Source of the DNA: a virus
Taxonomy: Duplodnaviria > Heunggongvirae > Uroviricota > Caudoviricetes
IMG/VR virus record: IMGVR_UViG_3300029068_000019
Reading direction: 5' to 3' (one strand)
Length of the DNA stretch: 12,528 nucleotides
Positions 1 through 12,528 of the stretch are shown one piece after another. How positions within the stretch are numbered: position 1 is the first letter of the stretch; each line of letters opens with the position of its first letter. Under the pieces are notes generated by a model. The model did not search any database. It was not told the DNA's origin and worked only from the letters and a program-made list of their open reading frames with translations. A program made the translations under genes and the position numbers.

Positions 1-115
1 TGTGGCGGCCTCAGTCCGGAACAATTTGAAAACCAGAACCTCGCTTAGGCCTGTGTCCATATTACGTGGGTAGGATCAGGTCGCTGTCTTCACAGCTTAC
101 GAACCTGAGGAGTAA
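1..115 (+). pseudogene. hok-family (HokD/RelF-like) toxin gene, 3' terminal remnant
   Basis: Frame 2 ends ...VAVFTAYEPEE then TAA at 113-115, matching the HokD/Gef C-terminus as I remember it. The same frame has an in-frame TAG at 71-73 and the upstream translation does not look like a Hok transmembrane segment, so only the last ~13 codons are recognisable. 5' end is cut by the window edge. Confidence 0.4.
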
Positions 116-183
116 GAGACCCGGCGAGGGAGAAATCCCTCGCCACCTCTGATGTGGCAGGCATCCTCAACGCACTCGCACTT

Positions 184-210
184 AACCCGCTTCGGCGGGT
201 TTTTGTTTTT
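184..210 (+). terminator. Rho-independent terminator downstream of the hok remnant
   Basis: 7-bp GC-rich stem AACCCGC/GCGGGTT around a TTCG tetraloop, followed by TTTTGTTTTT. A second stable 8-bp hairpin lies at 123-144 (GGCGAGGG/CCCTCGCC), typical of structured hok mRNA 3' ends. Confidence 0.7.
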
Positions 211-223
211 ATTTTCAACGCGT

Positions 224-253
224 TTGAAGTTCTGGACGGTGCCGGAATAGAAT
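224..253 (+). promoter_or_regulatory. Candidate sigma70 promoter for rem
   Basis: -35 TTGAAG (224-229), 18-bp spacer, -10 TAGAAT (248-253), about 80 nt upstream of the rem ATG. Hexamer match only. Confidence 0.3.
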
Positions 254-331
254 CAAAAATACTTAAGTAGCGCGCAGGGATAAGAGGGATGGTCCCTTAA
301 AGGGGAGAGCTAATTATCCGGAAGGATTCTG

Positions 332-583
332 ATGATGAACATCGAAGAACTGCGTAAAAATTTTTGTGAAGATGGCCTCTATGCTGTGTGCGTTGAAAAT
401 GGAAATCTTGTTAGTCATTACCGCATTATGTGTTTGCGAAAGAATGGGGCTGCGTTAATTAATTTTGTGGATGGTCGAGTGACAGACGGATTTATCTTGC
501 GCGAAGGTGAGTTTGTCACTTCATTACAGGCACTGAAAGAGATCGGAATAAAAGCAGGCTTTTCAGCTTTTGCAGAAGAATAA
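332..583 (+). CDS. rem: Rem-like small prophage protein (83 aa, function unknown)
   Basis: 83-aa ORF with tandem ATG ATG start and GGAAGGA Shine-Dalgarno 6 nt upstream. Length, MMNIEELRK N-terminus and position between hok and the ydfU-like gene match rem of the Qin prophage as I recall it. Confidence 0.75.
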   Translation: MMNIEELRKNFCEDGLYAVCVENGNLVSHYRIMCLRKNGAALINFVDGRVTDGFILREGEFVTSLQALKEIGIKAGFSAFAEE

Positions 584-649
584 ACTCATCTACAATCTTG
601 CGCGGGGCTGAACTCCCGCTGAGTAACACCGTGCCACCGGAGAAAACCG

Positions 650-928
650 ATGGCACGCAACGTAAAATATTACAATTCTGATAATTCGCCCGTTCTTGTC
701 TGCACGCACGAGCGGTATTCTCACGCATTCAAGTCTGAATGGTTCCAACACCCTCCATGCACTGAAGAGCAGGCTGAATGGATAATTCAGTGTTACCGCA
801 GGCGCGGATACGAGGTTAAGAAAGCCCTTAGTCTCGACTACCGTCACTGGATAATCTCAGTCAGATTGCCTTACTCCGAACGCCCACCGCGTCCGTCCCG
901 TACATTCCAGCAACGCATCTGGAGGTAA
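650..928 (+). CDS. Hypothetical small prophage protein (92 aa), translationally coupled to the downstream DUF968 gene
   Basis: ATG preceded by GGAGAAAA. The stop TAA at 926-928 lies inside the GGAGGTAA ribosome-binding site of the next gene, whose GTG is at 930. No family recognised. Confidence 0.5.
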   Translation: MARNVKYYNSDNSPVLVCTHERYSHAFKSEWFQHPPCTEEQAEWIIQCYRRRGYEVKKALSLDYRHWIISVRLPYSERPPRPSRTFQQRIWR

Positions 929-929
929 C

Positions 930-1979
930 GTGCGGGTATTACTTCGACCTGTTCTGGTACCGGAACTTGGGCTGGTGGTCGTTAAGCCGGGCCGTGAATC
1001 CATGCCGGTATTCCACAATACCCGGGTACTGGTGGAGCCGGAACCGAAAAGCATGCGTAATCTGCCGTCCGGGGTCGTTCCTGCCGTTCGCCAGCCGCTG
1101 GTGGAAGACAAAACATTGCTGCCGTTTTTCAGTAACGCACGGGTAATTCGTGCTGCTGGTGGTGCTGGTGCATTGTCTGACTGGCTGTTGCGCCATATTA
1201 AATCCTGCCAGTGGCCACACGGCGATTATCATCACAGCGAAACCGTTATTCACCGATATGGTACCGGCGCAATGGTGTTGTGCTGGCACTGCGACAACCA
1301 GCTGCGTGACCAGACATCCGAATCACTCGAGCAACTTGCTCATCAAAACCTGTCAGCATGGATGATTGACGTCATCGGTCACGCAATAAGCGGTACGCAG
1401 GAGCGTGAATTATCTCTGGCTGAATTATCCTGGTGGGCGGTCCGCAATCAGCTGGCGGACGCGCTACCGGAAGCGGTATTACGTCGCTCGCTGGGATTAC
1501 CAGCGGAAAAAATCTGCTCGGTGTACCGCGAAAGCGACATCGTACCGGGAGAGCAGACCGCCACCAGCATATTGAAACAGCGCACAAAAAATCTTGCACC
1601 GTTGCCTCACGCCCACCAGCAACAAAACCCATCACAGGAAAAGACGGTGGTAAGCATCACCGTTGATCCAGAGTCTCCGGAATCTTTCATGAAGCTGCCT
1701 AAACGTCACCGGTGGGTTAAGGAGAAATACACACGCTGGGTTAAGACACAGCCGTGTGCTTGCTGCGGTATGCCAGCCGACGATCCGCATCATCTGATTG
1801 GTCACGGGCAGGGCGGAATGGGAACCAAAGCACATGATCTCTTTGTTTTGCCTTTGTGCAGAAAGCATCACGACGAGTTGCATACGGATACCGTGGCATT
1901 TGAAGAGAAGTATGGCTCCCAACTGGAGCTGATTTTTCGATTTATCGATCGCGCGCTGGCAATTGGTGTGCTGGCCTAA
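930..1979 (+). CDS. ydfU: DUF968 / YdfU-like prophage protein with C-terminal HNH-like zinc-finger nuclease motif
   Basis: 349-aa ORF, GTG start with GGAGGT Shine-Dalgarno. C-terminus carries CACCG...HHLIGHG...C..HH.ELH, a Cys/His arrangement like the NinG/Rap-type HNH fold. Length and position upstream of Q match ydfU of Qin. Confidence 0.8.
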
Positions 1980-1996
1980 TTTTGTGGAGTAAGTTG

Positions 1997-2374
1997 ATGC
2001 GTGATATTCAGATGGTTCTTGAGCGTTGGGGGGCATGGGCGGCTAATAATCATGAAGATGTGACCTGGTCGTCCATTGCCGCCGGTTTTAAGGGATTAAT
2101 TCCTTCAAAAGTAAGATCTCGTCCGTAATGCTGTGACGATGACGCGATGATCATTTGTGAATGTATGGCTCGCCTGAAAAAAAACAACAGCGATTTACAT
2201 GATTTATTGGTGGACTATTATGTCGGCGGCATGACTTTTATGGCGCTTGCACGTAAGCATGGGCGATCTGATTGTTGGGTTGGCAGGATGCTCCAGAAAG
2301 CTGAGGGCGTAGTGGAGGGCATGCTGATGGTGTTGGATCTCCGATTGGAGATGGATGCTGATTGTTCGAAATAA
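1997..2374 (+). pseudogene. Late antiterminator Q (short QuuD-like family) interrupted by in-frame TAA at 2126-2128
   Basis: ATG 1997 with GGAG 7 nt upstream gives [43 protein letters not shown], then TAA, then in the same frame [18 protein letters not shown]...LEMDADCSK to the stop at 2372-2374. Joined length is 125 codons, the size of short prophage Q proteins, and sits immediately upstream of a promoter/terminator pair. A single C-to-T change in a CAA (Gln) codon would create this stop. Confidence 0.6.
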
Positions 2375-2386
2375 TTAAAGGAAAAG

Positions 2387-2415
2387 TTGCTGTCTGATTT
2401 TCATTAGTCTAACAT
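2387..2415 (+). promoter_or_regulatory. Candidate late promoter (pR'-like) directly after Q
   Basis: -35 TTGCTG (2387-2392), 17-bp spacer, -10 TAACAT (2410-2415). Position mirrors lambda pR'. Hexamers are imperfect. Confidence 0.3.
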
Positions 2416-2472
2416 TTTAAATGTTGGAATCGCAACGTAGTTATTATCATATAACAGCTTATTTCCTGATTT

Positions 2473-2501
2473 AGCCAGCCTCCCCAAAGGCTGGTTTTTT
2501 T
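2473..2501 (+). terminator. Rho-independent terminator (tR'-like) about 60-80 nt downstream of the candidate late promoter
   Basis: 7-bp stem CCAGCCT/AGGCTGG (2475-2481 with 2488-2494), CCCCAA loop, then a seven-T run at 2495-2501. Together with the promoter this resembles the lambda pR'-tR' short-transcript unit on which Q acts. Confidence 0.75.
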
Positions 2502-2529
2502 CTAATAAGTATCATTTCGGGTGGGGATT

Positions 2530-3054
2530 TTATTGTTTAACCCATAATAGTTCATTGACATTGAATCCCAACTTTTGAGCGGTACGCACATAGTCTGCTT
2601 TTACATTATCTGGAATAGTTTGGGTCCTTGCCAGAATCCATAGGTATTCTCTGTTCGGACCACTGACAAGAGCATACTTATACTCATCATCCAGTTTGAT
2701 TACATTATAGCCACCATAGAAGGGGCCAAAAAACGAAACTTTCAACGCTGCAGTTTTAGTATCTCCAGTAAAGTATGCTTTACCTTCGCTCTCGCTCCAT
2801 TTGTTTTTCGTTGGATCGTATCCACGGTTAAGTACGCGAATCCCTCCGTCGTTCCGTTTTTCATAAGTAGCGCTGACCTGTTCCAGACCACGTTCGAACC
2901 AGTTCTCGAGGCGAGCTATTTCATACCATTTTCCGAGGTAGCGGTTGGCGTCAAAATTTGTAATCGGCTGCACACCTTTAGGTGGTGTCGGGGCCTTACA
3001 TGCTATAAGAGTGAAAGAGAGTGCAATGCCAGTCAACACAGGCCATAACTTCAT
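2530..3054 (-). CDS. Blc-like bacterial lipocalin, predicted outer-membrane lipoprotein
   Basis: 174 aa. Signal peptide with lipobox LIAC (Cys19). Motifs NFDANRYLGKWYEIAR, KAYFTG, LKVSFFGPFYGGYNVI and YLWILART match E. coli Blc almost residue for residue in the conserved regions. AGGA Shine-Dalgarno 6 nt upstream on the - strand. Confidence 0.85.
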   Translation of the reverse strand: MKLWPVLTGIALSFTLIACKAPTPPKGVQPITNFDANRYLGKWYEIARLENWFERGLEQVSATYEKRNDGGIRVLNRGYDPTKNKWSESEGKAYFTGDTKTAALKVSFFGPFYGGYNVIKLDDEYKYALVSGPNREYLWILARTQTIPDNVKADYVRTAQKLGFNVNELLWVKQ

Positions 3055-3246
3055 AATAAATCCTGTACTTTTGATAGTTGAGAGTAAGTATGAAAGATAG
3101 ATGAGTACGACCGATCACTTAAAGAACTTTCCTACTATATTAGGAATAGTCAATAACAGAAAAATTGTCAGTGATGAAGCCAGAAAGGCAATTTAGTCCG
3201 TGCACTACAAAGTTTATGTGTTAATGAATTAGTCAAGGGGGAGGAA

Positions 3247-4206
3247 ATGATAAAAAAACCTGTGATTGGGATCAGCGGTTGTTTGGGCGGTTCTGCTGTT
3301 CGTTTTGATGGTGGTCACAAAAGAGATGACTTTTTAATGGACAAATTAGTGGAATGGGTAACATTCAGACCAGTATGTCCGGAAATGGCTATAGGGCTGC
3401 CAGTTCCGCGTCCTGCTCTACGACTTGTGCGCTCGAAGCAAGGAAATATACGGATGTGTTTCAGCCACGACCAGAATGAGGATGTGACAGAGAGAATGAC
3501 AGAGTTTAGTCGTTCTTATATGGACAAATTAAAGGATGTATCGGGGTTTGTGGTTTGTGCTAAATCTCCCAGCTGTGGCATGGAGCGCGTGCGTGTCTAT
3601 GATGAAAATGGTAATCGAGGTCGTAAAGATGGAGTGGGACTATTTACGAGCACTTTGATGGAAAAGTTTTCCTGGCTACCGGTTGAAGAGGATGGGCGAT
3701 TACATGATCCAGTGCTTCGTGAGAATTTTATTGAAAGAGTTTTTGCTTTGCATGAGCTCAATCACCTTTACAAGGAGAAATTATCAAGAAGAGAGTTATT
3801 AGCTTTTCATAGTCGTTATAAGCTTCAGTTGTTGGCGCATAGCCAGGCAGGCTATAAAGATATGGGACCATTTGTGGCTGCAATACACGAGTGGGCGGAC
3901 CTTGAATCATACTTTGAGGTGTATCGTGATAATCTGATGGCGATTCTCAGAAAACCAGCATCACGTAAAAATCACACGAATGTGCTGATGCATATACAAG
4001 GGTATTTTAGTAATTACTTAAGTACACGCCAGCGTAAAGAGTTGAGCGAGGTTATACTTAACTATCGCTTTGGCACATTGCCTCTTCTTGCGCCGTTGAC
4101 TCTGCTGAAGCATTATCTGGGTGAGTATCCTAATGATTACTTGCTTACACAGAACTACTTCGATCCCTATCCGGAAGAACTGGCTCTAAGACTGATGGTG
4201 AATTAA
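3247..4206 (+). CDS. DUF523 (TudS-like thiouracil desulfidase fold) fused to DUF1722 (YbgA-like)
   Basis: 319 aa with GGGGGAGG Shine-Dalgarno. N-terminus MIKKPVIGISGCLGGSAVRFDGGHK is the DUF523 signature. Cys12, Cys44 and Cys104 sit where the three [4Fe-4S] ligands of TudS-type enzymes are reported, from memory. The C-terminal ~160 aa is YbgA/DUF1722-like. Confidence 0.8.
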   Translation: MIKKPVIGISGCLGGSAVRFDGGHKRDDFLMDKLVEWVTFRPVCPEMAIGLPVPRPALRLVRSKQGNIRMCFSHDQNEDVTERMTEFSRSYMDKLKDVSGFVVCAKSPSCGMERVRVYDENGNRGRKDGVGLFTSTLMEKFSWLPVEEDGRLHDPVLRENFIERVFALHELNHLYKEKLSRRELLAFHSRYKLQLLAHSQAGYKDMGPFVAAIHEWADLESYFEVYRDNLMAILRKPASRKNHTNVLMHIQGYFSNYLSTRQRKELSEVILNYRFGTLPLLAPLTLLKHYLGEYPNDYLLTQNYFDPYPEELALRLMVN

Positions 4207-4612
4207 CTGTATGCGATATCATCTGAAAGTGATGAGTTCCTGTATGCAGGATATTTACAATCGTAAAAACTACGCTATGATGCTCATAGTGTCAGTTTTT
4301 ATAAAAATCCTGTTCACGCTAAAGAAGACATTGAGATGCAATTTAATGTTGGTAAACATACCAGCCCCAAAAGATTTTATTCAATCTGTTTTTATATGAA
4401 GATATTTCAAGTGAATATTAAGAGCATATAATATTATTATTGCACGCAGCTATTATAATATAACAGATTAGTTTAATGATTTGTTTTTTGTGAGTTAAAC
4501 ACATGGTTTTATAGTTGTGATGCAATGAGATTTTCCTTATTGTTGAACTGGCGAATATTGATTTTCCACCTATACTTACCTGGTGTAACCCCAATGATAT
4601 CAGGTGGATAAT

Positions 4613-5326
4613 ATGCCATACATATGTTCTATCATTTTGGTGTTGAACTCGTTTGGTGTCCGAATTGGTAAAGAAGATATTTTGTTTAAAAAAGGAAATG
4701 CTGTCCTCATTGAATACAATTTAAAAGATCTTTTTTCGTCAAATACAGATCATCTAATGATCGTAGATGTTGAGGAGAAAACAGTTAATGATTTCTTTAA
4801 AAACTACACACTCTCACCTTTTTCTGTAAGAAGGTTTTATCCGTCATACTTGATAGTAGAATGTGAAGATTTTTCATTGTTAAAGAACTTGGTTGCATGC
4901 TTGAATTGTGATAGCAAAACCGTGGATGTAGTTAGAAATCAAATATCACTTGCATGTCTTGCTGTCTTATCTTCAGAGAAAATAGTGCAAAGTTTTTTGT
5001 TCGGAAGTCTTAATAGCTTAGGTTGTAAAGTTAAGGCTATTATTCACTCGGATATCTCTGCGTCATGGAGACTTTGTGATATATCTTCAAGATTATATAT
5101 GAGCGAGAGTTTGTTAAAAAGAAAATTAAAAGACGAAGGATTATCGTTTAGTAAATTAATTCTTGAAGAACGAATGATGATGGCGCAAAGATTATTGATC
5201 TACAGTAACCATACTGTCGGCAAGGTGGCGGGAATATGCGGGTATGACAATGCATCATATTTTGTAAGTGTTTTTAGAGGATATTTTGGTGTGCCTCCGC
5301 ACCAATATTTATCAAGATTTTCTTAG
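4613..5326 (+). CDS. AraC/XylS-family transcriptional regulator (AppY/GadX/PatE-like)
   Basis: 237 aa from ATG 4613 (AGGTGG Shine-Dalgarno 5 nt upstream; the ORF track starts at GTG 4604). The C-terminal ~100 aa carries the two AraC helix-turn-helix units (...LLKRKLKDEGLSFSKLILEERMMMAQRLL...GYDNASYFVSVFRGYFGVPPHQY). Gene and its upstream region are strongly AT-rich. Confidence 0.8.
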   Translation: MPYICSIILVLNSFGVRIGKEDILFKKGNAVLIEYNLKDLFSSNTDHLMIVDVEEKTVNDFFKNYTLSPFSVRRFYPSYLIVECEDFSLLKNLVACLNCDSKTVDVVRNQISLACLAVLSSEKIVQSFLFGSLNSLGCKVKAIIHSDISASWRLCDISSRLYMSESLLKRKLKDEGLSFSKLILEERMMMAQRLLIYSNHTVGKVAGICGYDNASYFVSVFRGYFGVPPHQYLSRFS

Positions 5327-5394
5327 AAGATATGATGTGATGGCATTTTATAAAGTTATTTTTTGAAGTGTAAGATTATACGATATTTTTAGCT

Positions 5395-5426
5395 ACGCCA
5401 GAATAATTGCTGGCGTTTTTCTTTTT
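5395..5426 (+). terminator. Rho-independent terminator after the AraC-family gene
   Basis: 7-bp stem ACGCCAG/CTGGCGT, 8-nt loop, then TTTTTCTTTTT. Confidence 0.65.
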
Positions 5427-5516
5427 GAATAGATGTTCGGGCCTTACGCTAATGTAACTTCTTTCCTTCTTCGAACCAAACCGTGTACACCATCCGTTAT
5501 CTGCGGAGGTGAGGCT

Positions 5517-5732
5517 ATGAAATCCATGGATAAGTTAACAACGGGCATCGCCTACAGCACCTCTGCAGGCAGTGCTGGCTACTGGTTTTTACAGTTGCTC
5601 GATAAAGTCACGCCCTCACAGTGGGCGGCAATAGGTGTATTGGGTAGTCTGGTATTTGGCATGCTGACGTATCTGACAAATCTTTATTTCAAGATTAAAG
5701 AAGACAGGCGTAAGGCTGCGAGAGGAGAGTAA
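5517..5732 (+). CDS. Class II holin, phage 21 S-like pinholin with dual-start motif
   Basis: 71 aa beginning [24 protein letters not shown], i.e. Met1-Lys-Ser-Met4 dual start as in S21. Two transmembrane segments and a charged C-terminus ([13 protein letters not shown]). GGAGGTGAGG Shine-Dalgarno upstream. The track's extension back to 5433 has no ribosome-binding site and is discounted. Confidence 0.85.
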
Positions 5733-5736
5733 TCCA

Positions 5737-6044
5737 ATGACTCAAGACTATGAACTGGTTGTGAAAGGAGTCCGTAATTTTGAGAATAAAGTTACGGTAA
5801 CTGTAGCCTTACAGGACAAAGAACGCTTTGACGGTGAAATTTTTGGCCTGGATGTCGCCATGGACCGTGTTGAAGGAGCTGCGCTGGAGTTTTATGAGGC
5901 AGCAGCCAGAATGAGCGTCCGGCAAGTCTTCCTGGAAGTAGCAGAAAAATTGTCAGAAAAAGTTGAGTCTTATCTGCAGCATCAGTACTCCTTTAAGATT
6001 GAAAATCCTGCCAATAAGCACGAGCGTCCTCATCATAAATATCT

Positions 6045-6048
<4 letters not shown>
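5737..6048 (+). CDS. Hypothetical 103-aa protein embedded between holin and endolysin (YdfR-like by position and size)
   Basis: AGGAGAG Shine-Dalgarno. Starts 4 nt after the holin stop and its TGA overlaps the endolysin ATG (ATGA). Acidic, no transmembrane segment. Qin has a 103-aa ydfR in the same slot, from memory. Confidence 0.6.
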
Positions 6049-7072
<1,024 letters not shown>

Positions 7073-7323
7073 ATTAATATTAAATCGGATTATTTTTAGC
7101 GCTGAATGTGAAATTTAAATAAAAAGGACTCTTCCATGAGTCAAAATCCTTGAAATCTTAAGGGTAAGATAAAAGGTCATTAGACAGAATGACACGTTTT
7201 ATTAATAAATAAAGCTATTGTTTCATTCGTGTGTTTTTCTTTACAAAAGTAATCCTTGCTATGGTTGGTTAATCATGCGTTAATGGTGTTCTGGTTTGTT
7301 ACAAAATTATCTGAAGCAGTCAT

Positions 7324-7332
7324 TGTTATAAT
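7324..7332 (+). promoter_or_regulatory. Candidate extended -10 promoter (TGtTATAAT) for the cold-shock gene, implying a ~100-nt leader
   Basis: Perfect TATAAT at 7327-7332 with TG at 7324-7325, inside a long AT-rich untranslated region. No convincing -35. Confidence 0.3.
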
Positions 7333-7432
7333 TTTATTATTTGTACCTCTTGAGATTTCCTTGTTGGTTTTTCTCTCTGATATTTTTTTTCGGACCATTC
7401 TGCCCAAGGGCTAACTTCTTCAAAAGGTAATA

Positions 7433-7648
7433 ATGATGTCTAACAAAATGACTGGTTTAGTGAAATGGTTTAACCCTGAAAAAGGTTTTGGTTTCATCAC
7501 GCCGAAAGATGGTAGCAAAGATGTGTTTGTGCATTTCTCAGCTATTCAGAGCAACGATTTCAAAACGTTAACTGAGAATCAGGAAGTCGAATTTGGTATT
7601 GAGAACGGACCTAAAGGCCCTGCAGCTGTTCATGTAGTGGCACTTTGA
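7433..7648 (+). CDS. CspA-family cold-shock protein (CspB/CspI-like)
   Basis: [24 protein letters not shown]...VFVHFSAIQ carries the RNP1/RNP2 motifs. The true start may be the second ATG at 7436 (MSNKMTG...). AAGG Shine-Dalgarno upstream. Confidence 0.9.
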
Positions 7649-7852
7649 GGTAGAAAATATTACAAACCATATTCACTTTAGATGCCCGTGTTGCCATGGT
7701 TCTCAGTATAGAACATCATCTTTTGATGTTTCTGACAGAAATCCTTTCGGGGCAAAATGTATCTTTTGTAAATCAATGATGATTACATTTGATAATATTT
7801 CACAATACTTAAATGTTAGCCATCTGTCGTTAGATTTAAGAAAGTGAAAATG

Positions 7853-7878
7853 AAGGCTCCTTCGGGAGCTTTTTTGCT
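7853..7878 (+). terminator. Rho-independent terminator
   Basis: 8-bp stem AAGGCTCC/GGAGCTTT around a TTCG tetraloop, followed by a T run. Confidence 0.65.
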
Positions 7879-7919
7879 TAGTGTCTAGTCGATGGATACT
7901 CACATATTACGGTAACATT

Positions 7920-8150
7920 ATGAAAAAAATAATAGTTTTTTTTAACTCTGAACCAGCAATGGTAGTGCCAGTGATGACCGGAGTTAACACCATCATGCGT
8001 GAATATCCAAATGGCGAAACAACACACCTCACTGTAATGGCTGCAGGGTTTCCATCTCTGACCGGAGATCATAAAGTCATTTATGTAGCAGCGGATCGAC
8101 ATGTAACTTCAGAAGAAATTCTGGAAGCAGCAATGAGACTCTTGAATTGA
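7920..8150 (+). CDS. Small prophage protein, 77 aa (possibly YdfK/YnaE-like cold-shock-associated protein)
   Basis: ATG 7920 gives MKKIIVFFNSEPAMVVPV... The track's GTG 7881 start would overlap the terminator and is discounted. No clear Shine-Dalgarno. Family call rests only on length and context. Confidence 0.45.
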   Translation: MKKIIVFFNSEPAMVVPVMTGVNTIMREYPNGETTHLTVMAAGFPSLTGDHKVIYVAADRHVTSEEILEAAMRLLN

Positions 8151-8319
8151 TTTGATTCTAATGCATTGATAATAAATGATAATCATCTTTATCTGTTTGT
8201 GTGAAATTTAGACCGTCGTATGTTGATTATTGCGATGTTTCATCTTATCTTTTATACGTTTGCTCCATATAATTGACACTACTGTGTACCAGGACAGTCA
8301 TAACAGACTAAAAGAGGAA

Positions 8320-8496
8320 ATGATGAACATTGAAGAGTTAAAAACAAAAACAGAAGCAGATATTTCTGAATATATAACAAAAAAAATCATTGAGCTTAAG
8401 AAAAAGACCGGGAAAGAAGTTACCAGTATCCAGTTTACTGCACGGGAAAAAATGACTGGTCTTGAAAGCTATGATATCAAGATTGATTTAATCTAG
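8320..8496 (+). CDS. gnsB: GnsA/GnsB-family small protein
   Basis: MMNIEELKTKTEADISEYITKKIIELKKKTGKEVTSIQFTAREKMTGLESYDIKIDLI closely resembles GnsA/GnsB (FTAREKMTGLESYD motif). AAGAGGAA Shine-Dalgarno. The track's upstream extension from 8230 is discounted. Confidence 0.8.
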   Translation: MMNIEELKTKTEADISEYITKKIIELKKKTGKEVTSIQFTAREKMTGLESYDIKIDLI

Positions 8497-8558
8497 CATG
8501 TTTATAGTATTAGCATCAATTTCTCATCAGATGCTATTCAACAATACAAATTACTCAT

Positions 8559-8585
8559 AAACCTCGTTTTTACGGGGTTTTGTTA
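8559..8585 (+). terminator. Probable rho-independent terminator after gnsB
   Basis: Stem AAACCTCG/CGGGGTTT with one G-U pair, then TTTTGTT. Confidence 0.45.
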
Positions 8586-8791
8586 TATTTAAACATTACC
8601 GAATAGATATAAATCTCGATTGTCGATGGTATTGGTTGTGTGACAATACCTAGTCTTTCCGGTATGCCTGAAGAGAATACAAACGACAGATTATGTAAGG
8701 GAAACGCGCTGAAACTTTCACTCTTTCATGCTGAGTGATTTGACGTTATATTTTTAGCCGCAAGTGAAGAGCAAACGAATGGAGCGACAAA

Positions 8792-8998
8792 ATGCATAAA
8801 GATCAATACACTGATGCCCCCTCCCAGGAGCAGGTTCGTGTAAAAACTATGCTTAATAGCACCATTTCGATGGGTTACCCGGATGTTGTAATTGCATGTA
8901 TAGAACATCAAGTATCTCTGGAAGCATTCAGGGCAATTGAGGCCGCGTTAGTAAAGCACGATAAGAATACGAAGGATTATTCCCTGGTGGTTGACTGA
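8792..8998 (+). CDS. Hypothetical small prophage protein (68 aa)
   Basis: ATG with GGAG about 10 nt upstream. Co-oriented with the operon. No family recognised. Confidence 0.4.
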
Positions 8999-9033
8999 TC
9001 ACCATAACTGCTAACCATTCTGACCATTTCACA

Positions 9034-9064
9034 AGTGACAGAGTCAATATCGTATTCTGTCACT
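9034..9064. repeat. 9-bp perfect inverted repeat (AGTGACAGA ... TCTGTCACT) with 13-nt spacer
   Basis: Read directly from the sequence. No T run follows, so more likely a protein-binding site or RNA hairpin than a terminator. Confidence 0.4.
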
Positions 9065-9364
9065 GTAAGGCTAATACAGTACTGCAATTCAACTACAGCA
9101 ATGCCTCGTATTTAGGTGAATTTACAATATCGTCCAGTTCGGATGCCGGCTGCATTTCTGAAGATAAGGCATTTCGGTTCGCGTATTTTCCCCTCATGCT
9201 CGTCAGTCCTGCGCGTAGTAAGAAACAGGACACTCACACTAATTTGTGTGGGCATGCTGTGATGTCCTTCTGAATTATCCCCATGCCATTATGTAAAGCT
9301 CTGTTTCAGATGCTCGTCACGGTTGTCAGGCTGTCGGGTCCTCCCAGTGGGGGTCCCTGCCACG

Positions 9365-9376
9365 GGGCGGGAGCGT
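9365..9376 (+). other. Candidate cosN (cohesive-end site) of a lambda-like cos
   Basis: CACGGGGCGGGAGCGTCGCGG aligns with lambda ACGGGGCGGCGACCTCGCGG. The flanks are identical and 4 of the 12 core positions differ. It lies 175 bp upstream of the terminase small-subunit start, close to the lambda spacing, followed by an AT-rich cosB-like stretch. Confidence 0.5.
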
Positions 9377-9421
9377 CGCGGAAAAAGGCTAGTTTTTGAA
9401 ATTTTATTCGTCATCACCACT

Positions 9422-9445
9422 ACTGTAATTGATTGATATTACAGT
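9422..9445. repeat. 8-bp perfect inverted repeat ACTGTAAT-(8 nt)-ATTACAGT in the putative cosB region
   Basis: Read directly from the sequence. Sits between the candidate cosN and the terminase small-subunit gene, where terminase and IHF sites lie in lambda. Confidence 0.4.
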
Positions 9446-9550
9446 TGTTTTATTTTTATGGTGTCGATTCTGATTGTTTTTTGTTCATCACTAACACCGT
9501 TTGCCTAAAGTTGTTCGCAAGATGCATGTTTAAAACATTCTGGAGCGGGT

Positions 9551-10045
9551 ATGGATCGAGAGTTAAAAAATCTGACGCTGAATATCAGTCAACTGGCGGC
9601 ATTGTCAGGTGTACATCGCCAGACTGCTGCGGCAAGGCTGCAAAATCTACCCGTTGCAGGGGGGCATGAAAGCAACCTCAAGCTTTATCGGGTGGTTGAT
9701 ATTGTGTCGGCATTTCTGGCATTACCACCGCCGGTTGCAGAAGGCGAAATGGACGCGCATGAGCGCAAAGCCTGGTATCAGTCTGAACGTGAGCGTCTTA
9801 AGTTCGAACAGGAAACGGCACAACTCATTCCGGCCAGTGATGTCAGACGGGAGTTTGCCATCTGGGCAAAAGCGGTCGTGCAGGTGCTGGAGACATTACC
9901 GGATATTCTTGAACGTGACTGCGGTCTGCAGCCTGCCGCTGTGAGCCGTGTTCAGTCCATTATTGATGATCTGCGCGATCAGATAGCCCTGCGGGTGACT
10001 GAAGCAGGTGCGGATGATGAGGAGGAATTACAGCAGGAGGAGTAA
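9551..10045 (+). CDS. Terminase small subunit (Nu1/NohA-like)
   Basis: 164 aa. N-terminal helix-turn-helix LNISQLAALSGVHRQTAAARLQ, acidic C-terminus, stop overlapping the large-subunit ATG (TAATG). Lies just downstream of the cos-like site. Confidence 0.75.
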   Translation: MDRELKNLTLNISQLAALSGVHRQTAAARLQNLPVAGGHESNLKLYRVVDIVSAFLALPPPVAEGEMDAHERKAWYQSERERLKFEQETAQLIPASDVRREFAIWAKAVVQVLETLPDILERDCGLQPAAVSRVQSIIDDLRDQIALRVTEAGADDEEELQQEE

Positions 10046-12147
10046 TGCTGAATCAGGAAACCGCAAAGGCAGCACGAACCGATTCAGGTTATATCCTTCG
10101 CGCACCGAGACGAATGCGGGTTGCTGATGCCGTTGCTCAGTATATGCGGGTGCCCATGGGGGCAGGGAACTCAGTCCCGTGGGATCCGCTGGTGGCACCG
10201 TATGTTATTGAGCCTATGAACTGCCTGGCCTCGCGTGAATACGACGCAGTGATATTTGTTGGCCCGGCACGAACCGGCAAGACTATCGGCCTGATTGACG
10301 GCTGGGTGATTTACAACGTGATTTGCGATCCTGCTGATATGCTGATCATTCAGATGACGGAGGAAAAAGCCCGCGAACACTCCAAAAAACGACTCGCCAG
10401 AACGTTTCGCGTCAGCCCGGAAGTGGTCAGTCGCCTGAGTCCGAACAAAAATGACAACAACGTTTATGACAGAACATTCCTTGCTGGCAACTACCTGAAA
10501 ATCGGCTGGCCGTCAGTCAATATCATGTCTTCATCAGATTATAAATGCGTGGCGCTGACGGATTATGACCGTTTTCCGGAAGATATTGATGGTGAGGGGG
10601 ATGCCTTCTCTCTTGCCTCAAAACGTACCACCACATTTATGTCCAGTGGTATGACGCTGGTGGAGAGTTCCCCCGGCAGGGATGTGAAGGATGTGAAATG
10701 GCGACGGACTTCACCGCATGAGGCTCCACCAACCACGGGGATCCTGTCGCTCTATAACCGTGGCGATCGCCGTCGCTGGTACTGGCCCTGTCCACACTGT
10801 GGTGAGTATTTTCAGCCCTGCGGCGATGTGGTTGCTGGTTTCCGTGATATTGCCGATCCTGTGCTGGCAAGTGAGGCGGCTTATATTCAGTGTCCTTCCT
10901 GTTCAGGACGGATTTTGCCTGAACAAAAACGCGAGCTGAACGGACGTGGGGTCTGGTTACGGGATAGTGAATCCATCAATGCAGATGGCAGTCGTTATGG
11001 TGATCCCCGGCGTTCACGTATTGCGTCATTCTGGATGGAGGGTCCGGCAGCTGCTTATCAGACACTCTCGCAACTCGTTTACAAACTGCTTACTGCAGAA
11101 CAGGAATACGAGACAACCGGAAGTGAAGAGACACTCAAGACGGTTATCAATACCGACTGGGGATTACCTTATCTTCCCCGCGCCAGCATGGAGCAACGAA
11201 AAAGTGAATTGCTTGAGCAGCGGGCAGAGCCAGTTCCTTCCCGCAGTGTGCCGGATGGCGTTAATTTCCTTGTGGCGACAGTGGATGTGCAGGCGGGACG
11301 TCATCGCCGTTTTGTGGTTCAGGTAACGGGCTATGGCAGCCGTGGCGAACGCTGGATTATTGATCGTTACAACATCACGCAGTCATTGCGCGGTGACAGC
11401 GACGGGGAGAGCCAGCGAATTGATCCGGCCAGCTATCCGGAAGACTGGGATGTCCTGCTGACGGATGTTTTTCATAAAAGCTGGCCGCTGGCCTCCGATC
11501 CTTCTCAACAAATGCGACTGATGGCAATGGCGGTGGACTCCGGCGGTGAAGACGGGGTCACTGATAATGCCTATAAATTCTGGCGTCGTTGCCGTCGTGA
11601 TGGCCTTGGTAAACGTATTTACCTGTTTAAGGGCGACAGCATCCGGCGCGCAAAACTGATCACCCGTACATTCCCTGATAACACCGGACGAACGGGCCGA
11701 CGGGCGCAGGCCGCAGGTGATGTACCGCTCTGGCTTCTTCAGACGGATGCCCTGAAAGACCGGGTGAATAACGCGTTATGGCGTGACTCGCCAGGTCCCG
11801 GCTATGTGCATTTCCCTGACTGGCTGGGGAGCTGGTTTTACGACGAACTGACGTATGAAGAGCGGAGCAGTGACGGGAAATGGAGTAAGCCGGGTCGCGG
11901 TGCCAACGAAGCTTTTGACCTGATGGTGTATGCCGAGGCTCTGGTCATTCTGCATGGATACGAAAAGATCCGCTGGCCGGATGCACCGGAGTGGGCGAGC
12001 CGGGAAACCTGGCTGGAGTGTGTCCCGGACAGTACCGAACCGTCACCCACACCGGAACCGGTATCCACGCCTGTTAAAAAACAAAAACGGAAGAAAACAG
12101 TAACTGACGATGTTAACCCCTGGCTGACTTCCGGAGGATGGTTATGA
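10045..12147 (+). CDS. Terminase large subunit (lambda gpA family)
   Basis: 700 aa. Walker A-like VIFVGPARTGKT and a CPHCGEYFQPCGD segment resembling lambda gpA CPHCGEEQYLKFGD. Order Nu1-A-W-portal is conserved. Confidence 0.9.
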   Translation: MLNQETAKAARTDSGYILRAPRRMRVADAVAQYMRVPMGAGNSVPWDPLVAPYVIEPMNCLASREYDAVIFVGPARTGKTIGLIDGWVIYNVICDPADMLIIQMTEEKAREHSKKRLARTFRVSPEVVSRLSPNKNDNNVYDRTFLAGNYLKIGWPSVNIMSSSDYKCVALTDYDRFPEDIDGEGDAFSLASKRTTTFMSSGMTLVESSPGRDVKDVKWRRTSPHEAPPTTGILSLYNRGDRRRWYWPCPHCGEYFQPCGDVVAGFRDIADPVLASEAAYIQCPSCSGRILPEQKRELNGRGVWLRDSESINADGSRYGDPRRSRIASFWMEGPAAAYQTLSQLVYKLLTAEQEYETTGSEETLKTVINTDWGLPYLPRASMEQRKSELLEQRAEPVPSRSVPDGVNFLVATVDVQAGRHRRFVVQVTGYGSRGERWIIDRYNITQSLRGDSDGESQRIDPASYPEDWDVLLTDVFHKSWPLASDPSQQMRLMAMAVDSGGEDGVTDNAYKFWRRCRRDGLGKRIYLFKGDSIRRAKLITRTFPDNTGRTGRRAQAAGDVPLWLLQTDALKDRVNNALWRDSPGPGYVHFPDWLGSWFYDELTYEERSSDGKWSKPGRGANEAFDLMVYAEALVILHGYEKIRWPDAPEWASRETWLECVPDSTEPSPTPEPVSTPVKKQKRKKTVTDDVNPWLTSGGWL

Positions 12148-12356
12148 ATCAGAATGATATTGAAGCCATGATTCAGCGTTATACGGAAGCTGAAATGGCG
12201 GTGCTGGACGGAAAATCCGTCACTTTTAATGGTCAGCAGATGACCATGGAAAACTTATCTGAGATCCGGCAGGGGCGGCAGGAGTGGGAGCGCCGCCTTG
12301 CGGCTCTGATTACACGACGACGGGGGCATCCCGGGTACCGGCTGGCGAGGTTCTGA
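12144..12356 (+). CDS. gpW-like head-tail joining protein
   Basis: About 70 aa ending ...LITRRRGHPGYRLARF, comparable to lambda gpW ...TQRRRGPAGFYV. GGAGG lies 6 nt upstream of ATG 12144. Overlaps the terminase stop, and its TGA overlaps the portal ATG. Confidence 0.7.
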   Translation: MNQNDIEAMIQRYTEAEMAVLDGKSVTFNGQQMTMENLSEIRQGRQEWERRLAALITRRRGHPGYRLARF

Positions 12357-12457
12357 TGGCAATTCTTGATGATGTGATTGGCGTTTTTTCACCAGGATGG
12401 AAAGCGGCAAGGCTGCGTTCCCGAGCGGTGATCCAGGCTTATGAGGGGCTTTGTTGA
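12356..12457 (+). pseudogene. Portal protein gene (lambda gpB family), N-terminal 33 codons only
   Basis: MAILDDVIGVFSPGWKAARLRSRAVIQAYEGLC then TGA. The N-terminus looks like lambda-family portal proteins. A portal should run about 500 codons, and no frame downstream continues recognisably. Confidence 0.55.
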
Positions 12458-12528
12458 ATAAATAAGATTTCGTGCGAACGACCCTGTAGCTGGCTGGATT
12501 TTCAGGCAATACGCACGCTTTCTGGCAT

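What the first reader, a model, noticed from the sequence alone, without database searches (positions are those of the whole stretch)
650..1979. Translationally coupled pair: unknown 92-aa protein plus DUF968/YdfU-like protein with an HNH-like motif
The 92-aa ORF stops inside the ribosome-binding site of the ydfU-like gene, with 1 nt between stop and start. The YdfU-like protein ends in a C-x2-C ... HH ... C-x2-HH arrangement resembling the HNH/NinG(Rap)-type nuclease zinc finger, while its N-terminal ~250 aa is unassigned. A small partner plus a putative nuclease in the nin region could be a recombination function or an unrecognised exclusion or toxin-like module. Function of DUF968 proteins is, to my knowledge, unresolved.
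Basis: partly seen in the sequence, partly recalled or inferred. Interest (0 to 1): 0.5.

Follow-up and report, generated by a model that had tools for sequence, protein, structure and literature searches.

The report
Prophage HNH nuclease gene with small partner
This is the E. coli prophage gene ydfU, a predicted DNA-cutting enzyme already classed as an HNH nuclease, preceded by a real but uncharacterised 92-codon gene that feeds ribosomes into it; it is an ordinary phage early-operon arrangement, not a toxin or defence module.

Summary
A 92-aa ORF (650-928) ends TGG-AGG-TAA, one base before the GTG start of ydfU (930-1979), and its last two codons form the ydfU Shine-Dalgarno sequence.

The small ORF is a genuine gene. 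It is intact in 213 of 222 related phage loci, with dN/dS 0.12 in the core against 1.6-3.3 in the other sense frames. A 67-aa version sits in the same coupled position in Klebsiella and Raoultella. It has no informative fold or family match, and K-12 MG1655 carries it unannotated.

Across Enterobacterales, YdfU homologues lie directly upstream of a Q antiterminator (76 of 80). They are almost always tightly abutted to whatever gene precedes them, which is RusA, an antirepressor or a KilA-N protein in most cases. Only 9 of 80 have the small ORF, so it is not an obligate partner. That argues against a toxin-antitoxin or exclusion reading.

Most likely this is a nin-region recombination or DNA-processing nuclease with a lineage-specific accessory gene. 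Low novelty.

The parts
569..596 (+). Promoter-like element (TTTGCA-16 nt-TACAAT). The -10-like TACAAT (591-596) marks the left edge of the sequence shared by all ORF92 loci.
   Evidence: Consensus scan. Upstream contexts differ to the left of TACAAT (rem, hok terminator, others), and each carries a -35/-10-like pair by eye. This is an inference only; no transcription start data were available.
602..619 (+). Conserved leader hairpin GCGGGG-CTGAAC-TCCCGC, 30 nt upstream of the ORF92 start.
   Evidence: 25 of 26 distinct variants keep the stem. 97.7% of cells are paired against 82.8% in shuffles (0/500). Three of 5 pairs change on both sides, and 9 G-U cells fit only the + strand RNA. There is no Rfam match. 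Function unknown.
639..642 (+). Shine-Dalgarno GGAG for ORF92, 7 nt before the ATG.
   Evidence: Read from the sequence. GAGA/GGAG is conserved in the alignment of leaders.
650..928 (+). ORF92, a small basic protein (pI 9.7). Aa 1-26 are variable and predicted disordered. Aa 27-92 are the conserved core, with a beta-alpha-beta-beta fold at aa 29-74 followed by a Pro/Arg-rich tail.
   Evidence: phrog_1212 matches aa 27-92. The 67-aa Klebsiella/Raoultella form equals the core.
921..932 (+). Coupling junction: GGAGG (the SD for ydfU, encoded by the W91-R92 codons), the TAA stop, one base, then the GTG start.
   Evidence: The junction is essentially invariant in 216 loci, and the variation just upstream of it is mostly at synonymous positions of the Gln and Arg codons. 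In Klebsiella the equivalent is TGGAGGGATTGATG, with a 1-nt stop/start overlap.
930..1304 (+). YdfU N-terminal domain (aa 1-125): beta-rich start, helices, then a beta-hairpin plus helix (aa 105-125). C93, C118, W119 and D122 are invariant or nearly so (motif CQ...LCWH[CH]DN). This is probably a structural zinc site. It is the most constrained part of the protein.
   Evidence: Alignment A3, AF2 model, dN/dS 0.046 for aa 61-130. No Pfam match. Similarity to the HNH domain is not significant.
1320..1604 (+). YdfU helical middle region (aa 131-225). The start of the Pfam DUF968 match falls here.
1605..1715 (+). Flexible linker (aa 226-262, with pLDDT < 50 at aa 228-239). It is also a mosaic recombination boundary.
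   Evidence: Homology to the Stx and PPompW phages ends at about window 1680. Distances in the HNH domain are nearly uncorrelated with the rest of the gene (r 0.11-0.21).
1716..1979 (+). YdfU C-terminal HNH / His-Me finger nuclease domain (aa 263-349). Zn ligands are C276, C279, C310 and H313. Catalytic or metal residues are H288, H314 and H318.

Best explanation
ORF92-ydfU is a two-gene cassette at the end of the delayed-early (nin-equivalent) operon of Qin/mEp460-like lambdoid phages, immediately upstream of the late antiterminator gene Q.

YdfU is a multi-domain DNA endonuclease:
- an unassigned, strongly constrained N-terminal Cys/His domain, followed by a helical region;
- a flexible linker;
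- a C-terminal zinc-stabilised HNH (beta-beta-alpha-metal) catalytic domain, of the same lineage as DLP12 YbcO, P1 Ref and staphylococcal phage phiNM1 Gp16.

By analogy with Ref and Gp16, and from its position among RusA, Orf and Rap-type functions, it most likely nicks or cuts DNA during lytic growth. The targets would be recombination or replication intermediates, possibly acted on together with RecA. This is inferred, not shown.

ORF92 encodes a small basic protein whose amino-acid sequence is under purifying selection. Its last two codons are the ydfU ribosome-binding site, and its stop lies one base before the weak GTG start. Ribosomes finishing ORF92 are therefore expected to re-initiate on ydfU, which would tie YdfU synthesis to translation of ORF92. 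This coupling is inferred from the anatomy.

ORF92 is a lineage-specific accessory found in Escherichia/Shigella and Klebsiella/Raoultella. It is not a required partner of the nuclease.

In the resting K-12 prophage, transcription into ydfU is reported to be blocked by a strong Rho-dependent terminator in this interval.
For: ORF92 is a real gene:
- 142 homologue clusters were found; every one that carries a species name is Escherichia or Shigella, and most full-length members are 90-92 aa.
- It is intact in 213 of 222 loci.
- dN/dS is 0.12 in the core, against 1.6-3.3 in the other sense frames.
- A 2-codon in-frame indel is tolerated.
- The pair is present in isolated phages such as HannyBb, PhiR42_1, mEp460 and Tritos.

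The coupling anatomy is conserved:
- The junction is essentially invariant in Escherichia.
- Klebsiella and Raoultella have the same layout at about 35-40% (ORF) and 50% (YdfU) identity.
- YdfU homologues abut or overlap the preceding gene in nearly all of 80 genomes.

YdfU is an HNH nuclease:
- Pfam DUF968 and phrog_96 'HNH endonuclease'.
- AF2 pLDDT 87.5.
- hhalign to YbcO and Ref gives about 1e-5.
- The catalytic and Zn residues are invariant in 14 homologues and align with the residues shown to matter in Gp16.
- dN/dS for ydfU is 0.16.

Genomic context:
- Q-type antiterminators of three unrelated kinds follow YdfU in 76 of 80 genomes.
- RusA is the immediate neighbour in 20 of 80.

Literature:
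- PMC5714182 places YdfU with YbcO in His-Me group 7.
- PMC4118853 describes DUF968 as a DNA-binding domain plus HNH.
- PMC12817073 shows that Gp16 is a RecA-interacting nickase that promotes phage propagation.
- PMC9160355 reports the Rho terminator upstream of ydfU.
Against: - No activity of YdfU or of any close relative (>30% identity over the full length) has been measured.
- The N-terminal 230 residues have no recognisable relative, so substrate choice is a guess.
- Some distant full-length homologues have lost the catalytic HH motif (P0328, P0347, P0374), so a non-catalytic role is possible for the family.
- Translation of ORF92 is not demonstrated. The strong Rho termination reported in this interval in K-12 is what one expects of poorly translated RNA.
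- The fold of ORF92 gives no functional clue.
Confidence: 0.6

Rival explanations
1. ORF92 is a dedicated regulatory or structural subunit of YdfU. It could be an inhibitor or chaperone that holds a potentially toxic nickase in check, or a factor that sets its substrate. In that case the pair would act as a complex rather than as two independent products.
For: - The adjacency is strict, and the pair is co-inherited. Among loci with enough downstream sequence, all but one have ydfU directly after ORF92.
- Pairwise distances of ORF92 correlate with those of YdfU aa 1-130 (r 0.50), as strongly as within ORF92 itself (r 0.52), while the HNH domain swaps independently.
- The pair is retained across Escherichia and Klebsiella/Raoultella.
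- The C-terminal tail of ORF92 is very constrained (dN/dS 0.07).
- The relative Gp16 is growth-inhibitory when expressed alone.
Against: - 71 of 80 YdfU homologues in other Enterobacterales have no ORF92-like gene next to them, so the nuclease does not need it.
- The distance correlation is what physical linkage alone would give.
- Part of the tail conservation is explained by the embedded SD.
- No complex prediction could be run.
Confidence: 0.2
2. The pair is a toxin-antitoxin, superinfection-exclusion or anti-phage defence module.
For: - An HNH nuclease with a small upstream gene resembles some toxin-immunity layouts.
- Prophage genes downstream of strong Rho terminators are described as toxic.
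- The neighbours hokD and rem are moron-like genes.
Against: - There are no PADLOC hits for either protein.
- The small gene is absent from most YdfU loci.
- The position is fixed in the core early operon, directly before Q, in 76 of 80 genomes rather than in a variable defence island.
- The neighbours in that position are recombination genes and antirepressors.
- The pair is carried by isolated phages.
Confidence: 0.07
3. ORF92 is only a translated leader. Its translation matters for coupling and for protection from Rho, but its peptide has no function of its own.
For: - aa 1-26 evolve almost neutrally (dN/dS 0.63) and are missing in Klebsiella.
- There is no recognisable fold relative.
- A Rho terminator maps to this interval.
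- ydfU is tightly abutted to any upstream gene.
Against: - The core, aa 27-92, has dN/dS 0.07-0.12 with abundant synonymous change (pS 0.38).
- The core is recognisably conserved between genera (hmmsearch E=1.8e-19 to Klebsiella).
- AF2 predicts a compact fold with pLDDT about 85.
Confidence: 0.08
4. YdfU is the HNH accessory factor that assists terminase in cos cleavage, as HK97 gp74 does.
For: Many phage HNH proteins have this role (background stated in PMC12817073).
Against: - ydfU lies about 7.5 kb upstream of the terminase genes, in the early operon.
- The large terminase here is lambda gpA-type and has its own endonuclease domain (GpA_nuclease E=1.1e-85).
- In 76 of 80 genomes the neighbour is Q, not terminase.
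Confidence: 0.03

Closest known systems
E. coli K-12 Qin prophage YdfU (b1560) / Pfam DUF968 (PF06147)
   Same: This is an orthologue: 349 aa, about 91% identity, in the same rem-...-ydfU-Q context. It gives a full-length Pfam match far above threshold.
   Different: Nothing material. K-12 also has the intact 92-aa ORF, but it is not annotated there. The Q gene is of a different type in K-12 (ydfT, 250 aa) than in the window (125-aa type, and here carrying a nonsense mutation).
DLP12 prophage YbcO (DUF1364, PDB 3g27)
   Different: YbcO is 96 aa and consists of the nuclease core alone. YdfU has about 260 extra N-terminal residues. YbcO is also functionally untested.
Bacteriophage P1 Ref (RecA-dependent HNH endonuclease, PDB 3plw; Pfam RecA_dep_nuc)
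   Different: The Pfam RecA_dep_nuc score is 15.2 bits, below the 26.9 cut-off. The N-terminus of Ref is a disordered basic 76-residue segment (PMC4330346), whereas YdfU has folded domains. RecA dependence of YdfU is untested.
Staphylococcus phage phiNM1 Gp16 (Pfam HNHc_6; RecA-interacting nickase, PMC12817073)
   Same: The HNH domains are homologous: BLASTP E=6e-9, 37% identity over 59 residues. C148/C181/H184 and H157/H185/H189 of Gp16 align with C279/C310/H313 and H288/H314/H318 of YdfU. Gp16 also scores on DUF968 (29.1 bits), and YdfU scores on HNHc_6 (24.2 bits). Both are early phage genes.
   Different: The N-terminal domain of Gp16 is NinB/Orf-like. That of YdfU is not recognisably so. 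The host, phage type and gene neighbourhood all differ.
Lambda NinG/Rap (branch-specific endonuclease)
   Same: It occupies the same region of the lambdoid map, between replication genes and Q, and carries an HNH-like motif. This rests on established knowledge and PMC4118853.
   Different: There is no Pfam NinG match at E <= 0.1. YdfU often co-occurs with RusA, which is unlike Rap in lambda.

Membership tests
Pfam DUF968 (PF06147) | HMM score above the curated gathering threshold (27.8 bits) | tested here: met
   257.8 bits, E=6.5e-77, aa 160-346 on profile positions 1-171.
HNH / His-Me finger endonuclease superfamily | beta-beta-alpha-metal fold | tested here: met
HNH / His-Me finger endonuclease superfamily | Catalytic His at the end of strand 1, and metal-binding His or Asn residues on the helix | tested here: met
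   H288, H314 and H318 are invariant in 14 homologues. They align with H157, H185 and H189 of Gp16.
HNH / His-Me finger endonuclease superfamily | Metal-dependent nuclease activity | not testable with these tools
   This needs purified protein and DNA substrates.
P1 Ref family (Pfam RecA_dep_nuc, PF16786) | HMM score above the gathering threshold (26.9 bits) | tested here: not met
P1 Ref family | Cleavage depends on RecA filaments | not testable with these tools
   No computation available here addresses RecA dependence.
Pfam HNHc_6 (PF16784; includes phiNM1 Gp16) | HMM score above the gathering threshold (26.6 bits) | tested here: not met
   24.2 bits, E=2.9e-5, for the window protein. Many close YdfU relatives carry a precomputed PF16784 hit, so this is a borderline sister relationship.
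Lambda NinG/Rap (PF05766) | Sequence membership in the family | tested here: not met
   No hit at E <= 0.1 in Pfam.
Lambda Orf/NinB-like DNA-binding domain (proposed for DUF968 N-terminal parts in PMC4118853) | Orf (RAGNYA) fold in the region preceding the HNH domain | tested here: not met
Toxin-antitoxin / immunity pair | The toxin gene is consistently accompanied by its cognate small partner | tested here: not met
   Only 9 of 80 YdfU homologues have an ORF92-like gene upstream.
Known anti-phage defence systems (PADLOC-DB v2) | Match to a defence-protein model | tested here: not met
   No family at E <= 0.1 for ORF92, YdfU or Rem.
Translationally coupled gene pair | Stop and start within a few bases, with the SD of the distal gene inside the proximal ORF, conserved in relatives | tested here: met
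   GGAGG-TAA-C-GTG is essentially invariant in 216 loci. Klebsiella has TGGAGGGATTGATG with a 1-nt overlap.
Translationally coupled gene pair | Translation of the distal gene depends on translation of the proximal gene | not testable with these tools
   This needs reporter fusions with ORF92 start or stop mutants.
Protein-coding gene (ORF92) | Purifying selection on the amino-acid sequence in the stated frame only | tested here: met
   dN/dS is 0.12 in frame 0 against 3.3 and 1.6 in frames +1 and +2. Both alternative sense frames and two of the three antisense frames have stops in all 90 alleles; the third antisense frame has stops in 68 of 90 and dN/dS 2.3.

The most novel reading that the evidence does not exclude
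ORF92 is a specific protein partner of the YdfU N-terminal domains. It would act as an inhibitor or a targeting subunit of a RecA-linked phage nickase. Its own promoter-like element, the covarying 5' hairpin and the Rho terminator would form a gate that keeps the nuclease silent in the lysogen and releases it on induction. This would define a new small-protein regulator family for His-Me finger nucleases, and it would add a missing gene to the E. coli K-12 annotation.
Probability: 0.15. Interest if true: 0.5.

Novelty: already known. Interest (0 to 1): 0.25.

Why it matters
YdfU-type genes occur in thousands of E. coli genomes: 5,214 of 5,426 complete genomes match this stretch. They are also carried by Stx-converting phages. 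Knowing that they encode an intact HNH nuclease of the Ref/Gp16/YbcO lineage gives a concrete, testable hypothesis for a K-12 'y-ome' gene.

The practical gains from this check are modest:
- A conserved 92-codon gene under purifying selection is missing from the MG1655 reference annotation.
- The interval reported as a strong Rho-dependent terminator 'upstream of ydfU' is in fact largely this ORF plus a conserved leader hairpin.
- The toxin/defence reading can be set aside.

None of this changes how such phage operons are understood.

Tried and rejected
1. Second, degenerate His-Me finger in the YdfU N-terminal domain. The motif CQ...LCWH[CH]DN and a beta-beta-alpha element at aa 105-125 suggested it. 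Support was too weak: hhalign of the N-domain against the HNH domain gave E=0.04-0.06 and probability about 1%; column-shuffle controls reached the observed score in 23 of 200 trials; and a BLASTP side-alignment to Gp16 gave E=0.096. It is kept only as speculation.

2. Apparent fusions of the YdfU N-terminus to tail-fibre, capsid and portal domains (P0264, P0311, P0312, P0292, P0245). These look like deletion chimeras in decayed prophages or assemblies, not domain architectures.

3. Rosetta-stone evidence. One in-frame ORF92-YdfU fusion exists (P0127, consistent with a 13-nt deletion). It is a singleton cluster and says nothing about interaction. The other long 'YdfU' entries are internal duplications or gene-caller extensions.

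4. Programmed +1 frameshift at AGG-TAA joining the two frames. This was considered from the sequence and rejected. The P-site tRNA cannot re-pair on GGU, and the ydfU N-terminus from this start is conserved in distant homologues, many of which begin with ATG at that position.

6. Rfam for the leader hairpin gave no credible match.

7. The AlphaFold DB fold libraries were not available on the machine, so the N-terminal domain could not be compared with predicted structures.

8. The first genome scan, using the 33-sequence alignment, failed for lack of a conserved stretch. It was repeated with 14 sequences.
Full report
**Where the window comes from.** The 12.5-kb window is part of a Qin/mEp460-like lambdoid prophage of E. 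coli. It is 99.9-100% identical over 2.1 kb to many E. coli chromosomes. The gene order is as follows:
- hokD 3' end and its terminator
- rem (332-583)
- the 92-aa ORF (650-928)
- ydfU (930-1979)
- a Q antiterminator
- three cargo genes: a lipocalin, a YbgA-like gene and an AraC-like regulator
- holin, DUF1327, lysozyme and Rz
- a cspA-type leader with a cold-shock gene
- a lambda-type terminase (GpA ATPase and nuclease domains)

**Observation.** The junction is ATC TGG AGG TAA C GTG. GGAGG is at 921-925, the stop at 926-928 and the GTG at 930. RefSeq annotates both genes with these coordinates. The C-terminal motif C276-x2-C279 ... H287-H288 ... C310-x2-H313-H314 ... H318 is present. Pfam DUF968 does cover aa 160-346 and phrog_96 covers the whole protein, so 'about 250 aa unassigned' overstates the gap.

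**Is the 92-aa ORF a gene?** The window contains many chance ORFs of similar length, so I tested conservation.
- A search of 5.8 billion proteins found 142 clusters. Every one that carries a species name is Escherichia or Shigella, most full-length members are 90-92 aa, and identity goes down to 65%.
- In 222 IMG/VR loci the ORF is intact at 90 or 92 aa in 213.
- Nei-Gojobori dN/dS over 90 distinct alleles is 0.22 overall. It is 0.63 for aa 1-26, 0.12 for aa 27-66 and 0.07 for aa 67-92.
- For the core, the other two sense frames give 3.3 and 1.6. Two antisense frames have stops in every allele, and the third has stops in 68 of 90 and dN/dS 2.3.
- The variable N-terminal part tolerates an in-frame 2-codon indel.
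- AF2 predicts a disordered N-terminus and a compact beta-alpha-beta-beta core (aa 29-74, pLDDT about 85), followed by a Pro/Arg-rich tail. The protein is basic, with pI 9.7.

So the ORF is a real protein-coding gene. It has no Pfam, NCBIfam or PADLOC match and belongs only to phrog_1212, whose 66-position profile equals the conserved core. Fold searches gave only generic alpha/beta matches.

K-12 MG1655 carries the ORF intact between rem and ydfU, but the reference annotation has no gene there.

**How tightly are the two genes linked?**
- Starting from ORF92, ydfU follows immediately in 212 of 222 loci. Most of the exceptions are contig ends or loci without a complete ORF, and one locus (L211) was not resolved.
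- The junction is essentially invariant, and the variation just upstream of it is mostly at synonymous positions of the Gln and Arg codons.
- The left neighbour varies: rem in 88 loci, and a hok terminator or other cargo in 121. The shared sequence begins at a -10-like TACAAT.
- Klebsiella and Raoultella prophages carry a 67-aa version consisting of the core only. It lies between a LexA_DNA_bind protein and a 343-347-aa DUF968 protein. The stop overlaps the ydfU ATG by one base, and the same W-R codons form the SD.

The converse test gives the opposite picture. Among 80 YdfU homologues (43-99% identity) from as many Enterobacterales genomes, only 9 have an ORF92-like gene upstream. The others are preceded by Rha/ANT antirepressors (27), RusA (17), KilA-N proteins (13), LexA-like proteins and others, mostly with 4-nt ATGA/GTGA overlaps.

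Tight abutment to the upstream gene is therefore a general property of ydfU, and ORF92 is a lineage-specific occupant of that slot. Downstream, 76 of 80 loci have a Q antiterminator of one of three unrelated types, and 3 have RusA.

**What is YdfU?** Literature already classifies it.
- Curtis et al. 2014 describe DUF968 as a DNA-binding domain fused to a zinc-finger HNH motif (PMC4118853).
- Jablonska et al. 2017 put YdfU with YbcO (PDB 3g27) in His-Me finger group 7 (PMC5714182).

My checks agree with that classification.
- An AF2 model built on 33 diverse homologues has pLDDT 87.5. It shows an N-terminal domain (aa 1-125), a helical region (aa 131-225), a disordered linker (aa 228-239) and a C-terminal beta-beta-alpha domain.
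- Profile comparison gives E about 1e-5 to both YbcO and Ref.
- The phiNM1 protein Gp16, shown in January 2026 to be a RecA-interacting nickase that inhibits host replication and promotes phage propagation (PMC12817073), is an HNHc_6 protein that also scores on DUF968. It aligns with the YdfU HNH domain at E=6e-9.
- In that alignment, all three zinc-site residues and all three catalytic residues mutated in the Gp16 study are conserved in YdfU.
- ydfU is under purifying selection (dN/dS 0.16). The strongest constraint is on aa 61-130 (0.046), which contain the invariant C93, C118, W119 and D122.

That N-terminal region has no detectable relative. Its resemblance to a second, inactive His-Me finger is not statistically supported.

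The HNH domain exchanges independently of the rest of the gene. Homology to the Stx and PPompW phages stops in the linker. Distance matrices for the HNH domain correlate poorly with those for the N-terminal parts (r 0.11-0.21), whereas ORF92 and YdfU aa 1-130 correlate at r 0.50.

**Mechanism.** Three things are shown: two real genes, a conserved coupling anatomy, and an intact HNH active site of the Ref/Gp16/YbcO lineage in the last early-operon position before Q. Three things are inferred:
- YdfU nicks or cuts DNA during lytic growth, probably in recombination or replication-linked processing.
- Its translation is fed by ribosomes terminating on ORF92.
- ORF92 has a protein-level function that is dispensable for the family as a whole.

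The terminase-helper role is unlikely, because the terminase here is gpA-type with its own nuclease domain and lies 7.5 kb away. A toxin-antitoxin or defence role is unlikely given the co-occurrence test, the fixed core-operon position and the absence of PADLOC hits.

**Regulation, noticed on the way.** Between TACAAT (591-596) and the ORF92 start lies a hairpin (602-619) whose stem covaries.
- 25 of 26 distinct variants keep the stem.
- 97.7% of cells are paired against 82.8% in shuffles (0 of 500 shuffles reach the observed value).
- Three of 5 pairs change on both sides.
- Nine G-U cells are compatible only with the + strand RNA.

The alignment used for this count was anchored by hand, and the sequences are related, so the numbers are supportive rather than conclusive. 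Rfam has nothing matching.

A 2022 study lists the terminator 'upstream of ydfU' among the strongest Rho-dependent terminators in K-12. Its supplementary table, as I read it, shows ydfU but not rem responding to Rho/NusG defects (PMC9160355). That would place the terminator in the interval occupied by this leader and ORF92. It fits silencing of the cassette in the lysogen. It is also the main reason to remain cautious about how well ORF92 is translated outside induction.

**Verdict.** The finding is real but ordinary. It consists of a catalogued prophage HNH nuclease gene and a catalogued hypothetical small gene in a typical overlapping phage operon. The new small points are the annotation gap in K-12, the lineage-restricted and selected small protein, the modular swapping of the HNH domain, and the covarying leader hairpin.

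Noticed in passing
window 569-619: A promoter-like TTTGCA-16-TACAAT is followed by an 18-nt hairpin (602-619, loop CTGAAC). The stem covaries across 26 variants, through G-U intermediates that fit only the + strand RNA. It marks the left boundary of the ORF92-ydfU module in all upstream contexts. There is no Rfam family, and its function is unknown.
   Followed up: partly
L222 (NC_000913.3 1640000-1652000) 4307-4585, minus strand: E. coli K-12 MG1655 has the 92-aa ORF intact between rem and ydfU, but the reference annotation lists no gene there. The published 'Rho-dependent terminator upstream of ydfU' (PMC9160355) falls in this interval.
   Followed up: partly
window 2126 (Q gene 1997-2374): A C->T change turns Gln44 (CAA) of the 125-aa Q antiterminator into TAA, relative to strain F11. 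It is the only difference in 2.1 kb. The late-gene activator of this prophage copy is therefore probably inactive.
   Followed up: yes
window 1605-1715 (ydfU linker) and related loci: The HNH domain of ydfU recombines as a separate module. Homology to the Stx2 and PPompW phages ends at about 1680. HNH-domain distances are almost uncorrelated with the N-terminal part (r 0.11), and mean nucleotide divergence is 0.23 against 0.11.
   Followed up: partly
proteins P0328, P0347, P0374 (alignment A3): Some full-length distant YdfU homologues have lost the catalytic HH motif and the GxGGMGxK loop, while keeping the N-terminal Cys motif and the overall length. This suggests that non-catalytic members exist.
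   Followed up: no
window 2530-5326: A three-gene cargo block sits between Q and the holin, the slot that holds stx genes in Stx phages. It comprises a lipocalin (minus strand), a YbgA-like gene (2-thiouracil desulfurase + DUF1722) and an AraC-family regulator.
   Followed up: no
window 7278-7694: An Rfam cspA thermoregulator leader (110 bits) with a cold-shock protein gene (7433-7648) lies between the lysis cassette and the terminase genes.
   Followed up: no
protein P0127 (438 aa): This is a single natural in-frame fusion of ORF92 (aa 1-89) to full-length YdfU, consistent with a 13-nt deletion that removes the SD, the stop and the spacer. It is a singleton cluster from one NCBI contig.
   Followed up: partly
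L303-L306 (Klebsiella/Raoultella prophages) 2528-4247: In these genera the small gene is the middle of a three-gene overlapping chain: LexA_DNA_bind protein, 67-aa ORF, DUF968 protein. A colicin/pyocin-type DNase with its immunity gene and a dinI gene lie just upstream, and hicAB lies downstream.
   Followed up: no

What the first reader, a model, noticed from the sequence alone, without database searches (positions are those of the whole stretch)
2375..5430. AT-rich three-gene cargo island in the Q-to-lysis slot where Stx phages carry stx
Between the Q gene with its pR'/tR'-like unit and the holin lies a block of lower GC than the flanking phage genes. It holds a - strand Blc-like lipocalin lipoprotein, a DUF523(TudS-like)-DUF1722 fusion and an AraC-family regulator, closed by its own terminator. 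None of these is a phage morphogenesis or lysis function. In lambdoid phages this is the classic insertion point for lysogenic-conversion and anti-phage cargo. I do not recognise this gene combination as a described module, so it is the best candidate here for an uncharacterised accessory system.
Basis: partly seen in the sequence, partly recalled or inferred. Interest (0 to 1): 0.7.

Follow-up and report, generated by a model that had tools for sequence, protein, structure and literature searches.

The report
Known-type phage cargo genes before lysis
Between the late-gene switch and the lysis genes of a decayed E. coli prophage sit three separate passenger genes: an outer-membrane lipid-binding protein, an enzyme that strips a sulfur mark from transfer RNA, and an acid-stress-type regulator. 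All three belong to families already described in phages, so this is a tidy but fairly ordinary case.

Summary
Window 2375-5430 (GC 0.38 against 0.47-0.54 in the flanks) holds a minus-strand Blc lipocalin lipoprotein, a DUF523-DUF1722 fusion and an AraC-family regulator, between Q/pR'/tR' and an S21-type holin. It is a cargo block, but not an uncharacterised system. The fusion protein is RudS, a tRNA 4-thiouridine desulfidase. It is 92% identical to phage 1H12 gp66, the 'RudS_vir' assayed by Jamontas et al. 2024. blc was already listed as a common moron (passenger gene) of infant-gut lambda phages (Mathieu et al. 2020). The regulator belongs to the GadW/YdeO/AppY clade and is 48% identical to the probable PatE of O157. 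Each plus-strand gene has its own terminator, and GC differs between blc-rudS (0.43-0.44) and araC (0.34), so the block is composite. The blc-rudS pair derives from a chromosomal blc|MerR-like|transthyretin-like|rudS cluster of Enterobacter, Citrobacter and relatives. The trio is tightly linked to one Q allele. It occurs in 1154 of 5426 complete E. coli genomes and is under purifying selection. Here it sits in a defective Qin-type prophage whose Q carries a nonsense codon. No defence-system signature was found. Interest is modest.

The parts
1997..2374 (+). Antiterminator Q (82/DLP12 type, 125 codons). It is a pseudogene in this window because of TAA at 2126-2128 (codon 44).
   Evidence: Pfam Phage_antitermQ on the C-terminal 75 aa. 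The full-frame translation shows a stop where strain TA8571, IdasGreatGrand and 1H12 have Gln. It is 85% identical to QuuD of DLP12. Q is intact in 76 of 77 viral loci.
2387..2415 (+). Candidate late promoter pR' (-35 TTGCTG 2387-2392, 17-nt spacer, -10 TAACAT 2410-2415)
   Evidence: Read directly from the sequence. The region is conserved in 1H12 and IdasGreatGrand. This is a consensus-level assignment only.
2473..2503 (+). tR' intrinsic terminator of the short pR' leader transcript
   Evidence: 9-bp stem followed by a U run. dG -14.9 kcal/mol, z -3.47, 0 of 200 shuffles fold as well.
2530..3054 (-). blc2: Blc-type bacterial lipocalin, outer-membrane lipoprotein (lipobox LIAC, Cys19)
   Evidence: Pfam Lipocalin_2 and NCBIfam Blc above cutoff. 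It is 59% identical to K-12 Blc and 78-80% to the rudS-linked Blc of C. sedlakii and E. cloacae. PDB 3MBT/1QWD match at E 1e-65 to 1e-67. Intact in 78 of 79 viral loci.
3055..3246 (.). Divergent blc / rudS control region. It retains blocks homologous to the chromosomal blc|mlrA-like intergenic region (TACTATATTAGGA 3133-3145; AGTAAGTATG 3083-3092).
   Evidence: Alignments with 34 chromosomal intergenic regions. No strong sigma-70 consensus match was found here.
3247..4206 (+). rudS: TudS(DUF523)-DUF1722 fusion, a tRNA 4-thiouridine desulfidase
   Evidence: Pfam domains. Cys12, Cys44 and Cys110 are present. It is 293/319 identical to phage 1H12 gp66, which is RudS_vir (PMC11417400 Table 1). TudS structure 6Z92 is matched. 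Intact in 79 of 80 viral loci.
4263..4302 (.). Terminator after rudS: hairpin flanked by an A run and a U run, so possibly bidirectional
   Evidence: dG -17.6 kcal/mol, z -5.82, 0 of 200 shuffles fold as well. Conserved in four divergent alleles.
4303..4612 (+). AT-rich (about 31% GC) upstream region of araC. It has a conserved TTTCCACCTATACTTAC block (4563-4579) and an SD AGGTGGA.
   Evidence: Composition and alignment A3. IS elements are inserted here or in araC in relatives.
4613..5326 (+). AraC-family regulator of the GadW/YdeO/AppY/PatE/Psr clade (ATG 4613; alternative GTG 4604)
   Evidence: Pfam HTH_18 and HTH_AraC. Best NCBIfam match is YdeO, full length but below cutoff. Identities: 48% to the O157 313-kb protein (probable PatE), 37% to the EDL933 1.905-Mb protein (probable PsrB), 33% GadW, 30% AppY, 29% YdeO. 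PDB matches are the GadX DNA-binding domain, CsvR, Rns and ToxT.
5395..5421 (+). Terminator closing the araC unit
   Evidence: 7-bp GC-rich stem followed by a U run. dG -11.3 kcal/mol, z -2.5.
5517..5732 (+). S21-type (pin)holin with dual-start motif MKSM. It is the first lysis gene and the downstream boundary of the slot.
   Evidence: Pfam Phage_holin_2_1, E 6e-34. Annotated essD in relatives.

Best explanation
The block is a composite set of morons (phage passenger genes) lodged in the leader of the late operon of a lambdoid, Qin-type prophage. It is not one system.

**Unit 1, blc(-) and rudS(+).** This is a divergent pair captured together from a chromosomal stress cluster of Enterobacteriaceae, blc | MerR/MlrA-like regulator | transthyretin-like | rudS. 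The two middle genes have been lost.
- RudS is a [4Fe-4S] desulfidase that converts 4-thiouridine at position 8 of host tRNAs back to uridine. In the published assays this lowers tRNA s4U content and shortens the near-UV (UVA) growth delay.
- Blc is an outer-membrane lipoprotein of the lipocalin fold. It is expected to bind lysophospholipids or fatty acids and to act in envelope maintenance.

**Unit 2, araC.** This is a lower-GC, separately terminated AraC-type regulator of the GadW/YdeO/AppY/PatE/Psr clade. It most likely plugs into host promoters, probably those of the GAD acid-resistance regulon, as its prophage relatives do.

**Expression.** In a lysogen each gene would be expressed from its own promoter. 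In a Q-proficient phage, antiterminated transcription from pR' must read through the whole block to reach the holin. That would co-express rudS and araC with the late genes and run antisense to blc. In this window Q is inactivated and the prophage is defective, so only the lysogenic-conversion role can remain.

**Shown here:** gene identities, linkage, terminators, origin and purifying selection.
**Shown elsewhere:** RudS activity, on a 92%-identical orthologue.
**Inferred:** the Blc ligand, the targets of the regulator, the promoters, and Q-dependent read-through.
For: - Domains and family scores.
- RudS: 293/319 identical to 1H12 gp66, with Cys12/44/110 present. That protein is 'RudS_vir' in PMC11417400. 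There, all tested RudS variants lowered tRNA s4U in E. coli, and RudS overexpression diminished UVA growth delay.
- Separate units: terminators at 2473-2496, 4263-4302 and 5395-5416. GC is 0.44/0.43 for blc/rudS and 0.335 for araC. dS against 1H12 is 0.18-0.31 for blc/rudS and 0.57 for araC.
- Uneven decay: araC is broken in about 12 of 75 viral loci, while blc and rudS are intact in 78/79 and 79/80.
- Chromosomal origin: blc(-) mlrA-like(+) TTR-like(+) rudS(+) in 36 of the 62 loci from other genera, each a different GTDB species representative. blc|rudS are directly adjacent in C. sedlakii and Citrobacter sp. JGM124. The window's Blc is closer to these (78-80%) than to E. coli's own Blc (59%). 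Intergenic homology is retained.
- Light-stress context: in C. amalonaticus and C. braakii, rudS ends a DUF1365 / CFA-synthase-like / DUF2878 / DUF3833 cluster.
- Linkage and spread.
- Purifying selection: dN/dS 0.10-0.23.
- AraC relatives. The review PMC10877973 and PMC10057817 report that PatE, PsrB and AppY regulate GAD acid-resistance genes.
- blc as a lambda moron: PMC6969025.
- Defective Qin-type context at rspB/ydfJ.
Against: - No expression or phenotype data exist for this allele.
- No convincing sigma-70 promoters were found for blc or rudS by the consensus scan.
- RudS_vir was the less active variant relative to its protein level in the published assay.
- The regulator is only 48% identical to its closest characterised relative, and that identification of PatE rests on genome position, not on a named record. 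Its regulon may therefore differ.
- The near-perfect linkage of all three genes would also fit a functional unit.
- The ancestral cluster had its own regulator, which is missing here. This leaves room for araC having taken over that role.
Confidence: 0.72

Rival explanations
1. One co-regulated system. The AraC-type protein has replaced the lost MerR/MlrA-like regulator and controls blc and rudS, perhaps in response to a lipid ligand, since its Rns/ToxT relatives are fatty-acid-sensing and Blc binds lipids.
For: - Reciprocal linkage is strict: 72 of 72 AraC-anchored loci and 70 of 74 RudS-anchored loci carry all three genes.
- The ancestral regulator is absent from the phage copy.
- The closest solved relatives include Rns and ToxT.
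- A 30-nt element of the pR' leader is repeated upstream of araC.
Against: - Strong terminators lie between the units.
- Composition and divergence differ between the units.
- araC is pseudogenised or IS-disrupted in about 16% of loci while blc and rudS stay intact.
- Homologous AraC genes occur alone in other prophage positions.
- Characterised relatives act on host GAD genes.
- Linkage is explained by the position between Q/pR' and S, which must stay together.
Confidence: 0.13
2. RudS is mainly a lytic-cycle auxiliary gene. After UV-triggered induction, Q-antiterminated late transcription overproduces RudS. RudS erases s4U8, so UVA cross-linking of tRNA and the stringent response cannot throttle late protein synthesis.
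For: - rudS lies on the late-transcript strand, downstream of pR'/tR' and upstream of the holin.
- RudS overexpression reduces UVA growth delay (PMC11417400).
- The chromosomal relatives sit in stress-type clusters.
- The module is present in plaque-forming phages.
Against: - The gene is kept intact in defective prophages that cannot run a late programme, including this one with a dead Q.
- It has its own terminator, and presumably its own promoter, like a lysogen-expressed moron.
- No experiment links it to burst size.
Confidence: 0.2
3. Anti-phage defence or superinfection-exclusion island, as the first reader suggested for this slot.
For: - The slot is a known place for accessory cargo.
- An outer-membrane lipoprotein could in principle mask a receptor, as Cor or Llp do.
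- tRNA state matters for some defence and counter-defence systems (general knowledge).
Against: - No PADLOC model matches any of the four ORFs, even at E 0.1.
- Each protein belongs to a family with a known non-defence activity.
- The blc-rudS pair comes from a housekeeping-type chromosomal cluster.
Confidence: 0.06
4. Functionless hitch-hiking DNA, kept only because it lies between Q/pR' and the lysis genes.
For: - araC decays fairly often and IS elements accumulate in the block.
- The host prophage is degenerate.
Against: - dN/dS is 0.10-0.23 for all three genes across alleles that are up to 24% divergent in protein.
- blc and rudS are intact in about 99% of loci, even in defective prophages.
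Confidence: 0.05

Closest known systems
RudS_vir (gp66 of Escherichia phage 1H12) and the RudS family (Jamontas et al., NAR 2024, PMC11417400)
   Same: Same gene in the same Q-blc-rudS-araC-holin arrangement. 319 aa, 92% identical, with a TudS domain, a DUF1722 domain and Cys12/44/110.
   Different: 26 substitutions. This copy sits in a defective Qin-type prophage with an inactive Q. The paper states that E. coli lacks RudS, whereas the block is found in 21% of complete E. coli genomes.
blc moron of infant-gut lambda phages (Mathieu et al., Nat Commun 2020, PMC6969025), and E. coli chromosomal Blc
   Same: Lipocalin_2 fold with a lipobox. It passes the NCBIfam Blc cutoff. The paper counted blc as a moron in more than 50% of its lambdas.
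   Different: Only 59% identical to E. coli's own Blc. It is 78-80% identical to a second Blc paralogue that is linked to rudS in Enterobacter and Citrobacter.
Prophage AraC-like regulators PatE, PsrA/PsrB (EHEC O157:H7) and AppY (DLP12)
   Same: Full-length homology including the N-terminal domain and the MxxxCS(V/I)I start. Prophage-borne and AT-rich. The Psr-type copy in EDL933 and the copy in a Stx2k phage occupy the same Q-to-holin slot.
   Different: 48% identical to probable PatE, 37% to probable PsrB and 30% to AppY. It falls below the NCBIfam equivalog cutoffs for YdeO and GadX. Its targets are untested. The PatE and PsrB identities were inferred from genome position.
Chromosomal blc | mlrA-like MerR | transthyretin-like | rudS cluster (Enterobacter, Leclercia, Lelliottia and others); Salmonella orf242-orf319 (STM1390-STM1389)
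   Same: The same divergent blc/rudS pair, with 70-80% protein identity and residual intergenic homology.
   Different: The phage copy lacks the MerR-type regulator and the transthyretin-like gene, like the reduced form in C. sedlakii. It is flanked by phage genes.
Other cargo of the Q-to-S slot: stx in Stx phages, nmpC in DLP12, cspB/cspF in K-12 Qin
   Same: Same position downstream of pR'/tR' and upstream of the holin. As with nmpC, a minus-strand outer-membrane protein gene lies right after tR'.
   Different: Different genes, and no toxin. The K-12 Qin cargo is recalled from knowledge, not checked here.

Membership tests
RudS (tRNA 4-thiouridine desulfidase) | N-terminal TudS/DUF523 desulfidase domain | tested here: met
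   PF04463, E 5.8e-40, residues 7-149. Matches TudS 6Z92.
RudS (tRNA 4-thiouridine desulfidase) | C-terminal DUF1722 domain fused in the same polypeptide | tested here: met
   PF08349, E 9.4e-40, residues 192-309. 49% identical to E. coli YbgA over 152 aa.
RudS (tRNA 4-thiouridine desulfidase) | Three conserved Cys ligands of the [4Fe-4S] cluster (Cys12/44/110 in RudS_vir) | tested here: met
   Cys is present at positions 12, 44 and 110. The positions come from Table 1 of PMC11417400.
RudS (tRNA 4-thiouridine desulfidase) | Removes s4U from tRNA in vivo | not testable with these tools
   Shown for the 92%-identical RudS_vir in PMC11417400. Not shown for this allele.
Blc-type bacterial lipocalin | Lipocalin_2 domain, scoring above the curated Blc subfamily cutoff | tested here: met
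   PF08212, E 7.5e-43. NF007786 scores 312.6 bits against a cutoff of 267. PDB Blc match at E 8e-67.
Blc-type bacterial lipocalin | Lipoprotein signal peptide with lipobox Cys and no inner-membrane retention Asp at +2 | tested here: met
   MKLWPVLTGIALSFTLIAC|KAP: the lipobox is LIAC with Cys19, and the +2 residue is Lys (sequence).
Blc-type bacterial lipocalin | Binds lysophospholipid or fatty acid; located in the outer membrane | not testable with these tools
   Inferred from the E. coli Blc literature (own knowledge).
GadW/YdeO/AppY/PatE/Psr clade of AraC regulators | C-terminal double helix-turn-helix AraC DNA-binding domain | tested here: met
   PF12833, E 3e-16, and PF00165, E 6e-11. GadX DNA-binding domain 3MKL, E 4e-21.
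GadW/YdeO/AppY/PatE/Psr clade of AraC regulators | Full-length similarity including the N-terminal domain | tested here: met
   End-to-end BLASTP alignments: 48% (probable PatE), 37% (probable PsrB), 33% GadW, 30% AppY, 29% YdeO.
GadW/YdeO/AppY/PatE/Psr clade of AraC regulators | Orthologue of YdeO or GadX (NCBIfam equivalog cutoff) | tested here: not met
   YdeO 112 bits against a cutoff of 348. GadX 90 bits against a cutoff of 500. It is a clade member, not an orthologue.
GadW/YdeO/AppY/PatE/Psr clade of AraC regulators | Activates gadE/hdeA and acid resistance | not testable with these tools
   Reported for PatE, PsrB and AppY. Unknown for this protein.
Moron (Hendrix/Juhala sense) | Inserted between genes that are adjacent or differently filled in related phages | tested here: met
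   The Q-to-holin slot holds nmpC in DLP12 and AraC+tRNAs+stx2 in a Stx2k phage. Upstream and downstream phage genes vary around a constant module.
Moron (Hendrix/Juhala sense) | Own terminator | tested here: met
   Hairpins at 4263-4302 and 5395-5416 with significant z-scores.
Moron (Hendrix/Juhala sense) | Own promoter | tested here: inconclusive
   Only weak consensus matches were found, and none in 3055-3246. Conserved -10-like blocks were seen in alignments.
Moron (Hendrix/Juhala sense) | Base composition different from neighbouring phage genes | tested here: met
   0.380 against 0.47-0.54.
Known anti-phage defence systems | Match to a PADLOC defence protein model | tested here: not met
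   0 families for all four ORFs at E <= 0.1.

The most novel reading that the evidence does not exclude
The blc-rudS pair is a portable near-UV / photo-oxidative stress cassette that lambdoid phages lifted from enterobacterial chromosomes. Because it lies in the late-operon leader, UV-triggered induction would flood the cell with an RNA-modification eraser. [quoted passage not shown] In lysogens, including domesticated defective prophages in about a fifth of E. coli genomes, the same genes plus the acid-stress regulator would harden the host against light, envelope and acid stress.
Probability: 0.2. Interest if true: 0.6.

Novelty: new member of a known kind. Interest (0 to 1): 0.3.

Why it matters
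- It corrects a published generalisation that E. coli lacks RudS. About one in five complete E. coli genomes carries a prophage-borne tRNA s4U eraser under purifying selection.
- It gives that gene an evolutionary origin: a chromosomal blc / MerR-like / transthyretin-like / rudS cluster.
- It adds a divergent, untested member to the prophage regulators (PatE, Psr, AppY) that rewire acid resistance.
- None of this opens a new class of system. The value is in annotation and in a few cheap, clear experiments.

Tried and rejected
- **Defence system:** PADLOC gave no hits for any of the four ORFs.
- **RNA genes in the block:** no tRNAs. No Rfam family matched within 2375-5430, even at E 0.1.
- **Small ORF 4211-4399 (62 aa):** rejected as a gene. 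It has no family match, it runs across the rudS terminator hairpin, and relatives have large indels there.
- **Photolyase linkage:** no phr homologue lies within +/-6 kb of rudS in any of 64 genomic loci.
- **Natural variant without araC (L075):** it turned out to be an IS1-associated replacement, not a clean moron boundary.
- **30-nt repeat 2435-2464 / 4444-4473 as a shared operator:** it is missing from the 1H12 allele and from the EDL933 and Stx2k AraC loci. It is left unexplained.
- **Primary papers on PatE, PsrA and PsrB (PMC3416394, PMC7099609, PMC4288888):** not held. The cluster look-up returned no 'PatE' name. Those identities therefore rest on genome position plus the review PMC10877973.
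- **Structure prediction and the large protein searches:** not run, because the family assignments were already unambiguous.

Full report
**1. What is in the sequence**

The window is a lambdoid prophage of Escherichia coli of the Qin type. It matches about 144 complete genomes over at least 80% of its length, at up to 99.8% identity among the best listed. In the strains examined, H2 and TA8571, it lies at the rspB/ydfJ locus, where the prophage is truncated: the portal gene is cut and the tail genes are missing.

The gene order is:
- rem, then ydfU/DUF968 (930-1979)
- Q (1997-2374)
- the block in question
- S21-type holin (5517-5732), ydfR, rrrQ, rzpQ
- a second AT-rich cargo region with cspI
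- the terminase genes

- Blc-type lipocalin lipoprotein, 2530-3054 on the minus strand. It matches Lipocalin_2 at E 7.5e-43, scores 312.6 bits on the NCBIfam Blc subfamily model (cutoff 267), and has the lipobox LIAC.
- A 319-aa DUF523/TudS plus DUF1722 fusion, 3247-4206.
- An AraC-family protein, 4613-5326.

GC is 0.380 for 2375-5430, against 0.539 for ydfU, 0.471 for Q and 0.474 for the lysis genes. The terminator that closes the block (5395-5416) and tR' (2473-2496) both fold significantly better than shuffled sequence.

**2. Corrections to the picture**

First, the Q gene of this window is dead. Codon 44 is TAA (2126-2128), where strain TA8571 and the phages IdasGreatGrand and 1H12 have CAA. 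Q is intact in 76 of 77 related viral contigs.

Second, the block is not uniform. blc and rudS have GC 0.44 and 0.43. The regulator and its 400-nt upstream region have 0.335 and 0.31.

Third, a strong hairpin terminator lies 57 nt after the rudS stop codon (4263-4302; dG -17.6 kcal/mol, z -5.8). It separates rudS from araC and is conserved across divergent alleles.

The block is therefore three transcription units: blc on the minus strand, diverging from rudS, and then araC.

**3. Do the genes travel together?**

Yes.
- The block is found in 1154 of 5426 complete E. coli genomes, and in 883 of them over at least 80% of its length.
- It is found in isolated phages. IdasGreatGrand matches at 94% identity over 98% of the block. 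Phage 1H12 (two records) and nine Lambda_ev-type lambdas from infant stools carry a more divergent third gene.
- In IMG/VR viral contigs, 70 of 74 RudS-anchored loci with enough flank show Q-blc-rudS-araC-holin in that order.
- In the reverse test, all 72 AraC-anchored loci with enough upstream sequence have blc and rudS.

The module stays with one Q allele (97-99% identical), while the genes further out change. Upstream is either ydfU or rusA-ylcG. Downstream is either an rrrQ-type or an rrrD-type lysozyme. This is the expected mosaic behaviour of DNA caught between Q/pR' and the lysis cassette.

**4. The middle gene is a characterised enzyme**

Phage 1H12 gp66 is the 'RudS_vir' of Jamontas et al. 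(NAR 2024, PMC11417400). That study showed that TudS-DUF1722 fusions remove the 4-thiouridine modification from tRNA. It also showed that their overexpression in E. coli lowers tRNA s4U and reduces the UVA-induced growth delay. All tested variants, the viral one included, were active on tRNA.

The window protein is 293/319 identical to gp66 and has the three cluster-ligand cysteines at positions 12, 44 and 110.

The same paper states that E. coli lacks RudS. The present search shows that this holds for laboratory strains only.

**5. blc was already listed as a moron, and the pair has a chromosomal origin**

Mathieu et al. (Nat Commun 2020, PMC6969025) reported blc as a moron present in more than half of their infant-gut lambda phages.

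The phage Blc is only 59% identical to E. coli's own Blc. It is 78-80% identical to a second Blc that sits next to rudS in other Enterobacteriaceae.

Sixty-four genomic loci were retrieved, each from a different GTDB species representative. Two of these are E. coli phage fragments binned into a MAG, which leaves 62 from other genera. Among these 62:
- 36 have blc(-) | MerR/MlrA-like regulator(+) | transthyretin-like(+) | rudS(+).
- Several have reduced forms.
- Citrobacter sedlakii and Citrobacter sp. JGM124 have blc and rudS directly adjacent and divergent, as in the phage.

The phage intergenic region still aligns with conserved blocks of the chromosomal blc|regulator intergenic region.

In C. 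amalonaticus and C. braakii, rudS instead closes a DUF1365 / CFA-synthase-like / DUF2878 / DUF3833 cluster. By general knowledge this is the light- and singlet-oxygen-induced furan-fatty-acid cluster, and PMC9758184 lists UfaM among light-inducible genes. The RudS paper likewise places RudS genes in light-responsive operons.

The simplest reading is that the phage captured blc and rudS together from such a stress cluster and lost the regulator.

**6. The regulator**

Its best NCBIfam match is YdeO. The match is full-length but far below the equivalog cutoff.

End-to-end BLASTP identities:
- 48% to the AraC protein at 313 kb in an EHEC-sized E. coli genome (strain 8_140198). O157:H7 genomes give the same match, and I equate it with PatE/z0321 from its position.
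- 37% to the EDL933 protein at 1.905 Mb. It has two copies per genome, and I equate it with PsrB/z2104 from its position.
- 33% to GadW, 30% to AppY and 29% to YdeO.

PatE, PsrB and AppY are prophage-borne activators of GAD acid-resistance genes.

The Psr-type copy in EDL933 and a 38% homologue in a Stx2k phage lie in the same antiterminator-to-holin slot. In the Stx2k phage it sits just upstream of the tRNAs and stx2. The probable PatE-type copies, by contrast, lie near tail-fibre genes.

The closest solved structures are the GadX DNA-binding domain, CsvR, Rns and ToxT.

**7. Is it one system?**

Evidence against a single system:
- The units have separate terminators.
- They differ in composition.
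- araC has diverged faster: dS against 1H12 is 0.57, against 0.18-0.31 for blc and rudS.
- araC is truncated, frameshifted or IS-disrupted in about 16% of loci, while blc and rudS stay intact in about 99%.
- Homologous regulators occur alone elsewhere.

All three genes are nevertheless under purifying selection, with dN/dS of 0.10-0.23. No PADLOC defence model matches any of them.

I therefore read the block as two adjacent morons, blc-rudS and araC. Their linkage follows from their position rather than from shared function. I give the 'AraC replaced the lost MerR regulator' alternative about 0.13.

**8. How it most likely works**

In a lysogen:
- RudS lowers the s4U8 content of host tRNA and so blunts the near-UV growth delay. 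The activity is shown for the orthologue; the benefit is inferred.
- Blc acts at the outer membrane in lipid handling (inferred).
- The regulator acts on host promoters, probably those of the acid-resistance regulon (inferred by homology).

In a Q-proficient phage, the late transcript from pR' must pass through the block. rudS and araC would then be co-expressed with the lysis genes, and blc would be opposed by antisense transcription. This is inferred from the layout. In this window that route is closed by the Q nonsense codon. The intact cargo in a dead prophage argues for benefit to the host.

**9. Verdict**

The feature is real and the cargo interpretation is right. The claim that it is an undescribed system is not supported. 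It is a new member of a known kind.

The useful by-products are:
- the prevalence figure for phage-borne RudS in E. coli;
- the chromosomal origin of the blc-rudS pair;
- a divergent PatE-like regulator worth testing.

Interest: 0.3.

Noticed in passing
window 2126-2128 (within Q, 1997-2374): In-frame TAA at codon 44 of the antiterminator Q gene, where relatives have CAA (Gln). Q is intact in 76 of 77 related viral contigs, so this prophage copy cannot antiterminate late transcription.
   Followed up: yes
window 2435-2464 and 4444-4473: A 30-nt direct repeat (25/30 identical, with a TATTAT(C/A)ATA palindromic core). One copy is in the pR' leader transcript and the other is about 150 nt upstream of araC. 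The second copy is kept in the window and IdasGreatGrand alleles but is absent from the 1H12 allele. It may be a relic of an earlier position of araC right after a pR' leader, or a binding site.
   Followed up: partly
window 7278-7694: Rfam cspA thermoregulator (110 bits, gathering score 78) covering the 5' UTR and start of cspI. It opens a second AT-rich cargo region (7073-9550, GC 0.375) between Rz and the terminase genes, with cspI, a ymcF/ynfQ-like ORF, ynfN and gnsB-like ORFs.
   Followed up: no
loci L080, L081, L087, L075, L142; also hits H1, H9, H19, H24 and H25: IS elements (IS1, IS3 family, ISVsa5) are repeatedly inserted in araC, in the AT-rich spacer upstream of it, or at the holin start. 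In L075 an IS1 replaces the whole araC unit. This is either a hot spot or selection against the regulator.
   Followed up: partly
L021-L073 (for example L031 4021-6960): Conserved chromosomal cluster blc(-) | MerR/MlrA-like | transthyretin-like | rudS in Enterobacter, Leclercia, Lelliottia and relatives. Its intergenic blocks are almost invariant: TAAGTGTAGTGCA (on the blc strand, CTACACTTAA, which resembles a sigma-S -10 element) and TTCGTAGTATATTGAGA. The regulon and its signal are not known to me.
   Followed up: partly
L062 and L067 (MAG 'Candidatus Nanosynbacter sp.' D148_maxbin.008): Two short contigs of a Saccharibacteria MAG carry this E. coli phage module at 92-97% protein identity (Q, blc, rudS, araC, holin). 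This is almost certainly a binning contaminant.
   Followed up: no
window 124-205: Weak match to the isrK Hfq-binding sRNA (25 bits, gathering score 50, E 0.047), upstream of rem. IsrK is, from memory, a Salmonella Gifsy-prophage sRNA. The score is below threshold, so it may be chance.
   Followed up: no
L010 and L011 (Citrobacter braakii ATCC 51113): Two rudS copies in one genome, each 75% identical to the window protein. One lies at the end of a DUF1365 / CFA-synthase-like / DUF2878 / DUF3833 cluster. The other stands alone between GGDEF/EAL genes.
   Followed up: partly
window 6726-7022 (inside Rz, 6575-7072): An ORF embedded in the +1 frame of rzpQ with a lipobox (LTSC). This is the usual Rz1/RzoQ o-spanin arrangement. 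RefSeq does not annotate it in the two related strains examined, TA8571 and H2.
   Followed up: no

What the first reader, a model, noticed from the sequence alone, without database searches (positions are those of the whole stretch)
2530..3054. Blc-type lipocalin lipoprotein encoded antisense to late transcription inside a prophage
This is the only - strand gene in the window. It has a lipobox signal peptide and near-canonical lipocalin motifs matching chromosomal Blc. It faces into the tR'-like terminator and shares a divergent intergenic region (3055-3246) with the TudS-like gene. A phage-carried outer-membrane lipocalin could alter envelope lipid handling or surface properties of the lysogen, but this is inference.
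Basis: partly seen in the sequence, partly recalled or inferred. Interest (0 to 1): 0.45.

Follow-up and report, generated by a model that had tools for sequence, protein, structure and literature searches.

The report
Phage-carried lipocalin lipoprotein, a Blc paralogue
This is a real, intact gene for an outer-membrane lipocalin that lambda-like phages of E. coli carry as optional cargo; it was already listed as phage cargo, but it proves to be a cousin of the host's Blc taken from a light and oxidative-stress gene cluster, not a copy of Blc.

Summary
Window 2530-3054 (-) is an intact 174-codon ORF with a lipobox (LIAC, +2 Lys). It scores above the curated Blc cut-off and is the only minus-strand gene in this Qin-like prophage. 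It lies between the Q gene with its tR'-like terminator and the lysis genes.

It is not a copy of the host blc. It is 59% identical to K-12 Blc, and host blc is present in 5425 of 5426 complete E. coli genomes. The phage gene with its neighbour occurs in 1153 of those genomes and in isolated lambdoid phages. Mathieu et al. 2020 already list blc as a lambda moron.

What this work adds:
- The protein belongs to a second enterobacterial lipocalin clade (72-80% identity; 99.5% NJ bootstrap).
- That clade's genes sit divergent from a MerR/MlrA-like regulator, in a cluster that ends in RudS.
- The "TudS-like" neighbour is RudS, a tRNA 4-thiouridine desulfidase. The version from phage 1H12 has been tested experimentally.
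- The phage pair therefore looks like that cluster with the regulator and the middle genes removed.
- 18 of 19 Blc pocket residues are identical, and dN/dS is about 0.1-0.2.

Function in the lysogen is untested. The finding is known cargo with a refined origin, so interest is modest.

The parts
2530..3054 (-). Coding sequence of the phage-type lipocalin lipoprotein (174 aa), a Blc paralogue of the MerR/RudS-linked clade
   Evidence: ORF. Pfam, NCBIfam and PDB matches. 59% identical to K-12 Blc. Clade placement. 18 of 19 Blc pocket residues identical.
2998..3054 (-). Signal peptide (residues 1-18) plus the lipid-modified Cys19. The lipobox L-I-A-C is encoded at 2998-3009. Residue +2 is Lys, which predicts sorting to the outer membrane.
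   Evidence: Sequence. The lipobox and +2 Lys/Thr are conserved across clade B. The sorting rule is established knowledge, not tested here.
3055..3246 (.). Divergent intergenic region holding the presumed promoters of the lipocalin gene (leftward) and rudS (rightward). AGGA ribosome-binding site at 3061-3064 (-). Candidate -10 CATACT at 3087-3092 (-).
   Evidence: 90-95% identical among phage copies. No sigma-70 site with at least 9 of 12 matches was found by the scan.
3129..3141 (-). Motif AATATAGTAGGAA, 74 nt upstream of the lipocalin ATG. It matches the conserved AATATACTACGAA block found 75 nt upstream of chromosomal clade-B lipocalin genes.
   Evidence: Block with up to 2 mismatches found in 1.5% of shuffles.
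3200..3209 (+). Motif GTGCACTACA, 37 nt upstream of the rudS ATG. In chromosomal loci the same motif lies 35 nt upstream of the lipocalin ATG.
   Evidence: The 8-mer occurs in 0.3% of shuffles, and both motifs together in 2 of 20,000. The motifs were chosen after looking at the data.
3247..4206 (+). rudS: a TudS (DUF523) - DUF1722 fusion of 319 aa, a tRNA 4-thiouridine desulfidase and the partner gene of the cassette
   Evidence: Pfam PF04463 + PF08349. The homologue in phage 1H12 (91% nt identity) is RudS_vir, tested in PMC11417400. Cys12, Cys44 and Cys110 are present.
2473..2503 (+). tR'-like intrinsic terminator downstream of Q, convergent with the 3' end of the lipocalin gene
1997..2374 (+). 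Antiterminator Q gene (PF06530 type), inactivated here by TAG at codon 44 (2126-2128)
4613..5326 (+). AraC-family regulator, YdeO/GadX-like, GC 0.32. It is the third cargo gene between Q and the holin gene and probably a separate acquisition.

Best explanation
**What it is.** The gene encodes a lipid-anchored lipocalin. It is exported by the Sec/Lgt/LspA lipoprotein route and sorted by Lol to the periplasmic face of the outer membrane. It is part of an optional cargo (moron) cassette of lambdoid phages and sits between the Q/tR' region and the lysis genes.

**Where it came from.** It is a member of a second enterobacterial lipocalin lineage, not a copy of the host blc. In bacterial chromosomes that lineage is transcribed divergently from a MerR/MlrA-like regulator. 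The regulator's operon ends in rudS and, in its long form, also holds CFA-synthase-like, DUF1365 and amine-oxidase-like lipid-modifying genes. The phage kept the two end genes, lipocalin and rudS, back to back, and lost the regulator and the middle genes.

**How it is probably expressed.** It is probably transcribed from its own promoter in the lysogen, on the strand opposite to late transcription. It would then be independent of Q. In intact phages it would be interfered with once late transcription starts.

**What it probably does.** Its ligand pocket is almost identical to that of Blc. The most likely activity is binding a hydrophobic ligand in the periplasm: a fatty acid, a lysophospholipid, an oxidised lipid or a tetrapyrrole. 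This would help the envelope cope with stress, possibly the near-UV and photo-oxidative stress that rudS also addresses.

**Shown versus inferred.** Shown here: gene integrity, family, clade, origin context, linkage to rudS, purifying selection and prevalence. Inferred: localisation, expression in the lysogen, the ligand and the benefit to the host.
For: **Family and lipobox.**

**Cargo position in viable phages and prevalence.**. The cassette is in 1153 of 5426 complete E. coli genomes.

**Not the host gene.**

**Two paralogous loci in Enterobacterales.**
- 36 loci in the frdD-(ampC)-blc-gdx context are 54-61% identical to the window protein.
- 10 MerR-linked loci are 72-80% identical.
- The clade of phage copies plus MerR-linked lipocalins plus two Symbiopectobacterium sequences is recovered in 99.5% of 200 NJ bootstraps.

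**Both phage genes come from one cluster type.**
- Both have their closest chromosomal relatives in the same cluster.
- Short forms, lipocalin <-> MerR-(uraH-like)-RudS, occur in Enterobacter and Leclercia species and on an E. coli plasmid.
- In IMG/VR contigs RudS is adjacent in 74 of 77 cases and MerR in 0 of 80.

**Selection and pocket.**
- dN/dS is 0.08-0.23 for the lipocalin gene and 0.11-0.20 for rudS.
- 18 of 19 residues within 4 Å of the ligand in Blc are identical, and the remaining one is K77R.

**Stress context.**
- RudS from the same phage lineage lowers tRNA s4U when overexpressed. RudS_KT reduces UVA-induced growth delay. RudS genes sit in light-responsive operons.
- A lipocalin is co-induced 165-fold with CFA-synthase and desaturase genes in the Stenotrophomonas sigmaEc-ChrR regulon.
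- 8 of 34 non-enterobacterial Blc-like loci have photolyase, RudS or CFA/DUF1365/amine-oxidase (DAO) neighbours.
- Blc binds fatty acids, heme and hematoporphyrin.
Against: - There are no expression, localisation or phenotype data for the phage gene.
- The consensus scan finds no strong sigma-70 promoter in 3055-3246.
- The phage intergenic DNA aligns only weakly with chromosomal intergenic regions: local alignment p is about 0.03-0.5, with one case at p < 0.003. Promoter inheritance therefore rests on two short motifs picked after the fact.
- GC3 of the phage gene is 0.41, against 0.53-0.82 in all sampled clade-B genes. The donor is therefore not sampled, and the 'collapse' could have happened in an unknown genome before capture.
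- The nearest relatives of the two genes differ slightly: Enterobacter/Leclercia short loci for the lipocalin, Citrobacter long loci for RudS.
- 26 of 34 distant lipocalin loci show no stress-cluster neighbour.
- The link of the enterobacterial MerR cluster to light is by analogy with other genera, not shown for these loci.
- The window's allele has three non-conservative changes (R52W, G65E, P145Q) at positions fixed in clade B, one of them next to pocket residue F53.
Confidence: 0.6

Rival explanations
1. It is a functionally redundant second copy of Blc. The phage simply raises the dosage of the host's stationary-phase outer-membrane lipocalin, and the link to the MerR/RudS cluster has no functional meaning.
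For: It scores above the curated Blc cut-off. 18 of 19 pocket residues are identical to K-12 Blc. The lipoprotein architecture is the same.
Against: It is only 59% identical overall. The paralogue clade is separate and well supported, with its own conserved gene context. Several genera (Buttiauxella, Cedecea, Leclercia, Enterobacter) hold both locus types, which argues for non-redundant roles. The tight linkage to rudS is kept in phages.
Confidence: 0.2
2. It is a phage-defence or superinfection-exclusion lipoprotein. Like Cor, Llp or other prophage outer-membrane lipoproteins, it would mask or alter a receptor or the outer membrane so that other phages cannot adsorb or inject.
For: It is a prophage-encoded outer-membrane lipoprotein on the strand opposite to late genes, as is usual for lysogen-expressed genes. 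Membrane proteins dominate lambda morons. An unrelated Morganella phage carries its own Blc-like lipoprotein.
Against: The closest relatives are chromosomal housekeeping or stress genes with a conserved non-phage context. The pocket residues for a small hydrophobic ligand are conserved. There is no similarity to known exclusion lipoproteins. The PADLOC library was not searched.
Confidence: 0.1
3. It is a hitch-hiker with no current function. It would be retained only because it is physically linked to rudS and/or the AraC-type regulator, or because it lies in a defective prophage that decays slowly.
For: The window's prophage is defective: Q carries a nonsense codon, and relatives have truncated portal and tail genes. 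The window allele has three non-conservative substitutions. IS-truncated copies exist. PHROG 2809 has no assigned function.
Against: The gene is intact in 80 of 80 viral contigs and in about 1045 complete genomes. dN/dS is 0.08-0.23 between phage lineages that differ by up to 19% at synonymous sites. It is present in plaque-forming phages.
Confidence: 0.1

Closest known systems
E. coli Blc (b4149), the outer-membrane lipocalin at the frd-ampC-blc-gdx locus (PDB 1QWD, 2ACO, 3MBT)
   Same: Same Pfam and NCBIfam family and the same length. Gapless alignment over 174 residues. Same lipoprotein signal. 18 of 19 ligand-pocket residues are identical.
   Different: Only 59% identical. It lies in a different, well-supported clade. 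The genomic context is different (phage cargo or MerR/RudS cluster, against frd-ampC-gdx). Residue +2 is Lys instead of Ser. Clade-specific residues are P30, I31, E50, N51, D80 and S131.
MerR/MlrA-linked lipocalins of Enterobacter, Leclercia, Cedecea, Klebsiella, Buttiauxella and Scandinavium (the paralogue clade defined here)
   Same: 72-80% identical and in the same clade. Same LVAC-K type lipobox. RudS lies in the same locus. A shared upstream motif sits at the same distance from the ATG.
   Different: The phage locus lacks the MerR-type regulator, the uraH-like gene and the whole lipid-modifying operon. GC3 is 0.41 against 0.53-0.82. The GTGCACTACA motif sits upstream of rudS instead of the lipocalin gene.
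blc as a moron of infant-gut lambda phages (Mathieu et al. 2020, PMC6969025); PHROG 2809
   Same: The same gene in the same phage lineage: Lambda_ev phages and 1H12 are 91% identical at nucleotide level over the cassette and 96% at protein level. It was described as a bacterial lipocalin moron present in more than 50% of 19 lambdas.
   Different: That work names it blc and proposes membrane biogenesis by analogy. It does not separate it from host Blc, link it to rudS, or trace its origin.
Bor of phage lambda (an outer-membrane lipoprotein moron; from general knowledge)
   Same: A small lipoprotein gene expressed from the prophage, lying in the late region on the strand opposite to late transcription. 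bor sits next to the lysis genes in the same phages.
   Different: Unrelated sequence and fold. Bor is tied to serum resistance. No phenotype is known for the lipocalin.
Smlt2367, the lipocalin of the sigmaEc-ChrR-controlled smlt2375-2367 operon of Stenotrophomonas maltophilia (PMC11832516)
   Same: A lipocalin genetically coupled to CFA-synthase-like and FAD-oxidoreductase genes and induced with them under oxidative signalling. Its context is analogous to the long form of the enterobacterial cluster.
   Different: It is regulated by an ECF sigma/anti-sigma pair, not MerR. It is co-transcribed with the operon and not divergent from it. Sequence relatedness to the phage protein was not measured here.

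Membership tests
Bacterial lipocalin Blc family (Pfam PF08212 Lipocalin_2; NCBIfam PRK10477) | Profile score above the curated cut-off over the full length | tested here: met
   PF08212: 146.4 bits against a cut-off of 24. PRK10477: 312.6 bits against 267, covering residues 1-174 of 176 profile positions.
Bacterial lipocalin Blc family (Pfam PF08212 Lipocalin_2; NCBIfam PRK10477) | Lipoprotein signal peptide with a lipobox Cys and no Asp at +2 (outer-membrane sorting) | tested here: met
   The sequence reads ...SFT-LIAC-KAPTPP. Actual lipidation and localisation cannot be tested with these tools.
Bacterial lipocalin Blc family (Pfam PF08212 Lipocalin_2; NCBIfam PRK10477) | Conserved ligand-pocket residues of solved Blc structures | tested here: met
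   18 of the 19 residues listed in PMC8177097 are identical, and K77 is replaced by R.
Bacterial lipocalin Blc family (Pfam PF08212 Lipocalin_2; NCBIfam PRK10477) | Binding of fatty acids, lysophospholipids or tetrapyrroles | not testable with these tools
   Requires purified protein.
Orthologue of E. coli blc (frd-ampC-blc-gdx locus) | Groups with the frd-gdx-linked Blc clade, shares its synteny, or is near-identical to host blc | tested here: not met
   59% identity. None of frdD, ampC, gdx or ecnB is nearby. It falls outside the frd-gdx clade, which has 85% bootstrap support, and inside the MerR-linked clade at 99.5%.
MerR/MlrA-linked lipocalin of the RudS / CFA-like cluster (paralogue clade defined here) | Phylogenetic placement within the clade | tested here: met
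   NJ tree with 200 bootstraps: 99.5% for the clade including the phage copies. A maximum-likelihood tree was not made.
MerR/MlrA-linked lipocalin of the RudS / CFA-like cluster (paralogue clade defined here) | Divergent MerR/MlrA-like regulator gene next to the lipocalin gene | tested here: not met
   Absent from the window, from three phage genomes and from 80 of 80 IMG/VR contigs.
MerR/MlrA-linked lipocalin of the RudS / CFA-like cluster (paralogue clade defined here) | RudS (DUF523-DUF1722) gene in the same locus | tested here: met
   rudS at 3247-4206, divergent from the lipocalin gene. It is adjacent in 74 of 77 viral contigs.
MerR/MlrA-linked lipocalin of the RudS / CFA-like cluster (paralogue clade defined here) | Conserved promoter-region motifs upstream of the lipocalin gene | tested here: inconclusive
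   The AATATAsTAsGAA block is at the same distance (74-75 nt). The GTGCACTACA block has moved to the rudS side. The whole-region alignment is not significant.
Lambdoid phage moron (lysogenic-conversion cargo) | Sits in a known cargo site of functional phages, has a composition distinct from the backbone, and is dispensable | tested here: met
   It lies between Q and the holin gene in Lambda_2E9, 1H12 and IdasGreatGrand. GC is 0.39-0.45 against 0.51-0.56 for the backbone. It is present in about half of related lambdas and in 21% of E. coli genomes.
Lambdoid phage moron (lysogenic-conversion cargo) | Expressed from the repressed prophage and beneficial to the lysogen | not testable with these tools
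   No transcriptome or phenotype data were available. Only indirect support from dN/dS.

The most novel reading that the evidence does not exclude
The back-to-back lipocalin-rudS pair is a regulator-less near-UV and photo-oxidative protection cassette. Lambdoid phages would use it to give E. coli two functions it lacks. RudS strips the UVA-sensitive s4U from tRNA. The lipocalin sequesters photosensitising tetrapyrroles or oxidised lipids at the outer membrane. Loss of the MerR-type repressor would make both genes light-independent, so that lysogens recover faster from sunlight exposure outside the gut. That would also benefit a prophage whose own induction is triggered by UV damage.
Probability: 0.2. 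Interest if true: 0.55.

Novelty: already known. Interest (0 to 1): 0.3.

Why it matters
About one in five complete E. coli genomes carries this cassette, and the lipocalin has no assigned function (PHROG 2809 is 'unknown function').

The gene is not a spare Blc. It is the partner of RudS from a stress cluster that E. coli lacks. This gives a concrete and cheap hypothesis to test: UVA or blue-light, porphyrin and lipid-peroxidation phenotypes of single and double deletions in lysogens.

It also cautions against annotating these prophage genes simply as 'blc'. And it shows how a phage can carry only the effector ends of a bacterial regulon after shedding its regulator.

Tried and rejected
**Recent copy of host blc: rejected.**
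- Identity is 59%.
- Sensitive blastn with the phage gene does not even find the chromosomal blc.

**Weak hits in E. coli genomes.** The 60-80% hits are mostly plasmid-borne. Those inspected were lipocalin genes at 66.9% identity (assumed from memory, not checked, to be the Citrobacter-type blc next to CMY genes) and one MerR-uraH-RudS short cluster with a truncated lipocalin gene.

**Bidirectional terminator shared with tR': rejected.** The minus-strand hairpin has no U tract and is no more stable than shuffled sequence (z = -0.45).

**Clear sigma-70 promoter in 3055-3246.** None with at least 9 of 12 matches was found.

**Full-length homology of the phage intergenic region to chromosomal lipocalin-merR regions.** Not significant in local alignment, in either orientation. 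Only two short motifs are shared.

**Phage intermediates that still carry merR.** None among 80 IMG/VR contigs. The scan kept only the 80 best of 171 hits, all of them close E. coli prophage copies, so more distant viral lipocalins were not examined.

**Literature.**
- A search for lipocalin + photolyase + DUF1365 + cyclopropane found nothing.
- A search for DUF1365 / MerR / lipocalin returned only noise.
- The identity of the AraC-type gene with PatE, PsrA or PsrB was considered but not tested, because no reference sequences were at hand.

**Not done.**
- Structure prediction was judged unnecessary given E about 1e-66 to solved Blc chains.
- A first bootstrap run timed out and was replaced by a faster NJ implementation.
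Full report
**1. The observation.** The window holds a single ORF at 2530..3054 on the minus strand, 174 codons with an ATG start. An AGGA ribosome-binding site lies 6 nt upstream. The product matches Pfam Lipocalin_2 (E = 7.5e-43). It also matches the NCBIfam model for the outer-membrane lipoprotein Blc over its whole length, at 312.6 bits against a curated cut-off of 267. The solved E. coli Blc structures match at E about 1e-66. The N-terminus ends in the lipobox LIAC followed by Lys. By the established +2 rule this predicts an outer-membrane lipoprotein.

In the PGAP annotation of a 99.8%-identical chromosome, every other gene across the window is on the plus strand. The gene's 3' end faces a strong plus-strand terminator at 2473-2503 (-19.1 kcal/mol, z = -4.96, T7 tail). 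On the minus strand that hairpin has no U tract. The 192-bp region 3055-3246 is shared with a divergent 319-codon gene.

**2. The setting.** The window is a Qin-like lambdoid prophage inserted at the ydfJ/rspB locus of E. coli. It reads rem, ydfU, Q, the lipocalin gene, a YbgA-family gene, an AraC-type gene, holin, ydfR, lysozyme, Rz, cold-shock genes and terminase. The three genes between Q and the holin gene are AT-rich, with GC of 0.39-0.45 for the first two and 0.30-0.34 for the AraC-type gene, against 0.51-0.56 for the backbone. This is the classic cargo site of lambdoid phages.

The same lipocalin/YbgA-family cassette is found in 1153 of 5426 complete E. coli genomes. It is also in 12 deposited phage genomes, including plaque-forming isolates (Lambda_ev series, 1H12, IdasGreatGrand). 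There it again lies between Q and the lysis genes.

In this window the Q gene carries TAG at codon 44. That stop is absent from relatives and from 78 of 78 viral contigs. Q-dependent late transcription is therefore probably extinct in this copy, although the layout is that of functional phages.

**3. Is it the host blc?** No. K-12 Blc (b4149, between ampC and gdx) is 59% identical. Its gene is present in 5425 of 5426 genomes, so lysogens carry both. Sensitive blastn with the phage gene does not detect the chromosomal blc at all. The gene is not identical to host blc, and it is not generally broken. It is full length in 80 of 80 IMG/VR contigs and covered at 80% or more in 1045 genomes, with only occasional IS truncations. 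Between phage lineages dN/dS is 0.08-0.23.

**4. Where it comes from.** The closest non-phage proteins are 72-80% identical and come from Cedecea, Scandinavium, Klebsiella, Enterobacter, Leclercia, Buttiauxella and others. Their genes share one context. The lipocalin gene is divergent from a MerR/MlrA-like regulator, which is followed by SnoaL-like, SDR, amine-oxidase-like, DUF1365, CFA-synthase-like, DUF2878, an unknown gene, DUF3833 and finally a DUF523-DUF1722 gene. Short forms have only lipocalin <-> MerR-(uraH-like)-DUF523/DUF1722. They occur in Enterobacter mori, E. sichuanensis, E. intestinihominis, Leclercia tamurae, metagenome contigs and a 303-kb E. coli plasmid.

The closest chromosomal relatives of the phage's 319-aa protein (70-76% identical) are the last gene of this same cluster.

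This gave a clean split. Thirty-six loci in the frdD-(ampC)-blc-gdx-ecnB context are 54-61% identical to the window protein. All MerR-linked loci are 72-80% identical. In an NJ tree the phage copies form a 100% clade. The clade of phage copies plus MerR-linked lipocalins plus two Symbiopectobacterium sequences is recovered in 99.5% of 200 bootstraps, and the frd-gdx clade in 85%.

The phage pair therefore looks like the two ends of this cluster with the regulator and the middle removed. The RudS gene's midpoint is 932 bp from the lipocalin's in phages, against 1727 bp in E. sichuanensis, where only merR intervenes. MerR is absent from all 80 viral contigs, while RudS is adjacent in 74 of 77.

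The donor is not among the sampled genomes. GC3 is 0.41 in phages against 0.53-0.82 in all clade-B genes.

**5. The neighbour.** The DUF523-DUF1722 fusion is RudS, a [4Fe-4S] desulfidase that removes the 4-thiouridine modification from tRNA. Jamontas et al. [quoted passage not shown]
- Overexpression of RudS_vir lowered tRNA s4U, although less than other RudS enzymes.
- RudS from Pseudomonas putida reduced UVA-induced growth delay in E. coli.
- E. coli itself has only the stand-alone DUF1722 protein YbgA.
- RudS genes often lie in light-responsive operons under MerR-type regulators.

That paper does not mention the lipocalin. The window's RudS keeps Cys12, Cys44 and Cys110, and its dN/dS is 0.11-0.20.

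**6. What the lipocalin probably does.** The alignment to K-12 Blc is gapless. Eighteen of the 19 residues within 4 Å of the ligand in the Blc-heme structure are identical, and the other is K77R. This is the same cavity that holds vaccenic acid. Blc is reported to bind fatty acids and phospholipids, heme (Kd about 1.4 µM) and hematoporphyrin (Kd about 0.14 nM). It is anchored to the outer membrane facing the periplasm. The phage protein most likely binds the same class of hydrophobic ligands at the same place.

Context suggests the kind of stress involved.
- In Stenotrophomonas a lipocalin gene is the last gene of an operon with two CFA synthases, a desaturase and an FAD oxidoreductase, and it is induced 165-fold when the anti-sigma factor ChrR is deleted.
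- In Rhodobacter the core singlet-oxygen regulon holds photolyase, a CFA-synthase homologue and the RSP1091-1087 operon.
- In Vibrio cholerae a MerR-like protein and ChrR together mediate the blue-light response.
- Among 34 non-enterobacterial Blc-like loci, 8 have photolyase, RudS or CFA/DUF1365/amine-oxidase genes next to the lipocalin gene.

That the enterobacterial cluster is itself light- or oxidant-responsive is an inference by analogy, not shown. My working model is a periplasm-facing scavenger or carrier for fatty acids, lysophospholipids, oxidised lipids or photosensitising tetrapyrroles. It would be paired with RudS as a small stress cassette. Confidence is high for identity and origin and low for the physiological role.

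**7. Expression.** The consensus scan finds no strong sigma-70 site in the intergenic region.

The chromosomal lipocalin-merR intergenic regions have two conserved blocks. AATATACTACGAA lies 75 nt, and GTGCACTACA 35 nt, upstream of the lipocalin ATG.

The phage region has AATATAGTAGGAA at 74 nt from the lipocalin ATG. It has a degenerate version of the second block (CATACT as a possible -10) at the homologous place. An exact GTGCACTACA lies on the other strand, 37 nt upstream of rudS. Both motifs occur together in 2 of 20,000 shuffles. However, they were chosen after inspection, and whole-region alignments are not significant. I treat promoter inheritance as suggestive only.

Whether loss of the MerR-type regulator makes the genes constitutive, silent or dependent on host MlrA is unknown.

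**8. Comparison with what is known, and novelty.** The gene is already annotated as 'Lipocalin Blc' or 'lipocalin family protein' in phage and RefSeq records. It forms PHROG 2809, of unknown function. Mathieu et al. 2020 named it as a moron present in more than half of 19 infant-gut lambda phages. As a feature it is therefore already known.

I did not find three points stated in the searched literature: the separation from host Blc as a distinct paralogue clade, the shared cluster origin with RudS, and the loss of the regulator. These are refinements, not a new kind of system. An unrelated Morganella phage carries its own Blc-like lipoprotein gene (50% identity) between the lysis and terminase genes. 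Lipocalin cargo has therefore arisen more than once.

**9. Verdict.** This is a real, intact, selected cargo gene. Function in the lysogen is open. Interest is modest (0.3). The most novel reading still allowed is a regulator-less near-UV and photo-oxidative protection cassette, to which I give about 0.2 probability.

Noticed in passing
window 1997-2374 (stop codon at 2126-2128): The antiterminator Q gene has an in-frame TAG at codon 44, where relatives have CAG (Gln). None of 78 IMG/VR copies, nor the two closest genomes, carries the stop. This prophage copy has probably lost Q-dependent late gene expression.
   Followed up: partly
window 3247-4206: The 'YbgA family' gene is a RudS-type TudS-DUF1722 fusion, a tRNA 4-thiouridine desulfidase. 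Its homologue in phage 1H12 was tested experimentally as RudS_vir (PMC11417400). E. coli otherwise lacks RudS.
   Followed up: yes
window 2530-3054, residues 52, 65 and 145: The window's lipocalin allele has W52, E65 and Q145. All chromosomal clade-B proteins, and about half of the viral copies, have R, G and P. Among 80 IMG/VR contigs, 34 have W/E/Q, 38 R/G/P and 8 R/G/S. Residue 52 is next to pocket residues F53 and E54.
   Followed up: partly
window 3200-3209 and 3129-3141: Two short motifs conserved in chromosomal lipocalin-merR intergenic regions recur in the phage intergenic region. GTGCACTACA has moved to the rudS side. They could be remnants of an operator or promoter of the lost MerR-type regulator.
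   Followed up: partly
window 4613-5326: An AraC-family regulator with very low GC (0.32). Its best NCBIfam match is YdeO (112 bits, far below the cut-off), and it falls in PHROG 1450 (unknown function). It may belong to the class of prophage AraC-like regulators of acid resistance and type III secretion (PatE, PsrA/B), but this was not tested.
   Followed up: no
L098 (Morganella phage IME1369_01, KY653118.1) 5001-5516: An unrelated temperate phage carries its own Blc-like outer-membrane lipoprotein gene (50% identity) between the lysis genes and the small terminase gene. The same genome also has a lipid A lauroyl acyltransferase gene.
   Followed up: partly
L099 (E. coli plasmid NZ_CP081685.1) 4586-7330: A 303-kb E. 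coli plasmid carries the short chromosomal-type cluster, lipocalin <-> MerR - uraH-like - YbgA/RudS. The lipocalin gene is truncated at codon ~110, next to integrase genes.
   Followed up: partly
L018 (JARKOR010000135.1, labelled Candidatus Nanosynbacter MAG): A 2.1-kb contig binned as a Saccharibacteria genome carries the E. coli phage Q gene and the phage lipocalin gene at 97% identity. This is almost certainly a mis-binned coliphage fragment.
   Followed up: no
L064, L083, L084, L087, L080, L088, L071: In distant bacteria (Sphingobacterium, Nitrospirota, Gammaproteobacteria, Comamonas, Burkholderiales), Blc-like lipocalin genes lie next to photolyase, RudS or amine-oxidase (DAO)-DUF1365-CFA-synthase genes. 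This was seen in 8 of 34 loci.
   Followed up: partly
window 7433-7648 and 7650-8500: A CspI-type cold-shock gene and small cold-shock-associated genes (ymcF/ynfQ, ynfN, gnsB-like) lie between Rz and the terminase genes. This is a second cargo region of the prophage.
   Followed up: no

What the first reader, a model, noticed from the sequence alone, without database searches (positions are those of the whole stretch)
3247..4206. Prophage-borne DUF523-DUF1722 fusion with a TudS-like three-cysteine iron-sulfur signature
The N-terminal domain has the DUF523 signature and cysteines at 12, 44 and 104, the spacing reported for the [4Fe-4S] ligands of TudS-type thiouracil desulfidases. It is fused to a YbgA-like DUF1722 domain. 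An enzyme acting on thiolated pyrimidines or thio-nucleotides carried as phage cargo is unusual. It could touch s4U/s2U-type modifications or thio-base analogues, or be a plain metabolic moron. The function of the fusion is, to my knowledge, not established.
Basis: partly seen in the sequence, partly recalled or inferred. Interest (0 to 1): 0.6.

Follow-up and report, generated by a model that had tools for sequence, protein, structure and literature searches.

The report
Prophage copy of RudS tRNA desulfidase
This gene in a defective E. coli lambdoid prophage encodes RudS, a characterised iron-sulfur enzyme that removes the sulfur from 4-thiouridine in tRNA, and a 92%-identical phage copy has already been assayed, so the finding is real but already explained.

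Summary
The ORF at 3247-4206 (+) is real. It encodes a 319-aa TudS/DUF523 (PF04463) plus DUF1722 (PF08349) fusion and lies between the Q antiterminator and the lysis genes of a Qin-type E. coli prophage.

The cluster ligands are Cys12, Cys44 and Cys110 (SPSCG motif). Cys104 is a non-conserved residue; 104 is the number of the third ligand in stand-alone TudS.

The function of the fusion has been established since 2024. TudS-DUF1722 proteins are RudS, erasers of tRNA 4-thiouridine (PMC11417400). [quoted passage not shown] All catalytic and tRNA-contact residues I mapped are identical between the two.

The blc-like lipocalin / rudS / AraC-like cassette sits in the same place in every lambdoid prophage and phage I examined. 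About 20% of complete E. coli genomes carry the gene, although reviews say E. coli lacks RudS.

Two things remain open: what the enzyme does for the phage or lysogen, and how it is expressed. In this window Q carries an amber stop.

Verdict: already known, low interest.

The parts
3247..4206 (+). rudS coding sequence (319 aa plus stop). It is identical over window 2400-5400 to E. coli TA8571, where the gene is annotated WP_000592549.1 'YbgA family protein'.
3265..3693 (+). N-terminal TudS / DUF523 catalytic domain (residues 7-149)
   Evidence: Pfam PF04463, E 5.8e-40. phmmer hit to TudS 6z92. AF2 model: the five best Foldseek PDB hits are all TudS, prob 1.00, TM(target) 0.64-0.68.
3280..3282 (+). 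Cys12 codon, predicted [4Fe-4S] ligand 1 (TudS Cys10)
   Evidence: Cys in 139/141 representatives
3376..3384 (+). Cys44-Pro45-Glu46. Cys44 is ligand 2 (TudS Cys43). Glu46 is the catalytic base (TudS Glu45, RudS_KT Glu51).
3409..3411 (+). Arg55 codon, equivalent to RudS_KT Arg60, which orients the catalytic Glu
   Evidence: Placed by offset from the Cys positions and by 139/141 conservation; inferred mapping.
3565..3576 (+). Ser107-Pro108-Ser109-Cys110 (SPSC motif): the two catalytic serines and ligand 3 (TudS Ser101, Ser103, Cys104)
3556..3558 (+). It is not conserved in the family.
   Evidence: Cys in 11/141 representatives, Lys in 80/141
3820..4173 (+). C-terminal DUF1722 helical domain (residues 192-309). 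In RudS_KT this is the tRNA anticodon-arm binding domain. It contains Ser239-Arg240, equivalent to RudS_KT Ser243-Arg244.
   Evidence: Pfam PF08349, E 9.4e-40; published mutagenesis. Residue mapping is by a constant offset of 4 and is inferred.
3055..3246 (.). Divergent blc-rudS spacer. It is more conserved (96% mean column identity) than the coding sequences of the same alleles, and the scan found no strong sigma-70 consensus in it.
2530..3054 (-). Blc-type outer-membrane lipocalin gene, first gene of the three-gene cargo cassette
   Evidence: Pfam Lipocalin_2, E 7.5e-43. NCBIfam Blc 312.6 bits, above the cutoff of 267. phrog_2809.
4613..5326 (+). AraC-family (YdeO/GadX-like) regulator gene, third gene of the cassette. 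The mechanical ORF starts at GTG 4604; RefSeq starts it at ATG 4613.
1997..2374 (+). Q antiterminator gene immediately upstream of the cassette. In this window it is interrupted by an amber codon at 2126-2128 (CAG to TAG, Gln44).
2473..2496 (+). Terminator-like hairpin plus T-run about 100 nt after Q (tR'-like), at the left edge of the cassette
   Evidence: consensus scan only
5395..5416 (+). Terminator-like hairpin plus T-run at the right edge of the cassette, just before the holin gene (5517-5732)

Best explanation
The gene encodes RudS, a tRNA 4-thiouridine (s4U8/9) desulfidase, also called an eraser.

Mechanism, taken from the characterised family. The N-terminal TudS domain holds a [4Fe-4S] cluster through Cys12, Cys44 and Cys110. 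The fourth iron has no protein ligand and binds the sulfur of a flipped-out s4U. Glu46, positioned by Arg55, Ser107 and Ser109, activates water to attack C4. The sulfur leaves on the cluster as a [4Fe-5S] intermediate and uridine remains. The C-terminal DUF1722 helical domain (including Ser239/Arg240) grips the anticodon arm, which turns a small-molecule desulfidase into a tRNA enzyme. Removing s4U makes tRNA insensitive to the UVA-induced s4U8-C13 crosslink and shortens the UVA growth delay.

What is shown: the domain architecture, the conserved residues, and 92% gapless identity to an assayed phage enzyme. What is inferred: activity and Fe-S content of this exact protein.

In the phage the gene is the middle of a three-gene AT-rich cargo cassette (Blc lipocalin, RudS, AraC-like regulator) inserted between Q/tR' and the holin. 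In a functional phage the Q-modified late transcript would have to read through it, which is the same position stx occupies in Stx phages; this is inferred from lambdoid architecture. In this window Q carries an amber stop, and the closest genomes show a decayed Qin-type element. Here any expression must therefore come from a promoter of its own in the highly conserved blc-rudS spacer (inferred).
For: Both Pfam domains score at E about 1e-40.

TudS is the only PDB sequence hit, and it aligns C12, C44, E46 and SPSC110 with TudS C10, C43, E45 and SPSC104. The AF2 model (pLDDT 75) hits only TudS structures at prob 1.0.

C12, C44, C110, E46, R55, S107 and S109 are 95-99% conserved in 141 representatives at 35-56% identity.

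PMC11417400 shows that TudS-DUF1722 fusions lower tRNA s4U 4.7- to 26-fold in E. coli. It also shows that purified RudS_KT binds and desulfurates tRNA in vitro, that Cys, Glu, Ser and Arg mutants are dead, and that RudS_KT overexpression reduces the UVA growth delay (abstract). RudS_vir from phage 1H12 (Cys12/44/110) was among the active enzymes.

The window protein is 293/319 identical to 1H12 gp66 with no gaps and no change at any residue listed above. It is 97% identical to the copy in phage IdasGreatGrand.

Purifying selection is evident: dN/dS is 0.13 against the 1H12 allele, and 1064 of the 1136 E. coli genomes that carry the gene have at least 80% of it.
Against: No assay exists for this exact allele. 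There are 26 substitutions relative to RudS_vir.

In the paper RudS_vir showed lower tRNA desulfidation than RudS_ST at comparable protein levels, and the shortest lag on 4-thiouracil of all RudS tested. tRNA may therefore not be its only or best substrate.

All published in-vivo data come from overexpression. Native expression from a prophage has not been shown. No convincing sigma-70 promoter was found upstream, and Q is inactivated here.

The AF2 model is weak at residues 14-25 and 291-319.
Confidence: 0.9

Rival explanations
1. The phage enzyme works mainly on small molecules, as stand-alone TudS does. It would desulfurate free 4-thiouracil, 4-thiouridine or 4-thio-UMP released by tRNA turnover (salvage or detoxification), and its tRNA activity would be secondary. 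This is closest to the first reader's reading.
For: The catalytic domain is a bona fide TudS domain. Among the six RudS tested, RudS_vir gave the shortest lag on 4-thiouracil in the uracil-auxotroph assay. It also showed lower tRNA s4U removal than RudS_ST at comparable soluble protein levels.
Against: No RudS, RudS_vir included, supported growth the way TudS did, and none grew on 2-thiouracil. RudS_vir did lower tRNA s4U significantly, whereas stand-alone TudS did not. The DUF1722 domain is under the same purifying selection as the rest of the protein, and its tRNA-contact residues S239/R240 are retained.
Confidence: 0.07
2. The gene is inert baggage: a hitch-hiking fragment of a decaying cryptic prophage, not expressed and without any function for host or phage.
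For: In this window Q has an amber stop. The closest genomes show a truncated portal gene and missing tail genes. No strong promoter was found. IS insertions occur in or next to the cassette in some strains.
Against: The ORF is intact with every catalytic residue. dN/dS is 0.13. At least 80% of the gene is present in 1064 of 1136 carrier genomes. It is carried by phage genomes deposited as complete: 1H12, ten related Lambda_ records and IdasGreatGrand. The upstream spacer is more conserved than the coding sequence.
Confidence: 0.03

Closest known systems
RudS_vir (Escherichia phage 1H12 gp66, YP_009909557.1; Jamontas et al. 2024, PMC11417400)
   Same: Both are 319 aa, and they align without gaps at 92% identity. 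Both have the Cys12/Cys44/Cys110 triad. The neighbours are the same: the Q gene, then blc-like (-), rudS (+), an AraC-like gene (77% aa identity) and the holin. RudS_vir lowered tRNA s4U when expressed in E. coli.
   Different: There are 26 substitutions, none at catalytic or mapped tRNA-contact residues. The window copy sits in a Qin-type prophage with a Q amber mutation, not in a complete lambda-like phage genome.
RudS_KT (Pseudomonas putida PP_0741) and RudS_ST (Salmonella LT2 STM1389 / ORF319), the chromosomal RudS enzymes
   Same: Same two-domain architecture and the same catalytic set (Cys x3, Glu, Ser x2, Arg). RudS_ST is listed with the same Cys numbering, 12/44/110. Enterobacterial chromosomal homologues, including a Salmonella one, are 69-76% identical over the full length.
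   Different: Chromosomal copies lie in light or photo-oxidative-stress contexts. Examples are photolyase with a MerR/LitR regulator, or the end of a SnoaL / SDR / amine-oxidase / DUF1365 / CFA-synthase / DUF2878 / DUF3833 operon in Citrobacter and Klebsiella. The window copy has no such neighbours. It lies in an AT-rich phage cargo cassette (38% GC against about 50%) next to an AraC-type regulator.
TudS (stand-alone DUF523 thiouracil / 4-thio-UMP desulfidase, PDB 6z92-6z96)
   Same: The fold and active site of the N-terminal domain match. The three Cys, Glu, two Ser and Arg17 (query R19) align.
   Different: TudS is a single domain of about 150-170 aa that works on bases and nucleotides and does not lower tRNA s4U in vivo. 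The window protein carries the extra DUF1722 domain. Sequence identity is only about 26%.
E. coli YbgA (b0707, stand-alone DUF1722)
   Same: The C-terminal 155 residues match the YbgA model NF007549 (E 4.7e-56). RefSeq names the protein 'YbgA family'.
   Different: The score of 189 bits is below the equivalog cutoff of 237. YbgA has no catalytic domain and had no effect on tRNA s4U.

Membership tests
RudS (TudS-DUF1722 tRNA s4U desulfidase) | N-terminal TudS/DUF523 domain and C-terminal DUF1722 domain in one polypeptide | tested here: met
   PF04463 at residues 7-149 and PF08349 at residues 192-309, each E about 1e-40
RudS (TudS-DUF1722 tRNA s4U desulfidase) | [quoted passage not shown] | tested here: met
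   C12, C44 and C110 align with TudS C10, C43 and C104. They are 97-99% conserved in 141 representatives and carry the same numbers as RudS_vir and RudS_ST.
RudS (TudS-DUF1722 tRNA s4U desulfidase) | Catalytic Glu, two Ser and Arg (RudS_KT E51, S111, S113, R60) | tested here: met
   E46, S107, S109 and R55 are present and 95-99% conserved. R55 was mapped by offset, without a direct alignment to RudS_KT.
RudS (TudS-DUF1722 tRNA s4U desulfidase) | DUF1722 residues that contact the anticodon region (RudS_KT S243, R244) | tested here: inconclusive
   S239-R240 lie at the expected offset and are invariant among enterobacterial homologues. In 141 diverse representatives position 239 is Thr/Ser in 82% and position 240 is Arg in 57%.
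RudS (TudS-DUF1722 tRNA s4U desulfidase) | Removes s4U from tRNA and contains an Fe-S cluster | not testable with these tools
   Shown experimentally for the 92%-identical RudS_vir (in vivo) and for RudS_KT (in vivo and in vitro) in PMC11417400. Not shown for this allele.
TudS (stand-alone thiouracil / 4-thio-UMP desulfidase) | Single-domain protein of about 150-170 aa | tested here: not met
   319 aa with an additional DUF1722 domain
TudS (stand-alone thiouracil / 4-thio-UMP desulfidase) | TudS fold with the Cys3 / Glu / Ser2 active site | tested here: met
YbgA (E. coli b0707 equivalog) | Score at or above the NCBIfam NF007549 cutoff; stand-alone DUF1722 protein | tested here: not met
   189.1 bits against a cutoff of 237; the match covers residues 161-315 only
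Anti-phage defence systems (PADLOC) | Match to any PADLOC model for RudS or its two cassette neighbours | tested here: not met
   0 families for all three proteins

The most novel reading that the evidence does not exclude
The prophage RudS is not just a copy of a host stress gene. It would be a phage-adaptive editor of the tRNA epitranscriptome. Because it sits on the Q-dependent late transcript, it would be switched on at induction, which UV often triggers. It would then strip s4U from host tRNA so that UVA crosslinking, uncharged-tRNA accumulation and the stringent response do not choke late protein synthesis. Alternatively, in lysogens it would make the UVA or s4U-dependent physiology of E. 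coli strain-dependent. About one complete E. coli genome in five would then behave unlike K-12, contrary to the textbook statement that E. coli lacks RudS.
Probability: 0.2. Interest if true: 0.55.

Novelty: already known. Interest (0 to 1): 0.2.

Why it matters
As a discovery it matters little, because both the enzyme family and a near-identical phage copy are published.

Two practical points remain.

(1) Annotation. RefSeq, PHROGs and the phage records still call the protein 'YbgA family', 'unknown function' or 'hypothetical', although it can be named RudS.

(2) Both the RudS paper and a 2026 review state that E. coli lacks RudS and use this to explain its UVA and ppGpp behaviour. Yet 1136 of 5426 complete E. 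coli genomes carry this gene on lambdoid prophages, 1064 of them with at least 80% of its length. UVA growth-delay and s4U phenotypes in E. coli may therefore depend on the strain.

Why a temperate phage keeps a tRNA-modification eraser next to its lysis genes is a real open question, though a modest one.

Tried and rejected
- A PADLOC scan of RudS, the lipocalin and the AraC-like protein found nothing, so there is no support for a known defence system.
- I tested whether the phage lipocalin derives from the unannotated 175-aa gene of the chromosomal rudS operon in Citrobacter. There is no similarity (BLASTP E 1.8), so the cassette is not simply a piece of that operon.
- A profile (A1) search of the PDB aligned only residues 6-58 to TudS. 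The mapping of the third Cys therefore rests on the single-sequence alignment, the exact SPSCG motif, family conservation and the published table.
- The promoter scan found no sigma-70-like site in the blc-rudS spacer. Across the region promoter-like sites are no more frequent than in shuffled sequence (13 found against 11.1 expected), so I claim no promoter.
- The inverted-repeat search found nothing in the blc-rudS spacer (3055-3246) that suggests an operator.
- Rfam and ARAGORN found no RNA element or tRNA near the gene; the only hit is the cspA thermoregulator at 7278-7694.
- dN/dS against Citrobacter and Klebsiella homologues could not be computed because synonymous sites are saturated.
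- The AF2 coordinates are not exposed, so Cys-Cys distances in the model could not be measured.
- The RudS_KT sequence was not retrieved, so residue equivalences to it are by offset.

Full report
**1. The observation**

The ORF listing gives an ATG ORF at 3247..4206 on the + strand, 319 aa. A purine-rich Shine-Dalgarno stretch precedes it.

Pfam assigns residues 7-149 to PF04463 (E 5.8e-40). This is the former DUF523, now named '2-thiouracil desulfurase'. Residues 192-309 go to PF08349, DUF1722 (E 9.4e-40). The two-domain fusion is therefore real and far beyond chance.

The protein has cysteines at 12, 44, 71, 104 and 110. The only PDB sequence relative is TudS (6z92). In that alignment:
- TudS Cys10 pairs with query C12.
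- Cys43-Pro-Glu45 pairs with C44-P45-E46.
- The TudS motif G-S101-P-S103-C104-G pairs with query K-S107-P-S109-C110-G.

I aligned the protein with 140 full-length representatives of 50%-identity clusters (35-56% identical to the query, taken from a search that found 6522 relatives at E<=0.001). In that alignment C12, C44 and C110 are Cys in 139, 139 and 137 of 141 sequences. Position 104 is Cys in 11 and Lys in 80, and position 71 is hydrophobic. E46, R55, S107, P108 and S109 are 95-99% conserved.

So the triad exists, but it is 12/44/110. The number 104 is the TudS numbering, and this protein happens to have an unrelated cysteine at that position.

An AlphaFold2 model built from 28 homologues (mean pLDDT 75) finds only TudS structures in the PDB (five hits, prob 1.00, TM on target 0.64-0.68). 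Everything else is at E>0.3.

**2. What it is**

The function of the fusion is not open. Jamontas et al. (Nucleic Acids Res 2024, PMC11417400) named TudS-DUF1722 proteins RudS and reported the following:
- Mutating the cluster cysteines, or Glu51, Ser111, Ser113 or Arg60 of RudS_KT, abolishes activity.
- Purified RudS_KT binds tRNA and removes about 80-95% of s4U in vitro.
- Modelling plus mutagenesis place the DUF1722 domain on the anticodon arm; S243M and R244M are the most damaging mutants.
- Overexpression of RudS_KT reduces the UVA-induced growth delay (abstract).

Phage 1H12 appeared independently in my DNA search. Its gp66 aligns to the window protein over all 319 residues without a gap, at 293/319 identity. 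None of the 26 differences falls on C12, R19, C44, E46, R55, K106, S107, S109, C110, S239 or R240. The copy in phage IdasGreatGrand is 97% identical.

The window protein is thus an allele of an enzyme that has been assayed. The paper says all tested RudS variants were active on tRNA. RudS_vir showed lower tRNA desulfidation than RudS_ST at comparable protein levels, and the shortest lag on 4-thiouracil in a uracil-auxotroph rescue test. None rescued on 2-thiouracil.

**3. Surroundings**

The window is E. coli DNA. It is 99.7-99.8% identical over 12.4 kb to many complete genomes, and 2400-5400 is 100% identical to three strains (TA8571, XD35, A65EC).

In strains H2 and TA8571 the element is the Qin-type prophage between rspB and ydfJ. 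It carries integrase, dicB, hokD, rem, ydfU, Q, the cassette, essD-ydfR-rrrQ-rzpQ, cspI and terminase, followed by a truncated portal gene and no tail genes.

Within the window the order is:
- ydfU / DUF968 (930-1979);
- Q (1997-2374);
- a Blc-type lipocalin on the minus strand (2530-3054; NCBIfam Blc 312.6 bits against a cutoff of 267);
- rudS;
- an AraC-family regulator (4613-5326; best NCBIfam model YdeO, below its cutoff);
- holin (5517-5732), ydfR, endolysin and Rz;
- cspI with its Rfam thermoregulator;
- small and large terminase.

The three cargo genes are AT-rich (38% GC over 2400-5430, against 47-54% in the flanking phage genes). Terminator-like hairpins at 2473-2496 and 5395-5416 bracket them.

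The same cassette sits directly after the same 126-aa Q and before the holin in lambda-like prophages with O/P/ren/nin genes and in phages 1H12 and IdasGreatGrand. In one strain an IS1 replaces the regulator.

This is the classic lambdoid cargo (moron) site. In a working phage the Q-modified late transcript has to cross it to reach the lysis genes. That is an inference from lambdoid architecture and was not tested.

In this particular window Q is broken. Codon 44 is TAG through a C-to-T change at nt 2126, relative to strains H2 and TA8571. Late read-through is therefore unlikely here.

The 192-nt blc-rudS spacer has 96% mean column identity across five alleles. The rudS coding sequence is 91.4% identical between the window and 1H12. 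This suggests a constrained regulatory region, but the scan found no sigma-70 consensus there.

**4. Distribution and selection**

The gene is present in 1136 of 5426 complete E. coli genomes, and 1064 of them have at least 80% of its length. Nearly all copies are chromosomal, in three identity bands.

Only 12 of 50,697 phage records hold a full-length copy, all of them lambdoid coliphages. This agrees with the 'ten viral sequences, all Siphoviridae' mentioned in the paper. All three cassette proteins already have PHROG families of unknown function.

dN/dS is 0.13 against the 1H12 allele and 0.20 against IdasGreatGrand.

Chromosomal homologues in Citrobacter, Klebsiella, Enterobacter, Serratia, Salmonella and others are 69-76% identical. 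In Citrobacter braakii and Klebsiella they close a SnoaL / SDR / amine-oxidase / DUF1365 / CFA-synthase / DUF2878 / DUF3833 operon. I take this to be a photo-oxidative-stress type cluster, on my own reading; the paper describes RudS genes as lying in light-responsive operons. The phage copy has lost that context.

**5. Mechanism and rivals**

Best explanation (0.9): a RudS tRNA s4U eraser that uses a Cys12/Cys44/Cys110 [4Fe-4S] cluster, Glu46 as base, and DUF1722 for tRNA binding. Architecture, residues and near-identity to an assayed enzyme are shown. Activity of this allele, its native expression and its benefit are inferred.

Rival 1 (0.07): the viral branch prefers small thiolated pyrimidines. 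This is suggested only by the relative behaviour of RudS_vir in two overexpression assays.

Rival 2 (0.03): dead cargo. This is contradicted by purifying selection, by the high proportion of carrier genomes with a near-complete gene, and by presence in phage genomes deposited as complete.

**6. Comparison with the known, and verdict**

The protein meets every sequence-level criterion for RudS that I could test. It fails the criteria for stand-alone TudS (single domain) and for the YbgA equivalog (189 bits against a cutoff of 237).

I rate it already known. The family is characterised and a 92%-identical phage copy has been assayed; only the database names lag behind.

One point goes beyond the literature. 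Both the RudS paper and a 2026 review state that E. coli lacks RudS. About a fifth of complete E. coli genomes carry it on prophages.

The biological role of a tRNA-modification eraser in a temperate phage is untested. UV both induces lambdoid prophages and crosslinks s4U-tRNA, which makes a role in protecting late translation attractive, but this is speculation.

Interest 0.2.

Noticed in passing
window 1997-2374 (+), stop at 2126-2128: The Q antiterminator gene has an in-frame amber codon at position 44 (CAG to TAG, one C-to-T change relative to strains H2 and TA8571). Late-gene antitermination is therefore probably lost in this prophage.
   Followed up: yes
window 3055-3246: The divergent spacer between the lipocalin gene and rudS has 96% mean column identity across five alleles, and its first 120 nt or so are almost invariant. 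The rudS coding sequence is only 91.4% identical between the window and 1H12. This suggests a constrained regulatory region, yet no sigma-70 consensus was found in it.
   Followed up: partly
window 4613-5326 (+): The AraC-family regulator is AT-rich (33.5% GC) and its best NCBIfam models are YdeO, HilD and GadX, all below cutoff. It resembles the prophage-encoded AraC-like regulators of E. coli (PsrA/PsrB, PatE, AppY) that control acid resistance and type III secretion. It is 77% identical to its counterpart in phage 1H12 and 47% to regulators in phages mEp332 and ev099. I did not test whether it regulates rudS or host genes.
   Followed up: partly
window 2530-3054 (-): A Blc-type outer-membrane lipocalin (above the NCBIfam Blc cutoff) is carried as phage cargo and always travels with rudS. 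It is unrelated to the unannotated 175-aa gene of the chromosomal rudS operon in Citrobacter.
   Followed up: partly
E. coli genome collection: rudS is present in 1136 of 5426 complete E. coli genomes (1064 with at least 80% of the gene). The RudS paper and a 2026 review both state that E. coli lacks RudS. The BL21 derivative Nico21(DE3) keeps a 147-nt 5' remnant annotated as a 2-thiouracil desulfurase family protein.
   Followed up: partly
L005-L009 (Citrobacter braakii and Klebsiella contigs), genes at 110-6960: Chromosomal RudS homologues are the last gene of a conserved nine-gene operon: SnoaL, SDR, amine oxidase, DUF1365, CFA-synthase-like, DUF2878, an unannotated 175-aa protein, DUF3833 and RudS. 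I take this to resemble photo-oxidative-stress clusters.
   Followed up: no
window 7278-7694 (+): An Rfam cspA thermoregulator (110 bits, gathering score 78) covers the 5' leader and coding region of the prophage cold-shock gene cspI (7433-7648).
   Followed up: no
window 1-77 and 12447-12528: The best single-piece genome matches (99.7-99.8%) stop at 78 and 12446. The window ends therefore differ from those strains, possibly because of different left-arm and portal-gene variants.
   Followed up: no

What the first reader, a model, noticed from the sequence alone, without database searches (positions are those of the whole stretch)
4400..5326. AraC-family regulator with strongly AT-rich upstream region, reminiscent of prophage-encoded acid-resistance regulators
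The gene and the ~200 bp upstream are markedly AT-rich with many TATA-like tracts, the look of an H-NS-silenced, horizontally acquired regulator. Its size and domain layout resemble AppY/EnvY/GadX-type regulators. EHEC prophages are known to encode AraC-like regulators (e.g. PatE) that reprogram host acid resistance. This one may regulate host genes or its cargo neighbours.
Basis: partly seen in the sequence, partly recalled or inferred. Interest (0 to 1): 0.5.

Follow-up and report, generated by a model that had tools for sequence, protein, structure and literature searches.

The report
Prophage AraC regulator, sister of PatE
This is an intact, AT-rich gene for an AraC-type transcription factor carried as a self-contained "extra" gene between the late-gene switch and the lysis genes of a lambda-like E. 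coli prophage; its nearest studied relative is PatE, a prophage regulator that switches on host acid resistance, so it is an uncharacterised member of a known kind, not a new kind of system.

Summary
Window 4613-5326 (+) encodes a 237-aa AraC/XylS protein. The gene (33.5% GC) and its upstream region (29.6% GC) form the lowest-GC stretch of the window.

The protein is 48% identical over its full length to PatE of O157:H7 (65% in the DNA-binding domain). It forms a 100%-bootstrap sister clade to PatE, inside a group with the probable PsrB, GadW, AppY, YdeO and AdiY. All the characterised members of that group are acid-resistance regulators.

The gene looks like a classic moron:
- It sits between the Q antiterminator and the holin in eight further loci, including three sequenced phages, next to several Q types.
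- A -10 box, a Shine-Dalgarno site and an intrinsic terminator are conserved around it.
- dN/dS is 0.21-0.27, so it is under purifying selection.

In this lineage it travels with a Blc lipocalin gene and a RudS tRNA 4-thiouridine desulfidase gene (92% identical to the tested RudS_vir). More distant alleles occur without these two genes, which argues against a dedicated local regulator.

About 16% of complete E. coli genomes carry the gene. Targets, H-NS silencing and any acid phenotype remain untested. I rate it a new member of a known kind, of modest interest.

The parts
4613..5326 (+). CDS of the 237-aa AraC/XylS-family regulator. The N-terminal regulatory domain is about residues 1-130 and the two-HTH DNA-binding domain is about residues 136-235.
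   Evidence: ORF. Pfam HTH_18 and HTH_AraC. RefSeq WP_001146314.1. AlphaFold model with pLDDT 88.6. dN/dS 0.21-0.27. K169 aligns with AppY K170, a residue needed for DNA binding (PMC10057817).
4602..4608 (+). Shine-Dalgarno AGGTGGA, 4 nt upstream of the ATG.
   Evidence: ATCAGGTGG.T.ATATG is invariant or nearly so in six loci whose upstream sequence is otherwise diverged.
4548..4576 (+). Candidate core promoter P2: -35-like CTGGCG (4548-4553), 17-nt spacer, -10 TATACT (4571-4576). The predicted transcription start is near 4583.
   Evidence: TATACTT is invariant in all six aligned loci. The aligned -35 is TTGGCA (P0016 locus) or TTGGTA (P0013 locus) at 17-18 nt spacing. This is an inference; no transcription start data exist.
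4488..4515 (+). Alternative promoter-like site P1 (TTGTGA, 16 nt, TATAGT).
   Evidence: Consensus scan. It is conserved only among the close alleles. The scan found no more sites than the shuffles did.
4207..4612 (+). AT-rich non-coding region upstream of the regulator gene (31% GC). It is a candidate H-NS or regulator-binding region.
   Evidence: Composition. The small ORFs in it are not conserved.
5395..5426 (+). Intrinsic terminator (ACGCCAG, loop, CTGGCG, then a T-run). It closes the regulator's transcription unit and insulates the holin gene.
   Evidence: Terminator scan. Fold energy -11.3 kcal/mol, z-score -2.9. Stem and T-run are conserved in six loci, including the 50%-identity allele.
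3247..4206 (+). Upstream cargo gene: RudS-type desulfidase (TudS domain plus DUF1722), annotated 'YbgA family'.
   Evidence: Pfam PF04463 and PF08349. It is 91.8% identical to phage 1H12 gp66 (RudS_vir), with Cys12, Cys44 and Cys110 kept. RudS_vir lowers tRNA s4U when expressed (PMC11417400).
2530..3054 (-). Cargo gene: outer-membrane lipocalin Blc homologue, divergent from rudS.
   Evidence: Pfam Lipocalin_2, E 7.5e-43. NCBIfam Blc subfamily, 312.6 bits against a cut-off of 267.
1997..2374 (+). Q antiterminator gene. It marks the upstream edge of the moron slot. Here it carries an in-frame stop at codon 44.
2473..2503 (+). tR'-like intrinsic terminator just downstream of Q.
   Evidence: Terminator scan. 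Fold energy -14.9 kcal/mol, z-score -3.9.
5517..5732 (+). Holin gene (essD-like). It marks the downstream edge of the moron slot.
   Evidence: Pfam Phage_holin_2_1. RefSeq essD. Conserved GGAGG Shine-Dalgarno plus ATG.
4444..4473 (+). Second copy of a 30-nt direct repeat. The first copy is at 2435-2464, between Q and tR'.
   Evidence: 25 of 30 matches. This exceeds all 60 Markov-1 simulations, whose maximum was 23. Its function is unknown.

Best explanation
**Shown.** The gene encodes an intact AraC/XylS-family transcription factor under purifying selection. It belongs to a prophage-borne clade that is sister to PatE. That clade sits inside the GadW/AppY/YdeO/AdiY group of enterobacterial acid-resistance regulators. 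The gene is a moron in the slot between the Q antiterminator and the holin of lambdoid phages, the same slot that stx occupies in Stx phages. It has a conserved Shine-Dalgarno site, a conserved -10 box and its own conserved intrinsic terminator.

**Inferred.**
- In the lysogen it is transcribed from its own weak promoter (-10 at 4571-4576) within an AT-rich region. That region is probably repressed by H-NS and relieved in stationary phase or under stress, as reported for appY and patE.
- The terminator stops read-through into the lysis genes.
- After induction, Q-modified RNA polymerase would also read through the gene. In this particular window that cannot happen, because Q has a nonsense codon.
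- The protein binds AT-rich sites through its two HTH motifs. Recognition helix 1, SESLLKRKLK, is identical to PatE's. It acts mainly on host promoters, most probably those of the GAD/hdeAB acid-fitness island that PatE, PsrB and AppY activate, and so changes the stress physiology of the lysogen.
- Its N-terminal domain diverges faster (34% identity to PatE, dN/dS 0.3-0.5) and probably sets the input signal or oligomerisation.
For: **Family and domain.**

**Full-length identity.** PatE 48%, probable PsrB 37%, GadW 33%, AppY 30%, YdeO 29%; Salmonella AdiY about 32%.

**Tree.** The neighbour-joining tree gives 100% bootstrap for the window clade plus the PatE clade, and 96% with the probable PsrB added.

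**DNA-binding domain.** It is 65% identical to PatE, and the 10-residue core SESLLKRKLK of recognition helix 3 is identical (11 of 13 over residues 163-175). K169 aligns with AppY K170, where K170E abolishes DNA binding (PMC10057817).

**Functions of relatives.** PatE and PsrB activate gadE and hdeAB and raise acid resistance (PMC10877973). AppY binds the gadE and gadY promoters (PMC10057817).

**Moron anatomy.**
- The Q-to-holin position recurs in L001, L006, L007, L008, L018, L019, L020 and L021, next to three different Q families.
- The Shine-Dalgarno site and TATACT are conserved.
- The terminator is conserved.

**Selection.** dN/dS is 0.21-0.27 overall and 0.12-0.14 in the DNA-binding domain.

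**Independence from neighbours.** The 50-60% alleles sit alone in the slot without blc or rudS.

**Frequency.** The CDS is present in 922 of 5426 complete E. coli genomes, and 886 of them carry at least 80% of it.
Against: No experiment addresses this protein: a search for its accession found no paper, and neither did the two context searches.

At 48% identity to PatE, with only 34% in the N-terminal domain, the targets need not be the same. Helix 6 matches PatE at only 9 of 15 positions.

Its constant linkage with blc and rudS in about 880 genomes leaves room for a local role.

The promoter assignment rests on conservation alone. The consensus scan found no more promoter-like sites than the shuffles did.

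The H-NS high-affinity motif is not enriched.
Confidence: 0.55

Rival explanations
1. The protein is a dedicated local regulator of its cargo neighbours. It would switch on the divergent blc and rudS genes (lipocalin and tRNA s4U desulfidase), so that the three genes form one stress module.
For: The three genes are inherited together: 883 of 5426 genomes carry at least 80% of 2400-5430. The same order is seen in phages 1H12 and IdasGreatGrand and in several prophages. AraC-family genes commonly sit next to their targets.
Against: The 60% and 50% alleles (P0013, P0016) occupy the same Q-to-holin slot with no blc or rudS. PatE-type relatives lie elsewhere in the phage, without these genes. Synonymous divergence shows that araC has a different history from blc and rudS: dS between the window and strain LSC52 is 0.31 for araC and 0.055 for the other two. 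No sequence motif is shared between the blc-rudS intergenic region and the araC upstream region.
Confidence: 0.15
2. The protein is a phage-directed regulator. It would tune the phage's own late or lysis gene expression or its induction, which would explain why it always lies immediately upstream of the holin gene.
For: Its position directly upstream of the holin is fixed across phages with different Q, lysis and terminase modules. A 30-nt sequence from the Q-proximal PR'/tR' region is repeated upstream of the gene.
Against: The Q-to-S interval is the standard moron insertion site, so position alone is weak evidence. The closest clade (PatE, phage ev099) sits between the tail-fibre and integrase genes instead. 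A conserved terminator separates the gene from the holin. All characterised relatives act on host regulons. Many lambdoid phages lyse without any such gene.
Confidence: 0.08
3. The gene is a decaying, non-functional remnant of a defective prophage, with AT-richness reflecting mutational drift.
For: The prophage in this window has a nonsense codon in Q. Related prophages carry IS elements and truncations.
Against: The ORF is intact in nearly all carriers (886 of 922). dN/dS is 0.21-0.27, and 0.12-0.14 in the DNA-binding domain. The gene is present in sequenced phages deposited as complete genomes. DNA-binding residues are conserved. The model is confidently folded.
Confidence: 0.03

Closest known systems
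PatE (Z0321 / ECs_0287; prophage CP-933H/Sp1 of E. coli O157:H7)
   Same: It is a prophage-encoded AraC-like protein of about 240 aa. It is alignable end to end at 48% identity (65% in the DNA-binding domain, with recognition helix 1 identical). It forms a sister clade with 100% bootstrap. PatE activates gadE, gadBC and hdeAB and raises acid resistance (PMC10877973).
   Different: The two are not orthologues: they form separate clades and the N-terminal domains are only 34% identical. PatE-type genes lie between the tail-fibre and integrase genes (Sp1, phage ev099), whereas this gene lies between Q and the holin. The targets of this protein are untested.
PsrB (and PsrA), prophage-encoded secretion regulators of O157:H7
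   Same: The probable PsrB (EDL933_RS10010, 237 aa, in CP-933O/OI-57) occupies the same antiterminator-to-lysis slot. It joins the PatE-plus-window clade with 96% bootstrap. PsrB binds the hdeA and gadE promoters (PMC10877973).
   Different: Identity is only 37%. In EDL933 it is accompanied by tRNA genes and a PerC/Pch regulator, not by blc and rudS. I assigned EDL933_RS10010 to PsrB from its position and family, not from a locus-tag table.
AppY (DLP12 prophage, E. coli K-12)
   Same: It is a prophage-borne AraC-family regulator with the same two-domain layout, and the DNA-binding lysine is conserved (AppY K170 aligns with K169 here). AppY directly activates gadE and gadY, and its own expression depends on H-NS and RpoS (PMC10057817).
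   Different: Identity is 30%. AppY groups with GadW (94% bootstrap), not with this clade. It lies at the prophage end next to ompT.
GadW / GadX / YdeO / AdiY (chromosomal acid-resistance AraC regulators)
   Same: All are full-length homologues at 29-33% identity (GadX is 41% over the DNA-binding domain). The GadX DNA-binding-domain crystal structure 3MKL superposes at TM 0.85-0.88.
   Different: These are core-genome genes embedded in their regulons. None passes an NCBIfam equivalog cut-off with this protein; the best is YdeO at 112 bits against a cut-off of 348.
Rns / CsvR / ToxT (virulence AraC regulators with a fatty-acid-binding N-terminal domain)
   Same: These are the best full-length structural matches (Foldseek E 3e-11 to 5e-7; sequence E 1e-18 to 1e-11).
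   Different: Identity is only 17-20% and TM is only 0.41-0.45 with large rmsd. The N-terminal domain here is shorter (about 130 aa). I did not test for a ligand pocket.

Membership tests
[quoted passage not shown] | C-terminal domain of about 100 aa with two helix-turn-helix motifs (Pfam HTH_18 / HTH_AraC above the gathering score) | tested here: met
   HTH_18 scores 59.9 bits against a cut-off of 33.6. HTH_AraC scores 42.7 bits against 26.6. The model has helices 154-160, 165-174, 179-197, 202-208 and 214-225. The GadX, MarA and AraC DNA-binding-domain structures match.
GadW/AppY/YdeO/PatE subgroup (enterobacterial acid-resistance AraC regulators) | Homology over the whole length, including the short N-terminal domain that begins M..(V/I)CS(V/I)I | tested here: met
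   BLASTP alignments cover residues 1 to about 235 for PatE, GadW, AppY and YdeO. The group has 100% bootstrap with GadX, AdiY and EnvY branching outside it (tree rooted on EnvY).
GadW/AppY/YdeO/PatE subgroup (enterobacterial acid-resistance AraC regulators) | Activates GAD / hdeAB acid-fitness genes and raises acid survival | not testable with these tools
   This needs expression, ChIP or EMSA, and acid-challenge experiments.
PatE orthologue | Same clade as Z0321/ECs_0287, with high identity and the same genomic slot | tested here: not met
   Identity is 48%. The protein falls in a separate clade: PatE, ev099 gp29, P0016 and P0023 form their own 100% clade. PatE alleles are 97-98% identical to each other. 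PatE itself (Sp1) and its ev099 homologue occupy a different slot, although P0016 of that clade sits in the Q-to-holin slot.
Lambdoid-phage moron | An extra gene, not needed for the phage cycle, inserted between conserved modules and absent from related phages | tested here: met
   The gene lies between Q and the holin. Prophages Sp6 and Sp8 of strain Sakai carry other genes or none in this slot. Its GC is 0.335 against 0.50-0.54 for the backbone.
Lambdoid-phage moron | Own promoter and own terminator flanking the gene | tested here: inconclusive
   The terminator is well supported. The promoter is inferred from a conserved TATACT and an aligned -35, and no transcript data exist.
H-NS-silenced xenogeneic gene | AT content well above that of the host genome | tested here: met
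   GC is 0.30-0.34 against 0.50-0.54 for the backbone genes in the window; E. coli averages about 0.51 (general knowledge).
H-NS-silenced xenogeneic gene | H-NS occupancy and derepression in an hns mutant | not testable with these tools
   The TCGATAAATT motif is not enriched: 13 matches found against 17.9 expected. This neither supports nor excludes H-NS binding.
Rns/ToxT-type fatty-acid-responsive regulators | N-terminal beta-sandwich with a fatty-acid pocket and its contact residues (for example Rns H20 and R75) | tested here: inconclusive
   Foldseek gives probability 1.0 but TM 0.41-0.45. The pocket residues were not aligned.

The most novel reading that the evidence does not exclude
The regulator may be the control element of a three-gene lysogenic-conversion module. 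In response to an envelope or lipid signal, or a near-UV or stationary-phase signal sensed by its fast-evolving N-terminal domain, it would coordinate the phage's Blc lipocalin and RudS tRNA-4-thiouridine eraser with the host acid-fitness island. That would link tRNA de-modification and acid or UVA stress tolerance under one phage-borne switch.
Probability: 0.12. Interest if true: 0.55.

Novelty: new member of a known kind. Interest (0 to 1): 0.32.

Why it matters
Prophage AraC-like regulators (PatE, PsrA/B, AppY) are among the few documented ways in which phages rewire host stress regulons. This clade is as common as those: about one complete E. coli genome in six carries it, across commensal, avian, porcine and clinical strains. 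It has no assigned function; RefSeq calls it a 'helix-turn-helix domain-containing protein' and PHROG 1450 is listed as 'unknown function'.

If it activates the GAD/hdeAB system, it would be a widespread and unrecognised source of strain-to-strain variation in acid tolerance and gut passage.

Its linkage with RudS_vir is also useful. RudS_vir has been shown to lower tRNA s4U when expressed, and the linkage gives that enzyme a candidate natural regulatory context.

Sequenced phages that carry the cassette (1H12, IdasGreatGrand) offer a route to a direct test.

Tried and rejected
- **H-NS motif.** TCGATAAATT with up to 2 mismatches is not enriched, and there is no cluster upstream of the gene.
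- **Rfam, tRNA and defence scans.** Nothing was found in or next to the gene. The only Rfam hit is a cspA thermoregulator at 7278-7694. PADLOC gave no hits for the three cargo proteins.
- **62-aa ORF at 4211-4399.** I rejected it as a gene. It has no family hit. It is frame-shifted, truncated and heavily substituted in close relatives.
- **28-aa upstream ORF at 4525-4611.** It ends 1 nt before the ATG, but it is absent from phage 1H12 and sits in a region otherwise identical among close alleles, so there is no evidence for it.
- **GTG start at 4604.** I rejected it in favour of the ATG at 4613.
- **PsrA.** I looked for it at the position given in reviews (z1789, OI-50). Sakai Sp6, Sp8 and Sp10 and EDL933 CP-933N contain no AraC-type gene by annotation, and tblastn with the PsrB candidate found none in these regions (PatE and window queries were run on the three Sakai regions only). 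Only the OI-57 gene, the probable PsrB, was recovered.
- **Primary papers.** The PatE and PsrB papers (PMC3416394, PMC4288888) are not held, so I used reviews.
- **Salmonella hits.** A possible Salmonella rudS-araC pairing did not hold up. The Salmonella hits are AdiY, between adiA and adiC.
- **Other genera.** The species-representative genome scan found no member of this clade outside E. coli. The one 85% hit is a small contig in a 'Candidatus Nanosynbacter' MAG, presumably E. coli contamination.
- **Promoter scan.** The number of promoter-like sites did not exceed the shuffles.

Full report
**1. What is there**

The window is part of a lambdoid (Qin-like) E. coli prophage. Reading left to right:
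- ydfU (DUF968), 930-1979.
- A 125-codon Q antiterminator gene, 1997-2374.
- A tR'-like terminator, 2473-2496.
- A Blc-type lipocalin gene on the minus strand, 2530-3054.
- A 'YbgA family' gene, 3247-4206.
- The AraC-family gene of the finding, 4613-5326.
- A terminator, 5395-5416.
- The lysis cassette: holin 5517-5732, DUF1327, lysozyme and Rz.
- An AT-rich cold-shock gene region with a cspA thermoregulator.
- The terminase genes.

The finding's ORF is real. Pfam HTH_18 and HTH_AraC pass their gathering scores at residues 158-234. The start is the ATG at 4613: it is preceded by AGGTGGA, and that Shine-Dalgarno-plus-ATG block is invariant even in loci whose protein is only 50-60% identical. 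RefSeq annotates the same 714-bp CDS as WP_001146314.1.

**2. Is the AT-richness real?**

Yes.
- GC is 0.335 for the CDS, 0.296 for 4400-4612 and 0.313 for the whole intergenic region 4207-4612.
- The window as a whole is 0.453, and the phage backbone genes are 0.50-0.54.
- Only 2.5% of 927-bp windows are as GC-poor, and the minimum of the whole window starts at 4251.
- TATA tetramers are about six times the window average in 4400-4612.

The published H-NS high-affinity motif is not enriched. The H-NS idea therefore rests on composition and on precedent: appY expression depends on H-NS (PMC10057817).

**3. What the protein is related to**

Full-length BLASTP identities are:

| Relative | Identity |
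|---|---|
| PatE (Sakai ECs_0287) | 48% |
| Probable PsrB (EDL933_RS10010 in OI-57) | 37% |
| A 265-aa E. coli AraC protein (P0026) | 35% |
| GadW | 33% |
| AppY | 30% |
| YdeO | 29% |
| GadX (DNA-binding domain only) | 41% |

Salmonella AdiY is about 32% identical.

A neighbour-joining tree places the window protein with its 85%, 76% and 60% alleles in one clade. That clade is sister to the PatE clade with 100% bootstrap, and the probable PsrB joins with 96%.

By domain:
- The DNA-binding domain is 65% identical to PatE.
- Recognition helix 1 (SESLLKRKLK) is identical to PatE's.
- Helix 6 matches at 9 of 15 positions.
- The N-terminal domain is only 34% identical.

K169 aligns with AppY K170, whose K170E change abolishes DNA binding (PMC10057817).

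No NCBIfam equivalog cut-off is reached; the best is YdeO at 112 bits against 348. The protein falls in PHROG 1450, listed as 'unknown function'.

An AlphaFold model is confident (pLDDT 88.6). Its best full-length structural matches are CsvR, Rns and ToxT, but at TM only 0.41-0.45. The GadX DNA-binding domain superposes at TM 0.85-0.88.

The literature searches found no paper on this protein.

**4. Anatomy of the unit and its slot**

The gene lies between a Q antiterminator and the holin in every complete locus I examined:
- strain TA8571;
- phage IdasGreatGrand;
- strains 99-3165 and LSC52;
- phage 1H12;
- the loci of the 76%, 60% and 50% alleles.

These loci have three different Q families and different lysis and terminase modules. 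This is the moron slot that stx occupies in Stx phages (PMC8065619).

Downstream, the hairpin ACGCCAG...CTGGCG plus T-run is conserved in six loci, although the flanking sequence has diverged. It folds at -11.3 kcal/mol.

Upstream, TATACT at 4571-4576 is invariant. It aligns with a -35 of TTGGCA or TTGGTA at 17-18 nt in the distant loci, and with CTGGCG here. I read this as the core promoter.

The unit therefore has its own promoter and terminator. In this particular window that matters, because Q has an in-frame stop at codon 44. That allele was seen in none of the 431 complete genomes that carry this Q segment. Late read-through from PR' is therefore unlikely here.

**5. Is the gene functional, and does it belong to its neighbours?**

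dN/dS among four alleles is 0.21-0.27. It is 0.12-0.14 in the DNA-binding domain and 0.31-0.52 in the N-terminal domain. The ORF is at least 80% complete in 886 of 922 carrier genomes.

The upstream neighbour is a RudS enzyme (TudS plus DUF1722). It is 91.8% identical to RudS_vir of phage 1H12, with the three cluster cysteines kept. RudS_vir was shown to lower tRNA 4-thiouridine when expressed (PMC11417400).

blc, rudS and the AraC gene travel together in 883 genomes. Three points argue against a dedicated local regulator:
- The 60% and 50% alleles sit alone in the slot.
- PatE-type genes lie elsewhere in the phage.
- Synonymous divergence shows a recombination breakpoint inside the AraC gene. 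Between the window and LSC52, dS is 0.055 for blc and rudS, 0.10 for the AraC N-terminal half and 0.69 for its DNA-binding half.

The regulator is a separable module.

**6. Mechanism I commit to**

It is a moron-encoded transcription factor, expressed in the lysogen from its own weak promoter in an AT-rich and probably H-NS-repressed region, and insulated from the holin by a terminator. It acts on host promoters. The most likely targets are the gadE / hdeAB acid-fitness genes, which are the targets of PatE, PsrB and AppY (PMC10877973, PMC10057817).

- Shown: family, clade, slot, terminator, conserved -10 and Shine-Dalgarno, purifying selection.
- Inferred: promoter use, H-NS control, targets, phenotype.

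Rivals are a local regulator of blc and rudS (0.15), a phage-directed regulator (0.08) and a dead remnant (0.03).

**7. Distribution and novelty**

The CDS is in 922 of 5426 complete E. coli genomes, always chromosomal. Hosts include poultry, pigs, humans, wildlife and seawater. It occurs in 12 phage records at 77-86% identity. I found no member of the clade in species-representative genomes of other genera; those hits are GadW, AppY, YdeO and AdiY orthologues.

It is a new, uncharacterised member of a known kind, the prophage AraC-like regulators.

Noticed in passing
window 1997-2374 (codon 44, 2126-2128): The Q antiterminator gene has an in-frame stop (…KVRSRP*CCDD…) where strain TA8571 has Gln. 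None of the 431 complete E. coli genomes that carry this Q segment has the window's exact 60-mer; all are 59/60. The nonsense allele is therefore private to the source strain, or it is a sequencing error. If it is real, late-gene antitermination is lost.
   Followed up: partly
window 3247-4206 (+): The 'YbgA family' gene is a full RudS (TudS desulfidase plus DUF1722). It is 91.8% identical to RudS_vir (phage 1H12 gp66) and keeps Cys12, Cys44 and Cys110. RudS_vir lowers tRNA s4U when expressed (PMC11417400). That paper states that E. coli lacks TudS and RudS homologues and has only the stand-alone DUF1722 gene ybgA, yet at least 883 of 5426 complete genomes carry a prophage cassette that includes this rudS gene.
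   Followed up: partly
window 2530-3054 (-): A phage-borne Blc outer-membrane lipocalin passes the NCBIfam Blc subfamily cut-off. It is 96% identical to 1H12 gp65 and is divergently transcribed from rudS. Its role in a phage is unknown.
   Followed up: no
window 2435-2464 and 4444-4473: A 30-nt direct repeat (25 of 30 matches; core AGYTATTATMATATAACAG) has one copy between Q and tR' and the other upstream of the AraC gene. It is better than all 60 Markov-1 simulations. It may be a scar of module insertion or a shared regulatory site. It remains unexplained.
   Followed up: partly
window 4613-5326 versus L008 6001-6732: There is a recombination breakpoint inside the AraC gene. Between the window and strain LSC52, synonymous divergence is 0.10 in the N-terminal half and 0.69 in the DNA-binding half, while blc and rudS differ by only 0.055.
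   Followed up: partly
window 7278-7694 (+): An Rfam cspA thermoregulator hit (110 bits) lies in the second AT-rich block downstream of the lysis cassette. It is the 5'UTR of a cspI-like cold-shock gene carried as further prophage cargo.
   Followed up: no
L017 33275-33988 (EDL933, NZ_CP008957.1 1905274-1905987): The probable PsrB lies directly after a DUF1133 antiterminator and before the tRNA-Ile and tRNA-Arg genes and the lysis genes, with a PerC/Pch gene further downstream. In contrast, no AraC-type gene was found in the CP-933N/Sp6 region where reviews place psrA (z1789).
   Followed up: partly
L024 (JARKOR010000151.1): A 3.2-kb contig assigned to a 'Candidatus Nanosynbacter' MAG encodes an 85%-identical copy of this E. 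coli phage gene. This is almost certainly E. coli or phage contamination of the bin. A second contig of the same MAG (L038) carries a YdeO-like gene.
   Followed up: no
window 4266-4306: A stable hairpin plus T-run lies 60 nt after the rudS stop (-13.3 kcal/mol, z-score -4.8). It would terminate rudS transcripts before the AraC gene. The stem is weaker in the 85% alleles.
   Followed up: partly

What the first reader, a model, noticed from the sequence alone, without database searches (positions are those of the whole stretch)
12356..12528. Portal gene stops after 33 codons: likely deletion or rearrangement junction
The portal start is in the expected place, overlapping the gpW stop, and the first ~30 residues look portal-like. 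The frame then ends at 12455-12457 and none of the three frames downstream continues as a recognisable portal. The sequence from about 12447 to the window end may therefore be unrelated DNA joined by deletion, and the head genes may be missing.
Basis: partly seen in the sequence, partly recalled or inferred. Interest (0 to 1): 0.45.

Follow-up and report, generated by a model that had tools for sequence, protein, structure and literature searches.

The report
Insertion sequence interrupting a prophage portal gene
The portal gene of an E. coli lambda-like prophage stops early because a common 1-kb mobile element (an IS903-group insertion sequence) has jumped into codon 31, and the window ends there only because assemblers break at such repeats; this is ordinary.

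Summary
A portal ORF starts at 12356, overlaps the stop of the upstream W-like gene and ends at TGA 12455-12457 (33 codons). Homology to intact phages and prophages stops exactly at 12446.

From 12447 to the window end, all 82 nt are identical to one end of a 1056-bp IS903-group (IS5-family, ISKpn74-like) insertion sequence. The IS terminal repeat supplies the stop codon.

The reciprocal junction exists in public contigs (IMG/VR L003; ENA L009-L011). It reads: other IS end, the same 9 bp CTTATGAGG, then the rest of the portal and about 8 kb of head and tail genes. Joining the two halves restores an intact 502-aa lambda-family portal, 496/502 identical to phage mEp460.

The same left junction occurs in at least 4 human-gut metagenome contigs, three of them read and identical to the window. 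Every contig on either side stops about k-1 or k nt into the IS.

This is therefore a simple IS insertion with a 9-bp target duplication, and the contig is broken in the repeat. It is not a deletion, and the head genes are probably not missing.

The prophage has other lesions: a Q nonsense codon in the window and a tape-measure deletion in the partner contigs. Low interest; already known.

The parts
9551..10045 (+). Gene at the small-terminase position (DUF1441 family); context only
   Evidence: PF07278 E = 2.7e-41. The collinear gene is annotated terminase small subunit in mEp460.
10045..12147 (+). Terminase large subunit (gpA-like), intact, 700 aa; context only
   Evidence: PF05876 and PF20454. 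Annotated as such in E. coli and phage records.
12138..12356 (+). W-like head-tail adaptor gene (70-72 aa); its TGA overlaps the portal ATG
   Evidence: ORF. Annotated hypothetical / DUF6148 / head-tail adaptor / gpW in collinear records. No Pfam hit here.
12356..12446 (+). 5' fragment of the lambda-family portal gene: codons 1-30 plus the first base of codon 31
   Evidence: 100% identical to E. coli prophage portals and 99% to mEp460 and cdtI. All alignments end at 12446.
12438..12446 (.). Left copy of the 9-bp target-site duplication, CTTATGAGG
   Evidence: Present once in intact prophages. Repeated immediately after the other IS end in L003, L009, L010 and L011.
12447..12528 (-). Terminal 82 nt of an IS903-group (IS5-family, ISKpn74-like) insertion sequence. 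This is the end next to the transposase C-terminus, so the IS is antisense to the phage late genes.
   Evidence: 82/82 identical to L001 1501-1582 of the 1056-bp element on pLVPK.
12447..12463 (.). Terminal inverted repeat of the IS, GGCTTTGTTGAATAAAT
   Evidence: 17-nt perfect inverted repeat between the two ends of the reference copy. Identical to the first 17 nt of the published IS903B IRL and IRR (PMC10569121).
12455..12457 (+). TGA stop that ends the truncated portal ORF; it lies inside the IS inverted repeat (IS positions 9-11)
   Evidence: Residues 31-33 (GLC) and the stop are read from IS sequence.
12502..12528 (-). Last 8 codons and the stop of the IS transposase gene (MPESVRIA*)
   Evidence: Translation. 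Matches the annotated 'IS5 family transposase' CDS, L001 1556-2524 on the minus strand.

Best explanation
An IS903-group insertion sequence of the IS5 family (about 1.06 kb, ISKpn74-like) transposed into codon 31 of the portal gene of an mEp460/Qin-like lambdoid prophage of E. coli. Its DDE transposase made a 9-bp staggered cut at CTTATGAGG, which is now duplicated on both sides of the element. The IS lies antisense to the phage late operon. Reading from the portal ATG, translation runs 30 portal codons, then three codons (GLC) and a TGA supplied by the IS terminal repeat. This gives a 33-aa product that lacks the entire portal domain. The rest of the portal and the head and tail genes lie beyond the IS. 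The window ends 82 nt into the IS because the IS is multi-copy and short-read assemblers break contigs there. Consequence (inferred): no portal, so no procapsid assembly or DNA packaging, and the prophage cannot make infectious particles unless the IS excises precisely. Shown: breakpoint, IS identity, target duplication, the reciprocal junction in partner contigs, and restoration of the ORF in silico. Inferred: that the window's own genome carries the partner sequence, that a single full-length IS lies in between, and the phenotype.
For: 1. Phage and prophage homology ends at 12446 in 56 phage records and about 1,900 E. coli genomes. An intact prophage continues ...CTTATGAGG|CCGTAAAAACG.
2. 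Window 12447-12528 is 82/82 identical to the end of a 1056-bp element with 17-nt terminal inverted repeats and a 322-aa transposase. The transposase hits NF033579 at 350 bits (cut-off 140), plus PF13737 and PF01609.
3. The predicted reciprocal junction (other IS end + CTTATGAGG + CCGTAAAAACG...) exists in IMG/VR contig L003 and in ENA contigs L009-L011.
4. Window 12356-12446 joined to L003 92-1509 gives a 502-aa ORF with no internal stop. It hits PF05136 at 6.6e-82 and TIGR01539 at 1.7e-136, and is 496/502 identical to the mEp460 portal.
5. The junction-specific 33-aa ORF is on 4 independent ENA gut-metagenome contigs. The three that were read have 0 mismatches to the window over about 3.6 kb.
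6. Left-junction contigs end 126 (k127), 118 (k119) and 55 nt into the IS. Right-junction contigs start 127, 119 and 54 nt inside it. The window has 82 nt and L003 has 82 nt.
7. A 9-bp duplication is the published IS903 signature (PMC2577343 Table 1; PMC10513040).
8. L003 downstream of the IS encodes ClpP-protease/capsid fusion, decoration protein, Z, U, V, G, T, tape measure and M, collinear with mEp460.
Against: - No single contig spans the whole insertion, so the interior of the IS at this site (full length? one copy?) was not seen.
- The window's own source could not be found in any collection, so pairing it with L003 rests on identical alleles and the matching 82-nt overhangs.
- No left- and right-junction pair from the very same sample was displayed. 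The closest are adjacent runs ERR525704 and ERR525705 of study PRJEB6456.
- The target flanks do not fit the preferred IS903 motif WTTYA-N9-TRAAW: 1 of 10 positions match (one search compared).
- None of 5,426 complete E. coli genomes carries this insertion, so no finished assembly confirms it.
Confidence: 0.92

Rival explanations
1. IS-mediated adjacent deletion or rearrangement. The IS sits at 12447, but in the window's own genome the DNA on its far side is not the portal remainder, so the head genes are lost.
For: The window stops inside the IS, so its far side is unobserved. This prophage family does decay by deletion elsewhere: in E. coli H2 the portal's 3' end is fused to a tail-fibre-assembly fragment. 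Many chimeric portal fusions are on record.
Against: At least seven public contigs (L003 plus six ENA contigs, three of them read) carry the exact reciprocal junction with a perfect 9-bp duplication. They continue into head and tail genes at 100% or near-100% mutual identity. The left-junction contigs are 100% identical to the window. A deletion would remove the duplicated copy. L003 carries the same 82-nt IS overhang as the window.
Confidence: 0.04
2. A larger insertion: a composite transposon bounded by two directly oriented IS903-group copies with cargo between them, rather than a single IS.
For: No contig spans the insertion. IS903-group elements do form composite transposons, for example Tn903 (own knowledge). 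A 9-bp duplication would also result from such an event.
Against: The two junctions show opposite ends of the element: the transposase C-terminal end on the left and the N-terminal end on the right. That is what a single copy gives. Inverted-repeat composites like Tn903 would show the same end type at both junctions. Nothing points to cargo.
Confidence: 0.03
3. Artefact: an assembly chimera, or a frameshift or sequencing error inside an otherwise intact portal gene.
For: The junction lies at a contig end, where misjoins can occur.
Against: The identical junction was assembled independently by different assemblers and k-mer sizes in several samples. The sequence identity switches abruptly from phage to IS rather than shifting frame. 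A matching target duplication sits on the partner side.
Confidence: 0.01

Closest known systems
ISKpn74 / IS903B (IS903 group, IS5 family) insertional gene inactivation in Enterobacteriaceae, e.g. mgrB, wcaJ and cirA in Klebsiella (PMC10513040, PMC9769677, PMC13618097, PMC10569121)
   Same: Same element type: the GGCTTTGTTGAATAAAT terminal repeats, a length of about 1.06 kb, an IS5-family DDE transposase, a 9-bp direct repeat of the target, and simple disruption of a coding sequence. The window's end is 100% identical to the 1056-bp copy on pLVPK and pK2044. The partner end matches the published IS903B IRL 50/50.
   Different: The host here is an E. coli prophage gene, not a Klebsiella chromosomal resistance or capsule gene. 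No selectable phenotype is evident. The exact isoform cannot be named: the window's end differs from the published IS903B IRR, and the right end has 2 mismatches in 127 nt to the pLVPK copy.
IS-disrupted morphogenesis and packaging genes in defective lambdoid prophages of E. coli, e.g. nu1 of Sakai prophage Sp4 (PMC2669165)
   Same: A lambdoid prophage made defective by an IS landing in a gene essential for virion production. Other lesions accumulate in the same prophage.
   Different: A different IS family and a different target gene. Here the allele is seen in gut-metagenome E. coli rather than O157.
Portal protein of phages mEp460 and cdtI (lambda-family portal, PF05136 / TIGR01539)
   Same: The reconstructed gene is 502 aa and 496/502 identical to the mEp460 portal. 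It sits in the same terS-terL-W-portal-protease/capsid order.
   Different: In the window only codons 1-30 remain upstream of the IS. The Pfam portal domain starts at residue 35, so none of it is in the 33-aa product.

Membership tests
IS903 group, IS5 family insertion sequence | Characteristic terminal inverted repeat (GGCTTTGTTGAATAAAT...) | tested here: met
   Window 12447-12463 equals both ends of the reference copy (17-nt perfect inverted repeat). It also equals the first 17 nt of the published IS903B IRL and IRR.
IS903 group, IS5 family insertion sequence | 9-bp target-site duplication flanking the element | tested here: met
   CTTATGAGG at window 12438-12446 and again directly after the other IS end in L003, L009, L010 and L011. 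It is single-copy in intact prophages. A 9-bp duplication is published for IS903.
IS903 group, IS5 family insertion sequence | Encodes an IS5-family DDE transposase | tested here: inconclusive
   The reference copy's 322-aa protein hits NF033579 at 350 bits (cut-off 140), plus PF13737 and PF01609. The window holds only the last 8 codons and the stop (MPESVRIA*). The gene at this insertion site was not seen.
IS903 group, IS5 family insertion sequence | Element length about 1.06 kb (IS903B 1057 bp; ISKpn74 1056 bp) | not testable with these tools
   No contig spans the insertion. All contigs stop 54-127 nt into the IS. The reference copy on pLVPK is 1056 bp.
Lambda-family phage portal protein (PF05136 / TIGR01539) | Full-length match to the family models above the curated cut-offs | tested here: met
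   Met for the in-silico rejoined gene: PF05136 at 275.9 bits (cut-off 32.9) and TIGR01539 at 455.4 bits (cut-off 172.7). The 33-aa ORF actually present in the window ends before the domain begins at residue 35.
Lambda-family phage portal protein (PF05136 / TIGR01539) | Position directly downstream of the large terminase and W-like genes and upstream of the protease/capsid gene | tested here: met
   terL 10045-12147, W-like gene 12138-12356, portal start 12356. The ClpP/capsid fusion follows the portal remainder in L003. Collinear with mEp460.

The most novel reading that the evidence does not exclude
The same triply damaged prophage turns up base-identical in several independent human-gut metagenomes. 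Its lesions are portal::IS, a private Q nonsense codon and an in-frame 601-codon tape-measure deletion. It could therefore be a stably maintained, 'grounded' prophage kept by selection for its cargo or immunity functions rather than a random decay intermediate. Alternatively, the unseen interior of the insertion could be a composite transposon carrying cargo.
Probability: 0.05. Interest if true: 0.3.

Novelty: already known. Interest (0 to 1): 0.08.

Why it matters
It matters mainly for annotation. The 33-codon 'portal' is an IS-disrupted pseudogene and should be called that. The contig end is a repeat-induced assembly break, not the edge of the prophage, and the head genes should not be scored as absent. 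Viral-contig catalogues will split such a prophage into two 'incomplete' contigs (the window and an L003-like partner) and may misjudge its completeness. Biologically it is one more routine example of a lambdoid prophage being inactivated by a plasmid-borne IS.

Tried and rejected
- Exact left-junction 37-mer scans found nothing in genome contigs, viral contigs or metagenome contigs. The window's own source was never found.
- Right-junction scans of metagenome contigs and genome contigs also found nothing.
- No complete E. coli genome, phage record or plasmid record spans the junction.
- A search of the full IS against PGAP-annotated E. coli genomes, run to obtain a curated isoform name, returned only 'IS5 family transposase'. 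The ISKpn74-like label therefore rests on length, host plasmids and literature.
- The large protein search did not itself isolate the truncated portal, which is buried in a 5,530-member cluster. An exact look-up of candidate start sites did isolate it.
- No same-sample left and right pair was displayed. The closest are adjacent runs of one study.
- The IS903 preferred target motif does not fit this site.
- A terminator scan of the IS in the phage-sense strand found nothing, so there is no evidence for intrinsic-terminator polarity.
- Frameshift or sequencing error, and assembly chimera, were considered and rejected. Homology switches abruptly to IS sequence, and independent assemblies reproduce the junction.

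Full report
**Observation**

The 70/72-aa W-like gene ends with TGA at 12354-12356. An ATG at 12356-12358 opens a frame reading MAILDDVIGVFSPGWKAARLRSRAVIQAYEGLC, which stops at TGA 12455-12457. This ATG is the annotated portal start in collinear records: L002 3857 in E. coli FDAARGOS_1285 and mEp460 2830. The upstream genes are a DUF1441 protein at the small-terminase position and a 700-aa gpA-type large terminase.

**Where homology ends**

Window 11500-12528 was searched against 5,426 complete E. coli genomes and against 50,697 phage records. Every good alignment covers query positions 1-947 and stops there, which is window 12446. Identity is 100% to several E. coli prophages and 99.2-99.4% to phages mEp460 and cdtI. 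The whole-window search behaves the same way. An intact prophage reads ...CAGGCTTATGAGG|CCGTAAAAACGACG, whereas the window reads ...CAGGCTTATGAGG|GGCTTTGTTGAATAAATAAG.

**What the foreign DNA is**

- Window 12447-12528 is 82/82 identical (E = 5e-34) to a sequence annotated 'IS5 family transposase'. It is present at >=99% identity on at least 1,527 plasmids, mostly Klebsiella.
- On pLVPK the complete element spans L001 1501-2556 (1056 bp). It has 17-nt perfect terminal inverted repeats (GGCTTTGTTGAATAAAT) and a 322-aa transposase on the minus strand.
- That protein matches NCBIfam NF033579 (IS5 family transposase) at 350 bits against a cut-off of 140. It also matches Pfam DDE_Tnp_1_5 and DDE_Tnp_1.
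- The window holds the transposase's last eight codons and stop (MPESVRIA*, 12528-12502, minus strand). The IS is therefore antisense to the phage late genes.
- The published IS903B IRL and IRR begin with the same 17 nt (PMC10569121).
- ISKpn74 is described as 1,056 bp, IS903 group, IS5 family, and present in NTUH-K2044 (PMC9769677). The NTUH-K2044 plasmid carries the identical 82 nt (H2).
- I therefore call the element IS903-group, ISKpn74-like. The exact isoform could not be named, because PGAP gives only 'IS5 family transposase'.
- The TGA that ends the portal ORF is IS positions 9-11. Residues 31-33 (GLC) are read from IS sequence.

**Insertion or deletion?**

IS903 makes 9-bp target duplications (PMC2577343 Table 1; PMC10513040). 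A simple insertion therefore predicts a right junction of ...ATTTATTCAACAAAGCC + CTTATGAGG + CCGTAAAAACG.... An exact-match scan for that 44-mer found IMG/VR contig IMGVR_UViG_3300029068_000009 (L003, 8,357 bp).

- L003 starts with 82 nt of the opposite IS end: 81/82 identical to the pLVPK copy and 50/50 to the published IS903B IRL.
- It then has CTTATGAGG, and then the portal from nt 92 onward.
- Joining window 12356-12446 to L003 92-1509 gives a 1,509-nt ORF with no internal stop. It matches PF05136 at 6.6e-82 and TIGR01539 at 1.7e-136. It differs from the portal of the plaque-forming phage mEp460 at 6 of 502 residues.
- Downstream, L003 encodes a ClpP-protease/capsid fusion, decoration protein, Z, U, V, G, T, tape measure and M, collinear with mEp460.
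- In the first 1,618 nt after the IS, L003 differs from the same E. coli prophage that matches the window at 100% by only 3 substitutions and one 1-nt indel.

**Independent occurrences and why the window ends here**

The 33-aa junction ORF exists only if this insertion exists. An exact look-up found it on four ENA human-gut metagenome contigs.

- The three left-junction contigs that were read have 0 mismatches to the window over about 3.6 kb. They end 126 nt (k127 assembly), 118 nt (k119) and 55 nt (SPAdes) into the IS.
- The N-terminally truncated portal ORF downstream of the IS (447 aa, GTG at L003 166) is on six ENA contigs.
- The three right-junction contigs that were fetched carry the exact right junction and duplication. 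They start 54, 119 and 127 nt inside the IS. Downstream they have 0, 0 and 4 mismatches to L003.
- Contigs that stop about k-1 or k nt into a sequence are the signature of a multi-copy repeat breaking a de Bruijn assembly.
- The window (82 nt of IS at its end) and L003 (82 nt at its start) fit the same pattern and look like partner contigs of one assembly. That pairing is an inference.
- Left and right junctions both occur in study PRJEB6456, in adjacent runs ERR525704 and ERR525705. No pair from the very same sample was displayed.

**Mechanism and consequences**

Shown: a DDE-transposase IS inserted with a 9-bp staggered cut into codon 31 of the portal gene. The 33-aa product contains none of the portal domain, which starts at residue 35.

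Inferred from established lambda biology: without portal there is no procapsid initiation or DNA packaging, so the prophage cannot produce infectious particles. Only precise excision of the IS would restore the gene. No intrinsic-terminator-like site lies on the phage-sense strand of the IS, so I have no evidence for strong transcriptional polarity.

Late transcription is probably already compromised. The Q antiterminator gene in the window (1997-2374) carries a TAA at codon 44 (position 2126), where E. coli H2 has CAA. In one search, none of the 431 complete genomes matching this stretch of Q is identical to the window over the 61 nt around it: the listed hits each differ at exactly one base, and E. 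coli H2 differs from the window only at 2126 in this stretch. The insertion site does not resemble the preferred IS903 target motif WTTYA-N9-TRAAW, matching at 1 of 10 flank positions.

**Rivals**

- IS-mediated deletion with loss of the head genes remains formally possible for the window's own genome, because its far flank is unseen. This prophage family does suffer such deletions: in strain H2 the portal is fused to a tfa fragment. However, the perfect duplicated 9-mer, the multiple partner contigs and the matching overhangs make it unlikely (about 0.04).
- A composite transposon with two direct IS copies cannot be excluded without a spanning read (about 0.03). The two junctions show opposite IS ends, as a single copy would.
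- Chimera, frameshift or sequencing error is excluded by independent assemblies and by the abrupt switch of identity.

**Comparison with the known, and verdict**

This is the standard behaviour of IS903-group elements, which inactivate mgrB, wcaJ and cirA in Klebsiella. It is also a standard route of prophage decay; for example, nu1 of O157 Sakai prophage Sp4 is disrupted by an IS (PMC2669165). None of 5,426 complete E. coli genomes carries this particular allele, but that makes it only a new instance, not a new kind. The interpretation 'unrelated DNA joined here' is right, while 'deletion, head genes missing' is not supported. Interest is low.

Noticed in passing
window 1997-2374 (nonsense codon at 2126-2128): The Q antiterminator gene is annotated intact (125 aa) in E. 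coli H2. In the window it has CAA->TAA at codon 44, splitting it into 48-aa and 75-aa ORFs. None of the 431 complete E. coli genomes matching this stretch of Q is identical to the window over the 61 nt centred on position 2126; the listed hits differ at exactly one base. It is a second, private lesion in this prophage, or a read error.
   Followed up: yes
L003 6668/6669 (also L009 6631-7893; L010 ends exactly at this point): The partner contigs lack 1,803 bp (601 codons, in frame) of the tape-measure gene relative to mEp460 (mEp460 9497-11299). This leaves a 420-430-aa tape measure instead of 1,021 aa. L010 terminates exactly at the breakpoint, which suggests that both variants, or a homologous prophage, coexist in that sample.
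   Followed up: partly
L002 3857-5364 and L004 15279-16676: The same portal gene is independently damaged in other E. coli. FDAARGOS_1285 has a 1-nt frameshift. Strain H2 has a 3' deletion that fuses the portal to a tail-fibre-assembly fragment next to pinQ. Many chimeric portal fusions (with DUF1441, terminase, ClpP or tape-measure domains) appear among the homologues.
   Followed up: partly
window ~8913/8914: Three independent ENA contigs that share the portal::IS junction all begin about k-1 or k nt to the left of this point, at window 8788, 8795 and 8859. This implies a second repeat or strain-variation boundary, in the region between gnsB and the DUF1441 gene, that those assemblies could not cross but the window's assembly did.
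   Followed up: no
window 7278-7694: Rfam cspA thermoregulator hit at 110 bits against a gathering score of 78. It covers the 5'UTR and CDS of a prophage-borne cspI-like cold-shock gene. The 2.5 kb between the Rz-like gene (ends 7072) and the DUF1441 gene (starts 9551) holds only small cargo genes such as cspI, ynfQ, ynfN and gnsB. That explains the lack of long ORFs there.
   Followed up: partly
window 1-77: Most close E. coli matches begin at window 78, inside or next to hokD (L004 annotation). Only strain XH988 aligns from position 1. The first 77 nt therefore differ between otherwise near-identical Qin-like prophages.
   Followed up: no
IS right end in L003, L010 and L011 (66 and 116 nt from the IS end): The IS copy inserted in the portal differs from the pLVPK reference at 2 of 127 nt at its right end, but at 0 of 126 nt at its left end. 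The window's left end also differs markedly from the published IS903B IRR, while the right end equals the IS903B IRL. The IS903-group isoforms therefore look mosaic.
   Followed up: partly
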